Shown: in pieces, positions 1-64,000 of the stretch
Layout of the letters: each line of letters starts with the position of its first letter
Numbering within the stretch: position 1 is the stretch's first letter
Source: an uncultured Verrucomicrobiae bacterium
GTDB lineage: Bacteria > Verrucomicrobiota > Verrucomicrobiia > Limisphaerales > UBA11358
Direction: 5' to 3'
Length of the DNA stretch: 64,000 bases
Assembly: GCA_963780535.1 (NCBI GenBank)
Contig: CAWACS010000011.1
Span: forward strand, 6,594-70,593
Position numbers and translations under genes: made by a program
Notes under the pieces: model-generated
Seen by the model: the letters and a program-made list of their open reading frames with translations, nothing else
The model's database searches: none
What the model was told of the DNA's origin: nothing

Positions 1-648
1 CGCCTCGGGTTGTTCGACACCAATCTGGACGGGTCCGATTTGGAAAAACTTCCCCAACTGGCGCGCCTGGACGACCCCACGCGGAGCCTGGAGGACCGCG
101 CGCGTTCGTATCTCGACGCGAATTGCGCGCAATGCCATCGCCCGCGGGGCACGGTCGCTTATTTCGACGCGCGCTACGACACACCGCTGGCGAGGCAACA
201 TTTGATTAACGGTCCGGTGCTGATTGACGAACGGATTGAAAACGCGCGCATCATCGCGCCAAACGACATCTGGCGCTCCCTCCTGTACATGCGGGCGGAC
301 ACGACCGAGCCGTTCAAGATGCCGCCGCTCGCGCGCAATACCGTTGACGAACCGGGGATGAAATTGTTGCGGCAGTGGATTGAGAGCCTGCCGGGTCCGC
401 CGGTCCTGCCGCCGCCCGGCATCGTCCCCCGCGGTGGCCGGTATGACCAGCCGGTAGCAGTGACCTTGAAAAGCGAACCGGACGCGACCATCCGCTACAC
501 ATTGGACGGAACGGTGCCGACCACTTCTGATCTGCTTTACGAAAAACCGGTTCGATTGACCGGCCCGACGATTCTGCGCGCGAAGGCGTTTAAGCCAGGC
601 TTTACCGAAAGCATCACGACCCAGGAAATCTTTCTCGTCGGCGGGTGA
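1..648 (+). CDS. 3' part of a large secreted protein whose 5' end lies left of the window. It has a CxxCH haem-binding module followed by a chitobiase/hexosaminidase-C-like Ig domain.
   Basis: Frame 1 is open from base 1. RLGLFDT...[21 protein letters not shown]...KMPPLARN...IRYTLDGTVPTTSDLLYEKP aligns closely with the C-terminal ~210 aa of the 8556..13970 protein. Confidence 0.7.
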   Translation, partial: RLGLFDTNLDGSDLEKLPQLARLDDPTRSLEDRARSYLDANCAQCHRPRGTVAYFDARYDTPLARQHLINGPVLIDERIENARIIAPNDIWRSLLYMRADTTEPFKMPPLARNTVDEPGMKLLRQWIESLPGPPVLPPPGIVPRGGRYDQPVAVTLKSEPDATIRYTLDGTVPTTSDLLYEKPVRLTGPTILRAKAFKPGFTESITTQEIFLVGG

Positions 649-675
649 TCCTTTCACGGCGCTGACAACGTCCCT

Positions 676-1776
676 TCAGGAAACCTGGAACGATGAATGG
701 GCGTTCCGATAAATCAGTTTCCCCCTGGTGACGGCTTCGGATTCCGCCAGGGCTTCCGCAATTAAATGGTGTTTGGGCGCAAGCGAACAAGCCGGATCGG
801 TGACGGCGGCATCCCCGGCCAGCAAGAATGCCTGGCAACGGCAGCCGCCAAAATCCGTTTCCTTGCGCGGGCAGCTTCGGCACGGCTCCGGCAGCCAGCC
901 GGTCCCGCGGAATTTGCCGAACGTCTCCGATTCAAACCAGATTGTCTCCAGGGAACGCTCGCGCGCATTGTCGAATTTCAATCCCCGGATCTCGCGCGCC
1001 GTCTGGCACGGCAACACCGTGCCGTCCGCGGCCACAGTCAGGAATACGCGTCCCCAGCCATGCAGGCAGGGCTTCGGAAACGGCTCGAAATAATCCGGCA
1101 GCACATAAAGGATCTCCATGCGCCCCTTGAGCCGCTCTCGCGCCTGGCGGGCCGCCTCCGCCGCGAACTCCACCTGTGCGCGCGACGGCAGCAACGCCGC
1201 GCGATTTTTCAGGGCCCAGCCATTGAATTGTGTGTTGGCCAGTTCCAGCCGTTCCGCGCCGAGTTCTTCCGCCAGCGCAATGATGGCTTCGATGCGTCCC
1301 AGGTTCCGGCGTTGCAAAACCACGTTCAAGGTCAGGGAAAACCCGGTCTTTTTGACCAACCGCGCCGCGCTGATTTTCTTTTCAAACGAAGGCGCACCTC
1401 CAGCCATGCGGTCGGAATTTTCCGCGTCCGCGTCCTGCAGACTGACCTGCAGGCTGTCCAGACCCGCCTCGCGCAATTCCCCGGCCAGCTCTTCCGTCAA
1501 CAAGGTGCCGCCCGTACTCAGGTTGGTGTAAAGCCCCAACCCGCGCGCGTGCCGGATGATTTGCGGCGCATCCGCGCGCAGCAGCGGTTCGCCGCCGGAA
1601 AAATGCGCCTGCACGACGCCCAGTGCCGCCGCTTCTGTCAGCACCCGCTGCCACTCCCCGGTTCTCAATTCATCCGTGTGACGGGCAAAATCGAGCGGGT
1701 TGCTGCAATACGGACATTGCAATGGGCAACGATACGTCAGTTCGCAAAGCAGGGAGAAGGGACGCGGCGTTTCCAT
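676..1776 (-). CDS. pqqE: PQQ biosynthesis radical-SAM/SPASM enzyme PqqE
   Basis: 366 aa. N-terminal CPLQCPYC (CxxxCxxC) motif and a C-terminal Cys cluster CRSCPRKETDFGGCRCQA. Last gene of an operon in pqqABCDE order. Confidence 0.92.
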   Translation of the reverse strand: METPRPFSLLCELTYRCPLQCPYCSNPLDFARHTDELRTGEWQRVLTEAAALGVVQAHFSGGEPLLRADAPQIIRHARGLGLYTNLSTGGTLLTEELAGELREAGLDSLQVSLQDADAENSDRMAGGAPSFEKKISAARLVKKTGFSLTLNVVLQRRNLGRIEAIIALAEELGAERLELANTQFNGWALKNRAALLPSRAQVEFAAEAARQARERLKGRMEILYVLPDYFEPFPKPCLHGWGRVFLTVAADGTVLPCQTAREIRGLKFDNARERSLETIWFESETFGKFRGTGWLPEPCRSCPRKETDFGGCRCQAFLLAGDAAVTDPACSLAPKHHLIAEALAESEAVTRGKLIYRNAHSSFQVS

Positions 1777-1780
1777 GTCA

Positions 1781-2065
1781 TCACTCGATGAAGGTCACAA
1801 AACTTTTCTCCACCAACCTTTGTAAAATCTCCTTCACGTCGGCGTCAATCGCTTCCGCGACGCTCGCGTGTTGTGTGGCGAGGGCATGGACAATGTCCGC
1901 CACGGCGCGCTGCCCGTCGCAGAGCGCGAGGACGTCGTGCGCGGTCTGGTTGAGCACCAGCACGCCTTCAGGATAAAGCAGGAGATGTTTTTCGCGCACG
2001 GCGTCCCATTTCAAACGCGCCTTGCCGGCGAGGCGCGGCCGGGCGGTGTCGGCGAGTGGAATCAT
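1781..2065 (-). CDS. pqqD: PQQ biosynthesis peptide chaperone PqqD
   Basis: 94 aa, located between pqqC and pqqE. There is a 4-nt overlap with pqqC (2062-2065). Confidence 0.85.
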
Positions 2066-2790
2066 TTGATGTTGCGGTTCAGAACATACTCAAGGTGCAT
2101 GGCATCAAGCATGGCCCAAAGCAGTTCGCATTTGAATTTCAACGCTGCCACGGCCGATTCCTGCAAGGTGCGGCCTTGACAGCGTTCGACGACCAGGCGC
2201 AGGGCGAAGTCCGCATCGCGCGGCGCTTGCGTCAGCCGGCCGCGAAAATAACGCAGCCCCTCCTCCTTCACCCACGGATAGTGCCGCTCAAACGCGGCGA
2301 TGCGTTTGGACATCAATGCCGGCGCGAATAATTCCGTCAGTGACGAAGCCATTGCGATGATCCACGGCTGGGTGCGGCAAAACGTGACATAGGCATCCAC
2401 GGCATAGCGGACGCCCGGCAGCAGACGCGATTGGGCAAGCAGTTCCTGGTGTTTCAGACCCACCGCCCCGCCCAGCCGGAGCCATTTTTCGATGCCGCCC
2501 AGGTCAGCGTCCGTGCCGTCGTGATCCAGGATGCGCTGAATCCAGGCGCGCCGGACGTCGCGCTCGGGACAATTTGAAAGAATCGCCGCATCCTTGACGG
2601 GAATCTGGGTCTGATAATAAAAACGGTTGGCCACCCAGCCTTGAAGCTGCTGGCGGTTGAGTTTTCCCTGATTCATCAAAACATGGAACGGATGCCGATC
2701 GTGATAGGTCCTGCCCACGCGGCGAAGACGGGCGACAAATTCATCCGCCGGCCAGGGGGCATCACCGGCGCGGCGCCGGGAATGTTTCAT
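2062..2790 (-). CDS. pqqC: Pyrroloquinoline-quinone synthase PqqC
   Basis: 242 aa, with the size and position expected of PqqC. There is a 4-nt overlap with pqqB (2787-2790). Confidence 0.88.
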
Positions 2791-3695
2791 AGGCGAATCT
2801 CCATTCCGTCATGGGAAATTTCCACGCCAGCCTGCCGGACCGCCCGCCGTGCGCGCGAGTTTTTTTGCAAAATGGGATTGGTGTTGTTGATATGAGTGTA
2901 AATTTTACGCGGAACCTCCAGGGTCCGCAACCATTCCAAGCTGCCGCCTTCGCCGACGATCGGCACATGCCCCATGTTCCGCGCCGTGCGGTTGGAAAGG
3001 CCGAGCGAAATCATTTCACTCTCCGACCAAAAGGTGCCGTCCACCAGCAGGCAGTCGCAGCCCGCAACCAATTCATTCACCGACCGGTCGACGACCGGCA
3101 GCCCCGGAAGATAAACCAGGCTCTTCCCGTCCGCGTGAAGCCGGAGGCCGACGACATCGCCGCGTTGCCCAGGGCGCCGGGCATAAGGCGGCGCCTTTTC
3201 GGTTTCCAATTCCAGCGCCGTAATGCGGATGCCGGCAATCCGGGCGGGAAAAGCAGAATGCTGAATCCGACAATATCCATGCAAAGTTGGCAGCAGTGGA
3301 AACTGTTCGGTCAGAAGATTTTTGACGGCGCGGGTGCAGGCGAGCCGCAGGGATTTTTGTTCGCGCAACGAGAAAAGCCCGGCGACATGATCCATTTCAC
3401 CGTCCGTCAAAATCACGGCCTGGACGGGGCTGCCGCGTATTTTTTTGCCTGGTGGCGAAAGCGAGGGAAAGGAGGCGAACTGAGAAGTCAGATCCGGCGA
3501 GGCGTTGAGCAACAACCACCTTTTACCATCAGCGGATACCGCGGCCGAAGACTGGGTTTGCCGGCTTTTGAATCCGGCCTGCTTGCGCGCAGCCCTGCAA
3601 TTGCGGCAGTTACAGTTCCATTGAGGAACCCCGCCACCCGCCGCGGAACCAAGGACACGAATTTGCACGGCTGCTGAAGAACTCCGGCTTGTCAA
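2787..3695 (-). CDS. pqqB: PQQ biosynthesis protein PqqB (metallo-beta-lactamase fold)
   Basis: 302 aa. The N-terminal [20 protein letters not shown] is the signature I associate with PqqB, and the gene sits directly downstream of pqqA. Confidence 0.9.
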
Positions 3696-3729
3696 CCTGC
3701 GCCGCGGCTTCTTTCGGCGGCTTCAGGCC

Positions 3730-3807
3730 TTATTTGCCGGCGTTTACGTAGGCTGTGACTTCCATGCTCAGACTGATCTCTTCAAACTCAGGTTTGATCC
3801 AAGTCAT
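3730..3807 (-). CDS. pqqA: PQQ precursor peptide PqqA (25 codons, absent from the ORF track)
   Basis: Hand translation of the minus strand gives ATG at 3807-3805 and then MTWIKPEFEEISLSMEVTAYVNAGK, with a TAA stop at 3732-3730. It contains the conserved E-x3-Y (EVTAY) cross-linking pair and lies 34 nt upstream of pqqB. Confidence 0.88.
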   Translation of the reverse strand: MTWIKPEFEEISLSMEVTAYVNAGK

Positions 3808-3907
3808 ATATTTGATTTGATTATCCCACCTATTATATCAGGCGAACGCCATTATTCAAGGAAAGTTTTGAGTTTCGACCACCGATCGTTGTTGTTAGCC
3901 TGAGTTC

Positions 3908-4984
3908 ATGCGTGCGCAATCACTGGATTTTCTGCGAACCCTGGTCAACACCCCAAGCCCGACCGGATTCGAAACCCGCGGCCAGCGGGTCTGGCTCGAT
4001 TACGCCAAATCCTTTGCCGACGAGACTTTTTCCGACACCTACGGAAACTGCGTCGCGGTCTTGAACAAGGGCCATTCCCCGCGCTTGATGCTCGCCGCCC
4101 ACGCGGATGAAATCGCCATGACGGTAAATTACATTGACGATGCCGGGTTTGTCTATGTGCGTAGAATGGGCGGTGTGGATGCGGCCATTACCCGGGCGCA
4201 ACGCGTGGTAATCCACTCGCGCCAGGGCGGGGTCAAGGGTGTGGTGGCCAACATTGCGCCCCATTTGACCCGGGAGAATGACAAGGAACCCAAACCGCCG
4301 AAAATTCACGAATTGTTTTTGGACATCGGCGTGGCCAGCCGGAAAGAGGCCGAAAAACTCATCCAGATCGGTGACCCCATCACGCTGGACAGCGACTTCG
4401 CCCTGCTGCGAAATGAACGGGTCGTGGCGCGCGCGCTCGACAATCGCGTGGGCACCTTTGCCGTGGCCGAGGCGTTGCGGTTGCTCAAGGAATCAGGCAA
4501 AAAATTGCACGCGGAAATTTGCGCCGTCTCCAACGTCCAGGAGGAAGTGGGGCTGTTGGGCGTGCGGCAGATCGCCTATGCGCTCAAACCGGAGGTCGCC
4601 CTGATCGTGGATGTGACGCACGCGACCGATTGCCCCACCGTCAGCAAATCACAGCATGGCGATGTGAAAATGGGCCGCGGTCCGGCGATCACCCATGGCG
4701 GTTGCAACCAAGCGGAGGTGGTCGCGCGCATTGAGCGGGTGGCAAAGGCGGGGAAAATTCCATTGCAACATGAGGCGGTCTCGACGTCGAGCGGCACGGA
4801 TGCCAGCGCGGTTTTCTGGACGCGCGGCGGCATTGCCAGCGCGCTGATCGGCCTGCCGTGCCGTTACATGCATTCGCCGGTGGAAATGGTCAGTCTGAAG
4901 GATCTGGAACGCATCCCCGAGCTGCTGGCCGCCTTCGCGCAGTCGTTGAAACCGGGCGAACCATTCAAGGCGAACATTATTTGA
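3908..4984 (+). CDS. M42 family metallopeptidase (glutamyl aminopeptidase / CelM-like)
   Basis: 358 aa. MLAAHADEIAM, ALDNRVG and NVQEEVGLLG are metal-ligand-type motifs typical of M42/FrvX-like peptidases. Confidence 0.8.
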   Translation: MRAQSLDFLRTLVNTPSPTGFETRGQRVWLDYAKSFADETFSDTYGNCVAVLNKGHSPRLMLAAHADEIAMTVNYIDDAGFVYVRRMGGVDAAITRAQRVVIHSRQGGVKGVVANIAPHLTRENDKEPKPPKIHELFLDIGVASRKEAEKLIQIGDPITLDSDFALLRNERVVARALDNRVGTFAVAEALRLLKESGKKLHAEICAVSNVQEEVGLLGVRQIAYALKPEVALIVDVTHATDCPTVSKSQHGDVKMGRGPAITHGGCNQAEVVARIERVAKAGKIPLQHEAVSTSSGTDASAVFWTRGGIASALIGLPCRYMHSPVEMVSLKDLERIPELLAAFAQSLKPGEPFKANII

Positions 4985-5057
4985 CCGGCCCGACGGTCTT
5001 GCGCGAAGAAGGGGTTCAGCCAGGCTTCGCCAAAAGTATCACGCGCAGGAAATTTTC
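4981..5057 (+). pseudogene. Relic of the 3' end of a chitobiase-C-like domain gene, paralogous to 556..632
   Basis: LTGPTVLREEGVQPGFAKSITRRKF here matches LTGPTILRAKAFKPGFTESITTQEIF at 556..632. The first 15 nt are identical and overall identity is roughly 70-75% with one indel. No upstream coding partner exists, and the relic overlaps the M42 stop codon. Confidence 0.4.
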
Positions 5058-5100
5058 CCATCAGTGGACGAATTTCGTTTCGCAAAAACCAAATTTGAAC

Positions 5101-7278
5101 ATGGACGCCAGATTCATTTGTCAACTCATCGCATTAATTGCGGCGCAGAGTCTGGTTGCCGCCGCACACGCACAATCCACCAATCTGCCGCCAGCAAATA
5201 TGGAAGACACCAACGCGACAACCGTTCTTCCCGAAATAACAGTCATCGGCCACCGGATGCCGGATTCACTCACTTCTCCTTCTGCCGAAAAATCCGCGGG
5301 GCAAGACAGGGAAAACCCCGGCGGCTTCACAGTCAAGACGGCGGACGAAATGAACAAGGGGCGCGCGTCCAATTTTCAGGATTTGCTGCAGGGTGTGCCC
5401 GGCCTGTTCATGCAAAGCGAAAACGGAGTCGAAATTTCCAAGGTTTCGATCCGCGGTTCGGGCATTGACTCGGCGGACGAACCGCTGGGCGTGGAGTTTT
5501 TGCTGGATGGCGTCAGTTTCAATCAAGGCGACGGCGAGGCGATCATTGAGGACCTTGACGTGAGCACGTTGAATTACGCTGAAGTCTATCGCGGGGCAGA
5601 CGCTTTCAAATATGGCGGACTGACGCTTGGCGGCGCGATCAATCTTGTGCCGTTTACGGGTTACAGTGCCGCCCCGTTTCAAATCCGGCTGGAAGGCGGC
5701 AGTTACGGTTTTGTGCGCGGTGAGGCCAGTGCCGCCGGCGTTGACGGGCCGATTGATTATTATGCCTCGTCATCGGGACGTTACCGCGACGGCTATCGTG
5801 ATCACAGCCGGGAGAACACCGAACTCGTGTTCGCCGACCTGGGCGACAAAATCAACGACCACCTCGAAGACCGTTTTTATCTGACGGTGGATCAGGAGAA
5901 TCGCCAGTTGCCGGGCGGAGTGATGCAATCGCAAATGCAGGCTGATCCGCAGCAGGCCGACACGAACGCCATTCCCCTGGATTACAGCAAGCAATGGTAT
6001 TACGTCCGGCTCGCCGACAAACTCAGTTACGAACGGGACGGGCATCAACTCGATGCCTCAATTTATTGGTGGCACCGTGAGTTGAAAGAAAACGGCTATT
6101 ATTCTGCGACAAATCTTCAACAAGGCATCCAGATTTATCATGCGGATGACGGCGGGATTGACCTGAATTCCGTCACCCGCAGCGAACTTTTTGGACAGCA
6201 GAACATTCTGACGATGGGGTTGAGTCCAGCGTTTGAAACGGAACAGGACCACAATTACGCCAATATTTCCGGCGCCGAGGGCGCCACGATCGCAAAAGAC
6301 CTCGAACTCTCGGTCAATGTGCCGCTGTATTTGGAGAACCAGCATTATCTCACGGAGAAACTTTCGATGCTGACCGGCATTCAAGCCGTTTATGCGTTAC
6401 GGCATTTCTATGATTACTTCAACAACACTTTTGACGGAGACCAATCCCAGGCGCAAAATTTCTACGGCCTCAATCCCAAAGTCGGATTGCTTTACGAGTT
6501 AAATGACCAAAGCCAGGCCTTCATCAATTTCAGCCGCAGCTTTCAACCGCCCTCCTTTGATAACATGGTTAATTTTGACGATGGCGCGGGTGCGAGTCTG
6601 GTCTACAGTCCGCTCCAGCCGCAAAAGTCCTGGACCCTTGAAATCGGCACGCGCGGCGGGCTTGGCAGGGTTGATTGGGAGTTATCCCTTTATCATTCCT
6701 GGCTGCGAGACGAATTACAGGATCTTTACGACGCCCAGGGCAATGACCGCGGCGACGTCAATATCGCCCGCTCGTATCATCAAGGCATCGAAGCCAGCCT
6801 CGGCCTTGAGGTTTGGAATTCCAAAAGGGAAAAAGGTGAAACCGGACAACGGCTGACCTTGAACCAAACCTACACGCTCAACGATTTTCATTTCGACCAC
6901 GATCCGGTTTATGGCAACAATCGCATAGGTGGGGTTCCCATCCAGCTTTATGAAATGGACTTGATGTATGAAGCGCCCTGCGGTTTTTACGCCGGCCCGA
7001 GTGTTCAATGCAATCTGTCCAGCTACCCGGTTGACCAGCAAAACACACTTTATGCCGGCGCCTACACGCTGCTGGGGTTCAAAACCGGTTTTGCATGGAA
7101 CTTGGGAAAATCAAGGCTTTCAGTGTTTGTTGAGGCTAAGAATTTGACGGATGAACGGTACGCGGCTTCTGTTGATCCAATTGGAGATGCCAATCCGCTG
7201 GGGGTTTTCACCGATCCGCAGGTTTTTCATCCCGGTGATGGCCGCTCATTTTACGGCGGCGTGACATGCAGTTGGTGA
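5101..7278 (+). CDS. TonB-dependent outer-membrane receptor
   Basis: ATG at 5101 gives the signal peptide MDARFICQLIALIAAQSLVAAAHAQ. A plug-like region follows (VPGLFMQSENGVEISKVSIRGSG), then a long beta-barrel with an aromatic C-terminus. The track ORF start at 4858 is an upstream read-through. Confidence 0.85.
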   Translation: MDARFICQLIALIAAQSLVAAAHAQSTNLPPANMEDTNATTVLPEITVIGHRMPDSLTSPSAEKSAGQDRENPGGFTVKTADEMNKGRASNFQDLLQGVPGLFMQSENGVEISKVSIRGSGIDSADEPLGVEFLLDGVSFNQGDGEAIIEDLDVSTLNYAEVYRGADAFKYGGLTLGGAINLVPFTGYSAAPFQIRLEGGSYGFVRGEASAAGVDGPIDYYASSSGRYRDGYRDHSRENTELVFADLGDKINDHLEDRFYLTVDQENRQLPGGVMQSQMQADPQQADTNAIPLDYSKQWYYVRLADKLSYERDGHQLDASIYWWHRELKENGYYSATNLQQGIQIYHADDGGIDLNSVTRSELFGQQNILTMGLSPAFETEQDHNYANISGAEGATIAKDLELSVNVPLYLENQHYLTEKLSMLTGIQAVYALRHFYDYFNNTFDGDQSQAQNFYGLNPKVGLLYELNDQSQAFINFSRSFQPPSFDNMVNFDDGAGASLVYSPLQPQKSWTLEIGTRGGLGRVDWELSLYHSWLRDELQDLYDAQGNDRGDVNIARSYHQGIEASLGLEVWNSKREKGETGQRLTLNQTYTLNDFHFDHDPVYGNNRIGGVPIQLYEMDLMYEAPCGFYAGPSVQCNLSSYPVDQQNTLYAGAYTLLGFKTGFAWNLGKSRLSVFVEAKNLTDERYAASVDPIGDANPLGVFTDPQVFHPGDGRSFYGGVTCSW

Positions 7279-7283
7279 AATAT

Positions 7284-8372
7284 TTATTTCGCGTTTGGCA
7301 CGGCGACCACACCCCACGGACTGCCGGGTGATTTGACGCGGGCAATTTCCTTCTCGGTGGCGAGGTCAACCACCGAAACGTCATCGGATGGGCCGTTGGC
7401 GCTAAAAAGATATTTTCCGTCTGGTGAAATGGCGATGCCCCACGGGCGTTTGCCGACCGGGATCGTGTCCAGCACGGCATACGAGTGTGCGTCAATCACG
7501 CACACGGTGCCGGCGCGCCCCGTGCTGGCATAAACCTTCTTTCCGTCCGGCGAGACGACGACGCACTGCGGACGCGAATGCGGTGGCAGCGTGATTACTT
7601 TCAGCAGCGTTTGGCTGGCGGTATCAATCACATTCAATTCGCCCACCGATTCCGACGGGATGAAGGCGCGTGAACCGTCCGGCAGAAACGCCACGCTGCG
7701 CGGACGCGGGTGAACCACGATGTGCCCGACGATTTTGAAGGTTTTTGAGTCAATGGCAAACACGTCACCGGCGGTCTCGCAGGTGATGTAGAAAAATTTG
7801 CCACCGGGACTGACGCCCGCGCCTTCCGGCTCGCGGCTGACGGGAATAAAGGTCACGATTTTTCCCGTCATCGCGTCCAGCACGGTCGCCACGCCAACGT
7901 CTTCATTGGAAATGTAAATGCGCCTGCCATCCGGGCTTAAACAGAACTGTTCCGGATCGGAACCGACGGGAATTTTGCGCAGGAATTTACGTTGCGCGAC
8001 ATCCACGATGCCCAGACCGTCGGCCGTCTTGTCGGCTTTGGCATTGTCGTCATCATCGTCATGACCTTTTTCAAAGATCGGGTTGCCGTTGGCGTCAAGT
8101 TTCGGCGGCGCTTCGACCGGCGTGCCGCTCAGCGCCACATAAAGGGTCCGTCCGTCGAGGCTGGCATGAATGCCGCGCGGCCGCTTCCCCACGGGAATGG
8201 TCGCCGTCACATTGAAATCGGCGCCGTTGATGACAGTCAGATTGCCAGACTTTTCATTGGAAACGAAAATTTGATAATCACCGCCGGGCTGGCCTTGGGC
8301 CGGAACCGCTCCCCATAGAGCCAGGCTGCAACACCACACGGCCAGCCGGGCTGACCGGATATTTGTCTTCAT
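7284..8372 (-). CDS. Secreted YVTN/YncE-like seven-bladed beta-propeller protein
   Basis: Signal peptide MKTNIRSARLAVWCCSLALWGAVPAQG. Blades of ~40 residues recur (SNEKSGNLTVING, GKRPRGIHASLDGRTLYVA, SPDGRRIYISNE, SPDGKKVYAS, SPDGKYLFSANG). An alternative start lies at 8396. Confidence 0.7.
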   Translation of the reverse strand: MKTNIRSARLAVWCCSLALWGAVPAQGQPGGDYQIFVSNEKSGNLTVINGADFNVTATIPVGKRPRGIHASLDGRTLYVALSGTPVEAPPKLDANGNPIFEKGHDDDDDNAKADKTADGLGIVDVAQRKFLRKIPVGSDPEQFCLSPDGRRIYISNEDVGVATVLDAMTGKIVTFIPVSREPEGAGVSPGGKFFYITCETAGDVFAIDSKTFKIVGHIVVHPRPRSVAFLPDGSRAFIPSESVGELNVIDTASQTLLKVITLPPHSRPQCVVVSPDGKKVYASTGRAGTVCVIDAHSYAVLDTIPVGKRPWGIAISPDGKYLFSANGPSDDVSVVDLATEKEIARVKSPGSPWGVVAVPNAK

Positions 8373-8555
8373 ATTTGAATTCACATGGTACCGCATTTTT
8401 TGGCAAACGCCATTTTTTAGGTATTTTAATCGTTTTCCTTTGAATTTCTTCTAAATTTGAAGTTGATTTGGCCGCCAAATTTGGTAGATTAGTCAAACTC
8501 AGCGGACAAGTTCTCGTCCAAATACGGGGAGGGGATTTTAGGTTGGGTTGTTGAT

Positions 8556-11500
8556 TTGTACACGATGCAAGCCCTGAAAACTGGTTGGATGATCGGAAGA
8601 GGTGCCTTGATACAAGGGAGTTGTTACCCACCCTCGCCAGAAGGAGGTTCAGGATCATTCACCGGCCGGGTGCTGAAATTTCTGAGGCCGCTGGCCGTGG
8701 CTGCCGTTGTCATGGCCGCGGCTGGGATCGCCCGCGCACAAACTCCCGCAACGCTCACCGATTTGGGCACGACTCCCCCGACTCCAGGGCCGGTTGATAT
8801 TTACCAGTTAAGCACTTCCGGAGAGGTGGACATGCCTGACGGCCTGAATTATTACGATGACAATCAGTCGAACCATGGCGCCGGAGAGCCTGGCCAAACT
8901 TTTACAACGCCCAACACCTCGTCTGGCTATTTGCTTGATTCCCTCGCCATCAAAACCGGAGGCGGCACTACTTCAGGGACTGAAACGCCCCAAAGTTACC
9001 TCCTGCATCTCTATTCGGTATCTGGCAGCACTGCGACGCTGGTTGCGACTTATAGCGCGAACAATGTCACCTTTGCGGACGGCGACTGGTTGCAATGGAG
9101 CGGCTTCAGCCTGCCGTTGTCACCCAATGCCGTTTACGCGTATTCATTCGGGAAAGCTTCTGCCGCAGTGACCGGATGGGAGGAACTGGCGAATGCAGGT
9201 GGCAATCTTTATCCCGGAGGCGAGATTGGGCTGATGCCGGTTGCAGGAGGAACGATCACGTTCGGCAGCAGTCATGCCTACGATGGGGTCTTTGACTTGG
9301 GATTGATCTTGGCCAGCGGTCTGTCAGTCGCCCAGCCGACGGCCTCGCCTTCCAACACGGTATATGTCGGAACCACGGTGACATTCAATGTTTCCGTTAT
9401 CGGGGCAACGCCCTATTTTTATCAATGGCGTACAAACCACGTGAATCTTACCGGGGCCACCAACAGTTCGCTGGTATTGACGAACGTGGCGGTCACGGCT
9501 TCGGGCAACTACAACGTCGTGGTGCACAACAATACGTTCTCAACGAACAGCTCCACGCTGACCCTGACCGTCAACCCGGCCTCGCTGTCGGTGGTGACGA
9601 ATACACCGGCTACAGGGGTTCTGGCAACCCAGGCGATGTTGAACGGACAGGTCCTGGTTACCGGGGGAAGTTCGCCGCAGGTGACCGTTTATTATGGAAC
9701 CGTCAATGGCGGGACGAATGCCGCGGGCTGGTCACATGCGGTTGCCTTGGGTTCGCAAACCGGGGTGTTTACGGCAATGGTTTCGGGCCTGTCCACCAAC
9801 ACGGTCTATTTTTTCACGGCTTCCGCCTCCAATAATGTTGGCACCGCCTGGGCCGTTCCCTCCCAAACCTTCACCACCCTGGCCGCCAATCCGCCGCTGG
9901 TGGCGATGTTGACTTATCACTACGACAACACGCGCGATGGCGCGAACACGAATGAAGCCATCCTGACGCCCGGCACCGTCAATGTGAACAGTTTCGGCAA
10001 GTTGTTTTCCTACACGGTGGATGGCCAGGTTTACGCGGCGCCGCTGGTCATGACCAATGTCACCATTCCCGGCCAGGGGGTGCATGACGTCGTCTATGTG
10101 GCCACCGAGCACGACAGTGTTTATGCGTTTGACGCGGACAGCAACGCGGGCACAAACGGCGGACTGCTGTGGAGTACCAATCTGGGCATTTCGGCCGTGA
10201 CGCCCAACAATGATTTTGGCAACCGCTATGGGCCCTATCATGATTTGGACCCCGAAATGGGGATCACCGGCACGCCGGTGATTGATCCGGCTTCAGGCAC
10301 ACTCTACGTGGATTTATTCACTCACGAGGGCACCAACATCTATTACCATCGCATTCATGCCTTGGACATCGCCACCGGCAATGAAAGGTCCTACAGTCCG
10401 GTGCTGGTCGCGGCCTCGGTTCCCGGAGTAGGCGTGGATAGTTCGAATGGAGTGGTGACATTTAATCCGGAACAACAGCATGAGCGGCCCGCGATGACCC
10501 TCGCGGGCGGGAAGTTGTTCGTTGCTTACGGCAGTTACGCGGATACCGACCCCTATCACGGCTGGGTCCTGGGATATAACGCCACGAACCTGCAGTTGGT
10601 GACCAATTATGTTTTCAACACCACCCCCAACGCCACCACGGCCGAATTTGGCGCCAATGCCGCCGAAGGCGCCCTTTGGATGGGGGGGGACGGGCTATGT
10701 GTTGATGCGAGCAACAATTTGTATTTTGAGACGGCCAACGGCTCCTTTAGCGCCAACACGAACGGAGGAGATTATGGCGACAGCTTTGTCAAACTTGCCA
10801 CCACCAACGGACTGAAGGTGGCTGACTATTTTACTCCCTATAATCAGGCCAATATGCAGTCTGCTGACGCCGACCTTGGCTCGGGTGGACCGGTTCTATT
10901 GCCGGATGCAATGGGCAGTGTGGCCCACCCACACCTGATCGTCGGCGCCGGCAAGTATGGAATAATTCATCTGGTGGATCGCGACAACATGGGGCATTAC
11001 AACACCGCCAACGACAGTCAGATCGTGCAAGAGGTGCCCAGCGCGATTGGCAGCGCGTTCTGTACGCCTGCTTACTTTAATCACCTGATTTTCTATCAGG
11101 GTGATAATGACGTGATGAAGGCATTCGCCATCACCAATGCCGTCATCACCGCCACGCCCGTATCCCAATCCGGCGATTCCTTCGGTTATCATGGTTCCAC
11201 TCCGGTGATTTCCGCCAATGGCACGAACAACGCCATCGCCTGGGTCATTGAGGCGGACGCCTATGCGAGCGCCGGACCGGCGGTTTTGCGCGCCTACAAT
11301 GCTTATAATCTCGCCCAGGAGTTGTACAACAGCAGTCAGAACCTCGCCCGGGACAACCCCGGACCGGCGGTCAAGTTCACCGTGCCTACTGTGGTCAATG
11401 GCAAGGTGTATGTCGGTGCGCAATACGAATTGTCGGTGTTCGGCACCAGTACGTTCCTGGCCACGCCGGTCATCTCGCCCAATGGCGGCACTTTTATCAA

Positions 11501-13970
11501 TTCGGTGACGGTAACCTTGTCCGATGCAACGCCGGGCACTGCCATCTATTACACGCTCAATGGCACCACCCCCACCACCAATTCGATTCTTTACACCGGC
11601 CCGTTTCCATTGACGAACAGCGTGTTGCTCCAGGTTGTGGCCACGCAGCCCGGTGCGGTGAACAGCGGCGTGGCCATCGCGAGTTTTATCAACAGTTCAG
11701 CCGTTGGCAACGGGACCGGATTATTGGGCCAATATTGGACCAACACCACCAGTGCGGCCTTCACCAATGTAACGTTTAATACGTTGCCGACCCTGACCCG
11801 CACCGACGCCGTGGTAAACTTCAACTGGAACAGCACCGGGCCGGATCCAAGGGTCGGTCAAAGCAATTTCACGGCGCGGTGGACCGGTTCGGTCCAGCCA
11901 CAGTTCAACGAAACCTATACCTTTTATGCCACCGCCGATGACGGGGTGCGCCTGTGGGTGAATGGCCAGCTTTTGGTGAACCAATGGATTGCCGAAGCGC
12001 CAACGACCTATCAAGGTTCCATCACCCTCAAAGCCCAGCAGCTTTACAATATTCGGATGGATTATTTCCAGGCTGGCGGTGGCGCCGAAGCCATCCTGGC
12101 TTGGAGCAGTCCCTCCACGCCGCAAACCGTCATCCCGCAAACGCAATTGTATCCGTACACGAATCCCGCGCCAACCGTCGTCCTGTCGAGTCCGACCAAC
12201 GGCGCCACTTATACGGCGGCCGCCAGCGTGACCATCGGAGCCATGGCTGACGCGCCCTACAATCCGATCAATCAGGTGGCGTTTTATGCCAACGGCAGTT
12301 TGCTCGGCACCCTCACCAACAGCCCCAATGCGCCACTGTACACGCTTACGACGACCGGCCTGGGTGCGGGCAGTTATGCGCTGACGGCCATTGCCACCGA
12401 CGGCAGCGGTTTGAGCAGCACGTCCGCGCCGGTCAACATCACCGTCAACGCCGGCAGCGGACTGTCCTATGGTTTGGCCACCAACGGGGCTGCTCCCGCA
12501 TTTTATAACCTGCCGACCACTTATCTGCCTGGCTCGATTCCAGTGTTGCTTTCACAAACCGGCGTGTTCAGCGATACGCCCAGCATGACGCCCACCAGCG
12601 GCCTGATCCCGTACCAGCCGAATGTGATCCTTTGGTCGGATGGCGCACAGAAAATCCGTTACCTGGCTGTGCCGAACAACGGCGGGACCATCACACCGGA
12701 CCAACAGATCAATTTTGTTCCGACGGGCTCGTGGACGTTCCCGGCTGGCACTGTGTTCGTTAAAACATTTGAGCTGCAAACCAATCAGAGTGATCCGAAT
12801 TCCATCCTTCGCCTGGAAACCCGCTTGCTGGTACGGGATATTAACGGAGCGGTTTATGGCGTGACTTACAAGTGGCGCACCAACAACAGCGATGCTGATT
12901 TGCTCACGAGCAGCCTTACTCAGGCGATTCCGATCACGACACCCAGCGGGGTGGTGACACAGACGTGGTATTACCCGAGCCCGGCGGATTGCCTGTCGTG
13001 TCACACTCCCGTGGCCAATTATGTTTTGGGCGTCAATTCCCGCCAGTTGAACGGTAGCTTCACCTATCCGGCAACGGGGAACACGGATAACCAGTTGCGG
13101 ACGCTGAATCACCTCGGTCTGTTTAACCCCGCCTTCAACGAGGCTGCCATCACCAATTTTGAAAAACTCTCCGCGCTTACCAACCTGACCACATCGCTTC
13201 AGGATCGCGCCCGCTCCTACCTGGACGCCAACTGCGCCCAGTGCCATCAACCAGGCGGCACTGGCATCACGTTCGATGGGCGTTATGATACGCCGCTGGC
13301 CAGTCAAAATATCATCAACGCCGCCGTGGCGGGCGACCTGGGTTATGACAACGCCCACATCGTCACGCCGAAGGATGTCTGGCGTTCCGTTCTCTATGAC
13401 CGGATGAATACGCTGGACGGGACCATCAAAATGCCGCCGTTGGCGCGCAATTTGATTGATACCAATGCGGTGGCGGTCATGGCGGCCTGGATCAACAGTC
13501 TGCCCGGCACACCGGCTTTGGCGCCGCCGACCATCGTTCCCAATGGCGGCGCCTTCATCGCCTCGGTCCAGGTCAGCGTCCAGCCGCCGGATCCCAACGC
13601 GGCGGTTTACTACACATTGGATGGTTCTCTGCCCACGACCAACTCCTTCCTTTATTCCGGAACGGTCAGCCTGACGGGCAGCGCGACCTTCTCGGCCAAC
13701 GCCTACGAAGCCGGCTACAACAACAGTGTCGCCGCCAGTGCCCTGTTCATCGTTCAGCCGCTGATGTTCACCTCGGCCGGCTTCACGAATCAGGTGTTCC
13801 AGTTGGGCTTCGCCGGCGCGACGGGCAGCAATTATGTGTTGCAGGCCAGCACCAATCTCGTGAATTGGGTTCCCCTCAGCACCAACGTCGCTTCCACCAA
13901 CCTGTTTAATCTGTTTGATCCGGGCGCGACGAACTTCCCGTACCGCTTTTATCGGGTTCTGCAACAATGA
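8556..13970 (+). CDS. Giant (1804 aa) secreted multidomain protein: Ig-like repeats, PQQ-like beta-propeller, chitobiase-C-like domains, PA14, a CxxCH-containing module and a C-terminal FYR-ending domain
   Basis: Signal-like [35 protein letters not shown]...[10 protein letters not shown]...[15 protein letters not shown] is propeller-type. [40 protein letters not shown] is PA14-type. Two CxxCH motifs are present (CLSCH, CAQCH). IYYTLNG/VYYTLDG repeats occur. The exact start is uncertain. Confidence 0.8.
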
Positions 13971-14695
13971 CCCTTGCCCCGTCCCGCAGATCCCGGAACC
14001 GTCCCGGCTTTACATTGATTGAACTGTTGGTCGTCATCGCCATCATTGCCATCCTGGCAGCCCTCCTGCTTCCCGCCCTGGCGGCCGCAAAACAGCGGGC
14101 GCAGCGGATCGCCTGCGTTTCCAATCTCCGGCAAATCGGCGTCGCGTTTGCCTTGTGCCTGGGTAATAACAACGACCGTTTTCCCGACCGGCGCGATCTG
14201 AAGTCCAGCCTGCCAGGAGGGTATCATCCCTGGACCACCTGGCCTCCCTCCGATCCGCGCGGAGGTTGGGCGGCTGTGGTGCTGCAGCCCTTCGGCACGG
14301 CCGATTCCATCTGGTCCTGCCCAGCGTCGATCACTGCCCGGGCCGGAAACCTTGTGCAATCCATGCAGGCATCCTCCACCAACGCCAATCCGCCCCTGGT
14401 TCGCTATTGGCTCTGGCGTTTTGACCGGCCGGACGATCCGGTGGGGTTGGAGGATTTTTGGGGCAAGACCGCTGCCCAGGCGGTCTCCGATCTGCAGTCC
14501 ACGAACGATCCGACCGTCGGCTTCATCATTGGCCCCAGTGCCGTTGAACTGACGGTGGATCCTTATTTTCCCAAGACCGTTCCGACCGTCCCCGCGGGGA
14601 TGTCGGGCCGCACCATTCACGCCGGCGGTCGCAACCGGGTGTTCATGGACGGCCATACCGCTTTTACCAAGGACGTGCGAACACCGTTGCAATAA
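13967..14695 (+). CDS. Prepilin-type N-terminal cleavage/methylation protein of the DUF1559 / H-X9-DG family
   Basis: [25 protein letters not shown] pseudopilin N-terminus. The C-terminal [12 protein letters not shown] fits H-X9-DG. The start overlaps the stop of the giant gene (ATGA). Confidence 0.9.
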
Positions 14696-14806
14696 TTGCC
14701 GCAACCGGCCAGCGCCGGGGGCGTTGAGCGACAAGGATTGATACTCGCGCCGTAATTTTCTTTCACTCCGCCCCGAATTCGTGTTTCATCTGTGGCCGTT
14801 TGAACG

Positions 14807-16312
14807 ATGCCTAAACGTACTGACATTCATTCCGTCCTCATCATTGGCGCCGGCCCGATCATCATCGGCCAGGCCTGCGAGTTCGATTATTCCGGCACCC
14901 AGGCCTGCAAAGCCCTTCGCGAGGAAGGCTACCGTGTCATCCTCATCAACTCCAACCCGGCAACCATCATGACCGACCCGGAGTTTGCCGACCGCACCTA
15001 TATCGAGCCCATCACCCCGGAATGCGTTGAAAAAATCATCGTCCGCGAGAAGGAGGAAATGGTGAAGCTTGGTGCGAAGGGCAAGCTCGTTTTACTGCCA
15101 ACACTCGGCGGCCAGACCGCGCTCAACACGGCCATGGCCTTGCACCGTTCCGGCGTGCTGGAAAAATATGGCATCGAAATGATTGGCGCCAGGGCCGAGG
15201 CCATCCACAAGGGCGAAGACCGCCTGGCTTTCAAGGAATTGATGCTCTCCATCGGCCTCGACGTGCCGGTTTCCGGCGTCGCCCATGACATGACCGAGGC
15301 CCGCGCCATCGCGGACAGGATTGGCCGGCTTCCCCTGATCATCCGGCCTGCGTTCACGCTCGGTGGCACCGGCGGCGGCATTGCCTACAATCGCGACGAA
15401 TTTGAGGAACTCGCCAAGCGCGGCATGGACCTCTCGCCCGTTTCGGAAATTCTCATCGAAGAATCCCTGCTCGGCTGGAAGGAGTACGAAATGGAGGTCA
15501 TGCGCGACAAGGCCGACAACTGCGTCATCATCTGTTCCATCGAGAACTTCGATCCAATGGGCGTGCACACCGGCGATTCCATCACCGTCGCGCCCATCCA
15601 GACGCTGACGGACAAGGAATTCCAGATCATGCGCGACCAGAGTTTCGCCGTGATCCGCGCCGTGGGCGTCGAGACCGGCGGCTCAAACATCCAGTTCGGG
15701 GTCAACCCGGACACCGGCCGCATGGTCATCATCGAGATGAACCCGCGCGTCAGCCGCAGCTCGGCGCTGGCGTCCAAAGCCACCGGCTTTCCCATCGCCA
15801 AAATTGCCGCCAAACTTGCCGTGGGCTACCTGCTCGACGAGATCCGGAACGACATCACGCGCGAGACGCCGGCCAGTTTCGAGCCGACCATTGACTACGT
15901 GGTCACCAAGATTCCGCGGTTCGCGTTCGAGAAATTTGCGCAGGCCGACCCGACACTGACGACGCAGATGAAAAGCGTCGGCGAAGCAATGGCCATCGGC
16001 CGGACGTTCAAGGAAAGCCTCCAGAAATGTCTGCGGTCACTGGAGATTGGCCGCAGCGGCCTGGGCGGTGACGGCAAACCGTGGCGCATCGGCACGGAAG
16101 TTTATGGCGACCGCGACATCCTGCCCAAGGACGTCATCAGCCGAAAGCTCAGCGTGCCCAACGCCGAACGCATCTTCTTCATCCGCCATGCCTTGCGCGC
16201 CGGCTTCACCATCGACGAAATTTTCAATCTCACCAAAATCGATCGCTGGTTCCTGGTTCAAATAAAAGAAATCGTCGATTTCGAGGAAGAATTGGCGACA
16301 GTGAAGAATTAG
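14807..16312 (+). CDS. carB: Carbamoyl-phosphate synthase large subunit, N-terminal 501 codons only (truncated)
   Basis: [57 protein letters not shown] and onward are collinear with CarB as I recall it. The ORF stops right after [24 protein letters not shown], inside the oligomerisation domain. The second ATP-grasp half and the allosteric domain are absent from the window. Confidence 0.9.
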
Positions 16313-16384
16313 GTAGGGCGCGTCACTCCGTGCGCGCCGGTGGGGCGAGGACCTGTCCCGCACTGCGGTGATCCTCGCGAGCCG
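16313..16384. repeat. Two abutting REP-like elements: a GTAGGG-type hairpin (16313-16338) and a truncated GGTGGGGCGAG-type element (16339-16384)
   Basis: gtagggcgcgtcactccgtgcgcgcc is followed by ggtggggcgagg...cctcgcgagccg. The left arm and centre match the 50-nt elements at 21215 and 60800. The right arm ctcgccccacc is missing. Confidence 0.7.
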
Positions 16385-16395
16385 CATTAGAATTC

Positions 16396-16553
16396 GAGGT
16401 CGCAAATTACGACCTCAAGTTTTGACGCTCCGCCAACTCAATGCAAATGAGGCTCTTAAGCTGAACCGGTCACAAACTGTGACCGGTTCGAACTTGAGAT
16501 GCCAGATTGGCACCTCAAGTTTGTTGCCATTCAAGATCACAATTTGTGACCTT
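16396..16553. repeat. Cluster of four related palindromes upstream of the methylase gene
   Basis: The four palindromes are: gaggtcg-caaatta-cgacctc (16396-16416); gaaccggtcaca-aac-tgtgaccggttc (16463-16489, perfect 12-bp stem); aacttgagatgcca-gat-tggcacctcaagtt (16491-16523, 1 mismatch); aagatcaca-att-tgtgacctt (16533-16553, 1 mismatch). A shared TCACA-N3-TGTGA core and a CTCAAGTT flank recur. Confidence 0.75.
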
Positions 16554-16617
16554 AAACAAATAGCTGCTTCCCAAAGTTAATGGGTACATGTAATTTCTGA
16601 ACAGAATTGAAACATAC

Positions 16618-17574
16618 GTGAACAGAACTAAAATCATTGCTCCATCAAAGATTATATTGGCTGAGTCGATGGTGATTGAGGGTGACGTGAGAGAGGTACT
16701 TACCCGACTCCCCGAAGAAAGTGTTCAATGTGTGGTAACGTCTCCTCCTTATTGGGGGCTTCGCGACTATGGGATTTCGGGACAAATCGGTCTTGAAAAG
16801 ACACTGACGGGTTTTATCCACCAACTCACGAGTGTTTTCGCTGAAGTTCGCCGTGTCTTGAGGCCGGATGGGATTCTCTGGCTAAACATTGGCGACGGTT
16901 ACACCAGCGGGAATCGTGGCTGGCGTGCATCGGATAAGAAAAATCCCAATCGTGCGATGTCGGTACGACCAGACAATCCGCCGGGTCTGAAAGACAAAGA
17001 TTTATTGGGCGTGCCGTGGCACTTGGCTTTTGCGTTGCAAGCGGACGGTTGGTTTCTACGCAGTGATATTATCTGGCATAAGCCCAATGCGATGCCGGAG
17101 AGTGTCAAAGACCGCCCGACTCGCGCTCATGAGTATCTATTTATGTTCACCAAGAGCGAGCATTATACCTATTTTCCAAAAGCTGTCATGGAGGAAGCAG
17201 AGCAGGGGCTACGGAATCGTCGAACGGTGTGGAGTGTCAACACGGCGCCGTCTCTTGGTGAGCATGTCGCGTCATTCCCGCCAGAGTTGGTCAAACCATG
17301 CATACTAGCCTCTACCCAGCCTGACGATTTCGTTCTTGATCCTTTTTTTGGTGTTGGAACGGTGGGTTTGGTAGCAAAGCGATACCTCCGGCGTTTTGTT
17401 GGTATCGAATTGAATCCGGAGTACGCGAGCGAAGCTGAAAAGGTGCTCTCGCAGGCACAAAACGGAGGTTCTCGACGCAACGGTTCCCAACATCATGAAA
17501 GGAAACATGAGTATCAACCTGCCTTCCACGAATCTTCAGGCAAGTATCGCATTCGAGCTCGCAGAGATTCGTAA
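16618..17574 (+). CDS. Beta-class DNA methyltransferase (N4-cytosine or N6-adenine; an SPPY motif favours N4-C)
   Basis: Motif IV VVTSPPYWGLRDY precedes motif I DFVLDPFFGVGTVGLVA, which is the beta-class order. GTG start. Hand-sampled GC is ~42-52%, against ~58-62% in the flanks. Confidence 0.85.
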   Translation: MNRTKIIAPSKIILAESMVIEGDVREVLTRLPEESVQCVVTSPPYWGLRDYGISGQIGLEKTLTGFIHQLTSVFAEVRRVLRPDGILWLNIGDGYTSGNRGWRASDKKNPNRAMSVRPDNPPGLKDKDLLGVPWHLAFALQADGWFLRSDIIWHKPNAMPESVKDRPTRAHEYLFMFTKSEHYTYFPKAVMEEAEQGLRNRRTVWSVNTAPSLGEHVASFPPELVKPCILASTQPDDFVLDPFFGVGTVGLVAKRYLRRFVGIELNPEYASEAEKVLSQAQNGGSRRNGSQHHERKHEYQPAFHESSGKYRIRARRDS

Positions 17575-18496
17575 GCTGTTGCTCCAGCAAGCTCTCGCCG
17601 AGGCCGTACGAAGCCTTGATCTACAAAACATCAACGCGGAACTCGATGCACTGGCTCCCAAAAATGACCTGGCCCAACTTGCCAGCCATGGCATTCGAGG
17701 TGAGCTACTTTTTGCCGTCCCCTGTCTGCTCAACGCGAACCCCAAACTCCTTGGCTACTACCGGTTGCTCCTTGGTTTCAGTCAGAAGGAGTTTTATAAC
17801 AAGAGCAAACTCGCCCGATTTGAAGGGCTGGAATCCAAAGGGCAGATGACCAGCCGAGTGGCTAATGAAATGCAGGAACTTTGTCTTGCGCTAGTAACTC
17901 GCGCTTCGGAAATGGCAAACGCAATCGGCTTCAGCCGCATCACTAAGGAACTCCTTGACGACCTCACATTGCTCACACTCGGGCCGCAACTCCGCGGTAG
18001 CCGTAACACCCGAATTGGCAAAGCAGCCAATAAAGCTGTTTTCAAGATTATTGAACGCATCGTTCGCCATGCTCTTTCCAAGGCAACCGGCACAAAGCTC
18101 AAATTGAATAATGCTGCAGGACGCTCAGTTACCATCTCCTTTTCCGCCGATCCGGATATCAGCGTAACCGAGGATATTTCCTTGAAAACCGTTAAGCGAA
18201 TAGTTGCCATTGAAATCAAAGGTGGCGCCGACAAATCCAATATCTGGAACCGGCTTGGTGAGGCTGAGAAAAGTCACCAGAGTGCCAAACAGCGTGGATT
18301 TGTTGAGTTTTGGACTATTTACAATGTGCCTGATTTGGACCAGGAGAAAGCTAGAGAAAAATCTCCGACAACCACGCGTTTCTACAGTCTGATTGAGCTT
18401 TCTAACATAACCTCGGATGCCTTTGCAGATTTTCGTGACCGACTGATTTCTTTGGTTGGGATTAAGGCTGCACCTGTTGTGCGAAAACGGAAATGA
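17495..18496 (+). CDS. Putative Type II restriction endonuclease partnered with the 16618 methylase
   Basis: 333-aa ORF overlapping the methylase 3' end by 80 nt (68 nt from the alternative ATG at 17507). A PD...ExK-like arrangement is present (SADPDISV ... VAIEIKGG). The LLGYYRLLLGFSQKEF block reminds me of XcyI/Cfr9I-type enzymes, but this is unverified. Confidence 0.55.
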   Translation: MKGNMSINLPSTNLQASIAFELAEIRKLLLQQALAEAVRSLDLQNINAELDALAPKNDLAQLASHGIRGELLFAVPCLLNANPKLLGYYRLLLGFSQKEFYNKSKLARFEGLESKGQMTSRVANEMQELCLALVTRASEMANAIGFSRITKELLDDLTLLTLGPQLRGSRNTRIGKAANKAVFKIIERIVRHALSKATGTKLKLNNAAGRSVTISFSADPDISVTEDISLKTVKRIVAIEIKGGADKSNIWNRLGEAEKSHQSAKQRGFVEFWTIYNVPDLDQEKAREKSPTTTRFYSLIELSNITSDAFADFRDRLISLVGIKAAPVVRKRK

Positions 18497-18556
18497 GCAG
18501 GATATCCACGTTGACCACTTGCCGTTGCATGTGCGCTCAACCTTTCCCAACCCGAT

Positions 18557-18675
18557 TCACTTCATCACCGGCTGGTAACCCTGCCACTGCCATTCCAGGG
18601 CTTCAGCCAACCTTTGGTATTTCACCTGGCCGTCCACATGCCCGGCGTTGCGGGGAAAAATGAATTGGCAATCGT
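18557..18675 (-). pseudogene. 3'-terminal remnant of an esterase gene, paralogous to the end of 20047..21171
   Basis: The minus-strand translation ...CQFIFPRNAGHVDGQVKYQRLAEALEWQWQGYQPVMK* matches ...YQFIFARNAGHVDDRVKQLTLPEALEWLWYDYQPDIK* at the end of the esterase. No N-terminal part is present. Confidence 0.65.
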
Positions 18676-18696
18676 CCGACCAATTTTCCTCAACGT

Positions 18697-19962
18697 TTAA
18701 GGCAGCATCACGGCACGGTAGAATTTGTTTCTGGCAACCGGGTTCCGGTCAATCCATAGGTAGGGATTGGAGCTTAGCAGCACTGTGGCCACCGCGTTCC
18801 AGATGTTCATGTCGGGCGAGGACTGGATTTGATACGTGCGTCCGATGGAACCGGTGATCTGCACTCCGGGGTAGGTGTTCAACTGCAGGTTCGCCGGGAC
18901 CACGGGTTGTCCCTGCGCGTTAAAAGTGATGTTGCGAATCCGGTTGTTGCCGCCGTCGGCGACAAAAACCATGCCCTGCGAGAAACAGCCACCGTTGGCG
19001 GAGTTGAAAAGTGCAGTATTGCCCGGACCATCGTTGTAGCCCGAGGAGTAAAAACTCCCTGCCAGGGTGGTCACGTTGGTTTGGGCGTCCATTTTGCGCA
19101 CGTAACCGCCGCAGACCATGTAAAGATTACCCGCATGGTCGAAAGACATGGAGTTAATCACGCTAAAGGTGGCATTGGTGCCGACACCGTCGGCCAAACC
19201 GTAATAATAGTACCCGTTGCCGGCAATGGTCGTGACATTCTGTTGTTGATCAACCCGGCGGATCCGCCCGTTTCCAGAATCCCAGACGTAAATATTGTCG
19301 GCCTGATCGCAGGCCAGCGCCGTGGGGTTGGAAAAGGCGGTAAGGAGAGTTCCCTGTCCGTCGAAATAGCCCGAGATTCCGCTTCCGGCAAAGGGTGCAA
19401 CGGTTCCGGTGCCGGTATTGTAACGGTAGATCCGATTTCCGCCGGAGTAATAAAGGTTGTTTGCCGAATCGAAACAGATGCCGCTGGAAGAAGTCAGGTT
19501 GGTCAAACCTCCGTTGACGATCGCCACGTAGCCGTTGGTATCGATGCTCAGCAGGTAAGTATTTCCCCCATAGTAGCTGTTGGCCATCACCAGCCACAGT
19601 TGGTTGGCATTATCAATTGCCATCGCGCTGATTTGTCCCCAACTCAGCGAAACGTTGGTTCCGGAACCTTCAAAGTAGCTTCCGCCACCGACATAAGTGG
19701 AAACCGTCCGGTCGGGAGTGACCTTTCGGACTCTTTGATTGTTGCTATCCCAGACATACAGGTTGCTGGCGGTGTCGGAAACGATCTGCGACGGGTTATT
19801 GAAGGCCGTTAACAGGCCTTGCCCGTCAACATAGGCCGGTATGCCATAGCCGGCGAATGTCGAAACCATGTCATTGTTGGTATCGTAAATTTGGGCTTGG
19901 GCCCGCCCGGCAAGGAGAATTAGAGCCAAGGTGATTGAGACCGCGAAAGTTTTTGTTTTCAT
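18697..19962 (-). CDS. Secreted NHL-repeat beta-propeller protein with a C-terminal FYR-ending domain
   Basis: Signal peptide MKTKTFAVSITLALILLAGRAQAQ from the ATG at 19962. Repeats include NLYVWDSNNQRVRKV, NIYVWDSGNGRIRRVD and GMVFVADGGNNRIRNI. The C-terminus is TYQIQSSPDMNIWNAV...RNKFYRAVMLP. Confidence 0.75.
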   Translation of the reverse strand: MKTKTFAVSITLALILLAGRAQAQIYDTNNDMVSTFAGYGIPAYVDGQGLLTAFNNPSQIVSDTASNLYVWDSNNQRVRKVTPDRTVSTYVGGGSYFEGSGTNVSLSWGQISAMAIDNANQLWLVMANSYYGGNTYLLSIDTNGYVAIVNGGLTNLTSSSGICFDSANNLYYSGGNRIYRYNTGTGTVAPFAGSGISGYFDGQGTLLTAFSNPTALACDQADNIYVWDSGNGRIRRVDQQQNVTTIAGNGYYYYGLADGVGTNATFSVINSMSFDHAGNLYMVCGGYVRKMDAQTNVTTLAGSFYSSGYNDGPGNTALFNSANGGCFSQGMVFVADGGNNRIRNITFNAQGQPVVPANLQLNTYPGVQITGSIGRTYQIQSSPDMNIWNAVATVLLSSNPYLWIDRNPVARNKFYRAVMLP

Positions 19963-20046
19963 AGAATGGATTCCTTTCCTGCGATTAAAGAGGTTGTTAG
20001 CTGATAATGCCGTGATTGGCAATCACTTGATTGTGACAACCTGGTT

Positions 20047-21171
20047 TCACTTTATATCCGGCTGATAATCGTACCACAGCCATTCCAGGGCTTCGGGCAA
20101 CGTCAGTTGTTTCACCCGGTCGTCCACGTGCCCGGCGTTGCGGGCGAAAATAAACTGGTAATGATAACTCTTGGCCGCCAGCACCTTCGCCATGTTTTCA
20201 TTCGCAACGACCCAGTCATGCATGTTGTCGCGCATGACGTTCGGATTGAAGAGGTCACGGTCACCGACTTCCATCCAGATGCGCAGCGGCTTGACCGGGC
20301 TGTTCGGGATGAGGTGTTCATGAAACTCCCAGGCGCCGTGCGGAGTGTCGGCGTTGGGCGGCCATTGCTGGTTCACATAGGTGCCCGAATACGTCAGCAC
20401 GCGGTGGTAAAGCTCCGGATGATACCAGGCCATGATCAAGGCACACGAGCCACCGGAACTGCCGCCCATGGTCGCCCGGCCGTCGGGATTTTTGGTCAAG
20501 ATCACGCGGCATCGTTTTTCCACGAGCGGCAACACTTCCTGCTCGACGAACTCCGCGTACCGGCCGGACAGGGTGTCGTATTCCAGGCCGCGCTCGCTGC
20601 CTTGGGCGTCGCCGCTGCCATTGCCAATGGAGATGGCAATCATCACCGGCACTTTGCGTTCGGCAATCAAATTGTCCAAAGCCGTGAACAACATGCGGTC
20701 GGGTCCGTCCGCGCCCACCATGAATGGCGCGACCGTGCCGGGGATGTATTGTTTGGGGACATAGACCGCCACGTGGCGGGTGTAGGGAGCCGGGTGGCTG
20801 GTGGTCACCACCAGTTTCGCGGGGTCGGTTGGATCCACCGTGCCAAAAGTACCCGGCTCGCGCGCGATGCCGGGATAAATTTTGCTGTCCGCCGAACTCA
20901 TGTTGAAATGATAGACCGTTCCCCGCGGTACATTGGTCTGCACCATCATTTCAGTGGCGCGGGGATGAGTCGGGCCGATGATAAAGTTTCCATCGGCATC
21001 CGCCGGCGGAACGGTGCCGTCGGGCAATTCCTTGGCCGTGACATATCCCGGTGTGTGCGGATCGCGGGTGGAAGGCGTGGAGCGGGTCGGGTGGTTGGTG
21101 GTGGACTGGGCCGGCAAATTCAACGTCGCGCAGAGCAACGCAACACTCCATGTCAATCTGGTAATCTTCAT
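20047..21171 (-). CDS. Secreted esterase of the putative-esterase / enterochelin-esterase-like family
   Basis: Signal peptide MKITRLTWSVALLCATLNLPAQS. The GGSSGGSCALIMAWYHPELYHRV nucleophile-elbow region and HVDD near the C-terminus are present. An alternative start lies at 21201. Confidence 0.72.
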   Translation of the reverse strand: MKITRLTWSVALLCATLNLPAQSTTNHPTRSTPSTRDPHTPGYVTAKELPDGTVPPADADGNFIIGPTHPRATEMMVQTNVPRGTVYHFNMSSADSKIYPGIAREPGTFGTVDPTDPAKLVVTTSHPAPYTRHVAVYVPKQYIPGTVAPFMVGADGPDRMLFTALDNLIAERKVPVMIAISIGNGSGDAQGSERGLEYDTLSGRYAEFVEQEVLPLVEKRCRVILTKNPDGRATMGGSSGGSCALIMAWYHPELYHRVLTYSGTYVNQQWPPNADTPHGAWEFHEHLIPNSPVKPLRIWMEVGDRDLFNPNVMRDNMHDWVVANENMAKVLAAKSYHYQFIFARNAGHVDDRVKQLTLPEALEWLWYDYQPDIK

Positions 21172-21214
21172 TTGTGTGCTTTCCTGAGTTGAGGTGGTCA
21201 ATCTTGCAGCTTTC

Positions 21215-21264
21215 GGTGGGGCGAGCGTCCTCGCGAGCCGGCTCGTCAGTAGCCTCGCCCCACC
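21215..21264. repeat. 50-nt palindromic REP-like element (GGTGGGGCGAG...CTCGCCCCACC)
   Basis: ggtggggcgagcgtcctcgcgagccggctcgtcagtagcctcgccccacc. Its reverse complement is 49/50 identical to 60800..60849. Confidence 0.85.
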
Positions 21265-21270
21265 AATTAT

Positions 21271-21855
21271 TCATTCATATTTCCAGTTCCGTGACTTGCC
21301 GTTGGCCATCAGTTGGACGGCGGCTTTGATGCGTTTGGCGCGCGTCTCTTCGCGTTTGGCTTCGATAATCCACTGGACATATTCCCGTTTGTGACTGGGA
21401 CTGAAATGCCCGAACGTGGCCAGCGCCTTTTTGTTTTGTTTGAGCGCGGTCAGAAAGTAATCCGGCACGATTACCGCCTTTTTTGTTTTCGGTTTGGGAC
21501 GCGGAGTTTTGATGCCGGCTTCGTTGAGTTCGACGGCTTTCCGGATATAGCCGGCGAGGATTTTGTCGCCAGGCAATTCGGACATGGAAGTGAGATGACG
21601 AAGCTTCGTCTTCTGGCCCTTGCTCAGGAACAACCGGCCTTTCCAAAAAATGAGCGCGCAATGCCGTTTAAACGCCAGTGTGGCCAGTAGAATTCCTTTA
21701 TGCTCGAAAAATGGCGAATTCCATTTGATGGTTTCCTCCACACCCGGGCACGCGGCATGGACGAGCCGGCGGATGCGGTTAAGGATCGGCTTCGCAAAAT
21801 CAGCGGCCTTGGCGATATAGGCGTCCACGCGTCGGTTTTTCTTTGGCATGGGCAA
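21271..21855 (-). CDS. DUF1801 (YdhG-like) plus YdeI/OmpD-associated family protein
   Basis: 194 aa. The N-terminal VDAYIAKAADFAKPILNRIRRLVHAACPGVEETIKWNSPFF and the C-terminal FSPSHKREYVQWIIEAKREETRAKRI match my memory of these families. Confidence 0.65.
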   Translation of the reverse strand: MPMPKKNRRVDAYIAKAADFAKPILNRIRRLVHAACPGVEETIKWNSPFFEHKGILLATLAFKRHCALIFWKGRLFLSKGQKTKLRHLTSMSELPGDKILAGYIRKAVELNEAGIKTPRPKPKTKKAVIVPDYFLTALKQNKKALATFGHFSPSHKREYVQWIIEAKREETRAKRIKAAVQLMANGKSRNWKYE

Positions 21856-21965
21856 AGGATAAAAAGACCGTGGCCGTTTTCAACTCCCGCTTTATCCAAG
21901 CGCCCGTTCCCGTTTCCATCTGTACCTGAAATTGGTTGTATCGCCAAAGCAGATTTACTGCGAGA

Positions 21966-22688
21966 ATGGGCGATAGGTTGCCAATCGTGCACATTTCATC
22001 CGCCATTTTTGACTGCAGCGCGCCGGACCTGGATTCGTGTCCGGACGAGTCCCTGCCTGAATTCGCCTTCATCGGCCGGTCCAATGTCGGCAAATCGTCG
22101 TTGTTGAACACCCTGGCCGGCAAGGACGGTCTGGCCCGGGTCTCGCCCGCGCCGGGTTTCACCAGGCTCATCAACATTTTCACAATGAACCGGTGCTGGC
22201 GTCTGGTGGATCTGCCGGGCTACGGTTTCGCCGAAGGCGCAAGGAAGGACAGCGCGCGGTTCAACCAAGCCGTATCCCAGTACCTCAAGCAGCGAACCAA
22301 CCTCTGTCTCGTCTTCGCACTGATTGATTCCGGGCTGGAACCGCAGGAAATGGATGTCGAGTTCGTCGAATGGCTCGCCCGTAATGCCGTCCCGTTCGTC
22401 CTCGTCTTCACCAAGATCGACAAGGTGACGTCCGCCGCGGTACAGGCGAACATCGCGGCCTTCACGGCGCGCATCGCGGCCGGGTTCGAGAAGTTGCCCG
22501 CAATGTTTACCTGTTCCGCCACGACGGAACAGGGCCGGCGGGAGTTGCTCGGGGTGGTTGATGAGCAAATGACAGCAATACGGGCTGAGTCGGGACGAGC
22601 AACAGTTTCTCCTGAAGGTTTGCCGGACCCCTCCGGGAAGGTGCCGAAAACCCCCAGACGGCGGCCCGATCGTTCGCGCCCCTGGTGA
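21966..22688 (+). CDS. engB: Ribosome-biogenesis GTPase EngB/YsxC
   Basis: PEFAFIGRSNVGKSSLLNTL (G1), LVDLPGYGFA (G3) and FTKIDK (G4). The start is uncertain between 21936 and 21966. Confidence 0.85.
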   Translation: MGDRLPIVHISSAIFDCSAPDLDSCPDESLPEFAFIGRSNVGKSSLLNTLAGKDGLARVSPAPGFTRLINIFTMNRCWRLVDLPGYGFAEGARKDSARFNQAVSQYLKQRTNLCLVFALIDSGLEPQEMDVEFVEWLARNAVPFVLVFTKIDKVTSAAVQANIAAFTARIAAGFEKLPAMFTCSATTEQGRRELLGVVDEQMTAIRAESGRATVSPEGLPDPSGKVPKTPRRRPDRSRPW

Positions 22689-22783
22689 GGGATCTGGCGG
22701 CGGCGGCTTTGGATAAACTTGACGTCAAGGCAAGGCGGCCTTCAGATGTGTCCGAACTTTTAATCATCAACCAAAGTGAAATT

Positions 22784-23479
22784 ATGGCTGTCCCGGTCCA
22801 ATTAACCACGAGCGTGCAGAACGAAACCTTTGGCGGCGTCACCTATCACATCGAAGGCGAGCTGGTGCCGGCGTTGCATCTGGAATTGAGCAACACGGGC
22901 GTTTATTTCGAACATCACATCCTCCTCTGGAAGGATCCGGCGGTGCAGGTTGTATTGCACCCGATGAAGGGGGCGTTCAAACGGATGCTCGCGGGGATGC
23001 CGTTTTTGCTGACCGGTGCAAACGGGCCGGGGCGGATCGCGTTCAGCCGTGACGGCGCGGGTCATGTGTTGGGCCTGCACCTGAAGCCGGGTATGAGCGT
23101 GGATGTGCGGGAACATCAATGGCTCGCGGCCACGGACACCGTGGAATACACATTCAAGCGCGTGAAAGGAGCAGCGAACATGCTGCTGGGCGGGACGGGA
23201 TTTTTTATTGATTCTTTTTCGTGTCCGGCGCGGGAGGGCATTCTCTGGCTGCACGGCTTCGGCAATGTCTTTGAAGTGATGCTGGCGGCGGGCGAGGAGA
23301 TTGACATCGAACCGGGCGGCTGGATTTACAAGGATCATACGGTGCAGATGCAGACGATGTTCCAGAAACTTTCGACGGGCCTGTTTGCCAGCGCGGGGCA
23401 ACTCTGCTGGAACCGTTTCACCGGGCCGGGAAAGATCGCACTGCAATCCATGTATTGTCACATGGAAGGCGGCGAGTAG
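22784..23479 (+). CDS. AIM24/DUF124 family protein
   Basis: YHIEGELVPALHLELS...VYFEHHILLWKD...FLLTGANGPGRIAFSRDGAGHV...REHQWLAATD is the layout typical of TIGR00266-type proteins. The ATG at 22784 is preferred over the overlapping 22685 start. Confidence 0.7.
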   Translation: MAVPVQLTTSVQNETFGGVTYHIEGELVPALHLELSNTGVYFEHHILLWKDPAVQVVLHPMKGAFKRMLAGMPFLLTGANGPGRIAFSRDGAGHVLGLHLKPGMSVDVREHQWLAATDTVEYTFKRVKGAANMLLGGTGFFIDSFSCPAREGILWLHGFGNVFEVMLAAGEEIDIEPGGWIYKDHTVQMQTMFQKLSTGLFASAGQLCWNRFTGPGKIALQSMYCHMEGGE

Positions 23480-23649
23480 AAAAATCTTGCTTCGCTGGAA
23501 GACGACCGATTGTAAGACGACTGCCCCAACCACTGCCCCAAAACCGGTATGCAATGTGCGGGCGAAGCTCCACTCACCGGTGCTAGTGCGCGACCGGCGC
23601 ACAACCGGTTCTTGAGTTTCCGCCCGTTCATTCTAACTTCTAACGCTTC

Positions 23650-25653
23650 ATGTTGACTCTTTCCGGCATCAGCAAGGCGTACGGCGGGCGGGTTCTGCTC
23701 ACCGAGGCCACGCTGCAGGTGAATCGTGCGGACCGCATCGGGCTGGTCGGTCCGAATGGCGCGGGGAAGACCACGCTTTTTTCCATCATCCTGGGCACGG
23801 AATCGCCGGATGCAGGCAAGTCGAGCCGTGAACGCGGGGTCACGGTCGGCTATCTGCCACAGGAAACTGCGGTGGCCGGCGACGAAACGGTGATCGAACT
23901 GGCCACATCCGTCACGCCGGATTTCGTGAAGCTGCGCCGCATCATCAAGGCCTGGGAGACGGACCATCCGGTCGCGGCGCTGCATCCGGATGAAATCCAT
24001 GACAACGTGCACGACCGTTTCAACGAACTCGGCGGCTACCAGCTCGAGGCAAAGGCCAAGCAGATTCTCGCCGGCCTGGGCTTCCGCGAGACCGATTTCG
24101 ACCGGGCGGCCCGCGAGATGAGCGGCGGCTGGGTGATGCGTGCGCATCTGGCGCGCCTGCTCGTGCAGGAGCCGGACCTCCTGATGCTCGACGAGCCAAC
24201 GAACCATCTCGACCTCGAGGCGTTGCTCTGGCTCCAGGGGTATCTGCAAAGTTATCCCGGCGCGATCCTGGTCATTTCGCACGACCGCGAATTCCTCAAC
24301 CGGCTCGTCGGCAGCATCGTGGAAATCCGCCAGAGCAAGCTGCTGCGGTATCGCGGCAACTACGACGAATACCTCGATCAGCGCGCCGCGTACGAGGAAC
24401 AGCTCCTCGCCGCCTACAAAAACCAGCAGCGCGAAATCGGACAGCTCATGGAATTCGTAAACCGGTTTCGCGCCAAGGCGTCCAAGGCCACGCAGGCGCA
24501 GAGCAAACTTAAGCAGGTCGAGCGCATGGACAAAATCGCCGCGCCCACGAACGACGAGCGGAAAATTGGTTTCAGTTTTCCGCAGCCGCAGCGCAGCGGG
24601 CAGAAGGTCATCACGCTCGAAAACATCCATCAGGCATACGGCGACAAGACGGTTTATCGCGGCATGGAATTCAAGGCCGAGCGCGGGCAACGCATCGTGC
24701 TGGTCGGGCCGAACGGCGCCGGCAAATCCACGCTGTTGAAAATCCTCGCCGGGGTGGTCGTCCCGCAAAGCGGCGCGCGGACGCTGGGCCATAACGTCAA
24801 GGCCGGTTATTATTCGCAGAACCGCGTCGAGATGCTGAACCCCGGCCACACCGTGCTCGAGGAGGCGCTCAACACGCCGCAACGCGTCACCGAGCAGTTC
24901 ATCCGCACGTTGCTGGGTTGTTTCCTGTTTCAGGGCGACGACGTGTTCAAGCCGGTCAGCGTGTTGAGCGGCGGTGAGAAGAGCCGGCTGGCGCTGGTGA
25001 AACTGCTGCTCGACCCGCCGAACCTGCTGTTGATGGACGAGCCGACCACGCACCTCGACATGGCGAGCATCGATGCCCTGGCCTACGCGCTGGATCAGTT
25101 TCAGGGCACGCTCGTCTTCATCAGCCACGACGTTTATTTCATTCGCGCCCTGGCGAACCACGTTGTGCACGTGAACGCCGGCCAGCTCACCCATTATCCC
25201 GGCGGCTACCAGTATTATCTCGATAAAACCAAGGCTTCGTCCGAACGCGCAGCGTTGACCGCGACTGGCAGGGACGCGCTGTCCACCCTCCGGAGTAATG
25301 CTGCGAAGGACGGGCCGCTCGCCCGTGATTCCGCCGGACGCGAGCAGGCCGCGCCGCCCCCCGGCCCCGCCATTTCACGGAAGGACCAAAAGCGCCTCGA
25401 AGCCGAGCAACGCCAGGCCCGTTCGCGCGGGCGCAAGGCGCAACAGGAGATCGTCAGCCGGCTCGAAGCGGAAATCCTGCAACTCGAAACGCAGCTCGCC
25501 GAACTCACCGCCGAACTGGAGCTGCCTGCGACCTACGAAAAGCCGGGTCGGGCCGCGCAGGTGAACCGCGAGATGGTGCACGCGCAGGAGCGTCTGGCGG
25601 AATTAAACCCCGTCTGGGAAGCCGAGGCCGGCAAATTGTCGGCCATGGCTTGA
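23650..25653 (+). CDS. ABC-F family ATPase (two ABC domains and a C-terminal coiled-coil; translation-factor type)
   Basis: Two Walker A motifs (GPNGAGKTT, GPNGAGKST), two LSGG signatures (MSGGW, LSGGEKSRL) and no transmembrane domain. Confidence 0.9.
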   Translation: MLTLSGISKAYGGRVLLTEATLQVNRADRIGLVGPNGAGKTTLFSIILGTESPDAGKSSRERGVTVGYLPQETAVAGDETVIELATSVTPDFVKLRRIIKAWETDHPVAALHPDEIHDNVHDRFNELGGYQLEAKAKQILAGLGFRETDFDRAAREMSGGWVMRAHLARLLVQEPDLLMLDEPTNHLDLEALLWLQGYLQSYPGAILVISHDREFLNRLVGSIVEIRQSKLLRYRGNYDEYLDQRAAYEEQLLAAYKNQQREIGQLMEFVNRFRAKASKATQAQSKLKQVERMDKIAAPTNDERKIGFSFPQPQRSGQKVITLENIHQAYGDKTVYRGMEFKAERGQRIVLVGPNGAGKSTLLKILAGVVVPQSGARTLGHNVKAGYYSQNRVEMLNPGHTVLEEALNTPQRVTEQFIRTLLGCFLFQGDDVFKPVSVLSGGEKSRLALVKLLLDPPNLLLMDEPTTHLDMASIDALAYALDQFQGTLVFISHDVYFIRALANHVVHVNAGQLTHYPGGYQYYLDKTKASSERAALTATGRDALSTLRSNAAKDGPLARDSAGREQAAPPPGPAISRKDQKRLEAEQRQARSRGRKAQQEIVSRLEAEILQLETQLAELTAELELPATYEKPGRAAQVNREMVHAQERLAELNPVWEAEAGKLSAMA

Positions 25654-25659
25654 ACGCTT

Positions 25660-26883
25660 ATGAACCCGCGGCGCATAGTCATCGTGGGTGGCGGGGCGGC
25701 CGGATTTTTTGCGGCGCTGGCGTGCGCGGAAGCGCAAAGCGGCGCGGAAATTTTTATCCTCGAAAAAACCTCACGGTTTCTTTCCAAGGTCAAAATCTCC
25801 GGCGGCGGCCGGTGCAATGTCACGCACGCCTGTTTTGACGAGCGCGAGTTTGCCACCCGCTTTCCCCGGGGCGAACGGGCATTGATTGCGCCGTTCCAGC
25901 AGTTTCAGGCGCGCGACACCGTGGCGTGGTTCGCCGCCCATGGCGTGAAATTGAAAACCGAGGATGATGGCCGGATGTTTCCTGTGACGGATTCGTCGCA
26001 AACCATCATCGATTGCCTGCTCGGCGCGGCGCGCCAGGCGGGTGTGAAGTTAAAGACGAACTACGGCGTGGAAAGCGTCACCCGGAACGCGCCCAACGGC
26101 TTCAACCTGGTGCTTTCCAACGGTGAAACAATGGCGTGCGATAGTCTGCTGCTGGCCACGGGCGGCTGCCGGACACCCGTGTTGGGGCAACTGGCGGTTT
26201 CGCTTGGTCACACGCTGGAACCGCCGGTGCCATCATTGTTCACATTTCATATCGCCACACCCTGGTTGCGGGGGTTGGCGGGGATTTCGGTGGAATCGGT
26301 AGAGGCATCGGTGCCGGGCGCGGGGCTGGGCGAACGCGGCGCGCTGCTGGTGACGCATTGGGGCCTGAGCGGCCCGGTGATTCTCCGGTTGTCGGCGTGG
26401 GGCGCGCGGAAATTGCACGAGCTGAATTATTCCTTTCCGTTGCACGTGAACTGGTTGCCCCATCTGAACGCGGAAAAGCTCGCGGCGGAACTGGAGAAGC
26501 GGCGCCTTTCGCAACCCGCCAAGCAGATTGTGAATGCACCCATCCCGCCGTTGCCGGCACGCCTTTGGGAACAACTCGTCATGGCGTCGGGCGTCTCGCG
26601 TGGGACGCGATGGTCGGCGCTTTCGCGGTCCGCGCAGCACCGGCTCGTTCAACAGTTGCGGCGCACGAAGTTTACCGTGAGCGGCAAGAGCCTGAACCAG
26701 GATGAGTTCGTGACCTGCGGCGGGGTCCGGTTGGGCGAGGTGAATTTCAAAACCATGGAGAGCCGCATTTGTCCGGGACTGTTTTTTGCCGGGGAACTGC
26801 TGGACATCGACGGCATCACCGGCGGTTTCAATTTTCAGGCAGCCTGGACCACCGGCTGGATTGCCGGACGCGCCCTGGCGTGA
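25660..26883 (+). CDS. HI0933/BaiN-like FAD-dependent oxidoreductase
   Basis: IVIVGGGAAGFFAALACAE dinucleotide fold and KVKISGGGRCNVTHA. 407 aa. Confidence 0.8.
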   Translation: MNPRRIVIVGGGAAGFFAALACAEAQSGAEIFILEKTSRFLSKVKISGGGRCNVTHACFDEREFATRFPRGERALIAPFQQFQARDTVAWFAAHGVKLKTEDDGRMFPVTDSSQTIIDCLLGAARQAGVKLKTNYGVESVTRNAPNGFNLVLSNGETMACDSLLLATGGCRTPVLGQLAVSLGHTLEPPVPSLFTFHIATPWLRGLAGISVESVEASVPGAGLGERGALLVTHWGLSGPVILRLSAWGARKLHELNYSFPLHVNWLPHLNAEKLAAELEKRRLSQPAKQIVNAPIPPLPARLWEQLVMASGVSRGTRWSALSRSAQHRLVQQLRRTKFTVSGKSLNQDEFVTCGGVRLGEVNFKTMESRICPGLFFAGELLDIDGITGGFNFQAAWTTGWIAGRALA

Positions 26884-27066
26884 CGACGCTTCGGCAATAT
26901 TCTTTCGAAACCCGGAGCGCGAGTTGTCCCAACTCGCAGCGGGTGCGACGTAAAAAAGCCATTGGGAAACAGGAGCGGGTTGCTTCGCCTTCGGACATGC
27001 TGCGGTTTGAGACAAACCGCGCTCCGTCGAGGAAGGAGCCCACCCTGGCTTTCGCCTTCTTCGGCT

Positions 27067-27492
27067 CTATTTCATCAACTGGGTCTTGAATTCGGCCAGC
27101 CGGTCGTCGTAGAAGTCCACGGATTTGGTGGTGGTGGTCACCGTCGAATCATAGTTCACGAGCGTCACGAGGGTGCTGTAGGTGGCGATGTCGTGAACCG
27201 GCAGCACGGCGCGGATGCCGCCGGCCGGGCCCAGCCGGGAGTAACAATCCTGCTCGTGGATTTGCGGTACAAGGATGACACGGTAACCCAGCTTGGTTAA
27301 AAAATTCTGATAGGAATTGGTGGTAACAATCGCCGCGTGCATCGCCGTGGCATCGGATTTGAGTTCGTCGAGCACGGCCTTCAGGGTTTTAAACTGGTCG
27401 CGTGACAGGATGCGGTCAAAATGCTGCTCCGCCGTTTCACTGACCGGAGGTGGGTCGGGTAACGGCGTACTGGTTGCTGGTTTCTTGGCCAT
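27067..27492 (-). CDS. Hypothetical protein (141 aa)
   Basis: ATG-initiated ORF in an otherwise empty interval. I recognise no motif. Confidence 0.45.
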   Translation of the reverse strand: MAKKPATSTPLPDPPPVSETAEQHFDRILSRDQFKTLKAVLDELKSDATAMHAAIVTTNSYQNFLTKLGYRVILVPQIHEQDCYSRLGPAGGIRAVLPVHDIATYSTLVTLVNYDSTVTTTTKSVDFYDDRLAEFKTQLMK

Positions 27493-27679
27493 AAAATTTT
27501 TGGGTCGAAATAAACCTTGATCCGGCTCGCTAGGCGGGAGCGAGGTCAGTATCGTTGATAAAGGCGGGAAAGTCCATGACTTGTTTGCAAGCCCCCGGTT
27601 TGGCCGGATTTTTTTTGCCGCCTCCCCAACGACTCCAGACTGTTCATTTCGTCAACCCTGTCTCATATTGTCGGTAAGC

Positions 27680-28966
27680 ATGTCAGGCGCTTTGAAGTTT
27701 CCAGACCGGTTTTTGTGGGGCACGGCCACGTCGCCCACCCAGGTGGAAGGCCACGTGGCCAATGAATGGACGGATTACGTCGCCGCGGACGGCGGTCATT
27801 GTCGCGTGGCCTGCAATCATTATCACCGCTACGCCGAGGACGTGGACTGGATGGCGCAACTGGGCGTGAACGCCTACCGGATGGGCATCGAATGGTCGCG
27901 CCTGCAAGCCGCGCCGTTCGCGCCGCTCAATGGCCAGGAACTGGAGCGGTACGTGGACCTGCTGGACCGGCTCAAGGCGGCGGGCATCACGCCGATGGTC
28001 GTGTTGCATCACTTTTCCAATCCGCCGTGGATTACCTCGGCCGGCGGCTGGTTGAATCCGGCCACGGTCCCGGCCTTCGTGGATTACGTCACCAAGCTGG
28101 TGTCGGCTTTGAAGGAACGGGTATATTTATGGAACACCTTCAACGAGCCGGACACGTACGCGTCGTTGACGTATCTGCTGGGCGGATTTCCGCCGTTTCA
28201 CAAATGGCGGCTGCGGTCGTATCGAAAAACCATCAAACACATGGCGGCGGCGCACGTTCGCGCGAGCGAAGTCATCCGCTTGGCGGGCCACGGCGGCCGG
28301 ACGCCGGAAATCGGCATCGCCAAGAACTGGACCTTTTTCGGGTCGTTCCAAAAGCACGCGCTGTGGGACCATTTGCTCGCGGGCATCTCCCATCACACCT
28401 TCAACCGTTTTGTGCTGAATGAATTCCTGGGCGGCCGGCGGCGGGCGGCCTCCACGTTTCTGGGGGTGAATTATTACGGGCTGACGCGGTTCAAAAATTT
28501 TGAGCCGATGGTTCCGGCCGGCGGCGCGTGCCCGAAACGACTGACGCGGTTGGGGGTGGTCTGCGACGACATGTTTGAGCGCCATCCCGGCGGTTTGGGA
28601 ATCATCCTGCGGAATCTTCACCGGCGGTACGGCCTGCCGCTGTACATCACCGAACACGGGACGGCATCCTCCGACGAGGATTTTCGCATCCTCGACCTGA
28701 CGGAACATCTGCGCGAGTTGCACGGCGCGGTGAAAGTGGGGGTGGACGTGCGCGGCTTTTTCTACTGGTCGCTGCTCGACAATTTTGAATGGCAATTCGG
28801 CTACTCGAAACGGTTCGGTCTGCTGTCGGTGAATTTCAACGACGAGAAACTGCCGCGCACGATGACGCGGGTCGGGGAATTTTACCGTGACATCTGCCGG
28901 GCGCGCGCGGCCACGCTGGCGCCGCCGGATACTTCCGTTCCCATTCACCGAATTTGCATTCCGTAA
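27680..28966 (+). CDS. Glycoside hydrolase family 1 beta-glucosidase
   Basis: FPDRFLWGTATSPTQVEG, NTFNEPD (acid/base Glu), ITEHG (nucleophile Glu) and YWSLLDNFEWQFGY. The ATG at 27680 is preferred to the TTG at 27581. Confidence 0.9.
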   Translation: MSGALKFPDRFLWGTATSPTQVEGHVANEWTDYVAADGGHCRVACNHYHRYAEDVDWMAQLGVNAYRMGIEWSRLQAAPFAPLNGQELERYVDLLDRLKAAGITPMVVLHHFSNPPWITSAGGWLNPATVPAFVDYVTKLVSALKERVYLWNTFNEPDTYASLTYLLGGFPPFHKWRLRSYRKTIKHMAAAHVRASEVIRLAGHGGRTPEIGIAKNWTFFGSFQKHALWDHLLAGISHHTFNRFVLNEFLGGRRRAASTFLGVNYYGLTRFKNFEPMVPAGGACPKRLTRLGVVCDDMFERHPGGLGIILRNLHRRYGLPLYITEHGTASSDEDFRILDLTEHLRELHGAVKVGVDVRGFFYWSLLDNFEWQFGYSKRFGLLSVNFNDEKLPRTMTRVGEFYRDICRARAATLAPPDTSVPIHRICIP

Positions 28967-28986
28967 AAAGCGTGTATATTTCGGCC

Positions 28987-30252
28987 ATGCTTGCGACACC
29001 GGAACTGATTCGTGAAGCCGCGCAAATACCGCAACTGGAAGGGCTCCTTCCCCGGTGGCGGGAGGTGCCGCTCTATCGTGATTCGCTGGCGCGAGCCGGG
29101 TGCGCCCCCCCCACCTTTGAGTGCTTCCAGGGTCTGCCGTTGCTGGGGAAGCCTGAAATGCGGAATGGCTTTCCAGGAAATTTCCTCGCCGACGGGCAAT
29201 CGCTCGAATGGTTGCTGGAGAAAAATCTGGTGGAACTGGAGCATACCTCCGGCACTTCCGAGGAACGGCTGCCGGTGTTGTTCGGTCGCGGCTGGTGGAA
29301 TGCGCAGGAGGAGAGCGCGCTGCGATTGAATGGATTGGTCGCCCGCGTGCTGGACGAACATCCGCCCGCCCGGCGCGCCACCCTGGTGCCGCCCGCGTGC
29401 AACGGCCTGACGTGCCCGACGGTCTGGATGTCCCGCGAACAGCGGACGCTGGGCAACGCGCTGTACGTGAATCTCGCACGCATTCCGTTTCTGCTGGGCG
29501 ACGCGGACCTGGCGCGCATGGCGGCGGAAATTGCCGGATGGGCGCCGCAATTCCTCGACCTAGACCCGGTTCATGGCGTCCGCTTCGCGTTGTATTGCGA
29601 GCAGCACGGAATCCAATTCCCTTCGCTGCGGTTTGTATTGTGCAGTTATGAATTTGTGAGCGTGGTGCATCGCCGGATTCTGGCGCGCGCCTTCAAGGTG
29701 CCGGTTTTCAATCTTTATGGGTCGACAGAGACCGGCCATCTGCTGATGGAAAATGAGCACGGCAATATGAAGCCCAGCTACGACACGGCATTTCTGGAAG
29801 TTGTAAACGCGGATGAACGGGGTGTTGGTGAGCTGGTGGTCACGACCCTCACCAACGATTACATGCCGTTGCTGCGTTACCGTATTGGCGACCTGGCGGA
29901 ACGGATCGAACGTCCCTATGCCAGCGATTTTGTGGTTCACGGCCGGATCCGCGACGCGCTGACGGTGGGTGACGGACGCCGGATCACGACCTGGCAGGTG
30001 GACCGGTGTTTTGCCGGGGTGGACGGCTTCGCCCATTACGAATTGCGCCAGGATGAGAATGGCGATTGCATTCTGCGCTTCGTGCCGGACGGCGCCGGGC
30101 CGTCGGCAAGGGAATTGGAGCGTGTTCGCTCGGGACTCGGCGGGCTGCTCGCGCTTCGAAATGCGATCAAAACCGAAGTCATGCCGGTTTTGGTGCCGGC
30201 GTCTTCCGGAAAGTTTCGTTTGACCCAGCGCACGGCCAAATCCGGCACCTGA
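28987..30252 (+). CDS. Adenylate-forming enzyme, phenylacetate-CoA ligase / F390-synthetase-like
   Basis: LEHTSGTSEERLPV (P-loop-like AMP motif), YGSTETGHL and YRIGD. ~420 aa. Confidence 0.6.
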   Translation: MLATPELIREAAQIPQLEGLLPRWREVPLYRDSLARAGCAPPTFECFQGLPLLGKPEMRNGFPGNFLADGQSLEWLLEKNLVELEHTSGTSEERLPVLFGRGWWNAQEESALRLNGLVARVLDEHPPARRATLVPPACNGLTCPTVWMSREQRTLGNALYVNLARIPFLLGDADLARMAAEIAGWAPQFLDLDPVHGVRFALYCEQHGIQFPSLRFVLCSYEFVSVVHRRILARAFKVPVFNLYGSTETGHLLMENEHGNMKPSYDTAFLEVVNADERGVGELVVTTLTNDYMPLLRYRIGDLAERIERPYASDFVVHGRIRDALTVGDGRRITTWQVDRCFAGVDGFAHYELRQDENGDCILRFVPDGAGPSARELERVRSGLGGLLALRNAIKTEVMPVLVPASSGKFRLTQRTAKSGT

Positions 30253-30317
30253 GGGTTTGACCTGGCCGGGGCCATCGCGGTATTTAATCGGCCATCGGGT
30301 TTCACGATTGGAGAATT

Positions 30318-30830
30318 ATGGGCAGCAACCTGTTGACGAACAATCCGTTCGCGGTTCTCACCTTCATCGCGGCGCCGGCGATTTTGACGAATGCGACGAG
30401 CGTGCTGGCGATGAGCACGATCAACCGCATGTTGCGCACGCGTGACCGGATGCACGAATTATTGAAGGAATCCGCCGATCCGGCCACTTCCCAGGAACCA
30501 CAATTCGTTGCAAAGGCCAACCGGGTCGAGCAGCAGGCCGTGCTCCTGTTGAGCGCGTTACGCTGGATTTATGTGGCGTTGGGCGCGTTTGCGGCGGCCA
30601 GTCTGGTGACGCTGCTCGGGGCGTTGGTTGGCGAATGGGGACATGAATCGCTCATCCGCGCTATCATCGGCGTCGGTTTGTTGCTCGGCTTTGTCGGCGT
30701 GGGCGGGTTGATGGGCGGCTGTGTGCATTTGTTCCATGCCACCCAGTTGTCGCTGGTGAACATCCGGGAGGAAGTGGCGTTGATCCGGGTGCGCCGCGAA
30801 CGGCCAAAAGATGCCGGACCGGCAGGTTGA
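30318..30830 (+). CDS. DUF2721-like membrane protein
   Basis: 170 aa. FIAAPAILTNATSVLAMSTINRMLRTRDRMHEL is followed by two or three hydrophobic helices. Confidence 0.55.
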   Translation: MGSNLLTNNPFAVLTFIAAPAILTNATSVLAMSTINRMLRTRDRMHELLKESADPATSQEPQFVAKANRVEQQAVLLLSALRWIYVALGAFAAASLVTLLGALVGEWGHESLIRAIIGVGLLLGFVGVGGLMGGCVHLFHATQLSLVNIREEVALIRVRRERPKDAGPAG

Positions 30831-30866
30831 AGGCAAGGCTTCGGCGGCTTAAACGGAAGGCGAATT

Positions 30867-31172
30867 ATGCTCGTGGTACATATCCATGTTCAGGTTAAAC
30901 CGGAATGCGTGGAGGCTTTCAAATCGGCGACGCTGGCGAACGCGCGCGCGAGCCTGCAGGAACCGGGCGTGGCGCGGTTTGACGTCGTTCAGCAGCAGGA
31001 TGATCCCGCCCGGTTCGTATTCGTGGAGGTGTATCGCGATGCCGCCGCCGCCGCCGCGCACAAGGAAACGGCCCATTATCCGGTCTGGCGTGACGCGGTC
31101 GCGCCGATGATGGCCGTGCCGCGCCAGAGTGTGAAGTTCGATAATGTGTTCCCGGAGGATACAGGGTGGTAG
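30867..31172 (+). CDS. Antibiotic-biosynthesis-monooxygenase (ABM) domain protein, YgiN-like
   Basis: 101 aa. [19 protein letters not shown]...[35 protein letters not shown]. Confidence 0.7.
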
Positions 31173-31218
31173 GGCCGACCTGCCGGTCGGCCAGGACGCG
31201 CGGCAGCGCGTCCCTACC
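31168..31218. repeat. GTAGGG-family palindromic element overlapping the stop codon of the ABM gene
   Basis: ggtagggccgacctgccggtcggccaggacgcgcggcagcgcgtccctacc has outer arms GGTAGGG/CCCTACC enclosing two internal hairpins. The TAG stop at 31170-31172 lies inside the element. Confidence 0.7.
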
Positions 31219-31231
31219 GGGAAAAAGCTGC

Positions 31232-32386
31232 ATGCACTTTGAATTTGCCACCGCCACGCGGATTGTCTTCGGTATCGGGACATTGCGTGAACTGGGCGCG
31301 ATCAGCGGAGGATTTGGTTCGCGCGCGCTGGTGGTAACCGGGCGCAATGCCAAACGCGCCGAACCTCTGTTTAAAATTCTCCACGATGCCGGCGTGAGGG
31401 CAACGACCTTTGCCGTGGCTGGCGAGCCGGAACTGTCAACCGTGGAGCAGGGGACGGAATTGGCAAAAACGGGGCGTTGCGAACTGGTCGTCGGCTTCGG
31501 CGGCGGCAGCGTGTTGGATGTGGCCAAGGCCATCGCCGCAATGCTGGCCAACGACGGTGAATTGCTGGATTACGTGGAAATCATCGGACGCGGCCGGGCG
31601 TTGACGAAGCCGTCCTTGCCGTTCGTCGCGATTCCGACCACGGCGGGGACCGGCTCGGAAGTCACGCGCAACGCCGTGCTGGCGTCGCCGGAACATAAAT
31701 TAAAAGTCAGCCTGCGCAGTCCGCTGATGCTGGCGCGCGTGGCGGTGGTGGATCCCGAACTCACCCATGATTTGTCGCCTGCACTCACGGCAAGCACCGG
31801 CCTCGATGCGCTCACCCAACTCATCGAGCCTTATGTCTGCCTGCGCGCCAACCCGCTGACCGACGGATTGTGTGGAGAAGGTCTTCGCCGCGCCGCGCGA
31901 TCGTTGCGGCTGGCATTTAATGATGGCCAAAACAAATCGGCACGCGAGAACATGGCCGCGGCGAGCTTGTTCGGCGGGCTGGCATTGGCCAACGCGGGTC
32001 TGGGGGCGGTGCACGGATTGGCCGGCCCGATCGGTGGCGGGTTTACCGCCCCGCATGGCGCGGTTTGCGCCGCGTTGCTGCCGCACGTGATGGACACCAA
32101 CCTGCGCGCGCTCTGGCAACGCGCTCCGGCCAGCGAGGCGTTGCGGCGTTACGACCAGGTGGCACGGTGGTTGACCGGCAACCCCGGTGCAGCCGGTGAT
32201 GACGGCGTGAAATGGGTCCGTGAACTGGTTGCCGATTTGCAAATCAAGCCGCTCGGACTTCACGGTATTCGCGCCGAGCACGTTGCCGATCTGGTGGCCA
32301 GAGCCGCGAACGCCAGCAGCATGAAGGCAAACCCCATCGCGCTGACACCGGAGGAATTGACGGAAATATTGCGTGCGGCAATCTGA
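31232..32386 (+). CDS. Iron-containing (group III) alcohol dehydrogenase
   Basis: GFGGGSVLDVAKAIA and PTTAGTGSEVT. The ATG at 31232 is preferred, because the track start at 31166 runs through the repeat. Confidence 0.85.
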   Translation: MHFEFATATRIVFGIGTLRELGAISGGFGSRALVVTGRNAKRAEPLFKILHDAGVRATTFAVAGEPELSTVEQGTELAKTGRCELVVGFGGGSVLDVAKAIAAMLANDGELLDYVEIIGRGRALTKPSLPFVAIPTTAGTGSEVTRNAVLASPEHKLKVSLRSPLMLARVAVVDPELTHDLSPALTASTGLDALTQLIEPYVCLRANPLTDGLCGEGLRRAARSLRLAFNDGQNKSARENMAAASLFGGLALANAGLGAVHGLAGPIGGGFTAPHGAVCAALLPHVMDTNLRALWQRAPASEALRRYDQVARWLTGNPGAAGDDGVKWVRELVADLQIKPLGLHGIRAEHVADLVARAANASSMKANPIALTPEELTEILRAAI

Positions 32387-32393
32387 TTCGGGA

Positions 32394-32858
32394 ATGAATC
32401 CAATCTGGCAAACCGATTCCATCATCGCGCACACACAAATGCTCGCGCGCAATTTCAGACAATGGACGGGGCGCGATTTGTTGCCGGGGCTTTTCAATCC
32501 GGCGGGGCTGGCGCGCCATGTGTTTGAAGCGCCGTTTGTGCTGGTATCGCATGGGACGGAAGCCGATCCTGTTCTGAACTACGGCAACCACGCGGCACTG
32601 GCCTTGTGGGAAATGTCATGGGCGGAACTGACCCACACACCGTCGCGTCTCACCGCCGAGGCGCCCAATCGCGCAGAGCGGGCGCGGTTGCTCGCGGCGG
32701 TGACGCAGCGCGGGTTCATTGACGATTACTCGGGCGTCCGCATTTCAAAGACCGGCCGCCGCTTTCGCATCGCCCGCGCAACGGTCTGGGATCTGGTGGC
32801 CGGTGATGGCCAACCCTGCGGCCAGGCGGCGATGTTTGACCGCTGGGAATTCATCTGA
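32394..32858 (+). CDS. MEKHLA domain protein
   Basis: [42 protein letters not shown]...[15 protein letters not shown] matches my memory of the MEKHLA/PAS-like family. Confidence 0.6.
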
Positions 32859-32905
32859 ATGCGAGGAACATTGAACACAAGCCGGATCAAATCCGTCGAA
32901 ACCGC

Positions 32906-33544
32906 GTGCGCTCAGCCGGAGTCATTCCGTTTGCGGCGTCGGCGTTGCTGGCGGTGGGCGTTGTGGTCTTCCCACGCAGCACCGGCGGTGCGCAGCCGGC
33001 GGCCATTTCAACCAATCCACCGATGGACATGAAAGATTTTAAGAAGCCCAGTGAAGTGCAGTTGAAAAAAGAACTCACCCCGGAACAATTCGCGGTCACG
33101 CAAAAAGCCGCCACCGAACCGGCCTTTCACAACGCCTACTGGGACAATCACGAGCCGGGGATTTACGTGGACGTGGTGTCGGGCGAGCCGTTGTTCAGCT
33201 CGCTGGACAAATTTGATTCCGGCTGTGGTTGGCCGAGTTTTACCAGGCCGGTCTCCAGCAAGGAGGTTACCGAGCACGCTGACCATTCGTACGGCATGAA
33301 CCGCATCGAAGTCCGGTCCCGTGCGGCCGATTCGCATCTCGGTCACGTATTTGACGATGGTCCGGGGCCGACACATTTGCGTTACTGCATCAACTCGGCA
33401 GCGTTGCGCTTCATCCCCCTGGATAAAATGCAGGCGGAAGGTTACGGCGACAGCCTGGCGCCCTTCATCAAGGCCGGCCTGTACAAGCCCGCGGACGCGC
33501 CAGCATCAACCAAAGGCTCGGCTAAGAAGCAGGAGCCGAGGTAA
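32906..33544 (+). CDS. msrB: Peptide-methionine (R)-S-oxide reductase MsrB with an N-terminal signal/anchor extension
   Basis: [28 protein letters not shown] and [10 protein letters not shown]...RYCINS. GTG start at 32906; an alternative ATG lies at 33023. Confidence 0.88.
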
Positions 33545-33755
33545 CGAGGCTCATTATATTCGATTTACGATATACGATTGACGCGCCGCATGGACCGTAG
33601 CGGCGTCTCAGCAGAGCGCCGCAAACTTTGGAGAATCGAAGAATGCGGCTTTTTGCCGAAAGCCGCTACGCCCTTTTGGCAGAGGTTTCAAAATCTCAAA
33701 TCGCAAATTCATTCGTGCGCTAAACAGGGTTTTCTGGTTTACTCCGCAAACTCTG

Positions 33756-35294
33756 ATGGACGACACGAATTCATTGATCGAACAACGCAAGGCCAAGCTC
33801 GCCGCGCTGCGCGCCAAGGGCACTGACCCGTTTAAAAACAAATTCACGCCGACCGAATCGTGTGCCGACGCGCGGAAGCATTACACCGAAGGCCGCGAGG
33901 TGGCCGTGGCCGGCCGCATCACCGCGCACCGGGACATGGGCAAATCCATGTTCATCGACGTGCGCGACCAGAGCGGGCGCATCCAGGTCTATGCGCAGAA
34001 AAATATTCTTGGCGACGAACTTTGGGAAATTTTCAAGCATCTTGATTTGGGAGATTTCGTCGGCGTGCGCGGCACGCTGTTCACTACCAAAACCGGTGAG
34101 ATTTCCATTAAATTAGGTGGCCGAGGCGAGCCAACTGTAGGACAGGCGTCGCGCCTGTCTCAAATCGAAAAAGAAAAATCAGAGACAGCCGCGACGGCTG
34201 TCCTACCCCCGTTTGTGATTGTGGCCAAGGCGCTCCGTCCGCCGCCGGAAAAATGGCACGGCCTCGCCGACACCGAAATCCGCTATCGCCAGCGCTATCT
34301 CGACCTGATGGCGAACCCGGAGGTGAAGGACGTTTTTCTCAAGCGCAGCCAGATCATCACCGAGCTCCGTAGTTTCCTGCAGTCGCGCGGCTTTGTCGAG
34401 GTGGAGACGCCGATGATGCAGGCGATTCCCGGCGGCGCGGCGGCGCAACCGTTCAAGACGCATCACAACGCGCTCGGCTGTGATTTTTACCTGCGCATCG
34501 CGCTGGAACTGTACCTCAAACGCCTGCTGGTCGGCGGCGTGGACAAGGTGTTTGAGATCGGCCGCAACTTCCGCAATGAGGGACTCTCGCGCAAACACAA
34601 TCCCGAATTCACCATGCTTGAGGCCTACCAGGCCTTCGGCGATTACGAGAGCATGATGGAACTGGTGCAATCCATGATTTGCCACGTTGCGGAAAAGGTT
34701 CTGGGGACATTGAAAATTGAAACGAAAGATGGCGAAGGCAAAGTTGTAAAGACGATTGACCTCACACCGAACTGGCGTCGGGTCAAATACAAGGACCTCG
34801 TGCGCGAAAAGGCCGGGGCGGATTGGTTCGAGGTTTCTCTGGCTGAGCGCCGCCAACGCGCGCACGATCTCGGCGCGGAAATCACCAAGGACTATCAGGA
34901 TTTTGAGGTCACCGGGGCAGTGTTTGAGAAATTGATCGAGCCGACGTTGATTCAGCCGACGTTCGTCACGCATCTGCCGAAGGAACTCGTGCCGCTGGCC
35001 AAGCTTTCGCCCGACGACCCGACGACCGTCGAAGTCTTTGAATGTTGCATCAATGGCCAGGAGATAGCTCCAGCTTACACTGAGCAGAATGATCCGATTG
35101 AGCAGCGCGAACGGCTGGAGCATCAAGCGGGTGGCGAGCAGCAGAAATTGGACGAGGATTTTCTCATCGCGCTGGAGCACGGCATGCCACCGGCGGGCGG
35201 CATGGGGATGGGCATTGACCGTCTGTGCATGATGCTGCTCGGCCAGGAAAGCATCCGCGACGTGATCCTGTTCCCACAATTAAAGCCGAAATGA
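33756..35294 (+). CDS. lysS: Lysine--tRNA ligase (class II) carrying a ~30-aa in-frame insertion
   Basis: An OB-fold N-terminus (VAVAGRITAHRDMGKSMFIDVRDQSGRIQVY) is followed by KALRPPPEKWHGLADTEIRYRQRYLDLM, then class II motifs up to [29 protein letters not shown]. Confidence 0.95.
   Translation: MDDTNSLIEQRKAKLAALRAKGTDPFKNKFTPTESCADARKHYTEGREVAVAGRITAHRDMGKSMFIDVRDQSGRIQVYAQKNILGDELWEIFKHLDLGDFVGVRGTLFTTKTGEISIKLGGRGEPTVGQASRLSQIEKEKSETAATAVLPPFVIVAKALRPPPEKWHGLADTEIRYRQRYLDLMANPEVKDVFLKRSQIITELRSFLQSRGFVEVETPMMQAIPGGAAAQPFKTHHNALGCDFYLRIALELYLKRLLVGGVDKVFEIGRNFRNEGLSRKHNPEFTMLEAYQAFGDYESMMELVQSMICHVAEKVLGTLKIETKDGEGKVVKTIDLTPNWRRVKYKDLVREKAGADWFEVSLAERRQRAHDLGAEITKDYQDFEVTGAVFEKLIEPTLIQPTFVTHLPKELVPLAKLSPDDPTTVEVFECCINGQEIAPAYTEQNDPIEQRERLEHQAGGEQQKLDEDFLIALEHGMPPAGGMGMGIDRLCMMLLGQESIRDVILFPQLKPK
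34137..34206. repeat. 70-nt inverted-repeat (REP/MITE-like) element embedded in frame in lysS
   Basis: The arms are gtaggacaggcgtcgcgcctgtctc (34137-34161) and gagacagccgcgacggctgtcctac (34182-34206), complementary at 23/25 positions. A 20-nt A-rich spacer separates them. The element is related to the GTAGGG family. Confidence 0.75.
35208..35294 (+). repeat. Direct repeat, left copy: the functional 3' end of lysS
   Basis: 79/87 nt identical to 38744..38830 by hand alignment. Confidence 0.9.
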
Positions 35295-35297
35295 ACT

Positions 35298-36281
35298 ATG
35301 GCGGAACAGACCACCTGCCCGATTTGCGAAGAAAAAGTAACGGTTGATCCTTACGAGGGGGGAAGTTACAAACTCAATTGCGTTCGTTGTGGGCGGTTTT
35401 CAGTTTCCAAACTTGCTCTCAATCCTCTTTCCACGGACGTACATTTCAACCGAGCCAATCTTTCGGGCTGGATTCGGGAAAATCAGGGATACCAAATCAC
35501 CGAAAATAATTTGCATTCACTCCTCCAAATAAAATCGCCAGCAGTTGGCGTAAAAGGTGAAAAGCTTTTACTTTGGTTTGCAAAAACCAATCCTAAAGCT
35601 GGGACTAAAATTCGAATCGTTACCGAATCTTTCACTGGTCCTGTTGGGGTAAGACTATCAGGAATGGACGCATCACGGCTGAAGTATCTCATAAAGCCAG
35701 AATTGCTCGCTTGTAGTTGGGCCCAAGACTTCCAAGAATTTTTTTACATCCTTGAACAATATCTCGAAAACGAAGTTGGCCAGATTGAGTTCCGGGGCAG
35801 CGATTACAGGATCACTCCAAGAGGTTGGGCGCATCTTCAGTCCCTGCAACAAACCAATGCTCAAAGTCAAATTGGTTTCGTTGCAATGTGGTTTGATAAA
35901 TCCGTTGATCCGGCTTGGACAGCTATTGATGCTGGAATCCGAAGTTCTGGTTACGAACCATTGCGAATTGATCGCAAAGAACACAATAACAAGATTGATG
36001 ACGAAATTATTGCAGGTATCCGTCGCAGCAAATTTCTTGTTGCCGATTTCACTGGTCATCGCGGCGGGGTTTATTTTGAAACCGGATTTGCGACCGGACT
36101 TGGGTTGCCAGTAATTTGGCTCTGTCGCCAGGATGAATTGGAGAAGACCCATTTCGATACGCGGCAATACAATTTCATCGTTTGGGAAGCTGATAAGCTG
36201 TCCGAGCTTGAAAAGGTACTGCAAAACCGGATTGAGGCTACCATCGGGCGTGGTCCGTTGACCGCAAACGTCGTGACGTGA
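35298..36281 (+). CDS. Zinc-ribbon / winged-helix-like / C-terminal TIR- or nucleoside-2-deoxyribosyltransferase-like domain protein (candidate effector or sensor)
   Basis: The N-terminus is CPICEEKV...CVRCGRF (CxxC...CxxC). The mid region ends in DYRITPRGWAHLQSL. The C-terminus reads IGFVAMWFDKS...IDDEIIAGIRRSKFLVADFTGHRGGVYFETGFATGLGLPVIWLC. This is the Rossmann-like pattern with a conserved Glu that I associate with the TIR/NDT superfamily. The ATG is 3 nt after the lysS stop. Confidence 0.7.
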   Translation: MAEQTTCPICEEKVTVDPYEGGSYKLNCVRCGRFSVSKLALNPLSTDVHFNRANLSGWIRENQGYQITENNLHSLLQIKSPAVGVKGEKLLLWFAKTNPKAGTKIRIVTESFTGPVGVRLSGMDASRLKYLIKPELLACSWAQDFQEFFYILEQYLENEVGQIEFRGSDYRITPRGWAHLQSLQQTNAQSQIGFVAMWFDKSVDPAWTAIDAGIRSSGYEPLRIDRKEHNNKIDDEIIAGIRRSKFLVADFTGHRGGVYFETGFATGLGLPVIWLCRQDELEKTHFDTRQYNFIVWEADKLSELEKVLQNRIEATIGRGPLTANVVT

Positions 36282-36359
36282 TCCTATTTCCATAGTTGAA
36301 GCGGAAATGGGTGAGACGCATTGCTTGATTCGAGCACGGGCTGATGAAATACTGGGCCA

Positions 36360-37250
36360 GTGAAGCACACGGCCACAACCAAACCAACATCTTTCGCGGA
36401 CTACAAGCCCGATGCGAGGAATTGGATTACGCTCGCAACTGGCGAATATTATCCCGACATCCTCAAGGACGCATGCGAATTATACAAACCGGTTTTGGTT
36501 CTGTTTGGCCAGCTTTTGAAGTCGTCTGAATCTTCCACCCGCTTGTTCATGCAAATTGCCGATCAATCCGACGGTTGGATGCGTGTCCAGCTGGCGCGGG
36601 TCTTTCGGAAATACGTCAGCCCCGAAACGCCGGTGGAAATGTTGAAGCTGAAATCCAAAGCCAAAACAATTTGCGACCAGTTCGGCAAAGGTTTTCGCCC
36701 CATTCAAAAAGTTCAAGCGGCGTTCACCTCGCGACCGTTGCCTGACGAGGCTCTGTGCGCTGTTCTATGGGAATACAAAGACCGGGGCAAGAAAGGTTAC
36801 GACCTCACCGAGAGATTCTTCTCTTTGTTCCGCTCCACGTTCCCCAATTTACACATCAAAGGCCCGGAGCGCGCCGGCAAGGATGTTTTGCTGGGTGAGG
36901 TTTTTGAAAAATATCCGAAACCTGACCGTCCGGTTGATTTTGTAATCTACGACGCCAAAGAGAAAGAAGTGCTGGCAATCGGTTTGGCTCGCTATGATTC
37001 CGATCGGGGTGGCGCTCAGGAAGATGACCGCACTGGAGGCTATCAAAATTGTGCCGATGAGATTCTGAACTACGCGAAGAAACGTCATTTTCGCACAAAA
37101 GTCATCTTCGTTAATGACGGACCGGGACTTTTGCTCGGCTCGATGTGGAATGACTATGCACATTTGGAGCGCAGCCGTCCGGGAAAAATTCTTGTCGCCA
37201 CTTTGCGAATGATCCCGGAGCGAATCACACGCGAGTGGTTGTTTTCCTAA
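36360..37250 (+). CDS. Restriction-endonuclease-like protein (architecture reminiscent of the DpnII/MboI family; catalytic motif unclear)
   Basis: 296 aa with a GTG start. RGKKGYDLTERFF ... RPVDFVIYDAKEKEVLAIGLARYDSDRGGAQED ... KVIFVNDGPGL parallels the RKNRxG...FDFVI...IExN.Y.SGGSKLNE...FVWITDGQGW layout I recall for that family. It ends 8 nt before the methylase gene. Confidence 0.55.
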   Translation: MKHTATTKPTSFADYKPDARNWITLATGEYYPDILKDACELYKPVLVLFGQLLKSSESSTRLFMQIADQSDGWMRVQLARVFRKYVSPETPVEMLKLKSKAKTICDQFGKGFRPIQKVQAAFTSRPLPDEALCAVLWEYKDRGKKGYDLTERFFSLFRSTFPNLHIKGPERAGKDVLLGEVFEKYPKPDRPVDFVIYDAKEKEVLAIGLARYDSDRGGAQEDDRTGGYQNCADEILNYAKKRHFRTKVIFVNDGPGLLLGSMWNDYAHLERSRPGKILVATLRMIPERITREWLFS

Positions 37251-37257
37251 ATCTCTT

Positions 37258-38754
37258 ATGGCGACCGGAATTCCCAGAACCAGATGGCAAAGCGCGCTAC
37301 ATGCAGTTGCAACAAATGGCAACACTGCGGGCAACACCGATGTCCGGCTCGATTACGAAGGGAAAAAAACAGAGCGCGAAATCCTGCTAACACCAATGGT
37401 GAATTGCCATCAACTTTGGCCAGAGGCTCGAAATGGCGATACCAATCGTCTTTACTGCAGTGACAATCTGCCGATTCTAGCCACGCTGGCAAAAGACCCA
37501 TCCATCAGTGGCAAGGTGCGGCTGGTTTACATTGACCCGCCCTATGCTACCAAGAGCGTCTTTCAATCGCGCAATCAAGCCGACGCCTACATGGATTTGT
37601 TGGAAGGTGCACACTATCTAGAGTTTCTCCGAGAGCGGCTGATTCTTTTGCGTGAATTGCTGGCCGATGATGGCTCGATTTATGTCCATCTCGACAACAA
37701 CATGGCTTTTCATGCCAAAGCCATCATGGACGAGGTGTTTGGACGGGCCAATTTTCGGAGTTGGATCACGCGCAAGAAATGCAACCCGAAGAATTACACG
37801 AGGAAAACTTACGGCAATGTGGCCGACTACATTCTTTTTTATACAAAAAGTGAAAACTATGTCTGGCATCGTCCGGTTGATTCGTGGACGGAAGACCGGG
37901 CGAACAAAGAATATCAGTATGTCGAAGCAGACACAGGTCGCCGCTACAAGAAAGTTCCCGTTCATGCGCCGGGGGTTCGCAATGGAGAGACCGGCCTGCC
38001 GTGGCGCGGAATGAAGCCGCCACCCGGCAAGCATTGGCAATATCCGCCGCGTGTCCTTGATGAAATGGACGCGCGTGGCGAAATTTATTGGTCGCCTACG
38101 GGAAATCCGCGCCGGAAAATCTACCTTGATGAAAGCGCTGGCGTGGCCGTGCAAGACATTTGGCTGGATTACCGCGACGCCCACAACCAAAACATCGCAA
38201 TTTCCGGTTATCCGACGGAAAAGAATTCCAGTCTCCTGACCCGAATCATCGAGGCTTCATCCAACAAAGGCGATATTGTATTGGATTGCTTTTCCGGTTC
38301 GGGAACCACGCTGAATGTTGCTTCACATCTTGGCCGGCGTTGGATTGGTGTGGACAACAGCCGTGAGGCCATTGCTGCCACGCTCCGCCGTTTTGGCAAG
38401 GGGCTTGAACTCATGGGCGATTTTGTCAACAAACCTTCCTTCGCAAACGAGGAAGAGGCATCTTCAACCATTCTTCCACTTTTCCAAACGAACAATTTAC
38501 AGAAACCGGTGCCGAAGGTTCGCAATCAACATCAAGTCATCAAAGACTTCACTTTGTTTGTCCAGGAACCTTACCGGGGTGAATTTCACGATTTGCTCGA
38601 GCTGTGGATGAGGTGGACGAGCGAAGCACAAATTCTCCGACTTGCCGAGGCGCCGCCACCTTACGGAAATCGAACAACGAAGAAGCGCGTAATAAAAAAA
38701 AACAAGGGTGGAAAAACCACAAAGTATATTATTCGCCGCCAGCATGGGCATTGA
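37258..38754 (+). CDS. Beta-class (Type III Mod-like) N6-adenine/N4-cytosine DNA methyltransferase
   Basis: RLDYEGKK...[15 protein letters not shown]...[15 protein letters not shown] (motif IV) comes ~250 aa before [17 protein letters not shown] (motif I). The [37 protein letters not shown] block is present. The stop codon lies inside the right lysS repeat. Confidence 0.85.
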
Positions 38755-38830
38755 CCGTTTGTGCATGATGCTGTTCGGCCAGGGAAGCATCCGCGATGTA
38801 ATCCTGTTCCCACAATTAAAGCCCAAGTAA
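38744..38830 (+). repeat. Direct repeat, right copy: a displaced lysS 3' end with an intact 28-codon frame but no gene body
   Basis: It encodes [28 protein letters not shown], versus ...[19 protein letters not shown] at the real lysS end. Confidence 0.9.
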
Positions 38831-38836
38831 AGGTAG

Positions 38837-38857
38837 GGACGCCGTGCCACGGCGTCC
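38837..38857. terminator. GC-rich hairpin of the GTAGGG family between the lysS remnant and lpxD (possible bidirectional terminator)
   Basis: ggacgccg-tgcca-cggcgtcc forms a perfect 8-bp stem and is preceded by aggtagg. There is no U-tract. Confidence 0.35.
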
Positions 38858-38879
38858 GCAGACAGCCAGCCCTGCCAAA

Positions 38880-39911
38880 CTATTTTTTGCCGTGCTTTGA
38901 TTTCGCGGCGACTTTCTTTTCCAGTTTGGTCACGCGTCTGAGCAGTTCGGGGAGATGCTGGTAGGCAATCATCTGGCGCTTGGCCTGTTTGTCCGGCTGG
39001 GCGGGAATGCCCAGCCATTTCTCGCCGTCCGGAATGTCGCGCATTACGCCGGCTTTACCGGTGATGACAACCTGATTGCCGATTTTCAAGTGCCCGGCGA
39101 TGCCGGATTGTCCGGCCAGCACGACATAATTTCCCAGTTTTGAACTGCCGGCAATGCCGGACTGTGCGATCAGCAGGCAGCCTTCGCCGATTTCGACGTT
39201 GTGCGCGATTTGCACGAGGTTGTCAATTTTCGTGCCCTTGCCGATGACCGTCGAGTCGAGCGCGGCGCGGTCAATGGTCACCCCCGCGCCGATTTCCACG
39301 TCGTCGCCAATGACGACCTTGCCAATCTGAGGCACTTTGAGGTGGATACGGCCATCCTGCACGTAACCAAAGCCGTCCGAGCCCACCACGGTGTTGGCGT
39401 GAATGCGGACGCGCCGGCCGATTTCCGTGCGCGGATAAACCGTCACGTTCGGGAACAGATTTACGTCATCGCCCAGTTTGGAATCGTCGCCGATGAAATT
39501 GCCGCCCTGTAAAACGGTTCGGGCGCCGAGATGCACGCGCTCGCCAATCACGCAATACGGACCGATGTGTGCGCTGGGATCAATGGTTACATCGGCGGCG
39601 ATGATGGCGGTGGGATGAATACCGGCGGCGAAGGTTCGTTCCGGAAAAAACAATGCGAGGGCCTTGGCGAAGGCGACACGGGGATTTGACACCCGAATCA
39701 GGATTTTTTTCGTCGAGAAAAAGCGTTTATCCGCGATGATGGCGGTCGCGGCGCTCGTTTCGGCGCGTCTGAAGAAATCCTCGTTTTCAGCAAAAGTGAG
39801 GTCACCCGGCTTGGCGGAGCCGGCTTGGGCAAAACCGTTGAGGGTGGCTGAAGCATCGCCAAGCACTTCACCTTCAATATGTTTCGCTATTTCTGCGGTG
39901 GTAAAGGCCAT
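38880..39911 (-). CDS. lpxD: UDP-3-O-acylglucosamine N-acyltransferase LpxD
   Basis: MAFTTAEIAKHIEGEVLGD N-terminal domain, then long left-handed beta-helix hexapeptide repeats. An alternative start lies at 39938. Confidence 0.9.
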   Translation of the reverse strand: MAFTTAEIAKHIEGEVLGDASATLNGFAQAGSAKPGDLTFAENEDFFRRAETSAATAIIADKRFFSTKKILIRVSNPRVAFAKALALFFPERTFAAGIHPTAIIAADVTIDPSAHIGPYCVIGERVHLGARTVLQGGNFIGDDSKLGDDVNLFPNVTVYPRTEIGRRVRIHANTVVGSDGFGYVQDGRIHLKVPQIGKVVIGDDVEIGAGVTIDRAALDSTVIGKGTKIDNLVQIAHNVEIGEGCLLIAQSGIAGSSKLGNYVVLAGQSGIAGHLKIGNQVVITGKAGVMRDIPDGEKWLGIPAQPDKQAKRQMIAYQHLPELLRRVTKLEKKVAAKSKHGKK

Positions 39912-39975
39912 TTGGTTGACTTGTCTGTCGCGGCTCACTATAAAGACGCGCGTACCCAGTTCAACCCCAACTTTT

Positions 39976-41124
39976 ATGGCGAGAACTATTCGCGTCGGGC
40001 TGATCGGCTACCGCTTCATGGGCCGGGCGCACTCGAACGCCTGGCGGCAGGCGCCCCGCTTCTTCAATCTCAAGGCCAATATTGAATTGCACACCCTTTG
40101 CGGGCGCAACCCCGCCGGGGTGCAGGCGGCCCGGGCGCAACTCGGCTGGCAAAATGCCGCGACCGACTGGCGCGAGGTGGTCGAGTCGCCGTTGATCGAC
40201 ATTGTGGACATCGGCGCGCCGAATGATTTGCACGCGGAAATCGCCATCGCCGCGGCGCGCAACGGGAAACACATTTTATGCGAGAAGCCGCTGGCGTTGA
40301 ATGTGAAGCAGGCCGAGGCGATGCTGGCCGCCGCGCAAAAGGCCAGGGTCGTCCATATGATCTGCCACAATTACCGGCGCATCCCCGCGCTGGCGCTGGC
40401 GAAGAAAATGATCGGCGAGGGCGCCTTGGGAAAACTGTTTCATTTCCATGCGCGTTACGCGCAGGACTGGCTGGTGGACCCGGAATTTCCCATCAACTGG
40501 CGGCTGCAAAAGGAAACCAGCGGCAGCGGCGCCAACGGCGACATCCACGCGCACATCATTGATTTGGGGCGTTATCTGGTCGGTGAATTTCAGGCGGTTT
40601 GCGGTTTGCTCCACACGTTTGTGGCGGAGCGGCCGCTCGCGGCGGTCCCGCAACGCGGGAGCACGCGCAAAATGGGCAAGGTGACGGTGGATGATGCGGC
40701 GCTGCTCATTGGGCGGATGGACCATGGCGTGCTGGCGAATCTGGAAGCCACGCGCGTCGCGGCCGGGCGGAAAAATCACATCGCTCTCGAAATCAACGGC
40801 AGCCAGGGTTCGCTTTATTTTGATTTCGAAGACATGAACCGTTTGAAATACTTCAACGGCGACGACCCAAAGGACCGGCAGGGTTTCCGGGACATCCTGG
40901 TCACCGAACGGGGGGGAGTCCATCCGTACGCGGGCAACTGGTGGCCGCCGGGGCACCTGATTGGCTACGAACATACCTTTATCCACACGATTGCGGATTT
41001 TGTGAACGCGTGCGTGGAAGGCAAGCCGGTGCAACCGACCTTTGAAGACGGCGTGAAAAATCAGCGGGTGCTGGCGGCGGTCGAGGAATCCCAGCAAAAG
41101 GGCCGGTGGGTGAGGCTGGTTTGA
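39976..41124 (+). CDS. Gfo/Idh/MocA family oxidoreductase
   Basis: MARTIRVGLIGYRFMGRAHSNAW Rossmann N-terminus and EKPLALN. The track start at 39664 overlaps lpxD and is spurious. Confidence 0.85.
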   Translation: MARTIRVGLIGYRFMGRAHSNAWRQAPRFFNLKANIELHTLCGRNPAGVQAARAQLGWQNAATDWREVVESPLIDIVDIGAPNDLHAEIAIAAARNGKHILCEKPLALNVKQAEAMLAAAQKARVVHMICHNYRRIPALALAKKMIGEGALGKLFHFHARYAQDWLVDPEFPINWRLQKETSGSGANGDIHAHIIDLGRYLVGEFQAVCGLLHTFVAERPLAAVPQRGSTRKMGKVTVDDAALLIGRMDHGVLANLEATRVAAGRKNHIALEINGSQGSLYFDFEDMNRLKYFNGDDPKDRQGFRDILVTERGGVHPYAGNWWPPGHLIGYEHTFIHTIADFVNACVEGKPVQPTFEDGVKNQRVLAAVEESQQKGRWVRLV

Positions 41125-41191
41125 GATGACCGCGGTAATTTGACTTGCCCAATCGTGTGCAGGCGCGTATTGAAGAGGCTGTAGTTCCTTT

Positions 41192-41276
41192 GCCCGCGTG
41201 GCGGAATTGGCAGACGCGCTAGATTCAGGTTCTAGTGAGTAACATCGTACAGGTTCAAGTCCTGTCGCGGGCACCA
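41192..41276 (+). tRNA. tRNA-Leu (anticodon CAG), CCA encoded
   Basis: Folded by hand. Acceptor GCCCGCG/CGCGGGC, anticodon stem CTAGA/TCTAG with loop TTCAGGT, a long variable arm, and T-arm ACAGG-TTCAAGT-CCTGT. Confidence 0.93.
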
Positions 41277-41386
41277 AACGTTGGAGTGCGACGGGGGATG
41301 CCGGTTAACCTTTTAATCCGGCGGTTATAATTGCTGGAAATCAATTAGACACTGAAACCGGTACCATCTAATCTCGCTGGCAAAGC

Positions 41387-41833
41387 ATGAAAGTTCTGTT
41401 TCTAAACGGGCCGAATTTGAACTTGCTGGGGCAGCGTGAACCGGACGTGTACGGGCGCGCAACGTTGGCTGATATCGAGGCCAAAGTCCGCAATCAAGCC
41501 GGAAACCTGGGCGTTGAGGTGGACTTCAGGCAGACCAATGTGGAAGGGGAATTGGTGGATTGGATTCAAGAGGCAAAGGGGAAATTCGACGTGATCGTCC
41601 TTAACGCCGCCGCGTACACGCATACGAGCATTGCGCTCAGAGACGCCATTGCTGCAGTGGGGATTCCAACCATAGAAATTCATCTTTCAAACATTCATGC
41701 CCGGGAGGAGTTCAGGCATAAATCACTCATTGCACCAGTTTGTTGGGGGCAAATATCCGGATTTGGCCAAAAATCATATTTGTTGGCATTGGAAGCTTCC
41801 GTTGACGTTAACGAACTAAAAAAACACTTGTAA
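41387..41833 (+). CDS. aroQ: Type II 3-dehydroquinate dehydratase
   Basis: [23 protein letters not shown] and [16 protein letters not shown]. Confidence 0.95.
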
Positions 41834-42015
41834 TAGAGTGTTATTGCGTCCATTTTTGGCTTATTCAATTTGCTTTTTGTTTCTTGACGTTGGTGACATT
41901 CAACTATAATATGTTTCAAATTCGTAACAGATTTAAGCAGAGTCGTAACCCGGCTACTGCTTTTTTGATTATAGCTCAAAATGTGGTTTTGGAAGAACTT
42001 TAACGAAATCGAAAC

Positions 42016-42486
42016 GTGGATCTAAAAGATATTAAGGCCATAATCGACCTGATGAAGAAGAACTCCATTACGGAGTTTGAGTTGGAAAGGCAGGATTCCA
42101 AGATCAGGTTGAAAAGAGGAACCAACGGAACAGTTGCTCCGGCTATTCAGTATGATGATTCAGCATCTCTTACGGCAGGTCAGCCTGCGGTTTCGGCCAC
42201 TCCTGCGGTTCCCGCCGGAGGGAGCCCGGCTCCGGCGGCCACGGGCGAAGTTGAAATCAAATCTCCAATGATTGGGACTTTTTATCGATCACCATCCCCG
42301 GAAGCCCACAGTTACGTCGAGATTGGTACCGAGGTCAACCCGGACAGCGTCGTTTGCATTATTGAGGCAATGAAGGTGATGAACGAAATCAAAGCGGAGG
42401 CCAAAGGTGTTATTACCCAGGTTTTGGTGGAAAATGCCAAACCGGTGGAATTTGGCCAGCCGCTGTTCAAAATCCGTCCGACCTGA
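42016..42486 (+). CDS. accB: Acetyl-CoA carboxylase biotin carboxyl carrier protein
   Basis: GTG start. MDLKDIKAIIDLMKKNSITEFELE, a Pro/Ala linker, and the biotinylation motif EAMKVMNEI. Confidence 0.9.
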   Translation: MDLKDIKAIIDLMKKNSITEFELERQDSKIRLKRGTNGTVAPAIQYDDSASLTAGQPAVSATPAVPAGGSPAPAATGEVEIKSPMIGTFYRSPSPEAHSYVEIGTEVNPDSVVCIIEAMKVMNEIKAEAKGVITQVLVENAKPVEFGQPLFKIRPT

Positions 42487-42529
42487 AACCGCCGCGCGTT
42501 TGAAACTTTTTCTATTTCGCTGAAAGTCC

Positions 42530-43912
42530 ATGTTCGAAAAAATTCTGGTCGCCAATCGCGGTGAAATTGCCGTTCGGATTATTCGTGCCTGCAAGGAGTT
42601 GAATATCCGGACGGTGGCGGTTTATTCCGAGGCGGATGCCAACTCCATGCACGTGCAACTGGCCGACGAGGCCATCTGCATTGGCGGACCGCCCGCGTCG
42701 GAAAGCTATCTGCGGATTGACCGGATTATCAGCGCGGCGGAAATCACGGACGTGGATGCGATTCATCCCGGTTACGGTTTTCTTTCCGAGAACACGCACT
42801 TTGCCGAGGTTTGCGACAGTTGCAACATCCGTTTCATCGGTCCCAGCCCGCGCGCCATGCAATCATTGGCGGACAAGGCCATCAGCCGGCTGTTGGCCAA
42901 AAAGGTGGGGGTTCCCACCCCGCCGGGATCGGAAGGCACCGTCGAAAAGGAGCAGGAGGCCCTGGCGGTTGCCAAACGCATCGGTTATCCGGTAATGATC
43001 AAGGCGGTGGCGGGTGGCGGCGGACGTGGCATGCGTGTGGCGCACAATGACATCTCCCTTGTAAAGGGCTATCACACAGCCCGTTCCGAAGCGGAGAAGG
43101 CATTTGGCAATTCCGGCGTTTACATCGAGAAGTACATTGAGAATCCGCATCACATCGAGATTCAGGTGCTGGGCGACAACAAGGGGCACATCATTCATCT
43201 GGGTGAACGGGATTGTTCCATTCAGCGCCGAAACCAGAAAGTCGTGGAAGAGGCGCCGTCGCCATTGTTGGAACACAAGTTCCGCAAGTTACGGGACAAA
43301 ATCGGCAAGGCGGCCGTCAAAATCGCCGAGGCGGCGCGTTACACCAGTGCCGGCACGGTCGAATTCATCGTGGACAACCTGGGCAGTTACTATTTCCTTG
43401 AATTCAACAAACGGATCCAGGTGGAGCATCCCGTCACCGAAGAGGTGACGGGCATAGATCTGGTGCGTTATCAAATCTTGCTGGCGATGGGTGAGCCGTT
43501 GCAGCACTCGCAAAGCGACATTCAAATCAAGGGTCACGCCATCGAATGCCGCATCAACGCGGAAGATCCCTTTGATGATTTTCGGCCCAGCCCCGGCCGC
43601 ATCGAGATGTATTTTCAACCCGGCGGCCGCGGTGTGCGCGTGGACACGCATGCTTACGCCGGCTACACCATCCCCTCGATGTATGATTCCATGATTGGCA
43701 AGCTGATCACAACCGGCAATGACCGGCGGGAAGCCATGGATCGCATGAATCGCGCGCTGTCGGAATATATGATTACGGGCATCAAGAACAATGTTTCCTT
43801 CCAACAGGCCATCATGCAGGACCCCAATTTCCGGCGCGGCGTTTATTCGACCAGTTTTATCGAACAATTGCTCGGCGGCGCCCGGCGGGAATTGATCGAT
43901 GAAAAGGCCTAG
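42530..43912 (+). CDS. accC: Acetyl-CoA carboxylase biotin carboxylase subunit
   Basis: [45 protein letters not shown] and [12 protein letters not shown]. Confidence 0.95.
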
Positions 43913-44083
43913 AGTCTTCCACTTTTGTTGACTGTTCCGGTGCGTTCATGTTGGAAATCACCGCCTCGTTCAAAGATGAACGTTGCCGGTGTCAACCAGA
44001 CAGGTTGTCCGCAACGATGGACAAGAAAGTGACATTCCGTGAGCCTGCCGGTGCAGCCCTCCCACGTGATTCCTTGAACGGGG

Positions 44084-44347
44084 TTGTGTATTATAAACCC
44101 AAACCCAACCAGACTGATTGCCGGCAACCTCTCATATCAAACCGCGGAAAACGACCTGCGGCTTATCTTTGCCCAGGCGCGTGCGGTAACCTCGGTCAAT
44201 CTTATGCCGGATAAGGCCACCGGTATATCACGCGGTTTTGGGTTTGGGGAATTTGCCGACGCCGAAGCGGCACAGCGTGCCATTGACCAATTCCATGACC
44301 AGGAGTTTCAAAGGCGGCCGCTTACCGCCAACATCGCCCGTCCGTGA
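44084..44347 (+). CDS. Small RRM-type RNA-binding protein (start codon uncertain, RNP motifs degenerate)
   Basis: LIAGNLSYQTAENDL (RNP2-like) and SRGFGFGEF (RNP1-like). The only in-frame starts upstream are a TTG at 44084 or non-canonical ATT/ATA codons. Confidence 0.5.
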   Translation: MCIINPNPTRLIAGNLSYQTAENDLRLIFAQARAVTSVNLMPDKATGISRGFGFGEFADAEAAQRAIDQFHDQEFQRRPLTANIARP

Positions 44348-44526
44348 GCGGACCGCGCCCCGGCGGGTGGAGCAACCACGGGGAACAGCGTGGCGGGCAT
44401 CGCGAACGGCCTTGATGTCATCGGGCCGCTCCCGCGCCGGATCGGCAATGTCCAATCGCCGGTTTTTTGAATAAGGGTTTGACACCCGCCGGAAGCCGTT
44501 TATCTTTGGCGGACAAAGACACGATT

Positions 44527-44922
44527 ATGGCTGAGACACCTCCGAATATTCCTCCGGGTGCTGTGCTGCCGCCGAAAAAAGAGACCGGCAAAGTTCAGCC
44601 CAAAAAAGAAACCGTCCGCATCAATTTGCCGCCCAAGCCCTCGGCCGCGCCGACCATCAAATTGCCGACGCTGCCGCCCGGTGGCCCGACCGGTGCGCCC
44701 TCCGCCATACCGGCTCCGACCCCGGCTCCGCAGCCGGCGTCGCGCGCGGTGGCTGCCTCGGCCGCACCCCTTTCCCAGGCGCGTCCCGCCGCCGCGCCGC
44801 GGCCCATGCCTGTGGCGCCGGCCCTGAGCGGGTTGGACCAAATGCTCGCCCTGGCGGCCGGTGCGGCCGGATTGTTTGCCGTTGGCACGGTCATCTGGAT
44901 GATGCTTATTCCGACCACTTGA
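44527..44922 (+). CDS. Pro/Ala-rich protein with a C-terminal transmembrane helix
   Basis: MAETPPNIPPGAV... is followed by a long P/A-rich tract and ends in LALAAGAAGLFAVGTVIWMMLIPTT. Confidence 0.45.
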   Translation: MAETPPNIPPGAVLPPKKETGKVQPKKETVRINLPPKPSAAPTIKLPTLPPGGPTGAPSAIPAPTPAPQPASRAVAASAAPLSQARPAAAPRPMPVAPALSGLDQMLALAAGAAGLFAVGTVIWMMLIPTT

Positions 44923-44965
44923 GTTTTTAAAAGTTGTTCAAACACCCTGAATTCGTTTTTGACGT

Positions 44966-45298
44966 ATGGCTTCCCCGCTTATAGTCACGCTCACGCAGGA
45001 AAATTTCGCCCAACAGGTTTTGCAGTCGACCGCGCCCGTGCTCGTGGATTTCTGGGCCGAATGGTGCGGTCCGTGCAAGATGATCGCGCCGTTGCTGGAT
45101 GAACTGGCCGATGAGTACGATGGCAAGGTGAAAATTGGCAAGGTCAACGTGGACGAACAACAGTCACTGGCCGCCGAATATGGCATCCGTGCCATCCCCA
45201 CACTGCTCGTTTTCCACAACGGTCAGGTGGCCGACCAGATCGTCGGCGCGCGCAGCAAGCGCGACTTCAAGGCCAGCCTCGATCGCGTCACGGTTTGA
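44966..45298 (+). CDS. trxA: Thioredoxin
   Basis: [18 protein letters not shown] active site. 110 aa. Confidence 0.95.
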
Positions 45299-45304
45299 GG
45301 GCGT

Positions 45305-46327
45305 ATGCCCTTCCTCACCACGCCCCGGCAGTTCACCCAACGTGCCGAGCTGTTTCAGCAACTCGCCCAGCTTACGTCCGCCGGCATTCCGATCATTCGT
45401 GCCCTGGAGCAGATCAAACGCAGCCCTCCCCGCCGTTCCTATCGCGAACCCTTGCAACGCTTGCTCGACGGGCTGGCGCGGGGCGCGACGATGACTGAAT
45501 CGTTGCAGGCGTTCGACTGGCTGCCCGCGTTTGACCTGGCATTGATTGGGGCCGGCGAGAAAAGCGGGAGGCTGGATGCCTGTTTCCGCATGCTCGCGGA
45601 TTATTACCACGACCGGGCCCGCCTCATCCAGCAGGTGATTGCGCAGCTCGTATATCCGCTGGTCCTGATCCACTTCGCTGCCCTTGTTTTTTTAATTGTG
45701 CTGCCGTTTGCCCACTCGCGGTTCAACGCCAGCCTGCCGCTGCTTTTTGCCAGGGCCTTGCTCGTGCTCTGCCCGCTGTATGGCGCGGTTGTCGCGTTGG
45801 TTTACGTCACACAAGGCAAGCACGGTGAAAACTGGCGCGCGCGGATCGAATCCGTTCTGCGCGTGGTCCCCCTGTTGGGCACGGCGCGGCGTTATCTTGC
45901 CCTGTCCCGGCTGGCCGTTGCCCTCGAGGCGCTCATCGGTGCCGGCGTTGACATTTTTGAGGCCTGGGACCTGGCCGCCGCTGCCAGCGGTTCACCGGCC
46001 TTGCGCCGTGCCGTCGCCGCCTGGAAGTCGCAAGTGACCGCCGGGCAGTTGCCATCCGAAGCGGTCCATGCCTGCCGGCTGTTCCCGGAAACGTTTGCCA
46101 ATCTTTATGCGAGCGGTGAAATCAGCGGCAAACTCGATGAATCACTCCAAAACTTGCATCGGCTTTACGGTGAGGACGGCACGCGCAAGCTTCATGCCTT
46201 CGCCCAATTAACGACCCGATCGGTTTACTTGCTCGTGGTCTTGATCATTGCCTACCAGATCGTCCAGTTCTATACCGGCCTCTACGGTCCCCATAGCGAC
46301 CTTTCCAAGGTCCTGAACGGATTCTAA
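45305..46327 (+). CDS. Type II secretion / type IV pilus platform protein, GspF/PilC family
   Basis: LPAFDLALIGAGEKSGRLDACFRMLADYY and a second ETFANLYASGEISGKLDESL repeat, with transmembrane helices between them. Confidence 0.72.
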   Translation: MPFLTTPRQFTQRAELFQQLAQLTSAGIPIIRALEQIKRSPPRRSYREPLQRLLDGLARGATMTESLQAFDWLPAFDLALIGAGEKSGRLDACFRMLADYYHDRARLIQQVIAQLVYPLVLIHFAALVFLIVLPFAHSRFNASLPLLFARALLVLCPLYGAVVALVYVTQGKHGENWRARIESVLRVVPLLGTARRYLALSRLAVALEALIGAGVDIFEAWDLAAAASGSPALRRAVAAWKSQVTAGQLPSEAVHACRLFPETFANLYASGEISGKLDESLQNLHRLYGEDGTRKLHAFAQLTTRSVYLLVVLIIAYQIVQFYTGLYGPHSDLSKVLNGF

Positions 46328-46368
46328 TTCCACTTTGTGTACCCGCGTTGCCTTCATTAACCTTGCGC

Positions 46369-47520
46369 ATGACGTTGACCGAATTGCTCGCCAACGAAGA
46401 ACTGCGCCGGCACGAGTTTCCCGTCGCGCAGAACAAAATATTTCTCGCGCACGCGGGCGTTTGTCCGCTGCCGCGGCGCGTGGCGCAGGCGATTTCCGAC
46501 TGCGCGCAGCACGGCACGACCGATGATCAGGAAGTCCGGACGATTCCCCGGCGTCTGGACGACGGACGCAACCTGGCGGCGCAATTGCTCAACTGCCGGT
46601 CGGAGGAAATTGCCTTTGTCGGGCCAACCTCGCTCGCGTTGAGCTTTGTCGCCGCCGGGTTGAATTTTCGCCGGGGTGACAACGTGCTCATTTACCACGA
46701 CGATTATCCGTCCAACGTCTATCCCTGGATGGCGCTGGCGGAACGCGGCGTCGAGGTGCGTCTGTTGAACACCCGTGGCCTTGGCGTAATTCGGCCGGGG
46801 GATGTCCTGGGGCAGGTGGACGAAAACACGCGGCTCGTCGCCCTGGCTTCCTGCCATTTTATCAGCGGCCATCGCCTCGAGCATGCCGTTATTGGAAAAT
46901 CACTGCGCGAACGGGGCATTCTGTTTTGCCTCGATGCCATTCAAACGCTGGGCGCGTTTCCAACCGCGGTGGAGCACGTGGATTTTCTGGCCGCGGATGC
47001 GCACAAATGGTTGCTCGGGCCGTGCGGTGCGGGCGTGCTTTACGTCCGGCGCGAGGTTCAGGACCGGTTGAGCCCGCCGATTTACGGCTGGCACAACGTC
47101 CAGAACCCGAATTTTGTCGCCCAGGAAAAAATCGTCTTCCGCAGCGGCGCGTTGAAATACGAAGCCGGCACGCAGAATCTGGTGGGTCTGGCCGGTTTGA
47201 TGGCCGCGATGGAACTGGCTTTGGAAATTGGCGTGGAAAATATCGCCACCGAATTGCGACGCAAGCGCGCCTGGCTCGTGCCGGCTTTGCAGGCCAAAGG
47301 CTTCATCATTTTAAACGCGGCGGCAAAGCCGGAAAATGCCGGCGGTATCGTTTCGATTCACCAGACGGGCAACGATCTCACGGCGCTGCATAAAAAACTG
47401 ATGGACGCCGGCGTGGTCGTGTCGTTGCGGACGGACCGCGCAGGGAAAAATTACCTCCGGTTTTCACCGCATTATTACAACACGGACGATGAATTACGGC
47501 GAGTGTTGGATCTGTTTTAA
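46369..47520 (+). CDS. Class V aminotransferase / cysteine-desulfurase-like PLP enzyme
   Basis: FLAADAHKWLLGPCGAGVLYV (PLP lysine region). ~383 aa from the ATG at 46369. Confidence 0.8.
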   Translation: MTLTELLANEELRRHEFPVAQNKIFLAHAGVCPLPRRVAQAISDCAQHGTTDDQEVRTIPRRLDDGRNLAAQLLNCRSEEIAFVGPTSLALSFVAAGLNFRRGDNVLIYHDDYPSNVYPWMALAERGVEVRLLNTRGLGVIRPGDVLGQVDENTRLVALASCHFISGHRLEHAVIGKSLRERGILFCLDAIQTLGAFPTAVEHVDFLAADAHKWLLGPCGAGVLYVRREVQDRLSPPIYGWHNVQNPNFVAQEKIVFRSGALKYEAGTQNLVGLAGLMAAMELALEIGVENIATELRRKRAWLVPALQAKGFIILNAAAKPENAGGIVSIHQTGNDLTALHKKLMDAGVVVSLRTDRAGKNYLRFSPHYYNTDDELRRVLDLF

Positions 47521-47596
47521 CCGCTGCCCCGCCACCGTTACTTTTAAATGCGACTGTGAGCGCATCGCCGGGAAAATTCCACGGCAGCGAATCCAT

Positions 47597-50500
47597 TCAA
47601 TTTTCGGGGGTTCTTTTCATCTCCCGCTCCCGCAGCCAGGCGAAAACCACCGGTGTTACAATCAGGATGCACGCGAGGCTGCTCAGCATGCCGCCGATGA
47701 CCGGTGTCGCCAGCGGTTTCATCACCTCCGCGCCGGCGCGATGGCTCCACAAAATCGGCAGCAGGCTGGCGACAATGGTTGCCACCGTCATTACTTTTGG
47801 ACGCAATCGCAATCGCGCGCCGTCTTTTACCGCTTGGATCAAATCCGCGCGCGAAAAATGCGCGCCGCGCTCGGATTTTTTCTTTTTCACGGCCTCGTCC
47901 AGATACACGACCATCACGACGCCGGTCTGGATGGCCGTGCCGAATAAAGCGATGTAGCCGACCCACACCGCCACGCTGAAGTTGTAGCCGAGCAGCCACT
48001 GCAGGAGCACCCCGCCAGTCAGCGCAAAAGGCACGGCGAGGATGACATGTGCGGCCTCCTTTGCGCTGTGATAAACAATGTAAAGCAGGAGGAAAATGAC
48101 GAATAACGCCGCCGGCACAATGAGCCGTAATGTGTGCTGCGCGCGAATCTGGTTTTCGTATTGGCCGCTCCATTCAATCGTCATGCCCGGCGGCAGGGAA
48201 ATCTCCCGCGCGAGGCGGGCCTGCGTTTCTTTTACGAAACCGACGAGGTCCCGGCCTTCGACATTTGCCTGCACGAACATGCGCAACCGCCCGTTTTCAC
48301 TGGCAATTTCACTCGGCCCGATTTCGCGGCGGATGGTTGCGACTTGACCAAGCGGAATCGTCTGGCCGCCTGGTGTTGGTATGAGAATATCGCCGAGGCG
48401 CTCGATGTCGTCGCGTTCGCTGCGTTGCAGGCGGACTTGAATGGGGATGCGTTCGCGCCCGGAAATCGCGGTGGAAACATTGTCGCCGCCGATGCCGCCC
48501 TCGACCAGACCGAGGACATCCTGGGCCCGCAGACCGTAACGCGCCATCGCTGCCCGGTTCACCGCGATGTCCAAGTACGGTTTGCCTTCCGTGCGCGACG
48601 CGGCGACACCGACCGCGCCGGGAATCTGCCGGACGATGCGCTCGACCTCGAACGCCTTTTGCTGAAGTGCGTCGAGATTGTCGCCAAGGATCTTGATGCC
48701 GACCTGCGCCCGGATGCCGGTGCTGATCATCAAGATGCGGTTTTCGATCGGCTGCAAAAAACCGGGCACGTAGCCGGGCATCTGTGACAATTTTTCTTCC
48801 AGCTCGGCCACGAGCTTGTCCTTGGTCATGCCCGGACGCCATTGCGATTCCGGCTTGAGCATGATGGTCGTCTCGATCATCTCGATGGGCGCCGGGTCGG
48901 TGGCGGTCTCGGAGCGGCCAAGCTTGCCGCCGACGCTCGCAACTTCGGGTGTCTGACGGATGACCTGGTCCTGCCAGGCCATGATGCGTTTCACTTCCGC
49001 GAGCGATGTGCTGGGCAGCAGCACCGGCATGAACAGCAAACTGCCTTCGTTCAGCGTCGGCATGAATTCGCTGCCAATGCCCCGCGGAAGCTTCGCAGCG
49101 AGTTGCGGGTGGTGGGTTGCGAGCTTTTCGACCAGCGGGCGCGGAACGCCAAAGGCCAGAACCAGCGCGCCGATGACCAGAACCAACGCCGTACCGAGCA
49201 CGGTTTTTCGAAAGCGCAAGGCCCAATCCAGAATCGGATTGTAAATCGCCAGCAGGATTTTCATCAACGGATTGGCGTCTTCGGCATGGAACGGCCCGCG
49301 AATGAACGTCGCGCACAGTGCCGGCACGAGCGTGATGGCCAGCAGTGTCGAACCAGCCATGGCAAAGGTTTTGGTGAACGCGAGGGGGTGAAACAGTTTT
49401 CCTTCCTGGCCGGTCAACGCGAACACCGGCACAAACGCGAGGATGATGATGACCATCGCAAAGAAAATCGGGCGTCCGACCTGCTGTGCCGCTTCGAGTG
49501 TGACTTGCAACGACTCGACCTGATTCAGCCGTGCGCCTTTCCTTTTCTCGGCCAGCTCGCACTGGCGAATGGCATTTTCGGCCATGACGATGCCGGCGTC
49601 GACCAACACGCCGATCGCGATGGCGATGCCGGAGAGTGACATGATATTTGACGTGATACCAGACTGGTTCATCAAAATGAATGAAACGAGAATCGAAAGC
49701 GGCAGTGGCAAGGTGACAATGAGGATGCTGCGGAAATGGAACAGGAACAGAATGATGACGATTGTGACGAGCACCGCCTCCTCGGTCAGCGCGTGCTGGA
49801 GAGTGCCGAGCGTCCGGTCAATCAACTCGCTGCGGTCGTAAAAGGATTTGATGCTGACGCCCGGCGGCAGGCTGGGCGAGATTTGCGCAATCTTGGCCTT
49901 CACGTCACGGATGACTTGCATCGCGTTTTCGCCGGTGCGCATGACGACAATGCCGCCCACGGCTTCATGCCCGTCAATATCCAGTGCGCCACGCCGAAAA
50001 TCGCCGCCAACCTGCACCGTCGCCACGTCTTTGAGGTAAACCGGTGTGCCGTTGTTCAGCGTGAGAACGATGTTTTCCAGATCGGCGTTGGAATTTACGA
50101 GACCGACGCCGCGCACGACGAACTCCATTCGATTTTCCTCGATCACCTTGCCACCGACGTTCAAATTGCTCTGGCGCACGGCGTCCATGACCATCTGCAG
50201 CGTTACCTTCATCGCTCGCATCCGCAGCGACGAAACCTCGATCTGGTATTGCCGCACAAAGCCGCCGATGCTTGCGACTTCCGCGACGCCGGGAACGGCG
50301 TTAAGTTGATAACGCACAAACCAGTCCTGAATCGCGCGCAACCGGCCGAGGTCGTAACCGCCGTCCGGCGCGAGCTTCGGGTCGACATCGAGGTAATACT
50401 GATAGACCCAGCCAAGGCCGGTCGCGTCCGGGCCGAGCTTGGGTTCGACACCGGCGGGCAGAACGTCGCCAAGATAATTCAATCGCTCCAGCACGCGTGA

Positions 50501-50821
50501 CCGCGCGAAGTAATTGTCAATCTTGTCGTCAAAAATGATGGTGACGAGCGAGAAGCCGAACATTGAGTTGGCGCGGACCGTTTTCACGCCGGCGAGTCCC
50601 TGTAAATTCACTGAGAGTGGATACGTAACCTGGTCTTCAACCTCCTGCGGGCTGCGCCCCGGCCAGTCGGCAAAGACGACCACTTGGTTTTCGCTCAGGT
50701 CGGGAATTGCATCCACCGGTGTGCGATAGACGGCACGGACACCGAAGCCGATCAGCAGCGCCACGCTGCAAAAAACCAGAAAGCGGTTGCGCAACGACCA
50801 TTCGATGATGCGGTTGATCAT
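47597..50821 (-). CDS. CusA/CzcA-family heavy-metal RND efflux pump
   Basis: 1074 aa. MINRIIEWSLRNRFLVF...VDAIPDLSENQVVVFADWPGRSPQEVEDQVTYPL is the HME-RND N-terminus, and the topology is 12-TM RND. Confidence 0.9.
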   Translation of the reverse strand: MINRIIEWSLRNRFLVFCSVALLIGFGVRAVYRTPVDAIPDLSENQVVVFADWPGRSPQEVEDQVTYPLSVNLQGLAGVKTVRANSMFGFSLVTIIFDDKIDNYFARSRVLERLNYLGDVLPAGVEPKLGPDATGLGWVYQYYLDVDPKLAPDGGYDLGRLRAIQDWFVRYQLNAVPGVAEVASIGGFVRQYQIEVSSLRMRAMKVTLQMVMDAVRQSNLNVGGKVIEENRMEFVVRGVGLVNSNADLENIVLTLNNGTPVYLKDVATVQVGGDFRRGALDIDGHEAVGGIVVMRTGENAMQVIRDVKAKIAQISPSLPPGVSIKSFYDRSELIDRTLGTLQHALTEEAVLVTIVIILFLFHFRSILIVTLPLPLSILVSFILMNQSGITSNIMSLSGIAIAIGVLVDAGIVMAENAIRQCELAEKRKGARLNQVESLQVTLEAAQQVGRPIFFAMVIIILAFVPVFALTGQEGKLFHPLAFTKTFAMAGSTLLAITLVPALCATFIRGPFHAEDANPLMKILLAIYNPILDWALRFRKTVLGTALVLVIGALVLAFGVPRPLVEKLATHHPQLAAKLPRGIGSEFMPTLNEGSLLFMPVLLPSTSLAEVKRIMAWQDQVIRQTPEVASVGGKLGRSETATDPAPIEMIETTIMLKPESQWRPGMTKDKLVAELEEKLSQMPGYVPGFLQPIENRILMISTGIRAQVGIKILGDNLDALQQKAFEVERIVRQIPGAVGVAASRTEGKPYLDIAVNRAAMARYGLRAQDVLGLVEGGIGGDNVSTAISGRERIPIQVRLQRSERDDIERLGDILIPTPGGQTIPLGQVATIRREIGPSEIASENGRLRMFVQANVEGRDLVGFVKETQARLAREISLPPGMTIEWSGQYENQIRAQHTLRLIVPAALFVIFLLLYIVYHSAKEAAHVILAVPFALTGGVLLQWLLGYNFSVAVWVGYIALFGTAIQTGVVMVVYLDEAVKKKKSERGAHFSRADLIQAVKDGARLRLRPKVMTVATIVASLLPILWSHRAGAEVMKPLATPVIGGMLSSLACILIVTPVVFAWLREREMKRTPEN

Positions 50822-50826
50822 GGCGG

Positions 50827-51684
50827 TTAATTTTGGGCGCTTTGGGAAATCTGCGACTCAGCGTCGATCAACAGGCCGCCGGAGGTGACGATTTTGTCGC
50901 CTTCCTTCAAACCGTCGAGGATCTCGACGAATTCATCACCGACGCGGCCCAGCTTCACCTTGCGCTGCTCGTAGTAACCGTTCCCCAGGTCCACATAAAC
51001 CACCGGCTGCGATCCGGGCTGAAGCACTGCGCTACGCGGCACGGTGAGAACGTCCGGCGAGTTCACGAACACGCGACCCTCGGCATAAAATCCATCAAAA
51101 GGGCGCCAGAGTTTGATGCCTTCGACGCGAGCCAGATTATCCGATAAAGCCGCGCGCACTTGAATCCCGTGCGTCTGGTCGCTCCGGTTCGGGTCGAGAA
51201 ACATCGTGTCAATGTGCTTGATGCTGGCCTTGTAAGCTTTCCCTGGCAGCGCCGGGATGGTGACTTCAACCGTCTGTCCGGCATCGAGCCAGATCAAATC
51301 GCGCTCGTAGGCATTGAAGATAAAATAAGTCGGCCCGGTCATTTCAATCGCGCCTGCGACGCGCAGCGTGTGGACAAGTGGGCGACGCTCCACCGTCGCG
51401 GTTTGAACGTTGACGACGTTCACGCTGTCGGCGTTGAGCTTGAGACCAAAGCCGGTGTTGGTGCCTTCCGTGCCGACATATATCGGCACCAGTTCCATGC
51501 CGCAAATCGGGCATTTGCCTGGCTTGTCCGATTTGATCCACGGATGCATCGGACTTTGGTAATAAAGAATCTTCCGTCCGCCAGGCGACGTGGCCGGCGG
51601 CGCCGGTGAAGGGTGTTCGACCAGCCACAATGCACCGCCGGCCAGACCGGCTATCAACGCGAGAAAAAGGATGGCTCGTTTCAT
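50827..51684 (-). CDS. RND periplasmic adaptor (CusB-like) with an N-terminal metal-binding Cys motif
   Basis: YYQSPMHPWIKSDKPGKCPICGMELVP is followed by barrel-sandwich / beta-barrel regions. It lies 5 nt upstream of the pump gene. Confidence 0.8.
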   Translation of the reverse strand: MKRAILFLALIAGLAGGALWLVEHPSPAPPATSPGGRKILYYQSPMHPWIKSDKPGKCPICGMELVPIYVGTEGTNTGFGLKLNADSVNVVNVQTATVERRPLVHTLRVAGAIEMTGPTYFIFNAYERDLIWLDAGQTVEVTIPALPGKAYKASIKHIDTMFLDPNRSDQTHGIQVRAALSDNLARVEGIKLWRPFDGFYAEGRVFVNSPDVLTVPRSAVLQPGSQPVVYVDLGNGYYEQRKVKLGRVGDEFVEILDGLKEGDKIVTSGGLLIDAESQISQSAQN

Positions 51685-51840
51685 AATTTTAAATTTTCAG
51701 TTTGTTTCCATTTCGGTCACCGCTGTTTGTGCGCGGTGGGGAATTTGGGGCACATCACGGACACGAAAATCCCGTGGAGCAAAGGAACGAGTCCGAAGTG
51801 TGCCGGCCCGAGGCACACTTCGGGCGGGGAGACGAAACGT

Positions 51841-52191
51841 TCAGATCAGGAAGGCACAATTCCGCGCGTAGAGCGGAACACGATTCGCCGTCGGGGGCGA
51901 AGAAAGGGAGGCGGGGAACCCGGGTGCCGGTGTGTCAGGCAAAGTCCAGATCAACCCGGCCGGCGCAAGGGTCAATAATTGATTTTGAGAGGAAGCAGGA
52001 ACCGGAGTCGCAGGGACAGGCCGCGACTCCGGGGAAACGGGCGCCGCGCAACACGCTTTGCCGCAATGGCAGCAAGCATGAACCACGCGCCCGACACCAG
52101 CGACCGGTACTTGGGCTAGGACAGGCGTCCCAACCAACAACAGGCTGCAAACAATGGCCAGCGTCGTTTTCACGTGTTGAATATCATCCAA
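51841..52191 (-). CDS. Possible small secreted Cys-rich protein at the head of the efflux operon
   Basis: Signal-like TLAIVCSLLLVGTPVLAQ, then HACCHCGKACC. Competing ORFs exist on the other strand, and a partial GTAGG-type repeat lies at ~52115. Confidence 0.3.
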   Translation of the reverse strand: MDDIQHVKTTLAIVCSLLLVGTPVLAQVPVAGVGRVVHACCHCGKACCAAPVSPESRPVPATPVPASSQNQLLTLAPAGLIWTLPDTPAPGFPASLSSPPTANRVPLYARNCAFLI

Positions 52192-52230
52192 CCGACCGAA
52201 CCAAGCTAAACCATTTTTGGCTTATGCCCG

Positions 52231-52527
52231 TCAATTATTGGCTTTAGTGTCGGCCGCGCGGATTTTCTTGAGATACTGGGCCGGGTCTTTGTCGAAATCC
52301 TTCTTGCAATTAGGGCAGCAGAGTTTGACTTCCTGACCTTGATAAACAAAGACATAGGGCTTGCCCATTTCATCGAGTTTATCGCCGGAAACGGGACAGG
52401 TGGTCAGCAGATCTGGCTTCACCGGTGCGCTGGCTGTGTTAGCAGCGAGGGCGGCTGACGCCAACAGAGCCGCTCCCAAAACCAGCCCGCTAATCATCGG
52501 GTTGCTGGTGTGATTGAATAATTTCAT
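52231..52527 (-). CDS. Secreted YHS/TRASH-like metal-binding domain protein
   Basis: Signal peptide from the ATG at 52527 (MKLFNHTSNPMISGLVLGAALLASAALA). CPVSGDKL...KLCCPNCKKDFDKDP. Confidence 0.6.
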   Translation of the reverse strand: MKLFNHTSNPMISGLVLGAALLASAALAANTASAPVKPDLLTTCPVSGDKLDEMGKPYVFVYQGQEVKLCCPNCKKDFDKDPAQYLKKIRAADTKANN

Positions 52528-52808
52528 AATTCCGTTCTTCTTTGATTGCTTGTTTGTTTTGACCGGTGCCATTCCTGAACGCCGGTCTTGGTTATACACC
52601 GCAGACGAGATAACCCCGCAGAAATTAACCGGGATCGCCTTCGGGAGCATCATTATATCTCGCTCCGACAGGATTTCAGCGGTTATTCAAGCTAAAGCGC
52701 CGGGTTAATATCCGGTTTTAAATTTTGCGGGGATTGTCCGGCGGCGGGGTAATACCAACACAATCATCCGGCAATGCACGAAGCATTGCTAAAAAATAAG
52801 AAAGAACA

Positions 52809-53150
52809 ATGAAAACACGAATCCTCCTTGCCGTTCTCGGCGCGGTCGCGCTGGCCACAATCACCCTCAACGTCAATGCCGGCGATGCCTTGCTTGCGCC
52901 ACGTACCGCTGGCGATCAGATCAAGACCGCTCCGGTTGTCTCCACCGTGTCAGCCGTGCCGGTAATCAACTTTGCCTCGCCGCGCGCGCTGGGCAACCAG
53001 ACCGTTGCTGTCGCCAGCGTAGCGAACGACGTGAATCCCACCATCGCTTGCCGCAACATGACCAGCAGCCCGAAGGCGATTCAAGCTTGTGCGGTGAATT
53101 CCACGGCCGCCATGCCGTGTTGCGCCAAACCGGTTGCCACGGTCAACTAA
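52809..53150 (+). CDS. Small secreted hypothetical protein (113 aa, C-terminal Cys pairs)
   Basis: Signal peptide MKTRILLAVLGAVALATITLNVNA. IACRNM...QACAVNSTAAMPCCAKP. Confidence 0.5.
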   Translation: MKTRILLAVLGAVALATITLNVNAGDALLAPRTAGDQIKTAPVVSTVSAVPVINFASPRALGNQTVAVASVANDVNPTIACRNMTSSPKAIQACAVNSTAAMPCCAKPVATVN

Positions 53151-53240
53151 CGGTATTCACCATCGGCCGGGGTTGTTCCGGCACGATTGAAAATGTAAGA
53201 TACGGGCGGCGGACAAAAATCTCCGCCGCCCATTGAACCG

Positions 53241-53564
53241 ATGAAAGAAGATATGAATCCCGATGATGCTAAATTGAGCACCTTGTTGCGCGCATCACGC
53301 GCCGCGCCGGCCTTGCCGCCGCGTTTCCAAGAAAACGTATGGCGTCGCATCGAGGACGCTGAGGCGCCGGTCCCGTTCACGTCCAGGTTGTCCTGGCTGG
53401 ATGCAGTGGCCGCGCTGGTGTTGCGTCCGCGATTTGCACTGGCGACCGCGACCGTGCTGGTGGTTGCGGGCGCGCTACTGGGGGTGCATGTCGGCGATTT
53501 GGCCGCAAACCGGGCGGCGCAGACGCAATATCTCGCCGCGGTCGCGCCGGCGGCCTTACGTTGA
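53241..53564 (+). CDS. Single-pass membrane protein, anti-sigma-factor-like
   Basis: 107 aa. PPRFQENVWRRIE is followed by one transmembrane helix (FALATATVLVVAGALLGV). It belongs to a cluster that ends with an ECF sigma gene. Confidence 0.45.
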   Translation: MKEDMNPDDAKLSTLLRASRAAPALPPRFQENVWRRIEDAEAPVPFTSRLSWLDAVAALVLRPRFALATATVLVVAGALLGVHVGDLAANRAAQTQYLAAVAPAALR

Positions 53565-53567
53565 TTT

Positions 53568-54059
53568 ATGAACCGCTCGCTGGCCATAGTACTGGGTGCG
53601 CTGGCTCTCGGGGCCGCGTTATTCAGCGGCTCCTTTTTGGTGGGCCAGCGCCTGTGCCAGGTTTGCGTGGCGCCGCCCACCGGCAGTCTTGGTTGGTTGC
53701 AGAAGGAATTTCACCTGAACGCCGCCGAGATGGTACGCATCCAGAAACTGCACGCCGATTATTTGTCCCAATGCAATACGATGTGCCGGATGGTCACCGC
53801 AAAAAAAAAGGAGGTGGCGGCGGCCTTGAACAACGCGACCAACGTCGGTCCCGTGGCTGGACAAAAACTGGCTGAACTGGCTGCCTGTCGCATGCAATGC
53901 CAGTCCCGGATGCTCCAGTATTTTGCTGAGGTCAGCCAAATCATGCCGCCAACGGAAGGCCGCCGTTACCTTGCCGAGATGCAAAACGCCGCCCTCGGTT
54001 TTCAGGAAGGAAACGAGCAACCTGTATCGCAATCCGCCGGCCATGAGCAACACCCCTGA
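53568..54059 (+). CDS. Membrane-anchored/periplasmic helical protein, possibly a Spy/CpxP-like stress sensor
   Basis: Signal/anchor MNRSLAIVLGALALGAALFSG. Helical, Cys- and Met-containing repeats are present. The ORF contains an A9 run (53801-53809). Confidence 0.45.
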   Translation: MNRSLAIVLGALALGAALFSGSFLVGQRLCQVCVAPPTGSLGWLQKEFHLNAAEMVRIQKLHADYLSQCNTMCRMVTAKKKEVAAALNNATNVGPVAGQKLAELAACRMQCQSRMLQYFAEVSQIMPPTEGRRYLAEMQNAALGFQEGNEQPVSQSAGHEQHP

Positions 54060-54642
54060 CGCCAGGCCTTCGCCGGAGGCTTGTGACCGGGCCGACATGG
54101 AACGATTGGCCGCCGGCCACGATACGGCGCTCAACGACTTGATGGCACGGCACGCGACGCCGCTGTTTCATTTTCTCTGTCGGATGCTGGGCAATGAAGA
54201 CGATGCCAACGACCTGACGCAGGAAACGTTTGTCCGCGTCTTCCGCGCCTGTGCCGGTTTTCGGACGAATGAAAAATTTTCCACCTGGCTCTACACCATT
54301 GCCGCAAATCTGGCGCGGAACCATTTCCGCTGGCGCTCCCGGCATCCGAACGTTTCGCTCGAGGCCGAAACCGGGGAGTCGGAACAAACCCTCGGCGGTA
54401 GTTTGCCGGCAGACGGTCCGGCGCCCAACGAACAGGCGCAGACCGCCGAACGCGCCGTCGCCGTACGAGTTGCTGTGGGCCGGCTGCCCGAAGAGTTGCG
54501 CGCGGCCATTGTGCTCTGTGAATGGGAGGAACGCAGTGTCGCGGAAGCAGCGGTGATTTTGGAAACTACGCCGAAAGCCGTGGAATCCCGGCTCTACCGC
54601 GCCCGGCAGATCTTGCGCGAACGGTTGAAAAACTGGCTGTGA
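54043..54642 (+). CDS. ECF-type RNA polymerase sigma-70 factor
   Basis: Region 2 is DDANDLTQETFVRVF...FSTWLYTIAANLARNHFR. Region 4 is LPEELRAAIVLCEWEERSVAEAAVILETTPKAVESRLYRAR. The ATG at 54043 overlaps the upstream gene by 17 nt. Confidence 0.85.
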   Translation: MSNTPDARPSPEACDRADMERLAAGHDTALNDLMARHATPLFHFLCRMLGNEDDANDLTQETFVRVFRACAGFRTNEKFSTWLYTIAANLARNHFRWRSRHPNVSLEAETGESEQTLGGSLPADGPAPNEQAQTAERAVAVRVAVGRLPEELRAAIVLCEWEERSVAEAAVILETTPKAVESRLYRARQILRERLKNWL

Positions 54643-54661
54643 GCCATGAGCAATTTGTAAT

Positions 54662-54735
54662 TGGAGCGGGTGAAGGGAATCGAACCCTCATCTCAGGCTT
54701 GGGAAGCCCGCATTCTACCACTGAACCACACCCGC
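54662..54735 (-). tRNA. tRNA-Gly (anticodon CCC), CCA encoded
   Basis: The reverse complement is GCGGGTGTGGTTCAGTGGTAGAATGCGGGCTTCCCAAGCCTGAGATGAGGGTTCGATTCCCTTCACCCGCTCCA. The anticodon loop is TTCCCAA. Confidence 0.93.
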
Positions 54736-54854
54736 CTTCGTTCCGCGATGCGGAACTTCGGCGCGGCATGCCCGCCACTTCATCCTCATGCGGCACGCCT
54801 CGTTTGACAGCTTTTACCAGACTGGCTGCCCGGTGGCAACAGCTTTGCGAGGCA

Positions 54855-57653
54855 TCACGACGCGGCGCGGAGGCGGTGGATGGCTTCGCGCAACCGGCGT
54901 TCAATGACGGCCTGCCGCTCGGATGAGGTGATTTTGTCGCCGTTCAGATCGCAAACGTAAAAGCTGTCGATGGCCGCGCCGCGTTCAGTCACGATGCGGG
55001 CGCTCACAATGTCCACCGCCAGCTTGGAAAGGGTCTGGGAAATCATGTACAGCAGGCCCAGATGGTCTTCGGTTTCAATTTCGATGAGCGTGCGCGTCTC
55101 GGACACCTCGTTGTCGATCTGAATCAGCGTTTGGATATGCTCGCCGGTGTAGGGTTGATAGACCGGCTGTTGGGTGATTTGGCGTTTGATGAGCGCGGGC
55201 AGATCGATGTCTTCGTCCGTCAGGACTTTTTCCAGCAGCTCGGCGAACTGGTCGTGTTGCTGACGGGTGGCGAGGTGGCCCGTGCGCCCGTCATTCACGT
55301 AGAACGTGTCGAGCACGATGCTGTCGGTGCGGGTGAAGATCTGCGCTCCCAGGATGTTCAGTCCGGCGGCACTGAGCGAGCCGGCGATCTTGCTGAACAG
55401 CCCGCCGCGGTCCCACGTGCAGATTTTGACGGCATTGTAGCCGCGGTCGGCCTCGTCCCGCCAGGCGATGACCGGCGAGAGCACGTGGTCGTCCTCGAGC
55501 ACCAGCCGGCGCATGAAACGGTGCACCAGTTCCAGGTCATCGATGATTTCCCGGGCGGTGCGGACTTGAAAATAGCGCGGTGGCAGCGTGGCAAAGTGCG
55601 TGTTGATTTCCTCGGCGCTCAACGATTTGCCGGCCGTTTGGCGGACCTCCTGCAACAGCGCTTCCCGTTGTTCCGCCTCGGCGCGGATGAATTCCGTGCC
55701 GCCCGTGAGCAAAATCATCGCCCGGCTGTGCAACTGCCACAACAGCGCATCCTTGAAACCGTTCCAGAGTTTTTCGCTCGTGCTGAGCGAGTCGGCGAAG
55801 GTCAGCAGCGTGAGCAGGTCGAGCGCTTCGGGCGTTTCCATCTCCCGCGCGAAGTTGCGGATGATTGAGGTGTCATCCAGGTCGCGTCGTTGCGAGACGC
55901 TGGCCATGAGCAGGTGGTTTTCGATGATGACCTCCAGGGTGTGGGCCACCGTGCTGTCGAGGCGCAGCCGCTTGGCGACGCGCATGGCCATTTCGGCGCT
56001 GACCTGGGGATGGTCGCCCCGTTTGTGCCGTCCCGCCTTGCCGACGTCATGCAGCAACAGCGCCAGATAAAGGATGCCGGGACGTTCGAGGTTCTGGAAG
56101 AGTGGCGCGTAATTTTTATACGGCAGGTTTTTGGCTTCCCAGATCCGATCCAGCTGCTCCAGGCAGACCAGCGTGTGCTCATCGGCGGCGTATTGATGGT
56201 AAAATTCGTGCTGGACGAGACAGGTGAGCTTGCCGAACTCGGGGATGTATTTGCCGAGGAAGTTCACCTCGTGCATGGCGCGCAGAACGGGGGCGACGCT
56301 GCCGCGCTGGCCGAGTATGGTCAAAAACGTCTCCCGCACGTGCTCATCGTTCAGGAAACTGCGGTCCACCAGCGAGATTTCATGGCGGATGAGCTGTTCC
56401 AGGTCCGGATGCAGCCGCAACTGCCGCTGCTGCGCGTAAAGAAAGACGCGCATCAGGCGCTGGGGCTGTTCCCGGAAAACCCGCCTGGACGCGGCGTGAA
56501 TTTCGTCGCCCACAAACAAAAAGCCGTCCATCGGTTCCGGCGCCCGGCGTTTGGGCAGCCATGCGCGCAACGACAGTTTTCCCCGCGCCGGGGGCAGCAA
56601 CGCCATGCGCTGTTCCAGCGTGCGCGCGATGAGAAAAACATTGCGCATGTGGGTATAAAGGTCCCGCATGAATTTTTCGATTCGTTTGCTCGGCGAACGG
56701 TCGCCATAGCCGAGGCCAAGTGCCACGGCCGGTTGCAGGTTCTTGCCCAGTGCGTCCACGGCGCGGCTGGTTTGATAGTGCAGTTCGGTCCGCGTCCGCA
56801 GCAAAAAGTCATAGGCGGCTTCGAGTTGCTTGCGCTCGGATTTGCCGACGAATTCACGTTTCTCCAGTTCGTCCAGCGTCCGCGCGCGGTATTTGAAAAA
56901 TGCCAGCCACAGCAGGTTCTGAAAATCGCGCAGGCCGCCACAGCCGTTCTTGATGTTTGGCTCCTGCATGCAGGCGGAGTTGCCGAATTTGGCGTGACGC
57001 GCCTCCTGGTCGGCGACGCGCTCGCCGATGTATTTTTCCTCAAAGCCGTCCACGCATTTATCAACGATCACCCGCTGAAATCTTTTGAACAACGCCTCGT
57101 CACCAATGATCAAACGCGATTCGATGAGCGAGGTTTTGGACTGCATGTCGGAGTTGGCCACCTTGACGCAATCGTCGATGCTGCGGACCGCGTAACCAAC
57201 CTTCAAGCCGATGTCCCAGAGCGGGTAGAGCACGCCGTCAATCAGCTTGGACAGGTAGGGGAGCGGTTTGCCTGCGGCGACCTGCCCGTCATGCAGAAAC
57301 ATGAAGTCGATGTCGCTGCACGGATTCAATTCCGTGCGGCCGTAGCCGCCGATGGCCACCAGCGACAGCGGTGGAAATTCCTTTTGTGCCCGGGACGAGA
57401 GGCTGCCACGCGCGGATTCCCAGAGATGCCGCAACAGCGCGTCGAGCATCGCTGCGCGCGCCTGGCAGATTTCGTGTCCGCCGGAGCCTCCGCGGTGCCA
57501 CAATTTGAGCCGGTGCGTTTCCACCTTGAGAAAGCCTTTGCAACGCGAAAGTCGTTCCGCGGTGTTGGTATTGGCCGAAACGGGCAGGCGCGCCGCCGCG
57601 TCGCCTTCAATTTTTCTGATTAAATCCTGCACGGGCGCACAAGTTGCGAACAA
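54855..57653 (-). CDS. glnD: Bifunctional [protein-PII] uridylyltransferase / uridylyl-removing enzyme GlnD
   Basis: 932 aa. It has a nucleotidyltransferase N-terminus (LVAIGGYGRTELNPCSDIDFMFL), an HD domain (LALLLHDVGK) and two C-terminal ACT-like domains. Confidence 0.9.
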   Translation of the reverse strand: MFATCAPVQDLIRKIEGDAAARLPVSANTNTAERLSRCKGFLKVETHRLKLWHRGGSGGHEICQARAAMLDALLRHLWESARGSLSSRAQKEFPPLSLVAIGGYGRTELNPCSDIDFMFLHDGQVAAGKPLPYLSKLIDGVLYPLWDIGLKVGYAVRSIDDCVKVANSDMQSKTSLIESRLIIGDEALFKRFQRVIVDKCVDGFEEKYIGERVADQEARHAKFGNSACMQEPNIKNGCGGLRDFQNLLWLAFFKYRARTLDELEKREFVGKSERKQLEAAYDFLLRTRTELHYQTSRAVDALGKNLQPAVALGLGYGDRSPSKRIEKFMRDLYTHMRNVFLIARTLEQRMALLPPARGKLSLRAWLPKRRAPEPMDGFLFVGDEIHAASRRVFREQPQRLMRVFLYAQQRQLRLHPDLEQLIRHEISLVDRSFLNDEHVRETFLTILGQRGSVAPVLRAMHEVNFLGKYIPEFGKLTCLVQHEFYHQYAADEHTLVCLEQLDRIWEAKNLPYKNYAPLFQNLERPGILYLALLLHDVGKAGRHKRGDHPQVSAEMAMRVAKRLRLDSTVAHTLEVIIENHLLMASVSQRRDLDDTSIIRNFAREMETPEALDLLTLLTFADSLSTSEKLWNGFKDALLWQLHSRAMILLTGGTEFIRAEAEQREALLQEVRQTAGKSLSAEEINTHFATLPPRYFQVRTAREIIDDLELVHRFMRRLVLEDDHVLSPVIAWRDEADRGYNAVKICTWDRGGLFSKIAGSLSAAGLNILGAQIFTRTDSIVLDTFYVNDGRTGHLATRQQHDQFAELLEKVLTDEDIDLPALIKRQITQQPVYQPYTGEHIQTLIQIDNEVSETRTLIEIETEDHLGLLYMISQTLSKLAVDIVSARIVTERGAAIDSFYVCDLNGDKITSSERQAVIERRLREAIHRLRAAS

Positions 57654-57726
57654 AATGGTCCGAAAGCAAGTTCAGCCGCCAGCGAAAACCTTGTCGCCCA
57701 CCGTGTGTCTGTTTTAAAGTCCGTTG

Positions 57727-58329
57727 ATGCCGGTCCATCCCGATCCCGATGCCCTCCTGATGCTGCGCGTGAAGCGCGGCGACCGGGCGGCGTTCGCGGA
57801 ACTGGTGGAAAAATACAAGCAGCCGGTGATGAACCTGGTTTATCGCACCCTGCACGATGCCACCGAGGCCGAGGATCTGGCGCAAATCGTCTTTTTGCAG
57901 GTTTACAAATCCGCCAAACGCTACGAATCACGCGCCAAGTTTTCCACCTGGCTGTTCACCATCGCGCGCAACCTGTGCCTGAACGAAATCCGACGGCGCT
58001 CGCGTCACCCCGCCGATTCGCTTGAGGAAGCGCATGCCGAGCATGAGGACCAGCCGCGCCAGCAGTTCGAGGACAAGGGCAACGTCCTGCCGCCGGAGAA
58101 ATTGCTGCACGGCGAACTGGCGCAAAAAATCGAGGAAGCCCTGGCGGACCTGCCGGAAAACCAGCGCACCGCCATTTTGCTCTGCCGGCAGGAGGAGTTG
58201 AGTTACGAGGAAATCGCCGAAATTCTGGGCTGCTCGCTCTCCGCCACCAAATCGCTCATCCACCGCGGGCGCGAAACGCTCAAGGAGAAATTGAAGCCAT
58301 ATCTGAGAACCGGCGAGTGGGACGCGTGA
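57727..58329 (+). CDS. ECF-type RNA polymerase sigma-70 factor
   Basis: AEDLAQIVFLQVY...FSTWLFTIARNLCLNEIR and LPENQRTAILLCRQEELSYEEIAEILGCSLSATKSLIHRGR. Confidence 0.85.
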   Translation: MPVHPDPDALLMLRVKRGDRAAFAELVEKYKQPVMNLVYRTLHDATEAEDLAQIVFLQVYKSAKRYESRAKFSTWLFTIARNLCLNEIRRRSRHPADSLEEAHAEHEDQPRQQFEDKGNVLPPEKLLHGELAQKIEEALADLPENQRTAILLCRQEELSYEEIAEILGCSLSATKSLIHRGRETLKEKLKPYLRTGEWDA

Positions 58330-58383
58330 AATTTTCCTTTTTATCCGTGTTCATCCGTGTCCATCTGTGGTTAAAATTTCACG

Positions 58384-59136
58384 GTGAAAGCCGTCATCCT
58401 CGCCGCCGGCAAGGGCACCCGCATGCGGGAACTCACGAACGAGTTGCCCAAGCCCATGCTCCGCGTTCAGGCCAAACCCATACTCGAACACATTGTGACC
58501 GACATTCGAGCGGCGGGGGTGCGCGATATTTTCATCGTCACTGGCTGGCGCGCCAACGTCATCGAACACCATTTCGGCGACGGGAAAAAATTCGGCGCGC
58601 GCATTGCGTTTGGGCGGCAGGTGGTCCAGGACGGCACGGGCAAGGCGCCGGAACTGGCAAAGGCGTTTGTTGGCGATTCGCCGTTTCTGCTGACGTACGG
58701 CGATATTCTGGTTCCGCCGGAAACGTATTCGCAGATGGTTAAACGCTTCAACGAAGGCGATTTTGCCGGGGTCATCACCGTCACGCGCGGCGAAGATGTG
58801 ACGAAGGGCGGCTTGAATTTCTTCGACGAACAATTTTGCCTGGAGCGGCTGGTGGAAAAACCATCGCCGGAACAGGTGGCACAACTGCGTCGCGACGGCT
58901 GGCTCAAACCCGGCACTCCGGCGTGGTATAATGCGGGCATTTACATTTTCCGACCGGCATTGTTCGATTTCACGGCGCGCCTGCAAAAATCGCCGCGGGG
59001 CGAATACGAGTTGACCGACGCCATCAGCGCGATGGTTGTCGCCGGACAAAAACTGGCCGGCCTGGAAATTCAGGGCCGCTGGGTGGATGTGCGCGACCCG
59101 GAAACGCTGGCAAAGCTGGAAAAAGAATCGAAATAA
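58384..59136 (+). CDS. Sugar-phosphate nucleotidyltransferase family protein
   Basis: GTG start. MKAVILAAGKGTRMRELTNELPKPMLRV. Confidence 0.8.
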   Translation: MKAVILAAGKGTRMRELTNELPKPMLRVQAKPILEHIVTDIRAAGVRDIFIVTGWRANVIEHHFGDGKKFGARIAFGRQVVQDGTGKAPELAKAFVGDSPFLLTYGDILVPPETYSQMVKRFNEGDFAGVITVTRGEDVTKGGLNFFDEQFCLERLVEKPSPEQVAQLRRDGWLKPGTPAWYNAGIYIFRPALFDFTARLQKSPRGEYELTDAISAMVVAGQKLAGLEIQGRWVDVRDPETLAKLEKESK

Positions 59137-59199
59137 TTTGGGGGAAGGACGGCGTGCCGCCGTCCCCAATTTGGATCGCCGACACGGCGGCCCTCCCGT

Positions 59200-59973
59200 T
59201 CAAGAAACAAACCTGGGTTCGTACACCGGGCCGAGGCCGTGCTTGCGCAACAATTCGGCAAATTTGGCGATGGCGCGTTTTTCGTCCGTGGCCAGGTGGT
59301 AATGAATGTGCCAGTCGAAGTAATCCTTGCGGAAATCGTGGTCGTATTCGGTCCGGTTGCGGATGATCCAGTCCAGCGTGTCCACGCCTAAATTCCGCGC
59401 ATCACGCAGCTCCTGGCGTAACTCCGAGTTTTCAATGCCGCGCCGCAACGCCCAGACCGCAAACACGAACGGCAGATTCGTCAGCTCAAACCACGCCGAG
59501 CCGAGGTCAAGGATTTCGTGTTCGTGCGGCGCGCGCTGGAAATCAATCGCCGGGTCGCCGATGAGCAACACCGCGTCGTGCTCCATCGCATTCCGGGGAT
59601 TGTCGAGCGGCTTGAATTCGGGTTTCAATCCGCGTTCCGCCAGCAGGACCTTCAAGAGGTTCAAGCCCGACAGTGACGCAGCATGGCAATAAATCTCCTT
59701 TAATTGATCCAGGGGGCGGCGATGCGCCAGGAGCACGCTGTAAACCTCGCCGAAAGACGCCACCGCGATGCCGTCCAGGACATCGTAACGGTCGGTCAGC
59801 AGAACCTCCGCCGTGCTGACGAGCGCGGCGTCGAGTTCGTCGCGGCGGAGCAGTTCGGCGAGCCGGGCGGGCGTGGTGAAAATGACCTTGTCTTCGATGC
59901 CGCGCGTGAGCGGCACGGCGTTGAGATATTGCACCGAGCCGATGCGGAATGGGGGAATCTCAGCGGCGGACAT
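59200..59973 (-). CDS. mqnA: Futalosine-pathway menaquinone biosynthesis protein, MqnA/MqnD family (likely chorismate dehydratase MqnA)
   Basis: FRIGSVQYLNAVPLTRGIEDKVIFTTPARLAELLRRDELDAALVSTAEVL. 257 aa. Confidence 0.7.
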   Translation of the reverse strand: MSAAEIPPFRIGSVQYLNAVPLTRGIEDKVIFTTPARLAELLRRDELDAALVSTAEVLLTDRYDVLDGIAVASFGEVYSVLLAHRRPLDQLKEIYCHAASLSGLNLLKVLLAERGLKPEFKPLDNPRNAMEHDAVLLIGDPAIDFQRAPHEHEILDLGSAWFELTNLPFVFAVWALRRGIENSELRQELRDARNLGVDTLDWIIRNRTEYDHDFRKDYFDWHIHYHLATDEKRAIAKFAELLRKHGLGPVYEPRFVS

Positions 59974-60009
59974 TTCAGGGGTTAACGGTTCAAGCGGTTC
60001 GGGGGGGGC

Positions 60010-60885
60010 TTACCGGCTCTTGGTATAGGTGACGAATTCGGCATCCTCGTCGGAGGTCGGCATGTTCAACGTGAACGTCTGGCTTTGGCCCAGAATGACC
60101 GTGATTTCCTTCCGGCTGAAATTCTCCAGGTAATAATCCATGACGTAGCTGCCCGGTTGGATCCCGCGTTGGATGTCAATTTTCTTGTAGCCTTCGCGCC
60201 ACGTGGGATCGGCGGTGTCGAGCATGAACCCGACAAAATCCCGGCCCGGTCGGGAATGATCCCGCACGATGCCGATGCGATGCGGAACCGTTCCGGACCC
60301 ATCCCAGATGCCTTCTATCGGGTCGAGGGTTTGCCGGTGCGTGTCGAGATAATGGGCGAACCCTGACTCCGAAACGGCAAAGGTTTCCCAGGCATCCGTG
60401 TAGCGCAGCAGGTCGGCCACCATGCGATAACTGGCACTTGAATAACCCGGATCTTCGACCGATCTCACCTGCACGGCGTCCGCGCCTTTTTCCCAGGCAG
60501 TTTTAATTATTTTTGCCGTTTCCTCCTCGGCCGACCCGCCGCGCATCGTGAGATGGCCCCCGCCGATGAAGACGGTTCCAATCACGGCGCAGGACCGGGG
60601 AACGGTCATGTTTTCGGTATAAACGGGGATGGGATAACCCGCCGGCCTGGCCGGTCCGGCCGGCAGACGGGGTTGATAGGTCAACACGGTCGAACAACCC
60701 GTTAACAGCAGCGCCAAGCAAAAAATCCACGCGATGCTGATGGGAAGAGCCGGGCCGATGCAAAATTTTGTGTCATGGGATGAGGTACTGGCACATTTTG
60801 GTGGGGCGAGGCTCCTGACGAGCCGGCTCGCGAGGACGCTCGCCCCACCAAAAACTGCAAAAGGTACCACTACCTGGGATGACAT
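60010..60885 (-). CDS. Hypothetical lipoprotein; the N-terminal coding region runs through a REP element
   Basis: A lipobox-like LLLTGCST is preceded by GGASVLASRLVRSLAPP, which is the translation of the repeat at 60800-60849. The start is uncertain (60885, 60927, 60933 or 61002). Confidence 0.5.
   Translation of the reverse strand: MSSQVVVPFAVFGGASVLASRLVRSLAPPKCASTSSHDTKFCIGPALPISIAWIFCLALLLTGCSTVLTYQPRLPAGPARPAGYPIPVYTENMTVPRSCAVIGTVFIGGGHLTMRGGSAEEETAKIIKTAWEKGADAVQVRSVEDPGYSSASYRMVADLLRYTDAWETFAVSESGFAHYLDTHRQTLDPIEGIWDGSGTVPHRIGIVRDHSRPGRDFVGFMLDTADPTWREGYKKIDIQRGIQPGSYVMDYYLENFSRKEITVILGQSQTFTLNMPTSDEDAEFVTYTKSR
60800..60849. repeat. 50-nt palindromic REP-like element, an inverted copy of 21215..21264
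   Basis: ggtggggcgaggctcctgacgagccggctcgcgaggacgctcgccccacc. Confidence 0.85.
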
Positions 60886-60985
60886 GGTGTTGACAGTTTG
60901 CGTTGTCGCCGAGCGCGCTGCGAGCATTTTCATCTTCCTAATAATCCGGCTTGCCTCATTGTTCCGCTTGCCGTTTTCTTTCCGT

Positions 60986-61261
60986 GTGAAACCGGGGCGC
61001 ACACTTCTGGACTTGGGCGCTGAACGCTGTTCGGACGCCGAACTTCTGGCAATCCTTCTTGGAAGCGGTGGGCGTGGTTATTCCGCGCTGGACAGTGCCA
61101 ACGCATTGCTCGACAAATACGGCACGCTGGCAGGATTGATGGATCGCCCGCTGGACGAAATTGCCGATGTTAAAGGCATTAAGGTGGTGCGCGCGATTCG
61201 GCTCGCCGCCGCGTATGAAATCTGCCAAAGATTGCTGAAAGAAGTTGCCCGCGACGCCTGA
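60986..61261 (+). pseudogene. radC: Truncated radC: only the N-terminal helix-hairpin-helix part, with no JAB/MPN domain
   Basis: (V)KPGRTLLDLGAERCSDAELLAILLGSGGRGYSALDSANALLDKYGTLAGLMDRPLDEIADVKGIKVVRAIRLAAAYEICQRL, then a stop. The HxHPSG-type JAB domain expected downstream is absent. Possible GTG start at 60986. Confidence 0.6.
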
Positions 61262-63866
61262 TGAAAACCCGCGAACTATCCCGTGCACGGATCGGAAAAG
61301 TGAAGCCGCCGGCCTTTGACCACCTCAACCGGCAGATTCCGCCAGAGCCGCACACGGCCATGTATGTGTGGCACAAGTATTGGTCGCGCAAAACGTGGAA
61401 CGTGGTCGGCGAGCACATCAAGGCTTACACCAAGCCGCATCAGATTGTGTTCGATCCTTTTGCCGGCAGCGGCGTGGTGGCCATCGAAGCTGCGCGCAAC
61501 AAGCGCCGCGCCATCGTGTGCGATTTGAATCCGATCGCCAGTTGCATCACGGAATTAACGTTGCGACGGGTGGACACACTGAAACTCCTTGAAGCGTTCC
61601 ACCGTGTCCGGGATCGGGTGCAGAAACGCATCGAAGAACTTTACATAATCCACTGTTTGAAATGTGGCGGGCCACTCGTGGCCGATTGCTGCGTGCGCGA
61701 AGGTGATGAGCTTGTGGAAGTGCGCTACAAAGGCTGTCCCCACTGCGAGCACCGTTGCGAGACCGGCTGCAAACCGCGCAAAAAAGACCTTGATGCTTTG
61801 ACCGAGCTCGAAGCCAAACGAATCAGGGAATGGTATCCACGCAACCGGCTCTATTATCCTGATGGCGAACCTTTCAAAGAAAAGCAGCGCTACGATTCAC
61901 TTGACCAACTTTTTACGAAACGCAACCTGCGCGCGGCAGCAATGATCTATGAAGCCATCGAACAGGAGAATAGTCCACAACTGAAAAAGTTCCTGCTCGG
62001 TGCGTTTACTTCAATGATTCATCTATGCACAAAAATGATGCCCGTGGGCAACCCGGCGCAGTCCAATCATTACACATTTTTCAGTTCGCCCGGCTGGACT
62101 CAGCACAGTTACTGGTTTGCGGCACGCTTCATGGAACAAAACGTGTGGGAAAAATTTGAGGGCGCAGTGACCGGCCCTCAAGGAATAATCAACGCCAAGA
62201 ACGAGTCCAACGAACATTTGGGCGATGTGAAGATCACAGACGACTGGCGCAAAGTTCTCGCTGGCGAAGCCGATATCGCCATTGTCACTGAAGATTGCGT
62301 GGAGTTGATGAAAAAGATGCCGGAAGAATGCGTGGATTACATCTTTACGGATCCGCCTTACGATGCGTCCATCCAGTATGGCGAGCTTTCCTATCTCTGG
62401 AACGCCTGGCTGAAAACGGACTATCGCTACACGGAAAATATCGTGACGCACGAAGTGATCCGCAACGAGCACCAGAAAAAACCTTTTGAAGTTTATCATG
62501 CGCTGCTCAACAGCAGCTTTCTGGGTTTTTACAAGACGCTGCGGGCCGAACGCTGCCTGACGCTGACATTTCATAATCCGACGTTCATGGTTCGCAATGC
62601 CACGGTGCGGCGGGCGTGTTTTCGGGTTTCAACTACGAGCACATTCATCACCAGCCACTCGGACAGGTGTCCGCCAAGGCAATGCTGCAGCCGTTCGGCA
62701 GCGCGCAGGGTGATTTCTATCTTCGCTTTGTCAAAACCGCGAAGCCGGCGCGGGAGATGGAGGAAGTTAGCGAAGAGCGTTTTCGCCGTATTGTGATTGA
62801 AACGTGTCGCGAAGTCATCGCCAGCCGTGCCGAGCCGACGCCCTACACCATCCTCATCAATCAAGTTGACCCGGTGCTTGCCAGGCGTGGTCTATTCGGC
62901 ACGCTCCAGACCGGGTTGGATGTAAAAACCGTGCTTGAAGAAAGCATCGGCCAGGAATTTGAGCTGGTGGATGCCAAACTGGGCGGCGCGGCGGGCAAGT
63001 TGTGGTGGTTCGCGGACAAGACATTTGCTGCGCGCCTGGAAGCCGTGCCATTGTCGGAGCGCGTCGAAGAAACCGTGTTTCGCTGTCTAAACGAAAAAGG
63101 CCGCGTCACATTCACGGAAGTCTGGGACACAGTGGCGCGCGAATTTCCCAATTCGCTCACGTCGGACAGCACGAGCATCACCGAGGCGCTGGAAATTTAC
63201 GGACGAAAAGTCAGTGGCGGCGCGTGGATGCTGAAAGAGGAAATCCGGTTGAGCCTGTCGCGCCACAGTGAAGTGATTGCGTTGCTGGCAAAAATCGGCA
63301 CGGCGCGCGGTCACGACATCTGGATCGGCCAGCGCGAACAGCGTGATACCGCGAGCGGGGTGGTTGAGCGGGTGCAACTGCGTGATCTCGTCACAAAAAA
63401 ACCGGCATCGCTGAAAGGAGTGAAAGAACTCGCCACGGTGCTCAACATGGATTTGCTCTGGCTCAATGGCAATGAAGTGGTCCGGGCGTTTGAAGTGGAA
63501 TGCACCACCACCATGACCAGCGGGTTGCAGCGCGGTTCAAATCTTCCTGCGACTGTTCCCAAAACGATGGTCATTCCCGAAGAGCGGGAACAGGATTTTG
63601 AGCGGAAGATGAAATCGCCTTTGTTCAGCGGGCATTTCGAGAAAGACAACTGGACTTTGGCGTATTTCAATGCGCTCCGCGAAGCATTCACCAAGACAAA
63701 GGGACGGACAAACTTGGAGTCGCTGTTCGGCAAAAAAAGACACGTAAACATTAGCCGGCGTGAAACCAAAAATGAAGAAAACCAAGTGCTTTTTGAACTT
63801 CCAGAATCGGGTGGCCGAAAGGCATCTTCATCCGACGCTTTGAAAGATGATGCGATAGCAGAGTAG
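61261..63866 (+). pseudogene. Frameshifted ~870-codon DNA methyltransferase (motif I, Zn ribbon, motif IV) fused to a C-terminal PD-(D/E)xK-like module; resembles a Type IIG/IIC enzyme or the COG1743 family
   Basis: Frame 1 (61261-~62615) contains WHKYWSRKTWN, VFDPFAGSGVVAIEAA, CLKCGG...GCPHCEH and DYIFTDPPYDASIQYGE. Frame 3 (62616-63866) continues sensibly (FSGFNYEHIHHQPLG...) and ends with DLLWLNGNEVVRAFEVECTTTMTSGLQRG. Past ~62616 the frame-1 tail is Arg/Ser-rich nonsense. Confidence 0.7.
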
Positions 63867-63871
63867 CGGTC

Positions 63872-64000
63872 TCACGCCGTCGCGAGATTATCTTCCAGCA
63901 CCTTGGATTTGCCTCCGGGCGGCTCGGCTTCGGTGGTCGCTGGCGCGTTTTCCAGAACCTTGATCGGCTCGTAAAACGTGTTGCGTTGCACCGGGGTGCG
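63872..64000 (-). CDS. 3' end of an unidentified minus-strand gene that continues beyond the window
   Basis: 42 open codons on the minus strand end in ...KVLEDNLATA*, with the stop at 63874-63872. The fragment is too short to identify. Confidence 0.3.
   Translation of the reverse strand, partial: RTPVQRNTFYEPIKVLENAPATTEAEPPGGKSKVLEDNLATA

Follow-up and report, generated by a model that had tools for sequence, protein, structure and literature searches.

Cassettes stacked behind lysS in an uncultured Verrucomicrobiae bacterium, probably through serial displacement of the gene's 3' end

Restriction-modification (R-M) genes are known to enter genomes by 'insertion with long target duplication' (Nobusato 2000, cited in Furuta, Abe & Kobayashi 2010, PMC2853133), in which a Type II R-M system without a mobility gene lies between direct repeats of 46–423 bp that are single-copy in uninserted genomes. 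These repeats sometimes overlap the 3' end of a gene or may have the last gene fused to them; most of the reported cases come from naturally competent species (PMC2853133). C-terminal displacement arrays have been described for Rhs/CdiA toxins (Jackson 2009, cited in Kirchberger 2017, PMC5361080). For the sequential displacement of T6SS effectors, homology-facilitated illegitimate recombination (HFIR) was proposed, with homologous recombination then spreading the finished arrays (PMC5361080). Among effectors, NDT-like and TIR-like proteins are known in phage defence, e.g., the NDT-like effector of retron Ec86.

We analyzed a 64-kb stretch of DNA from an uncultured Verrucomicrobiae bacterium (the window), in which foreign DNA has been inserted at the 3' end of lysS, the old tail is displaced and lysS is intact (Table 1). 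An earlier note on this DNA had seen this much, and its basic observations were confirmed: the last 87 nt of lysS recur downstream with eight mismatches, the distal copy encodes the 28-residue tail uninterrupted, the methylase stop (38752–38754) falls inside the right repeat, and the three open reading frames include no integrase, transposase or Res gene. Its description of a single three-gene cassette had to be abandoned, as a further lysS tail (T2) splits the insert into two separate acquisitions, g1 (cassette A) and an R-M pair (cassette B) whose leader directly follows T2. Likewise, the low GC that it reported across the insert applies to g1 (43–47%), whereas the R-M part reaches 49–55%, against 55–61% in lysS. 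We consider the locus to be, probably, a two-layer cassette stack formed by lysS-anchored homologous and illegitimate recombination, with serial displacement of the lysS 3' end.

Table 1. Features of the lysS locus, with coordinates in the window.
Feature	Coordinates	Strand	Basis and remarks
lysS, class II lysyl-tRNA synthetase, anchor gene	33756..35294	+	512 aa; Pfam tRNA-synt_2 (E 2e-88) and tRNA_anti-codon
T1, resident functional lysS tail, reference repeat copy	35208..35294	+	agrees with family consensus (28-residue tail)
g1 (cassette A)	35298..36281	+	N-terminal zinc ribbon, hypervariable middle, C-terminal DNPH1/NDT/TIR-like domain
T2, decayed displaced lysS tail	36270..36314	+	~38 nt and stop, 4-nt insertion; 31/38 identical to T1
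R-M leader, promoter-like boxes TTGATT-N17-(TGA)AATACT	36315..36359	+	boxes conserved in window, L161, L162, L163, L165, L166; spacer variable
g2, BstEII-family Type II restriction endonuclease	36360..37250	+	PDB 9ibq_A 'BstEII', E 6e-86 over residues 11–294
g3, cognate N6/N4 DNA methyltransferase (Type II)	37258..38754	+	Pfam N6_N4_Mtase, E 5e-49
T3, displaced lysS tail	38744..38830	+	79/87 identical to T1
GC-rich hairpin GTAGGGAC...	38833..38857		9-bp stem; -22.9 kcal/mol, z -2.9 on +
lpxD, convergent core gene bounding array	38880..39938	-	Pfam LpxD and Hexapep

The lysS product, which includes an OB anticodon domain, shows 72–90% amino-acid identity to LysS of other Verrucomicrobiota. The T1/T3 repeat is the most significant repeat in the window (self-blast E 2e-28), and its 24-nt core had no match in 100 shuffles. 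Of the differences between T1 and T3, five are silent, two replace an amino acid (L to F, E to G) and one converts the stop TGA to TAA; T3 also supplies the last codons and the stop of g3. T2 matches T1 over 36272–36309, reads RDVILFP*LKRK and has its stop at 36312–36314; in L165, L168 and L169 this tail is intact. T2 would represent the lysS end that was live before g1 arrived. T3 and the hairpin downstream of it align with the native lysS end of the cassette-free locus L086, where a homologous hairpin, GGTAGGGAC, stands 3' of the lysS stop. The hairpin in the window is native sequence from just past the ancestral lysS stop, and is possibly a bidirectional terminator common to the lysS end and lpxD. 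An empty site, proposed by the earlier note as a check, was found in that cassette-free loci with a single lysS tail exist (L084, L086), but the gene order beyond lysS is not conserved; in L084, 7.9 kb separate lpxD and lysS.

Cassette B turned out to be of a known type, although the earlier note could not match the gene combination to any named system; for two of the three genes this is an outcome that the note itself had listed as refuting its finding. The second gene, rightly described as nuclease-like, has homologues at 85–91% identity that carry the NCBI name 'bstEII', and is ~50% identical to a methyltransferase-adjacent gene on a plasmid of Geobacillus stearothermophilus ATCC 12980. The methylase had been called Type III-Mod-like; g3 matched the PADLOC MTase_II model PDLC03354 with E 5e-135, whereas the best of the Type III models reached 3e-47. 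In all related loci g2 and g3 occur as a pair. By homology, g2 and g3 are an ordinary, complete BstEII-family Type II R-M system. Avoidance of GGTNACC in the window was not found (20 observed, ~19–23 expected). The leader behind T2, GACGCATTGCTTGATTC, also follows the live lysS stop in L161, L162, L163 and L166. Its boxes have 8/12 consensus matches and were not called by a consensus promoter scan; they may give the R-M cassette a promoter of its own.

Between the lysS stop and the start of g1 there is a gap of 3 nt, as previously noted, with no promoter-like or terminator-like site in it, and g1 is very likely co-transcribed with lysS. The earlier assignment of g1 as a Zn-ribbon / TIR-or-NDT-like protein agrees with the domains found. 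Against Pfam Nuc_deoxyrib_tr g1 scored 24.4 bits, under the cut-off of 28.8, and it matched the PADLOC TIR effector model with E 6e-12. Foldseek searches with the AF2 model (pLDDT 83.7) gave DNPH1/Rcl as the best match (target TM 0.67–0.72) and weaker matches to TIR domains. Residues C7, C10, C28, C31 and E261 are invariant among 26 homologues, and the invariant C-terminal Glu sits in a GGVYFE motif. No retron, Thoeris or CBASS partner was found near g1. Judged by its sequence and predicted structure, g1 is a candidate stand-alone single-gene defence effector, in which the variable N-terminal part would act as sensor of a trigger and the N-glycosidase-type domain as the enzyme that cuts a nucleotide or NAD.

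Comparison loci came from metagenome assemblies (MAGs or metagenome contigs) of Verrucomicrobiota relatives. In relatives the same R-M cassette directly follows lysS, and its junctions are shared by at least five independent loci. At the left junction the lysS stop is followed by GACGCATTGC, and at the right junction the end of g3 is fused to lysS residue ~385. The tail at that junction measures 380 nt in L161, 348 in L163, ~135 in L166, 87 in the window and 38+26 in L162, as expected if these were internal deletions of one ancestral tail. Since relatives with the same cassette and junctions carry a ~380-nt tail or other deletion derivatives, the simplest reading of T3 is that deletion has left 87 nt of a displaced tail once ~380 nt long. 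The 87-bp repeat is not the integration (att) footprint for which it had been taken.

Stacks in the relatives carry R-M systems, g1, toxin-antitoxin (TA) pairs, a redoxin and unknowns; behind each cassette stands a displaced tail of 26–380 nt, and the smallest cassettes measure 0.6 kb. The arrays read lysS-X1X2-T(343)-g1-T2-RM in L168, lysS-X'-T(270-307)-g1-T2-RM in L169-171, lysS-RM-T-TA-T(34) in L163, lysS-RM-T(380)-ParE TA-T(85) in L161, lysS-TA-T(32-36) in L083 and lysS-redoxin-T(89) in L003. In such nested arrays the newest cassette is the one adjoining lysS. L083 and L163 both carry a DUF433/DUF5615 TA cassette, which occupies different positions in the two arrays but has the same junctions in each. 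L168 and L169 have a 3.85-kb block (T-g1-T2-RM) in common at 99.8% identity, while their lysS genes differ, at 87% in the 5' part and 72% in the 3' part, and their newest cassettes differ too. New tail and new cargo thus seem to change together, a comparison that needs caution since these are metagenome data, in which chimeras could form at the conserved lysS end. In L165, L168 and L169, a ~91-nt fragment of the start of an ABC-F gene, the native downstream neighbour of lysS in L086 and L122, is joined to lysS position -38 at a CGCG microhomology, and the junction between X' and T in L169 also contains the ABC-F start.

Differences between displaced and resident tails, counted at first/second/third codon positions, were 5/2/36 in L161, 13/5/35 in L163 and 12/2/59 in L168, and the two tails of L161 and L163 differed from each other by 8/4/42 (chi-square p < 1e-5 for the third-position bias in all four). 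Live lysS orthologues gave 9/1/41, similar to the tail comparisons. In the relatives, a tail resembles the lysS of its own locus no more than it does a foreign lysS, and the copies differ along their whole length. Because the differences lie mainly at third codon positions, displaced and resident tails are homeologous, i.e., alleles from different lineages and not in-place duplications, although an in-place duplication followed by allelic replacement of the live lysS end could give the same bias. This origin holds for the relatives; in the window, T1 and T3 have lineage-specific bases in common (CCACAATTAAAGCC) and their eight differences are too few for a codon-position bias. A sliding-window comparison of the window lysS with its relatives gave a weak mosaic signal.

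In the favoured scenario, a first step would have placed the BstEII-type pair with its promoter-like leader directly behind the lysS stop, pushing the previous lysS end, then ~380 nt long and now the 87-nt T3, downstream. In a second step g1 would have arrived at this same point, and the tail that was live at the time would have been displaced and would survive, decayed, as T2. Each time the incoming DNA from another lineage would consist of a lysS 3' portion followed by cargo. On the left, the conserved, essential lysS would serve as homologous anchor, whereas the right end would be joined illegitimately, at microhomology, inside the recipient's own lysS end, leaving the recipient tail as a downstream pseudo-tail; this pathway, deduced from the junctions, resembles HFIR. 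Once flanked by lysS sequence on both sides, a cassette could be moved by plain homologous recombination into any related genome, whatever lies downstream. Against lysS anchoring, every cargo must once have lain directly behind lysS in some donor, and the regular start of the cargo at the lysS stop codon, seen in at least five cargo types, could point to a site-specific enzyme.

That regularity would suit site-specific integration by a tyrosine or serine recombinase acting in trans, with the lysS 3' end as attB and tandem accretion of integrase-less mobilisable cassettes, whether as CIME-like elements or, integron-like, with the lysS tail as attC/attI. Direct repeats of a gene 3' end around foreign, lower-GC DNA are the textbook footprint of such integration, which the earlier note had called classical, and new cassettes are added to the arrays on the lysS side, as they are to integrons at attI. 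We nevertheless regard it as unlikely: repeat length varies from 26 to 380 nt and is particular to each cargo type; the cargo types have no common sequence directly after the lysS stop, no conserved att core and no inverted repeats; the copies do not differ on one crossover side only; the ABC-F junction lies at microhomology; and no recombinase gene, integrase or transposase, was found in or beside any of ~10 inspected arrays.

An improbable alternative is that the selfish module itself drove its insertion in place, with long target duplication (Kobayashi-type), for example through double-strand breaks made by the restriction enzyme and staggered repair copying the recipient's own lysS end. 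The R-M cassette agrees with the published criteria (R and M genes, insert <20 kb, repeat >30 bp, no mobility genes, repeat single-copy when uninserted), published repeats measure 46–423 bp, and the fusion of the g3 end into the tail is like one reported gene-fusion case. However, the same structure occurs with cargo other than R-M (g1, TA pairs, redoxin, unknowns), and the tails differ from the resident copy as live orthologues do, unlike a copy under neutral decay. Moreover, the same R-M pair has no flanking repeats at three non-lysS loci, and hence the repeats belong to the lysS site and not to the R-M unit.

A single new defence system made up of all three genes, in which g1 would work jointly with nuclease and methylase, is very improbable. 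The genes are co-oriented and tightly packed, and the order g1-T2-g2-g3 recurs in L165 and L168-L171, but L161-L163, L166 and L180-L185 have the R-M pair and no g1, and L082, L106, L172 and L174-L177 have g1 and no R-M; the two units are set apart by a displaced lysS tail and by the promoter-like leader of the R-M pair, and g2/g3 are complete alone. Mis-joining of metagenome contigs at the conserved lysS end, where stretches >40 nt are identical across species, is scarcely credible even for data consisting of MAGs and metagenome contigs, given that copies within a locus are 79–93% identical and not identical, that independent assemblies of other samples (L165, L168-L171) reproduce the window arrangement, and that the same junctions appear across studies.

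Compared with known systems, the predicted DNPH1/NDT fold of the g1 C-terminal domain, with its invariant Glu, resembles NDT/TIR effectors and DNPH1/Rcl and is related to TIR NADases, whereas g1 stands as a single gene, its product has a zinc ribbon and a hypervariable middle and falls under the Pfam threshold, and its activity is a predicted one. As for the BstEII system (PDB 9ibq), the g2 alignment covers the solved chain from end to end, and g2 adjoins an N6/N4 methyltransferase, as on the Geobacillus plasmid; identity to the Geobacillus gene is ~50%, and GGTNACC, the presumed recognition site, is not avoided in the window. Like genomic islands and cis-mobilisable elements that occupy the 3' ends of genes for tRNAs or proteins, the arrays combine lower-GC foreign DNA, an intact gene, its old end as direct repeat and tandem accretion, but they have no integrase at any lysS array and no fixed-length identity block or core, and their cassettes go down to 0.6 kb. 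They share with integrons the one-way stacking of small co-oriented cassettes at a fixed entry point, a repeat after each, and expression of the first cassette from an upstream promoter; they lack IntI and attC hairpin sites, their repeats are variable-length fragments of the anchor gene, and the R-M cassette appears to have its own promoter. As in Rhs/CdiA and T6SS arrays, new modules adjoin a conserved upstream anchor while older 3' ends and modules are pushed downstream. There, however, it is the variable tips of toxins that are displaced, and immunity genes are stored in the arrays, whereas here the conserved end of a housekeeping aminoacyl-tRNA synthetase is displaced by cargo that has no relation to this anchor. 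With long target duplication (PMC2853133) the locus shares an R-M pair without mobility gene, long direct repeats and a g3 fused into the repeat; it differs in the repeated use of one specific essential gene, in stacked insertions, in cargo not limited to R-M, and in repeats that are alleles from different lineages and not copies of the recipient target, which points to a mechanism left open in that study. If so, the lysS arrays would be a variant of both R-M 'insertion with long target duplication' and Rhs/T6SS 'C-terminal displacement'.

The last 87 nt of lysS (T1, the resident tail) recur at the far end of the insert as a second copy (T3) with 8 mismatches. This was the strongest repeat of the whole 64-kb window (self-blast E 2e-28), and its 24-nt core gave 0 matches in 100 shuffles. 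The reading frame of T3 is open, its differences from T1 comprising 5 synonymous changes, 2 amino-acid changes and a stop codon changed from TGA to TAA. The first gene of the insert, g1, starts 3 nt past the lysS stop, the stop of the methylase gene g3 falls within T3, the ORFs of the insert include no integrase or transposase, and no Res-type helicase ORF is present. These observations of the earlier note were confirmed, and its interpretation, a single low-GC three-gene cassette inserted site-specifically into the 3' end of lysS, was supported in part. The low GC content applied to g1 (43-47%, against 55-61% in lysS) but not to g2-g3 (49-55%), so it is not uniform. A third, decayed tail copy (T2), 31/38 identical to T1, was located exactly between g1 and g2, where it reads RDVILFP*LKRK and continues to a stop; hence the insert has two parts, cassette A (g1) and cassette B (g2 and g3). 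The T2 region folded no better than shuffled sequence (z -1.3).

Positions of the features discussed in the text
Feature	Sequence	Position	Orientation
lysS	window	33756-35294	+
Palindrome in lysS	window	34137-34206	
T1	window	35208-35294	
g1	window	35298-36281	co-oriented with g2, g3
5' two-thirds of g1	window	35330-35817	
T2	window	36272-36309	
Stop of T2 reading	window	36312-36314	
g2	window	36360-37250	co-oriented with g1, g3
g3	window	37258-38754	co-oriented with g1, g2
T3	window	38744-38830	
Direct repeat, 117 nt	window	18556-18672 and 20046-20162	
Self-complementary element, 63 nt	window	21203-21266 and 60796-60860	
ABC-F homologue	window	23650-25620	
tRNA-Leu	window	41192-41276	
aroQ	window	41387-41833	
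Low-GC patch	window	41600-42200	
ECF sigma factor gene	window	54043-54639	
g1 homologue	L172	5001-6179	
Tail-g1-T2-R-M block	L168	4693-8539	
Tail-g1-T2-R-M block	L169	4693-8539	

Other repeats were also seen in the window. A 70-nt perfect-looking palindrome forms an in-frame insertion in lysS and is the only copy in the window; its 25-nt arms, 92% complementary, each begin with GTAGGAC, and its folding energy is -45.3 kcal/mol (z -8.1). Through it, LysS gains ~30 residues where the anticodon-binding domain meets the catalytic domain (512 aa, compared with 482 aa in the related loci L083 and L084). The palindrome can be likened to REP-/RPE-like selfish palindromes within coding sequence. Elsewhere we found a 63-nt self-complementary, MITE- or REP-like element in two copies (95% identical), a 117-nt direct repeat (80% identical, copies 1.5 kb apart) and a low-GC patch (39-41%) just after aroQ and near a tRNA-Leu gene.

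The gene content of the insert is ordinary: a standard BstEII-type restriction-modification (R-M) pair and an independent candidate NDT/TIR-like effector. Based on sequence comparison, g2 was assigned to the BstEII family of Type II restriction endonucleases. Its residues 11-294 align end to end with residues 4-285 of the 'BstEII' chain PDB 9ibq_A (E 6e-86), homologues 85-91% identical carry the NCBI label 'bstEII', and a plasmid gene of Geobacillus stearothermophilus ATCC 12980 that neighbours a methyltransferase is 50% identical. The product of g3 is predicted to be a Type II-like N6/N4 methyltransferase, matching the N6_N4_Mtase model of Pfam at E 5e-49 and the MTase_II model of PADLOC at E 5e-135, and g3 partnered g2 in every locus examined. 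The earlier note had called g3 Type III-Mod-like and the three genes an unnamed defence combination; the best Type III Mod model reached E 3e-47, there is no Res gene, and neither label was upheld. The window showed no avoidance of GGTNACC as a sign of R-M activity (20 observed, about 19-23 expected). Across the whole window, GGGNCCC did not occur at all, although about 10 sites were expected, and CCCNGGG was depleted, with 4 sites where about 15 were expected, which may reflect pressure from another host restriction system.

No NCBIfam family was found for g1 or g2. The layout of g1 comprises a zinc ribbon with four invariant cysteines, a variable central part and a C-terminal domain that is highly conserved and contains the invariant E261 in GGVYFE. 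Its AlphaFold (AF2) model (pLDDT 83.7) has a Rossmann-like fold with a Glu after the third strand, as is characteristic of NDT/DNPH1/TIR-like N-glycosidase effectors. The best Foldseek match was DNPH1/Rcl (target TM 0.67-0.72, E 1e-4), TIR domains being weaker. The Pfam NDT model PF05014 scored 24.4 bits, below its cut-off of 28.8, and the sole PADLOC match was a TIR effector model (E 6e-12). Hence, g1 is a candidate stand-alone N-glycosidase-type effector and, as a defence gene, a lead. Compared with the corresponding block of L168, a related locus, the 5' two-thirds of g1 were just 48-59% identical, whereas the flanking lysS tail, the 3' third of g1 and the R-M genes were 80-97% identical; this portion resembles a sensor part that is hypervariable or has been swapped, while its flanks stayed conserved. 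A g1 homologue away from lysS (L172; 52% identical, 392 aa) is surrounded by DDE, rve and ISL3 transposases and by HicB and MazEF toxin-antitoxin genes.

The LysS of the window was placed in Verrucomicrobiota, near Limisphaerales and subdivision 3, its identity being 72-77% with representative genomes and reaching 90% with metagenome contigs. Loci of relatives are designated by L numbers; all comparison data are metagenome assemblies, in which conserved stretches of the lysS end could yield chimeric contigs. A look-up of contigs encoding close g2 homologues found the R-M pair directly behind lysS, without g1, in L161, L162, L163/L164 and L166/L167, and both junctions are common to all. At the left junction, the lysS stop is followed by GACGCATTGCTTGATTC...TGAAATACT...CCAGTGAAG, and in the window the same leader comes after T2. 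It follows that T2 was the live lysS end while the R-M pair still stood as first cassette, and that g1 arrived later than the R-M pair; with T2 dividing the insert, a single three-gene cassette could not be maintained. In six genomes, the leader has conserved TTGATT and TGAAATACT boxes with a variable 17-nt spacer between them, suggesting that the R-M cassette has its own promoter. At the right junction, the g3 end is joined to lysS residue ~385, and the displaced tail behind the R-M pair measures 380 nt in L161, 348 nt in L163, about 135 nt in L166 and, split into two pieces, 38+26 nt in L162. Most simply, the 87-bp repeat of the window would be a deletion remnant of a ~380-nt displaced tail, not the att-type footprint proposed in the earlier note. 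At three non-lysS loci, the same R-M pair had no long flanking repeats. As for vectors, two viral contigs carry R-M pairs 63-65% identical but no lysS fragment, and four plasmid matches were all distant; both a phage and a plasmid vector for the cassette with a lysS fragment were rejected.

Stacked arrays behind lysS recurred among the relatives with cargo of several kinds. Reading away from lysS, L083 has a DUF433/DUF5615 toxin-antitoxin (TA) pair and a 32-36-nt tail; L163 has the R-M pair, a tail, a DUF433/DUF5615 TA pair and a 34-nt tail; L161 has the R-M pair, its 380-nt tail, a ParE-type pair and an 85-nt tail; and L003 has an AhpC/TSA-type redoxin and an 89-nt tail. The order g1, T2 and R-M of the window was repeated in L165. 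The same series follows two unknown ORFs and a 343-nt tail in L168, and one ORF unlike those of L168 and a 270-307-nt tail in L169-L171. The DUF433/DUF5615 cassette has identical junctions in L163 and L083, and g1 lies directly behind lysS in L082, L106 and L174-L177. In these arrays, it is always the newest cassette that adjoins lysS. Copies within one locus were 79-93% identical and the arrangement recurred in independent samples, which speaks against chimeric contigs.

Several further features were noted around lysS. In L114, L122, L128, L162, L163, L168 and L169, an in-frame insertion of 370-460 nt at residue ~322-332 lengthens LysS to 598-648 aa. The two alignments to LysS obtained for L114 share residues 332-382, a hint that part of the gene is duplicated internally. 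Relatives have an ECF sigma factor gene and an ABC-F gene immediately behind lysS. The ECF gene of the window, 82% identical to that of L174, is ~15 kb further on, and the only ABC-F homologue in the window (57% identical) lies 10 kb upstream. The neighbourhood of the window lysS has been rearranged.

A rival explanation is an integrase acting in trans, which may be encoded elsewhere in the genome, and the empty site that an integrase-mediated island or cis-mobilisable element (CIME) needs does exist: in the cassette-free loci L084, L086 and L122, a single lysS tail is followed by a hairpin and native neighbours (the ABC-F gene next in L086 and L122), and T3 with the GGTAGGGAC hairpin of the window aligns to the native lysS end of L086. 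The synteny of lysS and lpxD, by which the earlier note proposed to look for the empty site, is not conserved in GTDB representatives; only L084 retains the order msrB-lysS...lpxD, and there other genes fill the 7.9 kb from lysS to lpxD. Against an integrase, no integrase, transposase or recombinase was found in or beside the arrays, repeat lengths vary from 26 to 380 nt and are cargo-specific, and neither a common core among the repeats nor a common sequence after the lysS stop was found across cargo types.

The second copy might instead have arisen by duplication of the recipient's own target in place. Differences between displaced and resident tails at first, second and third codon positions were 5/2/36 in L161, 13/5/35 in L163 and 12/2/59 in L168, compared with 8/4/42 between two displaced tails and 9/1/41 between live lysS orthologues (third-position bias p < 1e-5 in all tail comparisons). 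Nor did displaced tails resemble the lysS of their own genome more closely than they did foreign lysS. The copies thus differ as orthologous live genes do, which argues against a simple copy and suggests that they are alleles that diverged while functional in separate lineages, one of them coming from outside. The evidence for this foreign origin comes from tails of relatives (L161, L163 and L168) rather than from the window itself, in which T1 and T3 have lineage-specific bases in common and differ at 8 sites, too few for a codon-position comparison; a sliding comparison of the window's own lysS for mosaic breakpoints gave only a weak switch of nearest neighbour. A diversity-generating retroelement, suggested by the 3'-end repeat, was rejected because the mismatches show no adenine specificity and a reverse transcriptase is lacking. 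A tRNA or other RNA target was also rejected: the site has no tRNA nearby, and the tRNA-Leu at 41192 was the one Rfam match within 33-42 kb.

We favour lysS-anchored homologous and illegitimate recombination as the model most consistent with these comparisons. Donor DNA comprising a lysS 3' part and cargo would pair with the recipient's lysS, and its far end would be joined illegitimately inside the recipient lysS end, so that the old end persists downstream. With lysS sequence on both flanks of the cassette, ordinary homologous recombination could then spread it to other genomes, which would explain identical junctions in differing downstream contexts. The displaced tail-g1-T2-R-M block of L168 and L169 (3.85 kb) is 99.8% identical, whereas their lysS genes are 87% identical in the 5' part and 72% in the 3' part, and their newest cassettes and upstream genes also differ. 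The common block reflects either recent movement or chimeric assemblies, and the comparison suggests that a new lysS 3' end goes with a new cassette. In L165, L168 and L169, a ~91-nt ABC-F gene-start fragment meets lysS at position -38 across a CGCG microhomology, the one clear case of microhomology at a non-homologous joint; the junction between the newest L169 cassette and its tail likewise carries the ABC-F start. The pattern would be that of a one-sided homologous anchor with donor sequence replacing the recipient's anchor end, as in homology-facilitated illegitimate recombination (HFIR) and C-terminal displacement.

Many defence islands or 'hotspots' between core genes have neither an integrase nor a transposase, which raises the question of how they fill up. 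At the lysS locus and in its relatives, the junctions left by one acquisition after another are preserved, and the displaced lysS ends indicate the order of events, a foreign lysS end with each new cassette and at least one microhomology joint. These preserved junctions make the mechanism, an essential-gene homology anchor and an illegitimate joint followed by spread through homologous recombination, testable. For annotation, the analysis corrects a tempting over-reading of the three genes as a new system. More broadly, it is quite conceivable, if still slightly short of probable, that the lysS 3' end serves a whole clade within Verrucomicrobiota as an integrase-free gene-capture platform, in which each incoming lysS end brings cargo and displaces the old end downstream, and the lysS flanks make every cassette portable by homologous recombination. 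If so, this would be a general route for building defence islands without mobility genes, and the displaced tails would be a dated fossil record of each event.

Our limited literature search, directed at a lysS hotspot and at essential genes with displaced ends, returned no report of such arrays. The interesting part is the locus architecture, a variation on phenomena of displacement and long duplication that are already known. All R-M types are on record with 'insertion with long target duplication', a phenomenon with repeats that measure 46-423 bp and with an unexplained mechanism (PMC2853133), for which the lysS arrays offer an explanation. Furuta 2010 required R and M both in the insert, an insert under 20 kb, a repeat over 30 bp and no mobility genes; the window cassette holds g2 and g3 in ~2.4 kb, has a repeat of 87 nt (~380 nt in L161) and is free of integrase and transposase genes, and on these points it fits the published description. 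Effector-immunity modules of the T6SS undergo sequential displacement, for which HFIR has been proposed (PMC5361080), and both this and Rhs C-terminal displacement parallel the lysS arrays in stacking and proposed pathway. Unlike integrons, the arrays lack IntI, and their repeats are lysS fragments rather than attC hairpin sites. In contrast to the R-M duplications, Rhs and T6SS modules, the lysS arrays are anchored on an essential housekeeping gene by its conserved end, their cargo is of several kinds and unrelated to the anchor, and the displaced ends appear to record the foreign anchor end that arrived with each cassette.
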